Positions 1 through 20,000 of a DNA stretch of 20,000 nt are shown piece after piece. The number at the start of each line of letters is the position of its first letter. Positions within the stretch are counted from its first letter, which is position 1. The notes under the pieces were generated by a model. It saw nothing but the letters and a program-made list of their open reading frames with translations, was not told the origin of the DNA and searched no databases. Made by a program: the position numbers and the translations under genes. The stretch is from an uncultured virus (IMG/VR IMGVR_UViG_3300032167_000097) (taxonomy: Duplodnaviria; Heunggongvirae; Uroviricota; Caudoviricetes). The stretch lies in IMG/VR virus record IMGVR_UViG_3300032167_000097. One strand, given 5' to 3'.

Positions 1-211
1 ATTCATTTGGTTTTTCTATATAACACCAATGAGTGATTTGTGATAAATCTGCAATAAGACCGTCTTTATGAAAATGGTCTGTAAAATATGCTATTTCAAT
101 ATCACAATTTTCAAAACTTGATACTTTACGAGTGGTACATACTAAAATCTTTTGAATACGACCATTATCTTTTGGTAATCCGTCTTCTATTTTTACCCAA
201 TCAAATTTCAT
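1..211 (-). CDS. DUF551-like phage protein (3' end at window edge; not in ORF track)
   Basis: Manual translation MKFDWVKIEDGLPKDNGRIQKILVCT...QITHWCYIEKPNE has the W-x4-5-LP...THW pattern of DUF551; SD AGGAG upstream. Confidence 0.65.
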   Translation of the reverse strand, partial: MKFDWVKIEDGLPKDNGRIQKILVCTTRKVSSFENCDIEIAYFTDHFHKDGLIADLSQITHWCYIEKPNE

Positions 212-223
212 TATAATCACTCC

Positions 224-556
224 TTAATCTTCTTCCCATAATAAATTTACATTACATAAACAACAATTACTTTCTCCCCTATGTACTTGATGTTTATTTC
301 CTAACGCATCACATACAGGACAAGAATATTTAATATATTGATTATTAGGCATATAATGATGTGCAATAGGTTTAACCCTTGTAAATCTTTTATGTGTAGG
401 TAAATTTTCTCCCTCTTCTTCTCCGTCTACCTTACCATCAATTACAGTAGGTTGTAAATCTAATTCATCATATAACATTCTTTTTCTCATACCATCAGTT
501 TCTAATAACCAATTAGGTGTATTTGCTTTCATTCTATCAGCGTCAATAACTCTCAT
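224..556 (-). CDS. hypothetical phage protein with C-terminal zinc ribbon
   Basis: MRVIDAD N-terminus common in Firmicutes phage proteins; CPVC...CCLC; SD AAAGGTAGG. Confidence 0.75.
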   Translation of the reverse strand: MRVIDADRMKANTPNWLLETDGMRKRMLYDELDLQPTVIDGKVDGEEEGENLPTHKRFTRVKPIAHHYMPNNQYIKYSCPVCDALGNKHQVHRGESNCCLCNVNLLWEED

Positions 557-596
557 ATAATTTACCTACCTTTCAAACTTATTCCATAGAAAAATC

Positions 597-917
597 TTAT
601 TTTTTATAAAAATCTATTGTAAAAGTATCATACATTGAACTACATTTAATTAATTCAACAACTCTACTTAATCCATCAATAGATTTATAACTTCTATGCC
701 CAATCATATAAAAATAACAATGAATATATCCAATATCATTTAAATAAATATCCTCTACTGGAATACCCCATCTATTAGGTACATAAAGTTTATATCCACC
801 TATGGACTTAATTTCATATAAAAATTTATATAATTCTTCATTATTTTTACAAGATTTAATTACTTTCCTAAATAAATTTTTATCTTCTACATATTTATCT
901 AATAAATCTCTATCCAT
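597..917 (-). CDS. hypothetical protein
   Basis: 106 aa ORF; SD AAGGAG; co-oriented. Confidence 0.75.
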   Translation of the reverse strand: MDRDLLDKYVEDKNLFRKVIKSCKNNEELYKFLYEIKSIGGYKLYVPNRWGIPVEDIYLNDIGYIHCYFYMIGHRSYKSIDGLSRVVELIKCSSMYDTFTIDFYKK

Positions 918-919
918 TT

Positions 920-1675
920 TTACTCCTTTTCTATATTTTTAGGAATTTTACCAATTCCCTTTGTCCAATCTATTAAATCATCGATAGTATACCAACCAAA
1001 ATTATCTACATCCTGATGATAAGGGTTTAACCAAAAAATAAGTTCTTTTTTATTTTCGTCTTTCCATCTAGGAGATAAAGCCAAATATTTTTTATTTGCT
1101 TTTTCTAAAATTTTCTCAATTTTAGTTTTCTTAAATGCTTTTTGTAATGCAATATAATCTAAATCAGCGTTTTTAAGAGATTTAATTGTTTCTTTAGGTA
1201 ATCTTGACTTGATACAGAATTTAAGTCCACCATTTTTAAATAATTTAGATGGTGCAATTCCAACAGCAATATCTAACTTTAAAAATGCGTTATATAATTC
1301 TTCAAGTTCTGATTTATATTCGTCAGTAACTAAAATAGCAAAACTTTTCTCATCCCAAGCAGTAGCCATTCCATTTTCTTCTAACTTATATACCCAATAA
1401 GATAAAAAATCTTCTGTAATTTCCATATAATAATAAGGAGATAACATAAGTAACTTACAATTAAGATTTCCATATTTAATATCTTGATAGATTAAATTCT
1501 TTGGAACTGTAGTTATCATTCTTCCATCAATACCAATCTTATTTTTATCTACTTTAAAATCATATAAAATACCAGTAATTCCCCATTCGTGTTCAGCACA
1601 AAAATCAGAACCTAAATCAATTCCAACTACTTTATCATCAATTTTCATAAATTCAGCATTTTTTCCATATCTCAT
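920..1675 (-). CDS. hypothetical phage protein
   Basis: 251 aa ORF; SD AGGAG; no family recognised. Confidence 0.85.
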   Translation of the reverse strand: MRYGKNAEFMKIDDKVVGIDLGSDFCAEHEWGITGILYDFKVDKNKIGIDGRMITTVPKNLIYQDIKYGNLNCKLLMLSPYYYMEITEDFLSYWVYKLEENGMATAWDEKSFAILVTDEYKSELEELYNAFLKLDIAVGIAPSKLFKNGGLKFCIKSRLPKETIKSLKNADLDYIALQKAFKKTKIEKILEKANKKYLALSPRWKDENKKELIFWLNPYHQDVDNFGWYTIDDLIDWTKGIGKIPKNIEKE

Positions 1676-1715
1676 AAATAAATTTCTCCTATTATCAACA
1701 CAAATTTTTATTAGG

Positions 1716-1913
1716 TTAATACCTCACTTCTGACCAATATATTGACGAAAGTAATTCATCAACTTCTATTTGTAATTCTCCAGCATTTTCAGATATACCA
1801 CTTACAGCCTTTGTACCTCGTCTATCAATATTATAAGGTTCTGTTGTTACCTTAAAAACATCTCCATAATTCAGACCATATACACATTTAAAAGTTCTTC
1901 CAATCCAATTCAT
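1716..1913 (-). CDS. hypothetical protein
   Basis: 65 aa; SD AAGGGGG. Confidence 0.75.
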   Translation of the reverse strand: MNWIGRTFKCVYGLNYGDVFKVTTEPYNIDRRGTKAVSGISENAGELQIEVDELLSSIYWSEVRY

Positions 1914-1952
1914 TTTATATTATCCCCTTTAATTGTTCTGTAATTTGATAAA

Positions 1953-2192
1953 TTATTGCCATTCACGACCACATTGGTCGCAACCGTGTGCATAATAATA
2001 ACATTGATTTCCAGCACAATAATGTCCGTAATTGTATTCTTGATTCATACAAGCCATTTCTGACTTTTTTGGTTTTCCATTTTTATGATAGTAACCATTA
2101 TTTGTACGAAATTCTATTTCTTCTTCTGTTAAAGGATTTTCTTCTCCAATTCTATAACCACCATTTACCCAAATAATATTATATCTTTTCAT
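1953..2192 (-). CDS. hypothetical Cys-rich protein
   Basis: 79 aa; five Cys in C-terminal third; first gene after promoter at 2238-2266. Confidence 0.75.
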   Translation of the reverse strand: MKRYNIIWVNGGYRIGEENPLTEEEIEFRTNNGYYHKNGKPKKSEMACMNQEYNYGHYCAGNQCYYYAHGCDQCGREWQ

Positions 2193-2237
2193 AATATTTC
2201 CTTTCTTATTTAAATCAATTATCTTTAATATATACTT

Positions 2238-2266
2238 ATAATATCATATATTTTAAAATTTGTAAA
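2238..2266 (-). promoter_or_regulatory. sigma-A-type promoter P1
   Basis: TTTACA (2266-2261), 17 bp spacer, TATTAT (2243-2238) preceded by TGA (extended -10); A-tract upstream. Confidence 0.8.
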
Positions 2267-2277
2267 CAATTTTTATA

Positions 2278-2313
2278 AATAAAAAACACCAACCAATAAT
2301 GATTAGTGTTTTT
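2278..2313 (-). terminator. intrinsic terminator
   Basis: ACACTAATCA-TTAT-TGGTTGGTGT stem (G.U pairs on minus strand) followed by TTTTTATTT. Confidence 0.8.
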
Positions 2314-2320
2314 ATTATTT

Positions 2321-2518
2321 TTAATTTAATAATATCTTTTCAAGTTCTCTTATTCTATCAAATTTTTCAGCAAATAATGTGGGTGTATTTAATATTTCCT
2401 TAATCTTTATTTGCTTTTCAAGTGCGTCAATTCCTATATTAAAAGCATCTATCTTTCTATTGTCACTTTCCCACGATTTTTCTTCCTTTAAAATTTTAAT
2501 AGCCTGTTGTTCATTCAT
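2321..2518 (-). CDS. hypothetical phage protein
   Basis: 65 aa; 'AIKIL...IDALEKQI' pattern common in Firmicutes phages; SD AGGAG. Confidence 0.75.
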   Translation of the reverse strand: MNEQQAIKILKEEKSWESDNRKIDAFNIGIDALEKQIKIKEILNTPTLFAEKFDRIRELEKILLN

Positions 2519-2528
2519 ATAAATTCTC

Positions 2529-2942
2529 CTATTCTTTAACTAAACTATTACTTAAATAATTATATCCCTCTTCATAGGTTAAAAAGTATTCAGTATGTAA
2601 ACCCTCTAATGGTAATTCAATATAATCGTCAAAAATATCTCTACAATTCCAATATACATTACCATTTGAAAATTCTATTTGCTCTCCGTCAACAGGATAT
2701 ATAGGGTGTATTACTGTTTCATCATATTCTTCTCCAATAATATACAGAACGCTAGGTGGATTAAAACTTAATTTTAATTCTTCGGCAGTATATCCTAATT
2801 CTTCATATTCAGCTAATTTACGAATAGCAACACCACTATGATGAGAGTCCATTTCACAAGGCTCTAGTTCGTGATTATTGTTTTCTCTGTCAATAAACCA
2901 TACCATATCACTTGTGTTTGATTTTCTTGTTAATCTCTTCAT
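2529..2942 (-). CDS. hypothetical phage protein (MxRLT...KLAEYE family)
   Basis: Start moved to MKRLT, which has SD AGGGAG; shares motifs with 10286-10639 and 11332-11643. Confidence 0.8.
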   Translation of the reverse strand: MKRLTRKSNTSDMVWFIDRENNNHELEPCEMDSHHSGVAIRKLAEYEELGYTAEELKLSFNPPSVLYIIGEEYDETVIHPIYPVDGEQIEFSNGNVYWNCRDIFDDYIELPLEGLHTEYFLTYEEGYNYLSNSLVKE

Positions 2943-2952
2943 ATTAAACTCC

Positions 2953-3321
2953 CTATTCATATTTATCTTTTAATCGTTGTAACTCTGCTAATTCACGCTC
3001 TTTTAATAGTTGTTCTTCTCTTAATTCTTTTTCTTTTTCTTTTCTTTCTCTTATCATTTTATACCAATCTTTATGCTTATCAGCATCTTCAAATAAGAAA
3101 TCAATAGGAAAATTACCACTTGTTGAGTCATACATATCATAATGACTATCATAGGCTGTAATATAAACAGTATCATCATCAAATTCTGTCTTATCTGATT
3201 CTAAAGTATCAAATTCAGCAGTTAAAAAACCAATTTCTCCAACAACATCATAAACTCTTTCCATTATTTTTTCATAATTTTTAAGCGTTTTTAACACTTC
3301 TTCTTTTGATAAATCAAACAT
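2953..3321 (-). CDS. hypothetical protein with C-terminal coiled coil
   Basis: 122 aa; SD AAGGAG; EKEKELREEQ...ELAELQRLKDKYE. Confidence 0.8.
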   Translation of the reverse strand: MFDLSKEEVLKTLKNYEKIMERVYDVVGEIGFLTAEFDTLESDKTEFDDDTVYITAYDSHYDMYDSTSGNFPIDFLFEDADKHKDWYKMIRERKEKEKELREEQLLKERELAELQRLKDKYE

Positions 3322-3350
3322 ATAAAAATCTCCTTTATGTAATATATTTT

Positions 3351-3635
3351 TTACTTTGTTACATTATTTCTTAATCGTTGACACTTTCTTCTCCAATTTC
3401 TATTAGATTTTTCAAGTTCTTTAATTCTCTTTTTTAATAATTCATTTTCATTATCAATGATACCATTTTGAAAAGCGTTCATAAGCATATCAATAGTTTC
3501 TCTTTCATATAAGCCACATAATGAATCTTCTTTATAAAAATCTAAATCAACATAAACTCTATTAAGACTTTCCTTAAACTTATTATTAATAAATTCGTCT
3601 TCATATTCCTTTGGTATTTCAATAGTAATTTTCAT
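3351..3635 (-). CDS. hypothetical protein
   Basis: MKITIEIP start (GTG at 3644 is an alternative); coiled-coil C-terminus. Confidence 0.75.
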   Translation of the reverse strand: MKITIEIPKEYEDEFINNKFKESLNRVYVDLDFYKEDSLCGLYERETIDMLMNAFQNGIIDNENELLKKRIKELEKSNRNWRRKCQRLRNNVTK

Positions 3636-3640
3636 ATAAT

Positions 3641-3883
3641 TCACAGCACCTTTACATCATAATTTTGGTATTTATTCTTTATAGGTAATTCACATAAATA
3701 TTTCCGAGTTTTAAAACAATCATCACAAATTGTAATAGTAGTAATATTAGACTTTTCATAATAAACAATATTATCTCTTTCAACTTTAAAATTAATACGA
3801 ATTTTTCTGGCTTTTTTATTTTTATTATGACAATATTTACAAACACAATTAGCATCCCTACTAATTAAATTAAAATTTCTCAT
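3641..3883 (-). CDS. small CxxC...CxxC zinc-finger protein
   Basis: Start moved to MRNFN with SD AGGGGGTG; CKYC...CDDC. Confidence 0.7.
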   Translation of the reverse strand: MRNFNLISRDANCVCKYCHNKNKKARKIRINFKVERDNIVYYEKSNITTITICDDCFKTRKYLCELPIKNKYQNYDVKVL

Positions 3884-3899
3884 ATTTATTAACACCCCC

Positions 3900-4292
3900 T
3901 TAATATCCATATCTAATTCTTTCATTTTGCATTTCGTCAATAGGTTCAACATCTTTTACCCAAATAACTGCTCCCTTTGGATGTTTATAATACCATATAT
4001 CTTCAATAGGTTCAACATCAGTTATTTCCCAAGCATAAGGTTTCTTATACCAATTTGTTAATTCTTCAAAAGTCATAGTAAGACAAGCCTTATCTTTATT
4101 GCTATCCCAATTCTGATAAGTTAATTCAGTTGAACTATTTATTTTACAAATAGCCCTAACTCTACTACTACCACTTTCTAATAAATATATAGATTGACCT
4201 ACTTTTTTAGTATCAGAACCCCTTATTTCTAAAGTTTTCTTACCACTTATAATAAGGTCTAACCATTCTTTTTTAATAATAAGTCCGTACAT
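3900..4292 (-). CDS. ASCH domain protein
   Basis: GLIIKKEWLDLIISGKKTLEIR matches the ASCH GxKxxExR signature; YAW and 'HPKGAVIWV' C-terminus. Confidence 0.9.
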   Translation of the reverse strand: MYGLIIKKEWLDLIISGKKTLEIRGSDTKKVGQSIYLLESGSSRVRAICKINSSTELTYQNWDSNKDKACLTMTFEELTNWYKKPYAWEITDVEPIEDIWYYKHPKGAVIWVKDVEPIDEMQNERIRYGY

Positions 4293-4306
4293 ATCTTTTT
4301 CCTTTC

Positions 4307-4591
4307 TTAATATGGAATTGTTCTACCAATAGGAACTACATAAACTGATACTCCACCTTGATTATTTCCAGTCCAATAACAAACATCAGTAACAAGATAT
4401 TGATGATATTCTTTTAAAATTTCCCCACTTTGATTAGTTTTACCCATATCATTAGGTTCAAGAATATCTATATGCTCTCCAATTCTAGGAATAGGAAAAT
4501 TATCTATTTTTATTTCAGTAATTTTAGCGTCACATCCGTCTTCATCAAAATAACCACCAGTACCACTTTTTACATAAACTTCAATTTCCAT
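4307..4591 (-). CDS. hypothetical phage protein
   Basis: 94 aa; PIPRIGEHI motif; SD AAAGGT. Confidence 0.75.
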   Translation of the reverse strand: MEIEVYVKSGTGGYFDEDGCDAKITEIKIDNFPIPRIGEHIDILEPNDMGKTNQSGEILKEYHQYLVTDVCYWTGNNQGGVSVYVVPIGRTIPY

Positions 4592-4625
4592 TATTATTTT
4601 ACCTTTCTATCTCTAACATAAATTT

Positions 4626-4922
4626 TTATAAGTGATTTGTTAATACAATTTTTCTAAACCTTAAATAATTTTTTTCAAAATGATTTGGATAATCTAATGG
4701 TGTAAATTCATTAGATTTAAGTTCAAATACACCGTCAACTATTTTACGAAAACTAAATCCTTTATTATTTGGATTTAAAATAATACATATATTTGCATCA
4801 TCTACAAAATGATAATTATAAGTATCATCAGTTCTATCTTTATTTCCACTTCTAGCTATTAGTTGCCAACCATAATTCTCTTTATATGGTTTAATAAAAT
4901 CATTTATTTCCTGTTCTGTCAT
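4626..4922 (-). CDS. hypothetical protein
   Basis: 98 aa; SD AAAGGA. Confidence 0.75.
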   Translation of the reverse strand: MTEQEINDFIKPYKENYGWQLIARSGNKDRTDDTYNYHFVDDANICIILNPNNKGFSFRKIVDGVFELKSNEFTPLDYPNHFEKNYLRFRKIVLTNHL

Positions 4923-4945
4923 ATAATAAATATCCTTTCAATAAT

Positions 4946-5158
4946 TTAATAATACGATTTAAATGGTTTACTAATTCTCTCTAACATTTCTATTTTTTCT
5001 TGTATAATATCATACTCTTTTTTCAAATTATCTAACCATTCATAATCTTCTGGGTATCTCCTAGTATTAGAATGATATAGTGTTTGATAAATATACTTTT
5101 TTCTGTGTTTTAAATTATGTAATTCTCTTATAATATTCTTTCTATAATTAACAAACAT
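4946..5158 (-). CDS. hypothetical protein
   Basis: 70 aa helical ORF; no properly spaced SD; structured leader upstream. Confidence 0.6.
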   Translation of the reverse strand: MFVNYRKNIIRELHNLKHRKKYIYQTLYHSNTRRYPEDYEWLDNLKKEYDIIQEKIEMLERISKPFKSYY

Positions 5159-5242
5159 ACCTATACTGAAAGGTTTGTTGAGTGTGTTACCCTCTGCTTG
5201 ATGCAGTTGAACCCCAACCTAGGGATTCAAATAGCCCTGAAT
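5156..5242 (-). ncRNA. candidate structured, pseudoknotted RNA or leader
   Basis: GC-enriched intergenic tract: 9-bp hairpin TTGAATCCC/GGGGTTCAA with loop TAGGTT; CTGC/GCAG and GGGT/ACTC hairpins; loop AGGTT complementary to downstream AACCT. Confidence 0.5.
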
Positions 5243-5262
5243 ATATTTTTATTTATTCATCA

Positions 5263-5451
5263 TTACTGGATGAATAATGGTATTGCTAATGTCATTATTA
5301 CAATTCCTATCATAATATATAGACAATAATACATTAGCGTGAAAATAGTATCAGAGTTTCTTTTTATCTTGATTTTTCTATAAATAAACCCAGCAAGGAT
5401 AAATAGAAAACCTATTACAAAAATCACAATTCCTAGAATTATATTATTCAT
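5263..5451 (-). CDS. small membrane protein (2 TM)
   Basis: Two hydrophobic segments separated by basic RKIKIKR; SD AAGGAG. Confidence 0.75.
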   Translation of the reverse strand: MNNIILGIVIFVIGFLFILAGFIYRKIKIKRNSDTIFTLMYYCLYIMIGIVIMTLAIPLFIQ

Positions 5452-5571
5452 TGAATTATCTCCTTTATATATCTAACTTTTTTCGATTACCATAGCCCTG
5501 TTTATAATTTTACATCTTATATTTTATATATACACATAATAGCAATATAACCACTATTTAAATCACTTCCT

Positions 5572-5829
5572 TTAAATCTTATCTAAATTACCAAAAACAT
5601 CAATATAACATTCGTGAAATACAGTTTTCTTAACATCATTTTCATCAAATACATCAATCCACGCTGAAATTACTCTATCGTGTTCTCTCATATATTGAAT
5701 TTCTTTCTTTGCGTCTTCAATTCTTAAAAATCCTGTGGATTTAGAACATAACCAGGGCTTTGTATCTACATCTTCTTGAATAATAAGTGATACCCAAAAT
5801 AAACTCTTTTCCAATAAACTCTTTTCCAT
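5572..5829 (-). CDS. hypothetical protein
   Basis: 85 aa; SD AAGGAG. Confidence 0.75.
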   Translation of the reverse strand: MEKSLLEKSLFWVSLIIQEDVDTKPWLCSKSTGFLRIEDAKKEIQYMREHDRVISAWIDVFDENDVKKTVFHECYIDVFGNLDKI

Positions 5830-5841
5830 AATATCTCTCCT

Positions 5842-5994
5842 TTAATTAAGATATAAAATACACGCTAAATAACCATAATAATCTGAACCATTATGACTAA
5901 TGGTTACATTTACTACATCTTTATCTCGAATAAACTCATTTATGTTTTTTTCTAATTCTGATATAACATCTGCTCTTATCAATTCAACTTTCAT
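5842..5994 (-). CDS. Cse60/DUF2758-like small protein (50 aa; not in ORF track)
   Basis: MKVELIRADVISELEKNINEFIRDKDVVNVTISHNGSDYYGYLACILYLN; 'ELE..INEF...V..I.....ILY' pattern; SD AAAGGA. Confidence 0.55.
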   Translation of the reverse strand: MKVELIRADVISELEKNINEFIRDKDVVNVTISHNGSDYYGYLACILYLN

Positions 5995-6030
5995 TTTATG
6001 TATATCCTTTTCTTGTTAAATTATATAAAA

Positions 6031-6336
6031 CTACTGACAAAATTTATCAAGTAATATTTCTAATTCTTTTAATTCCTTTTCAGTTTTTAACCCATCTGAA
6101 ATTTTTTGCATTGCTAATTCAATAGGATTTGTTTCTGTTTCGTCAATCCAGTAATCACTACAAATTGTATTATATACATAATCCTTTCTATTGAATAGTG
6201 TTGGAATTTTTTCAATTTTTTCTTCAATTCTTGTGTAAAATAAATTCCAAGAATCATACCAAAAAGTTATTCTAAATTCCCTATTCTCAATAATTACTGT
6301 TTTTTCCCATTTATCCTTATTCATTCTTGTTTTCAT
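6031..6336 (-). CDS. hypothetical protein
   Basis: 101 aa; SD GAGGT. Confidence 0.75.
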   Translation of the reverse strand: MKTRMNKDKWEKTVIIENREFRITFWYDSWNLFYTRIEEKIEKIPTLFNRKDYVYNTICSDYWIDETETNPIELAMQKISDGLKTEKELKELEILLDKFCQ

Positions 6337-6346
6337 TTTAGTTACC

Positions 6347-6598
6347 TCATTCTATAATACGAACTATATTTTCATTTTCAGAACTGTCACTTAATAAATC
6401 AATAATTGCTCTAAAATGTTTTCTAATTTCCGTACTATGATTTAATCTTGTTCCACCTTGACGAGTGGCTATTACTACATTATTATCATTATCATCTCTT
6501 ATATAAGTATTTATTACAATATCTCCATCTTCTTTTTGAATAATTGATAGTGTATTATGATTACTATAATCGCTACGAATAATTACACCCTTTGCCAT
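6347..6598 (-). CDS. hypothetical protein
   Basis: Start moved to MAKGV with SD GAAAGGA. Confidence 0.7.
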   Translation of the reverse strand: MAKGVIIRSDYSNHNTLSIIQKEDGDIVINTYIRDDNDNNVVIATRQGGTRLNHSTEIRKHFRAIIDLLSDSSENENIVRIIE

Positions 6599-6640
6599 AT
6601 ATAATCCTTTCTTATTCTGTATCAACTTCATTAAGTCCAA

Positions 6641-6832
6641 TTATTTGTCTTTGTTATATTGTTTTTTACTTTCTTCATTGTCTTTTTGAATACCTTTCCA
6701 AAAATTCTCTTGCCCCTCTTTTGCAAGTTTTTCATTTGCACCACAAATACCACAAGCAATAGAACCTAATCTATCATAATCGAAACAAGATTTTCCATCA
6801 TCTAAAGGACATTTTTCATAACCATATTCCAT
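6641..6832 (-). CDS. hypothetical Cys-containing protein
   Basis: 63 aa; CP..SC..CGIC. Confidence 0.7.
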   Translation of the reverse strand: MEYGYEKCPLDDGKSCFDYDRLGSIACGICGANEKLAKEGQENFWKGIQKDNEESKKQYNKDK

Positions 6833-6834
6833 AA

Positions 6835-7167
6835 TTAAAATCCCCCATTTAATAAATAATCTTTTGCATACTCATTTCCAAATTTCTTATACATATATTC
6901 TCTATATATTTTAGTTACATCACCAGAATGATGATATACTTTCACATTAAAATCGTCTAATTCATAATCATCATCAATGATAACAGTTGCACTAGGATTT
7001 TCTTTTAAAATGTCTTCATCCCATTCAGGAATTTCAATATATCCAGAAAGACCAATAGAAATATCATCTTTTACGATTTTTAAATCATTGATTGTTGCAC
7101 CATCGTCAGTAAACAATATATATAACTCTTTTAATTCTTCTTCACTTAATTTATTTACCCATTTCAT
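6835..7167 (-). CDS. hypothetical protein
   Basis: 110 aa acidic; SD AAGGAG. Confidence 0.8.
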   Translation of the reverse strand: MKWVNKLSEEELKELYILFTDDGATINDLKIVKDDISIGLSGYIEIPEWDEDILKENPSATVIIDDDYELDDFNVKVYHHSGDVTKIYREYMYKKFGNEYAKDYLLNGGF

Positions 7168-7187
7168 AATAAAGTTCTCCTTACTTT

Positions 7188-7490
7188 TTAATCTTCCATA
7201 TCATATATTGCTTTAATTAATTCATCAATTTTTACTGTATCTTTCATACAATATAAATTTGCCATTCTTGAACCTATATAATTATGAACTAAACCCATTT
7301 CTACTAATTTATTCATTTCATTAGGATATGATAATTCATATTCTCTTAATGAATAATCTCCATAGTGGTCATCTTTCTCTGTTCTCCTTATTTCTTCTAA
7401 ACAACATAATAATACTCCTAATTCAAATTCAACTCCGTCAACAGAAATGAATTTTGTAATTACAGGTTTTTCATATACATCAATTTTCAT
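7188..7490 (-). CDS. hypothetical protein
   Basis: 100 aa; SD AAAGGA. Confidence 0.75.
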   Translation of the reverse strand: MKIDVYEKPVITKFISVDGVEFELGVLLCCLEEIRRTEKDDHYGDYSLREYELSYPNEMNKLVEMGLVHNYIGSRMANLYCMKDTVKIDELIKAIYDMED

Positions 7491-7493
7491 AAT

Positions 7494-7703
7494 TTATAAT
7501 CCTTTCATTCCATAATGTTCTTCTGCTATATCAAAAGATACTAATGCGTCTTCAAGTTCTACCTTTGTATTACATAATGCAGGTAAATGTTCCTCACATT
7601 CTACAACTAGATTATATAAATTTTCAAGTTTCGCTCTAATCTCTCTCATTTTATTTTGATATTCTTCATTTAAAGCACATTTATTTAATCCTTTTGTCGG
7701 CAT
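7494..7703 (-). CDS. hypothetical helical protein
   Basis: 69 aa; SD AAGGGAG; first gene after promoter at 7738-7766. Confidence 0.75.
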   Translation of the reverse strand: MPTKGLNKCALNEEYQNKMREIRAKLENLYNLVVECEEHLPALCNTKVELEDALVSFDIAEEHYGMKGL

Positions 7704-7737
7704 ATCTTTTCTCCCTTTTCATTTAGTTTATGTATTT

Positions 7738-7766
7738 ATCATATCAAATTTTTAGGAATTTGTAAA
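7738..7766 (-). promoter_or_regulatory. sigma-A-type promoter P2
   Basis: TTTACA (7766-7761), 17 bp spacer, TATGAT (7743-7738) preceded by TGA. Confidence 0.8.
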
Positions 7767-7778
7767 TAATTTTTTAAG

Positions 7779-7814
7779 CAAATAAGGAGAAATTATAAAA
7801 TAATTTCCCCTTAT
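7779..7814 (-). terminator. intrinsic terminator
   Basis: ATAAGGGGAAATTA / TAATTTCTCCTTAT inverted repeat just after the stop at 7819; short U-tract. Confidence 0.7.
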
Positions 7815-7818
7815 AAAT

Positions 7819-8061
7819 TTACTTTATATACCAACTATCAGTTTCAAGAAATTCAATAGTTTCAAGTTTAGGATTAACCTTTTTAAGTTTATCTCTATAC
7901 TTATCAACTAATTCCCCACCCTTACCAATCATAAGACCAGGTTTATCAGTACAAATTTTAATAGTATCTTTAAAATCAGCAAAAGCACTTACCATAATAA
8001 TACTCTTAACTCCTGCCTCATTTTTCCATTCTTTGATTATATTTGAAATATCTTTTTTCAT
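7819..8061 (-). CDS. stand-alone type II KH domain protein (ribosomal protein S3 N-domain-like)
   Basis: IKICTDKPGLMIGKGGELVDKYRDKLKK resembles uS3 'IHTARPGxVIGKxGxxxxKLR' with GxxG loop; no S3 C-domain. Confidence 0.8.
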   Translation of the reverse strand: MKKDISNIIKEWKNEAGVKSIIMVSAFADFKDTIKICTDKPGLMIGKGGELVDKYRDKLKKVNPKLETIEFLETDSWYIK

Positions 8062-8073
8062 TTATTTATCTCC

Positions 8074-8397
8074 TTATTCTAACTCAATAATCTTATATTC
8101 TTCAATTTCATCCTCATCAGCAAGTTTCATAAGTTGAATTTTAAACCAATCTAAAAACTCTTTTTCTGTTAAGGTTGTAATTTCCTCATAGTTACTTAAA
8201 AATATCTTCATCATATCCCCTTCGGAAATTACATAATCATACATCTTATTTGTTCTAATATGTACCTTATATTTAGTAAGAGTTAAGTCAATTTCAGTAA
8301 TATATTCACTACCATAATTACAAGTTGGACAACCACCATAACTGTAACTATCATCTTCATAATTAACTAACCCACCATCAACCATTTTAATTAACAT
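8074..8397 (-). CDS. hypothetical phage protein (GCPTCNYGS motif)
   Basis: 107 aa; SD AAGGAG. Confidence 0.8.
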   Translation of the reverse strand: MLIKMVDGGLVNYEDDSYSYGGCPTCNYGSEYITEIDLTLTKYKVHIRTNKMYDYVISEGDMMKIFLSNYEEITTLTEKEFLDWFKIQLMKLADEDEIEEYKIIELE

Positions 8398-8414
8398 TTT
8401 ATATCATCTCCTTA

Positions 8415-8585
8415 TTATTCAAATAAATCTCTTAATTGTCTTAAATCATTTATTAACCAAGTACATACAGTTTTTGCGTCAGTATCTCCATTTGAACCGT
8501 CTTTAGCAACATCAATCATATTATCTAATTCGTGTCTAATTCTTTCAACTTCATCAAATGTGAGAATTGTTACATCTTTCATCAT
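8415..8585 (-). CDS. hypothetical protein (56 aa; not in ORF track)
   Basis: MMKDVTILTFDEVERIRHELDNMIDVAKDG...LRDLFE; SD AAGGAG. Confidence 0.7.
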   Translation of the reverse strand: MMKDVTILTFDEVERIRHELDNMIDVAKDGSNGDTDAKTVCTWLINDLRQLRDLFE

Positions 8586-8597
8586 AATAACATCTCC

Positions 8598-8783
8598 TTA
8601 TTTTTCTTTCCAAAAAATTGTATTAAACCAATCATTAGGAAGTTCTTCATTTCCATTTTTAAAATCATCTTCTTTAGTTTCTAAAAAATCCAATATTGCA
8701 ACCATTAAATCTTCAATACTTGTAATTTCTTTATCTATTGTTTCTTCATTAGTTACATATTTATTTCCGTATATAATATTCAT
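8598..8783 (-). CDS. hypothetical protein
   Basis: 61 aa; SD AAGGTAGG. Confidence 0.7.
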   Translation of the reverse strand: MNIIYGNKYVTNEETIDKEITSIEDLMVAILDFLETKEDDFKNGNEELPNDWFNTIFWKEK

Positions 8784-8790
8784 AAAATAC

Positions 8791-8973
8791 CTACCTTTTG
8801 TTTAATTTATTTGCTTTATATTCTGCTTGTCTTTTAAATAAATAACATCTTTTTAGTCCGTTAATTCCGTACCATTTAAAACAACAATTTAAATGCCCTA
8901 ATAAACTATAAGGTAAAACTTTATATGTATAAGAATTATTATTAAAAATTTTATCTACTTTCCATAATGTCAT
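8791..8973 (-). CDS. hypothetical protein
   Basis: 60 aa; SD AGGGAG. Confidence 0.7.
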   Translation of the reverse strand: MTLWKVDKIFNNNSYTYKVLPYSLLGHLNCCFKWYGINGLKRCYLFKRQAEYKANKLNKR

Positions 8974-8985
8974 ATTTATTTCTCC

Positions 8986-9273
8986 CTATTTAGCACAAAA
9001 CATTAAAATTTCTTGTTCTGTTATTTCTGGAACAATTTCACTTATTGTACTAGCAAGATATGTATTATCGTCAAACTGTTCAATTAAATAGTTAATTGTA
9101 TTTTTTAATAAGTTGTATGTAAAATGGTTTTTCATTGGTTCAGGAAATTCAGTTCTCATATATTCCATAAATCCATTGTCATCAAACCATTTAGTTGTTT
9201 CATATACAAATCCATTGTCACAACTATTACTATTACATTCATAATAATGTTGACAATTAGCACAATCTTTCAT
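8986..9273 (-). CDS. hypothetical protein with N-terminal Cys cluster
   Basis: CANCQHYYECNSNSC; SD AAAGGA. Confidence 0.75.
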   Translation of the reverse strand: MKDCANCQHYYECNSNSCDNGFVYETTKWFDDNGFMEYMRTEFPEPMKNHFTYNLLKNTINYLIEQFDDNTYLASTISEIVPEITEQEILMFCAK

Positions 9274-9309
9274 ATTTATGATTCCTTTCTATATAAGTCT
9301 TATTTCTCC

Positions 9310-9489
9310 TTACCAATTTCCGTCTGTTATTACTAAACAACCTAAATTATAATTACTACCGTTCTCATTATATCCAACACTATTATGATAAAAAGCTAAT
9401 GGAAAATAACCATCAGGACATTCAAGTAATAAAGGCTTATCAAAGTCAATATTTTCTTCCTTACAAAATCTAATTATGAATTTATCAAC
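9310..9489 (-). pseudogene. start-less 59-codon reading frame (5'-truncated gene remnant)
   Basis: VDKFIIRFCKEENIDFDKPLLLECPDGYFPLAFY...LVITDGNW*; in-frame TAA immediately upstream and no ATG/GTG/TTG in frame. Confidence 0.45.
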
Positions 9490-9685
9490 TTAATTTTTTA
9501 AACAATACAATTTTTCCAGTAACAATTCTGAAATAGTAAATTTCATTATTATATTCATAAGTTGCTATTTCAACATATATTGGTTCTTCAAATATATCAG
9601 AAGATAAACAAAATCCGTTATCTAAAATCTCTTTCATAAATGTTAGTTGTTCTTCTGTATATTCAAATATTTTCTTTGGGTTCAT
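9485..9685 (-). CDS. hypothetical protein
   Basis: Start moved to MNPKK with SD GGAG. Confidence 0.7.
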   Translation of the reverse strand: MNPKKIFEYTEEQLTFMKEILDNGFCLSSDIFEEPIYVEIATYEYNNEIYYFRIVTGKIVLFKKLS

Positions 9686-9723
9686 TTTATTTCTCTCCAA
9701 TTTCTTTATTTAAAATTGTGTTT

Positions 9724-9933
9724 CTATCGAGCCATTACTTGTGATACCTCTTCTACAGATTGCATAGCAGAACCAACCGTTATATACATCCAATCTAACT
9801 CATCAATGTCTTCTTGTGCTATACCATCGGTTTCACTTGCATTAACAATATCTGTATGTAATGCTTTTAAATTATCAAGTAAATTTTCAAACATTTGTAA
9901 TATTCCGTCATACTGTTCATAAATATTTTCCAT
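9724..9933 (-). CDS. hypothetical acidic helical protein
   Basis: Start moved to MENIY with SD GGAG. Confidence 0.7.
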   Translation of the reverse strand: MENIYEQYDGILQMFENLLDNLKALHTDIVNASETDGIAQEDIDELDWMYITVGSAMQSVEEVSQVMAR

Positions 9934-9959
9934 ACTTATTTCTCCAATCAAATCATTAT

Positions 9960-10145
9960 TTATTTCTCTATGCTCTCAACTTTATGAATATCTTCTTTTC
10001 TATATTTTTTCAATTCCTCAAGATATTCAACAATTTGCTCATACTCTTTCTCCTTATAATAGTCCATACGATTCAGACTTTGCTTCGCCTTTTCTGCCTT
10101 TGTTTTATATTTATTTATAAGTCCATCAATAGTATATTGTTTCAT
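9960..10145 (-). CDS. hypothetical protein
   Basis: 61 aa; SD AAGGAG; first gene after promoter at 10191-10219. Confidence 0.75.
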   Translation of the reverse strand: MKQYTIDGLINKYKTKAEKAKQSLNRMDYYKEKEYEQIVEYLEELKKYRKEDIHKVESIEK

Positions 10146-10190
10146 ATCTTTTTCTCCTTAATTTATTTCGTAACTGTTTTCTATGTATAT

Positions 10191-10219
10191 AATATAACAC
10201 ATTTTTATAAATTTGTCAA
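10191..10219 (-). promoter_or_regulatory. sigma-A-type promoter P3
   Basis: TTGACA (10219-10214), 17 bp spacer, TATATT (10196-10191) preceded by TGT. Confidence 0.8.
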
Positions 10220-10249
10220 TAAATTTTTTAAGCATATTAAATAATTTTT

Positions 10250-10288
10250 AATAAAAATAAGAGAGATTATATAAATAAATCTCCCTTA
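10250..10288 (-). terminator. intrinsic terminator
   Basis: TAAGGGAGATT / AATCTCTCTTA stem followed by TTTTTATT. Confidence 0.75.
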
Positions 10289-10639
10289 CTTTTTCATTTC
10301 TTTTAATTTTTCATTTGCTTGTTCTTTTGTTAAAAAGATAGTTTTTCCAATATTTTTAATATCTTCTAATCTAAAAGATGTAGCACATACAATATAATAA
10401 ATTGAATCGTCATAATTAGCTCTCTGTGAAACAATTTTATATACAAAATCTCCCTCTTTACAAGGTAATTCTAGTAATAATCCATTTTCTGCCTTTTGTT
10501 CATAATATCCTAATTTTTGAACAATCTTATTTACTTTTTCAGTATCTAATGCAGGTTCTCCCCAATCAATATATTCTGTATCATAAATATCTGCAATAAA
10601 TATATTTTTTTCTTCATCAAATTCAGTTAATCTATTCAT
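10286..10639 (-). CDS. hypothetical phage protein (MxRLT...LPCKxGDxVY...IGKTIFLT family)
   Basis: Start moved to MNRLT (SD GGGAG); motifs typical of Firmicutes phage proteins. Confidence 0.8.
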   Translation of the reverse strand: MNRLTEFDEEKNIFIADIYDTEYIDWGEPALDTEKVNKIVQKLGYYEQKAENGLLLELPCKEGDFVYKIVSQRANYDDSIYYIVCATSFRLEDIKNIGKTIFLTKEQANEKLKEMKK

Positions 10640-10811
10640 TATTACATCTCCCAACAAATTCACTAACAATATTGCATAATTCATTATAACAATCCGTACA
10701 TAAATCTACATCATCACATCTATCAAAGTCGTCTATTTGTAATTCAGAATATCCGTTAATAGCATTAAATTCTGTACCACAATGGTCACAAATATATACA
10801 GTCTTTTTCAT
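10632..10811 (-). CDS. small CxxC...CxxC zinc-finger protein
   Basis: Start moved to MKKTV (SD AAGGAG); YICDHCG...DLCTDC. Confidence 0.75.
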   Translation of the reverse strand: MKKTVYICDHCGTEFNAINGYSELQIDDFDRCDDVDLCTDCYNELCNIVSEFVGRCNNE

Positions 10812-10825
10812 AATAAATTCTCCTT

Positions 10826-11149
10826 TTAAATACAACCACCACAACAACCATAAGGAACATTACTATTAAAAATAACATCAATTTCTGACGCATAGTTCCT
10901 ATATTGTTCTGGAATTGAATTTACTTCAATTTGCCATTCTCCCTTTTTAGTAGAATAATCTCTAGTAATACAACCACCACTATACCAAAATTTCTCATAA
11001 TCAATATCTTTCATATAAGACGGTCCAAATGTAACCTTTTTACCGTCAATTTCAAGAGTTAATACACCACTACATAAATTTGGATAACGACCATTATATG
11101 AAATAAATTTAATATGCTCATTTTCTAAATCATCATAATTTACTAACAT
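10826..11149 (-). CDS. hypothetical phage protein
   Basis: 107 aa; YPNLCSG, FWYSGG and C-terminal GCCGGCI motifs. Confidence 0.8.
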   Translation of the reverse strand: MLVNYDDLENEHIKFISYNGRYPNLCSGVLTLEIDGKKVTFGPSYMKDIDYEKFWYSGGCITRDYSTKKGEWQIEVNSIPEQYRNYASEIDVIFNSNVPYGCCGGCI

Positions 11150-11161
11150 AATATATCTCTC

Positions 11162-11332
11162 CTAATCAAATTCCTTACTAATAGGAAATTTATCTAATAA
11201 TTTAATTGATTCATATAAACCTGCGATTTTAATATCAGCATTTCTAGTGTCTAACATTTGTAAATTCGCAATATGTGTCATAATATATTTTTCAAATTCA
11301 CTTTTTAAAATATATCCGTCTTTCTTTTTCAT
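11162..11332 (-). CDS. hypothetical protein (56 aa; not in ORF track)
   Basis: MKKKDGYILKSEFEKYIMTHIANLQMLD...PISKEFD; start overlaps upstream stop (TAATG). Confidence 0.65.
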   Translation of the reverse strand: MKKKDGYILKSEFEKYIMTHIANLQMLDTRNADIKIAGLYESIKLLDKFPISKEFD

Positions 11333-11643
11333 TATCTTTTACCTTTCAATTTCATTTCATATTGCATATCTGCTAAAGCAAATTCTGCATCTTTAAGATT
11401 TGTAAATACAGTTTTTCTAAAACTTTCTTCTCTAAAAAACCATTCAGATGCAACTGTTTCTTGTGAATACCAAAATTCCTTTACAATAGTAGGTGTTGCC
11501 ACTCCATCTACTAAAATAGTTACCTTTTTAATATTTATAGAAGTGATTTTACATTTTTCAATAATACCCTCTGTTACATTTTTAATTACATATACAATAT
11601 CATCAATTAAGACAGGTACTTGAATTTCTTTCATTCTAGCCAT
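11332..11643 (-). CDS. hypothetical phage protein
   Basis: VPVLIDDIVYVI...FRKTVFTNLKDAEFAL, related to the C-terminal part of 10286-10639. Confidence 0.8.
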   Translation of the reverse strand: MARMKEIQVPVLIDDIVYVIKNVTEGIIEKCKITSINIKKVTILVDGVATPTIVKEFWYSQETVASEWFFREESFRKTVFTNLKDAEFALADMQYEMKLKGKR

Positions 11644-11653
11644 AAGTTACTCC

Positions 11654-11911
11654 TTACTCATAGTAAAATTTAACAGTTTCTTTAAATTCTTTATTTTTCT
11701 CATTAAAATATTCATATAATACTTTTAATGCTGATACAATTTTATCACATTCACTTATAGTTAATTCTTCTTCATATTGCATTAAAGTATTTTGCCAATA
11801 ATTAAATACCCTTAAATAAGGATTTTTAATATTATCATCATAAGGTGTAAAATCTTCTCCCCTTTTAATACTCTTTGCAATACATAATAATTGGTCAAAT
11901 TTTCGTAACAT
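11654..11911 (-). CDS. hypothetical protein
   Basis: Start moved to MLRKF with SD AAAGGAG. Confidence 0.75.
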   Translation of the reverse strand: MLRKFDQLLCIAKSIKRGEDFTPYDDNIKNPYLRVFNYWQNTLMQYEEELTISECDKIVSALKVLYEYFNEKNKEFKETVKFYYE

Positions 11912-11934
11912 AAAAATATCTCCTTTCATAAAAA

Positions 11935-12021
11935 GAACTTGGAGGGGATTTGAACCCCTCGTCTTTACTTAATCAAATAAATGATTAGAGGTAATGCACT
12001 AACCCGACTATGCTACAAGTT
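11935..12021 (-). tRNA. atypical tRNA-like RNA A (extended anticodon arm; identity undetermined, possible CUA)
   Basis: AACTTG/CAAGTT acceptor; D arm GCAT-AGTCGGGTTA-GTGC; T arm GAGGGG-TTCAAAT-CCCCTC; anticodon stem TTAC/GTAA encloses 22 nt; no encoded CCA. Confidence 0.65.
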
Positions 12022-12102
12022 ATCCCTTTTTTGTAGAGTAGTGACGAAATCTACCCATTCCCTTATGTTGTCATCATTAGGGATTATTCCTTGTGGGAAT
12101 AA

Positions 12103-12322
12103 AGATTGTAGATGGGATTTGAACCCATAAATGAAGTAGTTCCTCTAATAATTCGATAATCAAATACTTTACATTTTGCACATAATATATTTCTTCAATT
12201 ATTTCCTTATTGTTCTTTTAAGTGGTACATACTGTGCAATATGTATTACTCCAAATAAAAGTGAGTCATATTTCCTTCGCCCGTCCATACGGGTGTGTCT
12301 ACGCTTTTCCACCACTACAATC
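12103..12322 (-). ncRNA. tRNA-like RNA B with about 150-nt insert
   Basis: GATTGTAG/CTACAATC acceptor; Leu-like D arm GGTGGAAAAGCGTAGACAC; CCCGT-ATGG-ACGGG arm with 4-nt loop; T arm ATGGG-TTCAAAT-CCCAT. Confidence 0.7.
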
Positions 12323-12324
12323 AC

Positions 12325-12456
12325 TGGATTGGTACGGAATTGAACCGTCTTGCTCCCATAGCGTCTTACACTTATTAAGTGTATCGGTGGACTCGAACCA
12401 CATTTCAACATCTGCCTGCCAGCCTAGATGTAGTGCCCTCTTTACACACCAATCCA
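12325..12456 (-). ncRNA. tRNA-like RNA C with two T-loop arms
   Basis: TGGATTGGT/ACCAATCCA terminal helix; outer T arm ACGG-TTCAATT-CCGT; inner T arm GTGG-TTCGAGT-CCAC; ACATCT/AGATGT and TACACTT/AAGTGTA stems. Confidence 0.7.
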
Positions 12457-12589
12457 AATATTGTGCTATTAGCATATCTGACAATATCTAATAGCTGGTT
12501 CTGTATTTTACGCATTGCAGAACACCATTTGCGAGTTTTTGTAGTGGTTACATATGTCAGTATGACTACTACGAGTTTTCTTTCTCAAA

Positions 12590-12736
12590 ATGAGTAGGTA
12601 AGGATTTGAACCTTACAACAGACCAGGAGTTTCCCAATGTAACAACTTACTAATGACGGACTCGAACCGTAATACCTAGTCTTTTCGTTAGTTACTTTCA
12701 CTTTCTCCATACACCTTTTCGGAGATTTACTACTCA
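12590..12736 (-). ncRNA. tRNA-like RNA D with two T-loop arms
   Basis: TGAGTAG/CTACTCA acceptor; T arm GTAAGG-TTCAAAT-CCTTAC; TCTCC/GGAGA D-like arm; inner ACGG-TTCGAGT-CCGT. Confidence 0.7.
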
Positions 12737-12741
12737 ATTAT

Positions 12742-12770
12742 ATTTTATATAATAATACAATTTTATACAA
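12742..12770 (-). promoter_or_regulatory. possible promoter for the tRNA-like array
   Basis: TTGTAT-N17-TAAAAT places +1 at about 12735, the 5' end of RNA D; weak evidence in AT-rich DNA. Confidence 0.35.
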
Positions 12771-12792
12771 CTTTCTTCATATTTATTATCCC

Positions 12793-12978
12793 TTATACAT
12801 TCATAGTTCCGTCAAGATAATCATTTAATTCTTCATAATAATCTTGTAATGATTCTCCATCGTCTAACAAATCTTCGGTATCAAATAATAAATCTGCTAA
12901 ACATTGTTCTTCTTGTTGACAAATAACTCTTTCATATAAACAAGATTGACATTCAGTTCCATTACTTAAATTGCTCAT
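12793..12978 (-). CDS. hypothetical acidic protein
   Basis: 61 aa; CQSC; SD AAGGAG. Confidence 0.7.
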   Translation of the reverse strand: MSNLSNGTECQSCLYERVICQQEEQCLADLLFDTEDLLDDGESLQDYYEELNDYLDGTMNV

Positions 12979-12988
12979 AATATCTCCT

Positions 12989-13207
12989 TTAATTCATATC
13001 TCTACCCATTACAAAATAACCATTTCCCATACCACAATATTTATGATTTACAACAAGTACATCATTATATTGAGTTTCTAATTTATTAGCCATTTCCATA
13101 GCATCATTTATTTTTCTATAACAACCATTACTAGGTGCTAATATTTTAAAACCCTCTTTTTTTAATTGTTCTTGAATTTCCCATTCGTGTTCAACCCTTA
13201 TTTCCAT
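12989..13207 (-). CDS. hypothetical protein
   Basis: 72 aa co-oriented ORF. Confidence 0.7.
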   Translation of the reverse strand: MEIRVEHEWEIQEQLKKEGFKILAPSNGCYRKINDAMEMANKLETQYNDVLVVNHKYCGMGNGYFVMGRDMN

Positions 13208-13208
13208 A

Positions 13209-13391
13209 TTAATTTTTCTCCGATTTCATTTCTTCTAATATATAATCAGCATCTCTATCTAAATCCAACACTTCATTTGCAATTAAATTTGCAGTTTTCC
13301 TATCACAATGAGCAATCATCATAATATGATTTTCCATTACGGTCATAATATTATTATGTGATGCCTTAAATTCTTCTTTTGTTAATCTCAT
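13209..13391 (-). CDS. hypothetical protein
   Basis: 60 aa; SD AAGGAG. Confidence 0.7.
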   Translation of the reverse strand: MRLTKEEFKASHNNIMTVMENHIMMIAHCDRKTANLIANEVLDLDRDADYILEEMKSEKN

Positions 13392-13410
13392 AAATTTACT
13401 CCTTATATAT

Positions 13411-13587
13411 TTACTTTTCAGTTAATATAAGATATTCACAAACAACTCTTTCATTTAAATCGGTAATAGCGTCTGATAAATTATCAAAGGTTTCCATTTG
13501 TCCATTATTACAAATACCACCACCAGTTGAAATCATAATTTCTCCATTATCTAATTTAACTAATTCAATAAATACTCTTGTTTCCAT
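13411..13587 (-). CDS. hypothetical protein (58 aa; not in ORF track)
   Basis: METRVFIELVKLDNGEIMISTGGGIC...YLILTEK; SD AAGGAG. Confidence 0.7.
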   Translation of the reverse strand: METRVFIELVKLDNGEIMISTGGGICNNGQMETFDNLSDAITDLNERVVCEYLILTEK

Positions 13588-13601
13588 TATATTATTTCTC
13601 C

Positions 13602-13853
13602 TTAATTAGATAAAATTATATTTTTAAAACTATTTAATACAATATCTTTTGAAACATTTAATTCATTACTAATATTGTAAATTAAATTATTTAAGTATTT
13701 CTCACAAATATAAGTATCAATAGCATTTTGTGCTTGTGTAATATCAGCATAATGATTATAAGTAAATCCCTCTCCATAAACGAAATATCTTATATCAAAA
13801 CACACAATTTCTGGTTTAATTATATATTCCTTGTAGGTTATATAATCTTTCAT
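13602..13853 (-). CDS. hypothetical protein
   Basis: 83 aa; SD AAGGAG. Confidence 0.7.
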   Translation of the reverse strand: MKDYITYKEYIIKPEIVCFDIRYFVYGEGFTYNHYADITQAQNAIDTYICEKYLNNLIYNISNELNVSKDIVLNSFKNIILSN

Positions 13854-14041
13854 ATATTCTTCTCCTTTATATATTTAATAATAGAAATTAACCAACATAA
13901 ACATATAATTATACTATTAGTAATATGTAAACTTTGTGGACTAATTATAAATATAACTACTATTTCAAATACACATACAGAAAAAATAAATAATAATAAA
14001 TGTTCAGTTATAAAATTTATAAAATTATTTATTATTTTCAT
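13850..14041 (-). CDS. small membrane protein (2 TM)
   Basis: Start moved to MKIIN with SD AAGGAG; two hydrophobic helices and basic C-terminus. Confidence 0.7.
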   Translation of the reverse strand: MKIINNFINFITEHLLLFIFSVCVFEIVVIFIISPQSLHITNSIIICLCWLISIIKYIKEKNI

Positions 14042-14054
14042 ATAATACAACTCC

Positions 14055-14405
14055 TTAAAAACCCAATGCTTTCCTAATATCTTTTTGTGCCTTTTTATAA
14101 CCATCTTCCCAAGAATATTGCTTTTCTCTATCAAGAATTTTAAAGAACTCGTCAACAGATAAATGCTTTAACATAATAGATACTGCTTTTCTTTGAACAC
14201 TCTCATTATTTTGATTTTCTTCTTTTAAAAGCCATTCTTTAATTTCAGCACCCTCTTTAGAGTCTTTATAAATATAAATTCTAGTATCAGTAATATCACA
14301 ATTTAATATATAATACATAGAATTTTCAGACACATCAGCACCATACCACATACAATGGGAATTAAATTTTGACGGTTTTGTAGTTCCTATTACTAATTCT
14401 TTCAT
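14055..14405 (-). CDS. hypothetical protein
   Basis: 116 aa; SD AAGGAG. Confidence 0.8.
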   Translation of the reverse strand: MKELVIGTTKPSKFNSHCMWYGADVSENSMYYILNCDITDTRIYIYKDSKEGAEIKEWLLKEENQNNESVQRKAVSIMLKHLSVDEFFKILDREKQYSWEDGYKKAQKDIRKALGF

Positions 14406-14417
14406 AAAAATATCTCC

Positions 14418-14600
14418 TTAACTATATGGAACAAATTCCTTTGCAAGAGTTCTTAAACAGTCGTCACATAAAGAAAATGCAACAATATTAGCACCCTTAT
14501 AGGCACTTCCATTACGATTAATATTAATTTCTCTTGCAGATTTGTTTTTATCACAACAAGATATACAAATCTCGTGTTTCTTTGTCTTTACCTCTAACAT
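14418..14600 (-). CDS. small CxxC...CxxC zinc-finger protein
   Basis: CISC...LCDDC; SD AAGGAG. Confidence 0.75.
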   Translation of the reverse strand: MLEVKTKKHEICISCCDKNKSAREININRNGSAYKGANIVAFSLCDDCLRTLAKEFVPYS

Positions 14601-14613
14601 AAAATTACACTCC

Positions 14614-14901
14614 TTATTCTTTTTCTACTAACTCACCTGCGATGTACTCAAAATTATCAAATTCACAAGGTATAATTTCGTCTGTCCAAGCTAAAATATT
14701 ATGTGAACAACCACTATTAGAACCAATATCTGTCCAATGATTATCTTTTTTATGGTATTCCATAGTTCTTAAATATCTATATATTTTACCGTCAATCTTG
14801 CGAACACAGGTACATAAATATATTCCAGATTTTTTAGGTTGATTAGTAACATTTGCATAAAGTACATTTTCAAATTCTTTACTTAAAATAATATTCCACA
14901 T
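14614..14901 (-). CDS. DUF551-like protein
   Basis: QPKKSGIYLCT...W...ILAWTDEIIP pattern. Confidence 0.55.
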   Translation of the reverse strand: MWNIILSKEFENVLYANVTNQPKKSGIYLCTCVRKIDGKIYRYLRTMEYHKKDNHWTDIGSNSGCSHNILAWTDEIIPCEFDNFEYIAGELVEKE

Positions 14902-14936
14902 ATTATATCTCCGTAATATTCTTTGTTTATGTGATA

Positions 14937-14965
14937 ATCATATCACATTTATTTCTATTTGTAAA
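14937..14965 (-). promoter_or_regulatory. sigma-A-type promoter P4
   Basis: TTTACA (14965-14960), 17 bp spacer, TATGAT (14942-14937) preceded by TGA; no terminator hairpin seen upstream. Confidence 0.8.
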
Positions 14966-14982
14966 CAATTTTTTTAATATAT

Positions 14983-15540
14983 TTATAATAAACTTTCAAT
15001 ATAGTCCATAATTTCATTAAATGTATCAAATTGTTTAATAGGAGTATCTTTCAAGATTTCCCTACCGTCATCAGAAATATTCCAGGGTCTTTTCAACATA
15101 ATTTTATGTGTGGCAATATTATCTCTAATATTATAAGGAGAATCGTCTACAAAAATAAAAGTATTATTAGGAATTTCCTTTTTTGTACTATCTACAACTA
15201 AATTCAAATGAAAATTTTCAATAGGAATATTAGGGAATTTTTCAATTAACTGTTTTAATTTAATATCTCCTAATTCTTTTCTAAATATATTAGAACAAAT
15301 ATGTACATCAGCATTTAGATTATTTATTCTATCTACACCGTCAAACCATTCAATATTTTCAAATGTTTCTTCTCTATTAAACAAATCATAAATACTATCA
15401 ATTTCTTCTTTTGTTAAATTAGGACATTCCTTAATAACAAAGGTTGTAAGTTTTTCAAGAGATATATTTAATTGATTTGTAACTCTTGTAACTAATCCCC
15501 ATAAAATATCGTCAATATCAAATACTACTATTGGTTTCAT
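14983..15540 (-). CDS. HAD-superfamily 5'(3')-deoxyribonucleotidase (NT5C-like)
   Basis: Motif I VVFDIDDIL; motif IV FVDDSPYN; C-terminal PWN. Confidence 0.85.
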   Translation of the reverse strand: MKPIVVFDIDDILWGLVTRVTNQLNISLEKLTTFVIKECPNLTKEEIDSIYDLFNREETFENIEWFDGVDRINNLNADVHICSNIFRKELGDIKLKQLIEKFPNIPIENFHLNLVVDSTKKEIPNNTFIFVDDSPYNIRDNIATHKIMLKRPWNISDDGREILKDTPIKQFDTFNEIMDYIESLL

Positions 15541-15991
15541 TTAAAGCACCCTTTCTGTGTTTTTTTATAATATGTACTAATACTTTACCAAATGGTCGAG
15601 GTGTATTATCATATTGTAAACTACCCCTTACTTGTTTTCTATTAGATTTTCTACTCACATTTTTTCTAATATGTCTGGAATTTAAGTATGTCATAATATT
15701 ATTTTTAGTATATTCTTTTCCGTGACAATTTAAAGCAAATGCGTTTCTTGATAATACTAATGCTGCTAATCCAGAATCATTTGTAATTACAATATCCCCA
15801 CATTTACAATTATTAGCAAGTGCAAAATCTGTTGAATCGTGTCCAAAATCTACAATATGTACTTTTGAATAATCACTTTCAATAATTCTCTTTGTATCAC
15901 AATAAATATGACACTCTAACTTATATTTCTTTGCAATTTGTTCTGTTGTATTTAATCGACTACAAGAGTCGCCATCAATTAAAATTCTCAT
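15518..15991 (-). CDS. YaiI/YqxD family protein (DUF188, PIN-like)
   Basis: MRILIDGDSC, DSTDFAL, GDIVITNDSGLAALVL motifs. Confidence 0.85.
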   Translation of the reverse strand: MRILIDGDSCSRLNTTEQIAKKYKLECHIYCDTKRIIESDYSKVHIVDFGHDSTDFALANNCKCGDIVITNDSGLAALVLSRNAFALNCHGKEYTKNNIMTYLNSRHIRKNVSRKSNRKQVRGSLQYDNTPRPFGKVLVHIIKKHRKGALNETNSSI

Positions 15992-16092
15992 ATATACACC
16001 GTCCTTTCTATATTTTTTTCAAATTGCCTAATATTTTTATTTATTTGTTTTATTTTTGTTATCATTTATTATCTAAATAAAGGTAACTTTTT

Positions 16093-16182
16093 TTAACTAC
16101 GATAAAACAAATCTAATAAATCATTGATGGTTAAAATAAAATCTTCATAATTAGTTGTGTTTTCATATGCAAAATCAACCAT
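16093..16182 (-). pseudogene. 29-codon ORF with strong SD; probable decayed gene
   Basis: SD AAGGGGGT then MVDFAYENTTNYEDFILTINDLLDLFYRS*, followed by about 100 bp broken by stops. Confidence 0.35.
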
Positions 16183-16195
16183 AATATTTACCCCC

Positions 16196-16396
16196 TTAAC
16201 AAGTTTCTGAAATTACAACATTAACAAAAATTAAATCATCTTTTATATTAGAATAATTATAATCAATAACTTCTTCTGCCCATTTTTCTGAATGATATAT
16301 TTTTGCTTTTCTTAATTGCTTATCCCAAGTTTTAAGTCCACAATAATATACATTATGTTTAATATCTTTAATTACTATTCCTTTGTCTGTAACCAT
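16196..16396 (-). CDS. hypothetical protein
   Basis: 66 aa; SD GAGG; WDKQLRKAKIY motif. Confidence 0.7.
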   Translation of the reverse strand: MVTDKGIVIKDIKHNVYYCGLKTWDKQLRKAKIYHSEKWAEEVIDYNYSNIKDDLIFVNVVISETC

Positions 16397-17298
16397 ATTT
16401 TTTCTGCCTCACTTTCGTCTAAAAATCTACAATGTCTGATAAAATCATTTACTCTATCTGAAATTTCTTCTAATTTATATTTTTCAGACCAAGATAATTT
16501 TTTATCTCCATATTTTTCTAATAAGGCTTGTCTTTTTAGTTCTGATTTATTTTTAAGTTCAATATATTTCTTTATTTCCTTTTCTTTTTGTTTAGTTCTC
16601 CAAATTTCTTGCTTTTCTAATCTCTTTTCCTTATTCTTTCTCGTATTGATGATAAAAGAACGATAATCTTCATAATCAGAAAAAGTAATATATTTACCAT
16701 TATTAACATCAAAACATTCAGAATTTCTTGCTAATTCATATTCATTTGCAGCAATAACAATATAAATATTTATATCAAAAGTAGTAGCATATTTTAAAAT
16801 AGTGTCAAACATTTCTTTAATCTCTACAATCGAATCAACAGAAAGTCCACTATCAACAGCGTCAAATAATAAAACTCTATCTTTTGTAGTAATGGCTTTT
16901 GTTTTTTCTTCTTCTGACCTAAATATATTTGCTAATCTATTTTTCTGATTATTAAAAAAACCTGTCTGAAAAAAGTCTTTATATAAACAACTATCTCTTG
17001 ATACATTATATTTAATACTTTCTCCCTCTGATGCAGTCATTAAATAAGCACTACCACCATAATTATTATCCCAAATTAAAGAGGAAATAGCATTTGAACC
17101 ACCGTCAGATAAAGTATTATATAAATGGCAAGGAATATTATTATTTTTACAATGTTCTTGAATGTTTAATAATAAAGTGGTTTTTCCAATACCATTACAA
17201 CCAACTAATACAGTAACTCCTTTATGTAATTCAATTTCTCTAGGTTTTGTAGGACTAAATCCTGCATCATAAGGGTCACGCCAGGTTTTTATAATCAT
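16375..17298 (-). CDS. stand-alone ABC-type P-loop ATPase (COG3910-like) with C-terminal coiled coil
   Basis: Walker A GCNGIGKTT; signature-like SEGES; Walker B VLLFD; D-loop-like SGLS. Confidence 0.85.
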   Translation of the reverse strand: MIIKTWRDPYDAGFSPTKPREIELHKGVTVLVGCNGIGKTTLLLNIQEHCKNNNIPCHLYNTLSDGGSNAISSLIWDNNYGGSAYLMTASEGESIKYNVSRDSCLYKDFFQTGFFNNQKNRLANIFRSEEEKTKAITTKDRVLLFDAVDSGLSVDSIVEIKEMFDTILKYATTFDINIYIVIAANEYELARNSECFDVNNGKYITFSDYEDYRSFIINTRKNKEKRLEKQEIWRTKQKEKEIKKYIELKNKSELKRQALLEKYGDKKLSWSEKYKLEEISDRVNDFIRHCRFLDESEAEKIWLQTKE

Positions 17299-17311
17299 AT
17301 TAACAATCTCC

Positions 17312-18286
17312 TTAATAATAATATCTATCTAAAACATTTTTTGAGGTAAAAGCCCAAGCAGTATTAGAATAATCAATATTTAAAGCGTCAATTTTATCAA
17401 TCAATTCAACAACACATTTCTTACCTAAATTACGAATACTTAATACTTTTGTAACTGTCATTTCTAAAACATCAGCAACAGTATCAATACTTGCTCTATG
17501 TAAAGCATTTACAGTTCTATTAGATAACCCAATTTGTTCAATATTAAGTGTTTTAAACTGATTTAAATAATTTATCTCATTTAACTTACCAAATGAAAAA
17601 TCATATAAATCAGGATATGTTGTTTCCATATAAGATTTTACATTATTCCAATCTTTCTTAATACGGTTTAACTCATTAATTTGATGAATTTCATTCTCAA
17701 GTGTTTCAAGTTCCTTTGATAAATTCTCCTTAATAGTATATAACTGCTTTAATTGTTCAATTTTATCAAAATAAAATAATTGCTTTAAAACTAATGGATT
17801 TCTTAACTTACGAAAGGCTCTCCATTCAATCTGTCTAATTCTCTCTCTTGTAACACCAAAATGTTTTGCTGTTTCTTCAAGAGTTTTAACACCATCTTCA
17901 CTAAATCTAATATTTAATACCTTTAATTCCCTTTCATTTAATGTAGACTTATATACTTCCCAAAATACATCTTCATCATATTCAGGAATAGCAACAATAT
18001 CAGTTAAATTAAATTCAAAAATACTCTTAATAATCTTATCTGATAAAGGCTCTGTTTCTAAATATAATTTCTTAAACTCGTCCTTATTTAAAGTGTGTAA
18101 ACTTTTTCTGATTTTATGATTAAAATTATCTCTAATAGAACGACTTAAATTTTGTGGTGTCATACCCAATTCAACTGCCATCTTATTCTGACTAATCTCG
18201 TCATTTAATACTTTATCAAACATTGTTGTTAAAACAACTAATTCATCTCTGACCTTTTTAATCTGTTCTGTATCTTTAACTGCCAT
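17312..18286 (-). CDS. HTH + sigma70 region 4 + RNA polymerase alpha-CTD fusion protein
   Basis: [19 protein letters not shown] (HTH); [41 protein letters not shown] (sigma4); [19 protein letters not shown]...[12 protein letters not shown] (alpha-CTD). Confidence 0.9.
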
Positions 18287-18292
18287 AAAAAA

Positions 18293-18682
18293 TTACTCCT
18301 TTATCATCTTCATAATATATTTCATAGCGTCTTCTGTACCATTTTTCATACATACTGACATAATAAGTGCCTCATCAAATGTATCACAAATAACATTAAA
18401 TTGATTACCAATAATCACAGGCTGAAATCTTATTGTATCATCAATATGCTTACTTTTAATAGTACATATCGCAGAAATATTATCAAGAACTACAATATCT
18501 TCAATGATTGTAGAATTGCTTTTTATTCTATCTCTAAATTTTTGTTCAATCTCTACTCTTTCTGATTCTCTCTCAAATGCACCATACATACGAAGAAGTT
18601 GAAACTTTCCATTTGGTACTTCTTCATTAACACATTTCTTTATCTCATCCATAATTTCAAAATTTGCCAGTCCTGTTTTCAT
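18293..18682 (-). CDS. hypothetical protein
   Basis: 129 aa; SD AAAGGAAG; first gene after promoter at 18716-18744. Confidence 0.8.
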   Translation of the reverse strand: MKTGLANFEIMDEIKKCVNEEVPNGKFQLLRMYGAFERESERVEIEQKFRDRIKSNSTIIEDIVVLDNISAICTIKSKHIDDTIRFQPVIIGNQFNVICDTFDEALIMSVCMKNGTEDAMKYIMKMIKE

Positions 18683-18715
18683 TAAAACACACTTCCTTTC
18701 TATCTTTATATAAAT

Positions 18716-18744
18716 ATCATACCAAAAATTTATAAATTTGTAAA
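18716..18744 (-). promoter_or_regulatory. sigma-A-type promoter P5
   Basis: TTTACA (18744-18739), 17 bp spacer, TATGAT (18721-18716) preceded by TGG. Confidence 0.8.
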
Positions 18745-18745
18745 C

Positions 18746-18786
18746 AAAAAATACTAAAATGTCAAGAAAAACATTCTAGTATTTTT
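18746..18786 (-). terminator. intrinsic terminator abutting the P5 -35 box
   Basis: TACTAGAATGT / ACATTTTAGTA stem (one G.U on minus strand) followed by TTTTTT. Confidence 0.75.
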
Positions 18787-18794
18787 AAAATTTT

Positions 18795-19049
18795 TTAAAA
18801 TTTAGTTGATTCACATATTAAAGGAGTTCCATTTACTGATACATCACAAGTTCCAAAAAATCTTGTATTAACAACAACCTTTAAAATTTCTTTTGTTTCT
18901 AATGTCAATTCAAATTCAATATTTTTATCATATTCTGTGTGTTCAGCACAAAATCTATTATTAACAATTACTACGGTTTTTGTATTATCACATTCTATAA
19001 CAATTTTATAATCTTTATATGTATAATGCCATTCAGTTTTTACAATCAT
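18795..19049 (-). CDS. hypothetical beta-rich protein
   Basis: 84 aa; SD GGGAG. Confidence 0.7.
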   Translation of the reverse strand: MIVKTEWHYTYKDYKIVIECDNTKTVVIVNNRFCAEHTEYDKNIEFELTLETKEILKVVVNTRFFGTCDVSVNGTPLICESTKF

Positions 19050-19052
19050 AAT

Positions 19053-19679
19053 TTAAAACTCCCAAATTCGATGACCGTCTTCTCTTTTATTAGCAAAGTC
19101 AATAATAAATTGATTTAGTCCGTCTTCATAATCTTCTAAAAATCTCATTCCTTGACTACTAAATTTGAAATATTGTGCATCTTCATCCCAAATTAATCTA
19201 CCAATAGAATAACAATATTCTGTACTAATTTTCTTTTTACCTGTACGACCATCAATAACTTCTCTTGGTTCAGTATGTACCCATTTAACTAAATCATATT
19301 CATTAGGACAATCTCTACCGTCTACAAAGACTGGTTTTCTAAATTCAAAATCACCCCAAGAATCAAAACCTAAATCACTTATAGGATTTCCGTCAAATTC
19401 AAATCTTTCCATTAAATCCTTAATAAGACCAATTCCGTCTTTATATCCTTGTTTTGTAGTTTTAGATAAAGAAAGTCTAGTATGTTTATTTTCTAAATGT
19501 TTAATTAAACTATCTAAAGTTACATTTTCTTTTAAAAAGAATTTCTTTACATCTTCATAAAGATATGCCATACCCTCTGATAATTCAACATCTCCGTCAT
19601 AAAGTGGATTAAACACCTCTAATTCGTGTTCAATCATTTCAATTATATAATTCTTTTTATCCCTTAATGTCATTACCAT
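19053..19679 (-). CDS. hypothetical protein
   Basis: 208 aa; SD AAAGGA. Confidence 0.8.
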   Translation of the reverse strand: MVMTLRDKKNYIIEMIEHELEVFNPLYDGDVELSEGMAYLYEDVKKFFLKENVTLDSLIKHLENKHTRLSLSKTTKQGYKDGIGLIKDLMERFEFDGNPISDLGFDSWGDFEFRKPVFVDGRDCPNEYDLVKWVHTEPREVIDGRTGKKKISTEYCYSIGRLIWDEDAQYFKFSSQGMRFLEDYEDGLNQFIIDFANKREDGHRIWEF

Positions 19680-20000
19680 CTTGTAAGTCCTTTCTTATTT
19701 TCATAAGTCTACTACAAAATTCTTGTCTAGTTAAAACTGTTTCATTTATTTTATTTTTACCAATAGAATGAGTTAAATTAGAATTACCTGTTGCTAACAA
19801 GGCTTTCTTAAATCCGTCATTTTTACTCAATTCTGTATAGGCTCTATCTAATAAATGTTGATATTCTTCACTATCTCTTTTATATTCAACACCTTGCCAA
19901 TATAATGTCTGTGTTCTATACCATTTCTTTTTCTTACCTTTAAATTTTGCAGCCTTTCCAACTAATTGACATACTTGTTTTTGCATTTTATTTTTTTTGA
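19657..20000 (-). CDS. T4 gp30.3-like NADAR family protein (5' partial)
   Basis: QTLYWQGVEYKRDS...FKKALLATG..LTHSIG...TVLT..EF motifs; frame open to window edge. Confidence 0.75.
   Translation of the reverse strand, partial: KKNKMQKQVCQLVGKAAKFKGKKKKWYRTQTLYWQGVEYKRDSEEYQHLLDRAYTELSKNDGFKKALLATGNSNLTHSIGKNKINETVLTRQEFCSRLMKIRKDLQDGNDIKG

What the first reader, a model, noticed from the sequence alone, without database searches (positions are those of the whole stretch)
12103..12322. RNA B: Leu-like frame, 4-nt anticodon loop and a ~150-nt variable-region cargo with alternative folds
Seen: the D arm resembles tRNA-Leu (GGTGGAA...AGACAC), but the anticodon arm is CCCGT-ATGG-ACGGG (12293-12280) and cannot decode normally. 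The insert has a hairpin TACATATT-GCAC-AGTATGTA (12245-12226). Its apex TTGCACA is complementary to TGTGCAA (12182-12176), extendable to 11 of 12 bp, giving either a pseudoknot or a mutually exclusive helix. Established: bacterial LeuRS largely ignores the anticodon, although the discriminator here is not A. Inference: a tRNA scaffold presenting a cargo RNA, loosely parallel to tmRNA but without its Ala acceptor.
Basis: partly seen in the sequence, partly recalled or inferred. Interest (0 to 1): 0.72.

Follow-up and report, generated by a model that had tools for sequence, protein, structure and literature searches.

The report
Phage leucine-tRNA look-alike with cargo
This is a real gene of an uncultured giant gut phage for an RNA that keeps the outer shape of a leucine tRNA but has no usable anticodon and carries about 150 extra bases; similar look-alikes turn out to be common and unannotated in phages, and their job is unknown.

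Summary
RNA B (12322-12103, minus strand) has an 8-bp acceptor stem, a leucine-type D arm, a 5-bp stem closed by the tetraloop AUGG where the anticodon arm should be, a 151-nt AU-rich insert and a canonical T arm. It is the third of four aberrant tRNA-like genes in an 800-nt non-coding gap of a ruminant-gut huge phage. ARAGORN (normal and intron mode) and Rfam do not call it. RNA-library contigs cover it unspliced. In near-identical strains all 8 variable sites fall in the insert and none in the 71-nt frame. The layout recurs in a large family of phage tRNA-Leu look-alikes that I defined here: 104 distinct members from a capped IMG/VR scan, none called by ARAGORN or Rfam, also present unannotated in cultured Leuconostoc phages. 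The neighbouring gene G1 scores as a member; RNA B matches only in halves. Most likely it is a non-decoding tRNA mimic whose selected part is the frame, not the cargo. The tmRNA parallel fails. The nearest published case is the Lak megaphage tRNAs with "enigmatic introns".

The parts
12315..12322 (-). RNA B acceptor stem, 5' strand GATTGTAG (8 bp; the first G pairs like G-1:C73)
   Evidence: pair probabilities 0.94-1.0
12295..12314 (-). U8-G9 and leucine-type D arm GTG-GAAAAGCGTAGA-CAC (GCG in place of G18G19)
   Evidence: model R1 aligns it to UGGCGGAAUAGGUAGACGC
12280..12293 (-). Stem at the anticodon-arm position, CCCGT-ATGG-ACGGG, 5 bp with a 4-nt loop
   Evidence: P 0.9-0.99 in the window allele, 0.51-0.56 in the variant allele; no variable site
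12129..12279 (-). 151-nt AU-rich insert ('cargo'). All 8 variable sites seen in related strains lie within its 12129-12277 stretch (25.5% G+C)
12246..12269 (-). Mini-frame ATG ACT CAC TTT TAT TTG GAG TAA after GAAGGA; the spacing of 3 nt is too short compared with the window's real genes; probably not translated
   Evidence: read; inference
12226..12245 (-). Local hairpin TACATATT-GCAC-AGTATGTA, one of two exclusive folds
   Evidence: P 0.01 in the window allele, 0.92-0.99 (seven of eight pairs) in the natural variant allele
12171..12182 (-). 3' strand of the long-range helix (pairs with 12244-12233, 11 of 12)
   Evidence: P about 0.98 in the window allele, 0 in the variant allele
12146..12162 (-). 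Alternative 'anticodon arm' TGATT-ATCGAAT-TATTA (anticodon CGA) of the second parse
   Evidence: ARAGORN after in-silico deletion; pair probability 0.02, +3.5 kcal/mol to enforce
12133..12145 (-). Short hairpin GAGG-AACTA-CTTC before the T arm (class II extra-arm remnant)
   Evidence: U>C at 12135 turns G.U into G-C; C>A at 12133 breaks the closing pair
12112..12128 (-). T arm ATGGG-TTCAAAT-CCCAT
12103..12111 (-). Acceptor 3' strand CTACAATC plus the next base T; followed by TT; no encoded CCA
12590..12736 (-). G1, first gene of the array: tRNA-Leu look-alike with an inner T-arm-like hairpin
   Evidence: R1 31.2 bits, E 3.6e-6; homologues L248 and L260 with 11 of 41 pairs compensatory
12326..12455 (-). 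U4, second gene: tRNA-like, with a hairpin capped by GGCA after the D arm and an inner T-arm-like hairpin
   Evidence: compensatory C-G to U-A at 12422/12415 in strains
11935..12021 (-). G4, fourth gene: tRNA by Rfam (30.1 bits) with a 32-nt anticodon arm

Best explanation
RNA B is a transcribed RNA derived from tRNA-Leu that does not decode. It is one of four tandem aberrant tRNA-like genes in an early-region RNA cluster of an uncultured ruminant-gut huge phage.

Shown:
- It has a leucine-type D arm, a 13-bp acceptor-plus-T stack, a canonical T arm and a stem closed by a tetraloop where the anticodon arm belongs.
- A 151-nt insert lies between that stem and the T arm.
- No tRNA or tmRNA detector accepts it.
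- It is present unspliced in RNA-library contigs.
- Among strains the frame is invariant while the insert varies and refolds.
- The same layout is common in phages.

Inferred:
- The tRNA-like ends let RNase P and the 3' tRNA-processing and CCA-adding enzymes cut it out of the array transcript and stabilise it.
- It then acts through its frame as a tRNA mimic that engages a tRNA-binding factor. Candidates are LeuRS, a processing or modification enzyme, or a tRNA-targeting host defence nuclease.
- The extra arm is tolerated, fast-evolving sequence, not a conserved functional cargo.
For: - Detectors: ARAGORN finds nothing in the window in normal mode or intron mode. Rfam tRNA gives no match to RNA B even at E up to 10.
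- Frame.
- Capped stem: P 0.9-0.99.
- Transcription: RNA-library contigs of two runs of one study lie on 12144-12575 and on 12051-12204 plus 12165-12679. They run through the insert with no joint. The flanking genes, which the DNA runs cover, are nearly uncovered.
- Strain variation: 8 of 8 variable sites of RNA B lie in 149 nt of insert and 0 in 71 nt of frame (Fisher p 0.057).
- Selection on neighbours: U4 has a compensatory C-G to U-A change, and the spacer hairpin has C-G to U-A at 12494/12466. G1 has homologues in two IMG/VR contigs with 11 of 41 pairs compensatory.
- Class: a capped scan for one T-arm word gave 123 hits. Of these, 108 had a leucine-type frame and at least 6 of 7 acceptor pairs, and 104 were distinct, 81-237 nt long. 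In 51 aligned members the acceptor covaries at 7 of 7 pairs. Only 3 of 83 interiors hold an anticodon-like 7-nt loop. Member L214 has a 5-bp stem with a tetraloop right after position 26, like RNA B.
- Model match: R1 built from the class matches RNA B's 5' half (16.4 bits, E 0.019) and 3' half (12.7 bits, E 0.17). The four best window hits all lie in the array.
Against: - No homologue of RNA B itself was found beyond strains about 95-100% identical, so its own structure has no covariation support.
- The frame-versus-insert contrast is only p 0.057.
- R1 matches RNA B only in halves, and R1 also scores genuine tRNA-Leu genes at 23-42 bits, so membership is not established.
- RNA B's T arm differs from the class signature GUAAGG-UGCAAAU-CCUUAC.
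- Contigs cannot show RNA ends, levels or rare spliced forms, and RNA libraries can hold DNA.
- Three of the four variable sites that fall in predicted pairs of the insert break them. That fits decay as well as it fits a tolerated arm.
- No binding partner, processing or charging was tested.
Confidence: 0.55

Rival explanations
1. RNA B is a decaying tRNA-Leu pseudogene. A former tRNA gene lost its anticodon loop and acquired junk sequence, and the RNA has no function.
For: - There are no homologues outside near-identical strains.
- G18G19 is replaced by GCG.
- The insert's predicted fold is not kept between alleles.
- Three of the four paired variable sites break pairs.
- The insert varies about as fast as the neighbouring gene, which has 8 listed sites in 11654-11929.
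Against: - The frame has 0 of 8 variable sites.
- The RNA array is what RNA-library contigs cover.
- The three neighbouring genes show compensatory changes or conserved homologues.
- The layout recurs in at least 104 distinct phage genes with strong acceptor covariation.
- From general knowledge, phages shed useless DNA quickly.
Confidence: 0.18
2. RNA B is a tRNA gene interrupted by an insert that is removed, as proposed for the Lak megaphage 'introns'. Removal would yield a working class II tRNA, for example tRNA-Ser(CGA) after loss of about 131 nt between the D arm and 12162.
For: - After in-silico deletion ARAGORN calls tRNA-Ser(cga) in 63 of 2077 deletions, including ones that keep the native D arm (a 26-29, b 156-160).
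- A short hairpin in the place of a class II extra arm follows (12145-12133).
- U4 gives an analogous result, 32 of 2077 deletions, with a perfect 5-bp stem and a 7-nt loop.
- Related huge phages carry tRNA genes with inserts at several positions, and Lak phages are reported to (PMC6784885, passages and Table S6).
Against: - The would-be anticodon stem has 4 pairs including one G.U plus a U.U mismatch, with pair probability 0.02.
- No joint (spliced or insert-free form) appears in two RNA and two DNA runs.
- ARAGORN intron mode finds nothing.
- No splicing machinery is known for such a site, and none is encoded in the window (Pfam on 58 frames).
- The discriminator is not the G expected for tRNA-Ser (recalled).
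- More deletions (146 of 2077) simply give a frame with the 4-nt loop.
Confidence: 0.12
3. RNA B is a tRNA scaffold that presents a functional, bistable cargo. The insert would switch between the local hairpin and the long-range helix to regulate or bind something.
For: - Both folds exist and are mutually exclusive.
- The 11-of-12 duplex is real.
- The thermodynamic model puts one natural allele almost wholly in one fold and another allele in the other.
- A complement to that 7-mer arises in only 0.7% of shuffles.
Against: - A switch under selection should keep both helices. The variant allele abolishes the long-range helix (P 0) through a change in the middle of it.
- The 7-mer test is post hoc.
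- In the wider class the extra arm is hypervariable in length (27-168 nt) and in sequence.
- No complementarity of the arms to nearby phage DNA beyond shuffled controls was found in 4 of 4 contexts tested.
Confidence: 0.1
4. RNA B is a tmRNA-like trans-translation RNA.
For: - The ends form a tRNA-like domain around a large insert.
- Related phages encode true tmRNAs (L013, L052, L055).
- A 7-codon frame lies in the insert (read).
Against: - ARAGORN makes no tmRNA call.
- Rfam tmRNA matches only the T arm at 11.7 bits.
- Pair 3:70 is U-A, not G.U.
- A full D arm is present.
- No pseudoknots are predicted.
Confidence: 0.02

Closest known systems
Lak megaphage tRNA genes with 'enigmatic introns' (Devoto et al. 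2019, PMC6784885; I read passages and Supplementary Table S6)
   Same: - Gut huge phages of about 26% G+C.
- tRNA frames interrupted by AU-rich inserts of 23-141 nt with no Rfam match.
- Some inserts hold a nested acceptor-plus-T-arm module, as U4 and G1 do here.
- Bacterial tRNA finders miss them.
   Different: - There the host tRNA keeps a normal 7-nt anticodon loop and the insert follows position 37 or 38. RNA B has no such loop, and its insert lies after a capped stem.
- RNA B's insert has no nested T arm.
- Insert-free alleles are reported there; none was seen in the four runs laid here.
- That the window's phage is a Lak phage is not shown. Only an ATPase links it to contigs of 100-600 kb.
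Phage tRNA-Leu look-alike class defined here (model R1). It is unannotated in cultured Leuconostoc phages such as LN34, phiLNTR2/3, CHA, CHB and P974.
   Same: - Leucine-type D arm.
- 13 stacked pairs of acceptor plus T stem.
- No usable anticodon loop.
- An expanded extra arm of very variable length and sequence.
- Occurs in tandem in some phages (L214).
- Missed by ARAGORN and Rfam.
   Different: - The class signature is a 6-bp T stem with loop UGCAAAU. RNA B has a 5-bp stem with UUCAAAU and an 8-bp acceptor.
- RNA B's insert (151 nt) is near the upper end of the range.
- R1 matches RNA B only in halves.
- In 5 of 5 smaller phages the class lies between a late activator and the HNH and terminase genes. 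RNA B lies among small early-type genes.
Class II tRNA-Leu of bacteria and phages (within Rfam RF00005)
   Same: U8-G9, a 3-bp D stem, a D loop of the type GAA..GUAGA, A26, a 5-bp stem at positions 27-31 and 39-43, an extra arm and a T arm.
   Different: A 4-nt loop instead of 7; GCG for G18G19; discriminator not A; a 151-nt region instead of 13-17 nt; an 8-bp acceptor.
tmRNA (RF00023)
   Same: A tRNA-like domain made by the two ends around a long insert.
   Different: No G3:U70, no tag frame with a resume codon, no pseudoknots, and a full D arm. Not detected.
Other stable tRNA-like RNAs: phage T4 species 1 and 2 RNAs of the tRNA cluster, YrlA (bacterial and mycobacteriophage Y-RNA-like tRNA mimics), and the tRNA-miRNA genes of murine gammaherpesvirus 68. 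All are recalled from memory; no call tested them.
   Same: Non-decoding RNAs that use a tRNA-like module for processing or protein binding; several are encoded beside true tRNA genes.
   Different: No sequence or model match was sought or found, beyond the absence of any Rfam hit over the region. Their architectures differ; in YrlA, for example, the ends form a Ro-binding stem, not the acceptor.

Membership tests
Canonical tRNA (RF00005 / ARAGORN) | Cloverleaf with a 7-nt anticodon loop; score at or above the Rfam gathering score of 29 bits, or an ARAGORN call | tested here: not met
   ARAGORN finds 0 genes in the window and 0 in intron mode. No RF00005 match to 12103-12322 at E up to 10.
tmRNA | Alanine acceptor with G3:U70, a tag reading frame, pseudoknots, and detection by ARAGORN or RF00023 | tested here: not met
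   Pair 3:70 is U-A. No ARAGORN tmRNA call. RF00023 matches only the 17-nt T arm, 11.7 bits against a gathering score of 47.
Lak-type intron-bearing tRNA (Devoto 2019) | Intact anticodon loop with the insert directly after position 37 or 38 | tested here: not met
   ARAGORN intron mode (10-300 nt) finds nothing. The stem after A26 is closed by 4 nt.
Lak-type intron-bearing tRNA (Devoto 2019) | Insert carries a nested acceptor-like stem plus T arm | tested here: not met
   No T-arm motif lies inside 12129-12279. U4 and G1 do have one.
Lak-type intron-bearing tRNA (Devoto 2019) | Alleles with and without the insert | tested here: inconclusive
   No joint in 2 DNA and 2 RNA runs. Only four runs were laid, as contigs.
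   UG-GUG-GAAAAGCGUAGA-CAC. The class includes GUG/CAC stems (6 of 83) and GAAAAGGUAGA loops. R1 aligns the 5' half at 16.4 bits, E 0.019.
   RNA B has AUGGG-UUCAAAU-CCCAU. The 3' half scores 12.7 bits, E 0.17.
   The stack is 8+5 pairs in RNA B and 7+6 in the class.
   Only two half matches were found. The model penalises a 151-nt insert, and it also scores true tRNA-Leu genes at 23-42 bits.
Group I intron in tRNA-Leu | Intron in the anticodon loop with a P3-P8 core, usually 200 nt or more | tested here: not met
   No Rfam intron family matches at E up to 10. The insert is 151 nt and 25.5% G+C. The size rule is recalled.

The most novel reading that the evidence does not exclude
RNA B and its neighbour G1 belong to a large, so far undescribed superfamily of phage-encoded anticodon-less tRNA-Leu mimics. 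The superfamily runs from 28-kb dairy Leuconostoc phages to gut huge phages. Its invariant tRNA-Leu frame would engage a host tRNA-binding factor, such as LeuRS or a tRNA-directed defence nuclease. Its hypervariable arm would be the evolving part in a phage-host conflict or a specificity module. Minimal tRNA-Leu lacking the anticodon arm is reported to be chargeable (recalled, not checked), and about half of the class keeps A73, so some members may even be leucylated for a non-ribosomal use.
Probability: 0.3. Interest if true: 0.8.

Novelty: new variant of a known kind. Interest (0 to 1): 0.55.

Why it matters
Phage tRNA genes are usually read as codon-usage helpers or as replacements for tRNAs cut by host defences. 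A tRNA-Leu shape that has given up decoding but is kept, expressed and repeated points to a second use of the tRNA fold by phages. That use could be as a mimic, a decoy or a processing handle. Annotation pipelines miss these genes completely.

The class found here also occurs in cultured, harmless dairy phages, so its function can be tested directly at the bench. RNA B alone would be a curiosity. Together with its array and the wider class, it gives the 'enigmatic' insert-bearing tRNAs of huge phages a testable framework.

Tried and rejected
Searches for relatives of RNA B:
- blastn of 11900-12800 against 50,697 phage records gave no match.
- An exact 21-mer of the D arm and a 20-mer of the insert hairpin gave 0 hits in IMG/VR.
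- One search used a gapped pattern whose gap (100-130) was too short to match even the window. It is void and shows nothing.
- The flanking protein P0001 and the ATPase, used as single queries, found no relative in IMG/VR. The ATPase found none in the phage records.
- An ATPase profile found 76 metagenome loci, 62 IMG/VR loci and 3 genome loci. All are at most about 60% identical, and only 2-3 window genes are shared. blastn of the RNA region against the first 76 loci gave one 19-nt match.
- No whole genome is held for the window.
- Of 5 records asked for only 1 was held. It has no RF00005 match at E up to 1.

Other tests:
- Pfam on 58 frames of the window found no RNA-processing enzyme.
- MAFFT of RNA B with G1 and the G001 element was uninformative.
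- The shared GAT(T)ATCGAAT between RNA B and the G001 element, and the 10-nt repeat shared with G4, may be chance.
- Extra arms of class members showed no complementarity to 8 kb of their own phage beyond shuffles in 4 of 4 tested; a fifth was not parsed.
- A quadruplet-anticodon reading comes from ARAGORN's 'tRNA-???(atgg)' calls in 146 of 2077 deletions. I set it aside because positions 32:38 and 33:37 would be Watson-Crick pairs that close the loop.

RNA cover: in the two RNA runs nothing was laid on most of the flanking genes. That is no proof that they are silent.

Literature searches found no paper on such look-alikes beyond the Lak reports. One listing (PMC10763512) turned out to refer to tmRNA.

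Full report
**What is there**

The window is 26% G+C, and nearly all of its reading frames lie on the minus strand. It looks like the early region of a large phage. It has many small frames, a sigma-factor-like protein, a T4 gp30.3-like protein and an AAA ATPase. 40 of the 59 frames have a Shine-Dalgarno word upstream, and among the 57 frames outside the RNA gap TAG is used as a stop in 9. No whole genome is held for the window.

The ATPase at 16375-17298 has 1233 relatives. One is 95% identical; the rest are at most about 61% identical, on contigs of up to 600 kb. Loci fetched with an ATPase profile lie on contigs of 379, 500 and 573 kb. Public runs that hold the stretch are bovine, sheep and other animal gut or faeces samples. 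So this is an uncultured ruminant-gut huge phage. Kinship to the published Lak megaphages is plausible but not shown.

**The RNA cluster**

Between the frames ending at 12793 and starting at 11929 lies an 860-nt gap with raised G+C (0.34 against about 0.25). All six T-arm motifs of the window lie there, on the minus strand. With their acceptor-like stems they define four tandem genes:
- G1 (12736-12590), with an inner T-arm hairpin
- U4 (12455-12326), also with an inner T-arm hairpin
- RNA B (12322-12103)
- G4 (12021-11935)

ARAGORN calls none of them, in normal or intron mode. Rfam accepts only G4, at 30.1 bits, with 22 nt where 9 are expected in the anticodon arm.

**Check of the observation**

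- RNA B's ends pair over 8 bp, next to a canonical T arm.
- The D arm is that of a class II leucine tRNA. UG-GUG-GAAAAGCGUAGA-CAC compares with UG-GUG-GAAAUGGAAUA-CAC in a genuine tRNA-Leu of a related phage.
- A26 follows, then CCCGU-AUGG-ACGGG, which folds with probability 0.9-0.99.
- The 11-of-12 long-range duplex is real.

**Is the insert an intron?**

Two metatranscriptome runs of one study gave contigs on 12144-12575 and on 12051-12204 plus 12165-12679. They are continuous through the insert, and no joint appears in any of the four runs laid. Flanking genes that the DNA runs cover were almost uncovered in the RNA runs. This is a weak hint that the RNA cluster is the abundant transcript. 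Contigs cannot show ends, levels or rare spliced forms, and RNA libraries can contain DNA.

An in-silico scan of 2077 single deletions gave 214 ARAGORN calls:
- 146 are the frame with the 4-nt loop, read as an 8-nt loop with 'anticodon' AUGG.
- 63 are a class II 'tRNA-Ser(CGA)'. This parse uses a weak arm, UGAUU-AUCGAAU-UAUUA, at 12162-12146, followed by the hairpin GAGG-AACUA-CUUC.
- The remaining 5 calls are scattered.

That weak arm has pair probability 0.02 and costs 3.5 kcal/mol to enforce. Splicing to a working tRNA is therefore possible but poorly supported.

**Strain variation**

Against the window, the laid contigs differ at 8 places in RNA B. All 8 lie in 12133-12277 and none in the 71 nt of frame (Fisher p 0.057). 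Of the four that fall in predicted pairs, one improves a pair and three break pairs.

U>A at 12238 and G>A at 12232 occur together in two runs. With them the model flips from the long-range helix (P about 0.98 in the window allele) to the local hairpin (P 0.92-0.99 for seven of its eight pairs), with no long-range helix at all.

Elsewhere in the cluster selection on structure is visible:
- C-G to U-A in the GGCA-capped stem of U4
- wobble-preserving changes in U4's acceptor
- C-G to U-A in a long spacer hairpin, at 12494/12466

**Relatives and the wider class**

No sequence relative of RNA B was found in phage records, IMG/VR or 76 related metagenome loci. The layout, however, recurs.
- Related huge-phage loci hold 112-156-nt tRNA-shaped genes that ARAGORN misses. 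In four loci these fall into families whose frames are invariant while the interiors vary.
- A relative with a 55%-identical ATPase has a leucine-type look-alike whose T arm, GUAAGG-UGCAAAU-CCUUAC, is shared with G1. G1 has UUCAAAU in the loop.
None of the 122 T-arm hits in them was called by ARAGORN.
- Counting the earlier loci too there were 123 T-arm hits. 108 had a leucine-type D arm preceded by a 7-mer pairing at 6 or more of 7 positions with the 3' end. 104 were distinct, 81-237 nt long, with a median of 120.
- Rfam found nothing on the elements in 20 of these loci at E up to 0.1.
- In 51 aligned members the acceptor covaries at 7 of 7 pairs, with 97.5% paired against 35-45% in slid controls. 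This is partly circular, because pairing was used to pick the members.
- D stems covary: GCG/CGC, GUG/CAC and ACG/CGU all occur.
- Interiors run from 27 to 168 nt, are unalike, and hold an anticodon-like loop in only 3 of 83.
- Member L214 (83 nt) has a 5-bp stem with a GACG tetraloop directly after position 26. That is RNA B's layout without the cargo. It also stands in tandem with another member.
- In 5 of 5 smaller phage or prophage records the element lies between a late transcriptional activator and the HNH and terminase genes.
- It is also present, unannotated, near the genome end of cultured Leuconostoc phages such as LN34, phiLNTR2/3, CHA, CHB and P974.

**Membership**

A covariance model of the class (R1) scores G1 at 31.2 bits (E 3.6e-6). 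It scores RNA B only as two halves, 16.4 bits (E 0.019) and 12.7 bits (E 0.17), and the four best window hits are all in the cluster. R1 also scores genuine tRNA-Leu genes at 23-42 bits, so it shows descent from tRNA-Leu and not a separate identity. RNA B is best called a divergent relative by architecture. Its formal membership is open. G1 has two clear homologues, with 11 of 41 pairs compensatory.

**What it most likely is**

RNA B is most likely a non-decoding tRNA-Leu look-alike. Selection appears to hold the frame, and the extra arm drifts. By inference, the tRNA-like ends give processing and stability, and the frame engages some tRNA-binding factor.

Leucylation is doubtful for RNA B, because its discriminator is C or U. 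In the class, A stands at position 73 in 54 of 104 members and U in 42. The pseudogene, spliced-tRNA and bistable-cargo readings remain open at lower odds. The tmRNA reading is effectively excluded.

**Literature**

Devoto et al. 2019 (PMC6784885; I read passages and Table S6) report Lak megaphage tRNAs with 'enigmatic introns', some of which encode a tRNA-like module. Crisci et al. 2021 (PMC8346664; passages) repeat this. Five searches found no paper on anticodon-less tRNA-Leu look-alikes in phages. Subscription journals are not covered by these searches.

Earlier unchecked notes of this scan describe similar leucine look-alikes in other phages. I did not test them.

Noticed in passing
window 12590-12736 (-); L248:170-327:+; L260:292-436:-: G1 is a conserved RNA of about 147 nt. 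It has an acceptor, a D arm UCUCC-GAAAAGGUGUAU-GGAGA, an inner T-arm-like hairpin, a long helix and the T arm GUAAGG-UUCAAAU-CCUUAC. Two IMG/VR homologues show 11 of 41 predicted pairs kept through changes on both sides.
   Followed up: partly
loci L149-L268 (IMG/VR); L274 (Leuconostoc phage LN34, record 146-231): A widespread, unannotated class of phage tRNA-Leu look-alikes. The frame is invariant (D arm GCG-GAAUAGGUAGA-CGC; T arm with loop UGCAAAU, G at position 55) and the interior is hypervariable. In 5 of 5 smaller phages it lies between a late activator and the HNH and terminase genes. It is also present in cultured dairy phages.
   Followed up: partly
window 11935-12021 (-): G4 scores as a tRNA (30.1 bits), but its anticodon arm is 32 nt long. 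It reads UUAC-C-UC-UAAUCA-UUUAUU-UGAUUA-A-GUAA. The 5' part reads CU-CUA-A, so removing about 15 nt would leave an amber-suppressor loop. ARAGORN called 'Pyl(cta)' in 3 of 942 test deletions. Related phages carry CUA tRNAs.
   Followed up: partly
window 12326-12455 (-): U4 has an 8-bp acceptor and a hairpin capped by GGCA after the D arm, with a compensatory C-G to U-A change between strains. It also has an inner T-arm-like hairpin, then a perfect 5-bp stem with the 7-nt loop UUAAUAA and a short extra arm.
   Followed up: partly
window about 12465-12495 (-): A long spacer hairpin (GCUAUUAGAUAU...AUAUGCUAAUAGC) lies between G1 and U4. It shows a compensatory C-G to U-A change at 12494/12466 in two runs.
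   Followed up: no
L052:5277-5694, L055:3704-4121, L057:2317-2560, L109:6037-6280: Two families of 116-125-nt tRNA-shaped genes in related huge phages. Their frames are invariant and their interiors variable, each interior holding a hairpin followed by the word (A/U)CAGCAA. The same word recurs in nearby spacers of L052.
   Followed up: partly
L142:1540-1680 (+): A G+C-rich stretch of about 130 nt follows the leucine look-alike in the related 121-kb phage record and precedes the next gene. It has no Rfam match at E up to 10.
   Followed up: no
window 17312-18286 (-): A 324-aa protein combines sigma-70 region 4 (residues 115-163) with an RNA polymerase alpha C-terminal domain (residues 243-299), an unusual fusion.
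   Followed up: no
L013:8524-8879, L052:4454-4774, L055:2881-3201: Related huge phages encode tmRNAs (tags ADNRLAMVA and ADYTENRMAA) inside their tRNA arrays.
   Followed up: no

Follow-up and report, generated by a model that had tools for sequence, protein, structure and literature searches.

What is a cluster of three hairpins doing between two tRNA-like genes of a phage, and which strand, if either, carries it as RNA? In the 20,000-nt stretch of DNA that we analyzed (the window), the spacer between tRNA-like units C and D contains three unusually stable hairpins, here numbered H1 to H3 along the plus strand (Table 1). A sequence-only reading had pointed out these hairpins, the complementary loops CTGACA and TGTCAG and two copies of CGAGTTTT, all of which we found where it had placed them, and had proposed a separate structured RNA, possibly antisense, or a single-stranded DNA element.

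The surroundings of the cluster are oriented uniformly, as all credible open reading frames (54 scanned) and all strong promoters of the window lie on the minus strand. Pfam matches outlined a T4-type early region, with a gp30.3 homologue (E 4e-37), DUF188, an NT5C-type nucleotidase and an ASCH domain, and the stretch was present in 20 public runs from 15 studies, nearly all of them from ruminant faeces or gut. The source is a T4-like phage of ruminant guts. An unusual protein of 324 amino acids is encoded at 17312-18286 (minus), in which sigma-70 region 4 (E 2e-14) is fused to the C-terminal domain of the RNA polymerase alpha subunit (E 5e-14).

The G+C content, 26% in the window as a whole, rises to 34% over 11935-12736, where six T-arm-like motifs on the minus strand outline four tRNA-like units. 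Units A, B and C resemble tRNAs without being normal ones, and ARAGORN found no tRNA anywhere in the window, with or without introns. The anticodon loop of unit A (20 nt) carries 13 extra bases and opens with a would-be CUA anticodon context, unit B has ~140 AU-rich bases between its anticodon-type stem and its T-arm, and unit C gave a weak tRNA-Sec-like Rfam match (15.8 bits). Within unit C, the changes found in strain variants keep the pairing on the minus strand: a compensatory pair at 12415/12422 preserves an extra hairpin, the change at 12453 turns A-U into G.U on the minus strand but T-A into C.A on the plus strand, and the change at 12421 turns U.G into C-G on the minus strand. Hence, unit C is a minus-strand RNA. 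The spacer between units B and A (12018-12108) also folds into three hairpins, with no strand preference (-19.0 kcal/mol on minus, -20.5 on plus).

Table 1. Features of the tRNA-like array, the hairpin cluster and the promoters in the window.
Feature	Position	Strand	Description
Unit A	11935-12021	minus	Only Rfam match at gathering scores in the window (tRNA, 30.1 bits)
Unit B	about 12104-12323	minus	tRNA-like 5' part; anticodon-type stem with 4-nt loop
Unit C	12326-12455	minus	8-bp acceptor, 4-bp T-stem, extra arms, UUCGAGU loop
Linker between unit C and H1	12456..12464		Most variable stretch; 3/9 positions changed in variant strains
Hairpin 1 (H1)	12465..12495	strand-neutral	12 Watson-Crick pairs; C12473 bulged
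H1 loop	12478-12483		CTGACA on plus
Hairpin 2 (H2, middle)	12498..12523	plus	Arms GTTCTGTA/TGCAGAAC; 8 pairs including T12504.G12517
CGAGTTTT, first copy	12532..12539	plus	Just 5' of H3
Hairpin 3 (H3), core	12541-12572	plus	GTAGTGGT..CATA / TATG..ACTACTAC; G.U at 12546.12567
H3 loop	12555-12560		TGTCAG, reverse complement of the H1 loop
CGAGTTTT, second copy	12572-12579	plus	Overlaps the end of H3 and its tail
U-rich tail	12576..12585	plus	TTTTCTTTCT, directly 3' of H3
Unit D	12590-12736	minus	tRNA-like; predicted conserved gut-phage RNA family
Near-consensus promoters (predicted)	18744-18716, 14965-14937, 10219-10191, 7766-7738, 2266-2238	minus

The three hairpins differ in how they look from the two strands. 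On the plus strand the loop of H2 measures 10 nt, and on the minus strand only six pairs form around a 14-nt loop. H3 consists of 8+4 pairs with a 2-nt bulge, and its base can be extended by up to three pairs (UUU/GAG) to 12538..12575. In H2 and H3 alike, the non-Watson-Crick pairs are G.U on plus and A.C on minus. The flanking units carry their G.U pairs on minus, so that the opposite pairing pattern noticed in the sequence-only reading holds. The top of H1 resembles the reverse complement of the top of H3 (CATA-CTGACA-TAT), and CGAGTTTT occurs three times in the 20 kb (at 3705, 12532 and 12572). The 5' arm of H3 (TTGTAGTGGT on plus, 12539-12548) also repeats the opening bases of unit B (12311-12320) exactly, in inverted orientation, and the minimum free energy (MFE) structure of minus-strand 12090-12745 pairs these two segments in a 10-bp long-range helix that encloses unit C. 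We rejected this helix, since such a match is close to what chance would give and, in the strain of run X16, the neighbouring pair 12324-12531 is disrupted.

Folding energies set the plus strand of the spacer apart. Over 12456-12590, the RNA fold reached -36.2 kcal/mol on plus (z -3.94), a value equalled by 1 of 200 shuffled sequences and, in a separate run, by 3 of 2000, compared to -25.5 kcal/mol on minus (z -1.60), where 15 of 200 shuffles did as well. Taken one by one, H1 folded about equally on both strands (-9.1 kcal/mol on plus and -10.9 on minus, with z about -3.2 on each), whereas H2 fell from -9.3 (z -3.0) on plus to -4.8 (z -0.3) on minus, and H3, folded over 12536-12580, from -14.4 (z -3.9, with none of 200 shuffles as good) to -6.6 (z -1.55). 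The asymmetry therefore arises from H2 and H3, and the strand call depends on two internal G.U pairs and at most four marginal ones. H1, the sole hairpin with covariation, is strand-neutral, which counts against a plus-strand reading.

The bias also stands out against its background. For 442 windows of 135 nt across the 20 kb, the difference E(+)-E(-) averaged +5.97 (sd 4.93), with the minus strand usually folding better, and at -11.7 the spacer was the most plus-biased of all 442; units A, B, C and D, at +2.5, +0.1, +4.9 and +0.8, favoured the minus strand or were neutral. Refolding the spacer with DNA parameters gave -14.6 kcal/mol on plus (z -2.2) and -13.1 on minus (z -1.5). As the asymmetry is gone with these parameters, it points to RNA. 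Both the comparison to shuffles and the extreme position among the 442 windows show that the cluster exceeds chance. The earlier claims of better folding on the plus strand and of a distinct structured element, with a strand signal opposite to that of the flanking tRNA-like units, were borne out on these measures.

The match between the H1 and H3 loops is unusual but not overwhelming. Counting the loops plus one closing base, complementarity of at least 6 was reached in 8 of 2000 dinucleotide shuffles, or in 8 of 1150 when only shuffles with at least two hairpins were counted. With strict MFE loops, the observed complementarity was only 4, since the pair T12555.G12560 then closes the loop, and 4.5% of shuffles reached at least that value. 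These shuffle figures are tests per element, for an element that an earlier reader had picked out of a 20-kb scan. A 6-bp kissing interaction between H1 and H3 is a possibility that the loop sequences suggest.

Strain variation bears on both the coding status of the spacer and its pairing. Comparing the contigs of 4 of the 20 runs over 10500-14500, we found a variant strain carried by X15 (RNA) and by X16 (sheep gut DNA). Its listed changes in the spacer fall at 12458, 12459 and 12463 (the linker), at 12466 (C>T) and 12494 (G>A), and, in X16 only, at 12587 (a 1-nt deletion). The changes at 12466 and 12494 convert one and the same pair of H1 from C-G to T-A, a compensatory double change seen in two runs from two studies. 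Neither H2 nor H3, nor the loops of H1 and H3, has a change among the differences listed for X15 and X16 (17 of 20 and 19 of 21). Only one listed change falls within 12467-12586; neighbouring segments diverge by 2/160 to 13/151 (1.3 to 8.6%), and as the quiet segment lies within that range, we do not claim purifying selection. Variation in the region peaks in the 50 nt 5' of H1. The 1-nt deletions at 12439 (X15) and 12587 (X16) disrupt the reading frames 12222-12491(+), 12299-12484(-) and 12379-12597(+), and with them every frame that crosses the spacer, which is therefore non-coding; a protein-coding explanation was rejected on account of these frameshifts. At a larger scale, X10 contigs match the window exactly up to 12324 and again from 12828, leaving the segment between uncovered, and those of X16 have loose ends at 12760/12772. 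The block formed by unit C, the spacer and unit D may be exchanged between otherwise identical strains, missing cover alone not being evidence of this.

Two RNA runs contained the spacer. In X9, one contig of 432 nt matches 12144-12575 exactly and stops at the base of H3, and nothing else matched 10500-14500 at a likeness of at least 90%. In X15, a 514-nt contig covers 12165-12679 at a depth of 6.75, while the other pieces are lower (2.5-3.3); it reads through the putative terminator to 12679. The X9 contig bridges unit C and the spacer, and the X15 contig bridges the spacer and unit D. Such metatranscriptome contigs document presence in an RNA library and carry no strand, ends or level; the end of the X9 contig at 12575 fits a plus-strand 3' end in the U-tract and a minus-strand 5' end after removal of unit D about equally.

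A scan of both strands of the window for hairpins followed by T-runs returned four sites at -10 kcal/mol or better, of which H3 with TTTTCTTTCT was the strongest on either strand (-13.2 kcal/mol), on the strand that bears no genes. The plus strand has a second such site at 12262-12305 (-11.5 kcal/mol, tail TTTTCCACCA), where the GC-rich 5' hairpin that unit B forms is read in antisense. The other two sites are on the minus strand, at 18751 (-11.4) and 10257 (-10.8), each just 5' of a strong promoter. A stricter terminator scan did not flag the H3 site, probably because its stem model allows no bulge. The five best promoter matches, of the type TTTACA (or TTGACA)-17 nt-TG-TATGAT, all sit in minus-strand intergenic gaps, two of them directly after the sites at 18751 and 10257; judged from these motifs, they look like phage early promoters and operon boundaries. 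On the plus strand, promoter scans found only weak, AT-rich matches (9 of 12 positions). The scans gave no more matches than shuffled sequence did (12 vs 11.5 and 173 vs 164). Likewise, TATAAATA occurred 11 times where 10.8 were expected, never near the spacer. The CTGACA loops were considered as sigma-70 -35 elements and discarded, as inspection by eye found no -10 at the correct spacing.

Tentatively, and with the other readings together carrying more weight, we favour a plus-strand RNA module that would serve as the intrinsic terminator of an antisense RNA or as a stop for antisense transcription. We prefer it because the best hairpin-plus-T-run is H3 on plus and because H2 and H3 make sense only as plus-strand RNA. 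Within this proposal, we infer which strand gives rise to the RNA, that transcription does stop there, that the loops make contact, and any regulatory role. The three hairpins would form a module antisense to the operon of tRNA-like RNAs, in which H3 and its U-tract would act as an intrinsic (Rho-independent) terminator, and H1 and H2 would be the structured body just 5' in the plus-strand RNA that ends there. That antisense RNA may be a short sRNA, or it may extend over about 435 nt, the span 12144-12575 found in one RNA contig. Since it would be complementary over its entire length to the minus-strand precursor (D, C, B), it could guide or block the processing of that precursor; alternatively, the module may do no more than halt transcription in the antisense direction. 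Through the complementary loops, H1 could dock on H3, or these loops could make the first contacts with the sense RNA. An elaborate version, in which a cis-antisense RNA holds an intramolecular kissing complex that opens on the sense precursor and controls the maturation of a new class of oversized tRNA-like RNAs (B-D, with the D family absent from Rfam), seems to us distinctly improbable.

The main weakness of the plus-strand proposal is that no plus-strand promoter was found and that the stretch 5' of H1 is the most variable one. The suggestion of an antisense RNA, made on sequence inspection, is thereby upheld in part: the plus-biased fold and the presence in RNA libraries speak for it, and the promoter that it calls for did not turn up. 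As an architecture, the terminator-like hairpin cluster is ordinary, and what is unusual is its place and orientation inside an expressed tRNA-like array. If the plus-strand proposal is true, the spacer would be a rare documented instance of control or insulation by antisense RNA within a tRNA-type operon of a phage and would offer a handle on the role of the T4-type 'stable RNAs'; if the cluster belongs to the minus-strand RNA, it would be an ordinary structured spacer. Either way, the element flags an array of unusual, expressed tRNA-like RNAs in phages of the ruminant gut, and this array is the more interesting object.

Since genes, strong promoters and tRNA-like units are all on the minus strand, this strand is almost certainly transcribed across the spacer. 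In the main rival reading, the cluster would be a structured spacer of a polycistronic precursor (D - spacer - C - B - A) made from that strand, comparable to T4 RNAD: either a stable by-product or small RNA set free when the tRNA-like units are excised, or a processing or insulating element. The RNA contigs that join the spacer to unit C (X9) and to unit D (X15) agree with such a precursor, as do the covariation of H1 and its slightly better fold on minus, the hairpin-rich spacer between A and B, and the same layout in T4, where a 119-nt non-tRNA RNA lies inside the tRNA region. What it leaves unaccounted for is the poor minus-strand folding of H2 and H3 (z -0.3 and -1.55), with A.C mismatches that reverse the pattern of the flanks, and 14 homologues of unit D come without such a spacer, so that unit D does not need it. 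We consider this explanation somewhat unlikely. Another possibility is that the cluster is a relic or a small mobile hairpin insertion with no function of its own on either strand. H3, for instance, may have been inserted with CGAGTTTT as an 8-bp target duplication, or recombination may have brought in an inverted segment, in which case the strand signal would reflect its origin. Such an origin would fit the two copies of CGAGTTTT on both sides of H3, the likeness of the H1 and H3 tops in opposite orientation, the 10-nt inverted copy of the unit B 5' end within H3 and the mosaic character of the region between strains, as at the loose ends of X16 (12760/12772). We nevertheless find it improbable, as no other copies of the hairpin arms or loop contexts exist in the 20-kb window or in 62 fetched loci, the compensatory change in H1 argues for selection on pairing, and a 10-nt inverted match within 900 nt is, by our estimate, near chance.

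A quite improbable account is that the hairpins and their loop match arose by chance in an AT-rich non-coding spacer. The element was selected from a 20-kb scan for oddities, the strict MFE loop match of 4 nt is reached by 4.5% of shuffles, and the low divergence of 12467-12586 stays within the neighbouring range of 1.3 to 8.6%, all of which chance would accommodate; the 3 of 2000 shuffles that fold as well, the rank of 1 in 442 windows for strand bias and the compensatory pair in H1 oppose it. The single-stranded DNA element on the plus strand that the sequence-only reading had offered as an alternative, for example a priming or initiation signal, is not supported by the refolding with DNA parameters, as both strands then fold almost alike (-14.6 vs -13.1 kcal/mol) and the strand preference vanishes. 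Three hairpins in ~110 nt with CTG in their loops may resemble G4-type priming signals, which counts in favour of such an element, but for a large double-stranded T4-like phage no single-stranded stage is known in which one strand would be used at this place, and we regard this possibility as highly improbable.

Comparison to known systems yields partial likenesses. In the tRNA region of T4, two stable RNAs are found, RNAC (species 1, 139 nt) and RNAD (species 2, 119 nt), with RNAD between tRNA-Arg and RNAC; two papers, PMC3014915 (2010) and PMC9697503 (2022), still call their roles unknown. RNAD, a non-tRNA RNA, matches the spacer in its position among the tRNA or tRNA-like genes of a phage of the T4 type, and RNAC has a T-arm and acceptor stem with a large insert, as do units B to D. 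However, RNAD is encoded in the direction of the genes and its fold does not stand out from those of shuffled sequences (z -0.83), whereas the spacer folds well only on the opposite strand. The resemblance to intrinsic terminators and to the 3' modules of bacterial sRNAs lies in the stem-loop of H3 (about -13 to -14 kcal/mol) directly followed by a U-tract, with a U-rich single-stranded stretch and further hairpins 5' of it. The terminator-like site at H3 differs in its direction, which is opposite to that of all genes and strong promoters of the window. As to the loops, the antisense RNAs of ColE1 (RNA I/RNA II) and R1 (CopA/CopT) start pairing by loop-loop kissing. These systems have 6-nt hairpin loops as the spacer does, and a plus-strand RNA would likewise fully complement its sense precursor; the H1 loop CUGACA opens with a CUGA of the YUNR type. 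The spacer differs from them in that its complementary loops are in the same molecule, and its context is not one of replication or toxin control.

Searches for relatives of the spacer returned none beyond the strain variants in the phage, IMG/VR, metagenome and species-genome collections. No match was obtained by blastn with 11900-12800 and megablast with the whole window against 50,697 phage records (T4 included), nor by exact patterns from H1, H2 and unit C in IMG/VR and the metagenome collection. The flanking proteins and the sigma-like protein gave no match in IMG/VR, and against species genomes the sigma-like protein found three unrelated sigma-factor segments only. A BLAST comparison of 11600-13100 with the 62 fetched loci matched unit D only, and 12030-12600 against five IMG/VR records with unit D homologues gave a best E of 0.12. 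The Rfam and ribozyme check proposed along with the sequence-only reading came out negative: Rfam 15 over 12456-12590 gave no match on either strand at E up to 10, ribozymes and tRNA included, and on the results of Rfam and ARAGORN we set aside a ribozyme, riboswitch or tRNA on the plus strand.

Unit D, by contrast to the spacer, has relatives. A pattern of two T-arm motifs retrieved 28 IMG/VR loci, and a pattern built on unit D retrieved 21 metagenome and 5 IMG/VR loci. These 26 included 10 repeats and two chance matches (L037 and L040), leaving 14 distinct homologues (within L033-L058), 12 of which were aligned with the window after two near-duplicates (L042 and L047) were omitted. The consensus contains 36 pairs, 19 of them with compensatory changes, and Rfam searches of eight of the homologue loci gave no match at E up to 0.1. 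On this comparative evidence, unit D is a predicted conserved family of tRNA-like RNAs, ~145-165 nt long, on gut-metagenome phage contigs, its absence from the catalogue being judged by Rfam. Its features are a 7-bp acceptor, an invariant hairpin UCUCC-GAAAAGGNGUAU-GGAGA, a GGGAAACCC hairpin and a 6-bp T-arm; an inner stem encloses a hairpin whose 7-nt loop is serine-anticodon-like (UUCGAGU, UUCGAAA, UUUGAGA). In all homologues the next element is a gene or a terminator and never the spacer hairpins, so that the spacer stands apart from unit D and has so far been seen in this phage lineage only. Large phage tRNA arrays among the fetched loci (L008, L009, L011, L017, L026, L027, L031 and L032) include tRNA-like genes, 98-126 nt long, whose acceptor is TAGTCAGG/CCTGACTA. 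These genes have UUCGAGU where the anticodon loop (CGA, serine) would lie, with a very long segment preceding the T-arm, and the four that we scanned scored 36-46 bits on the Rfam tRNA model.
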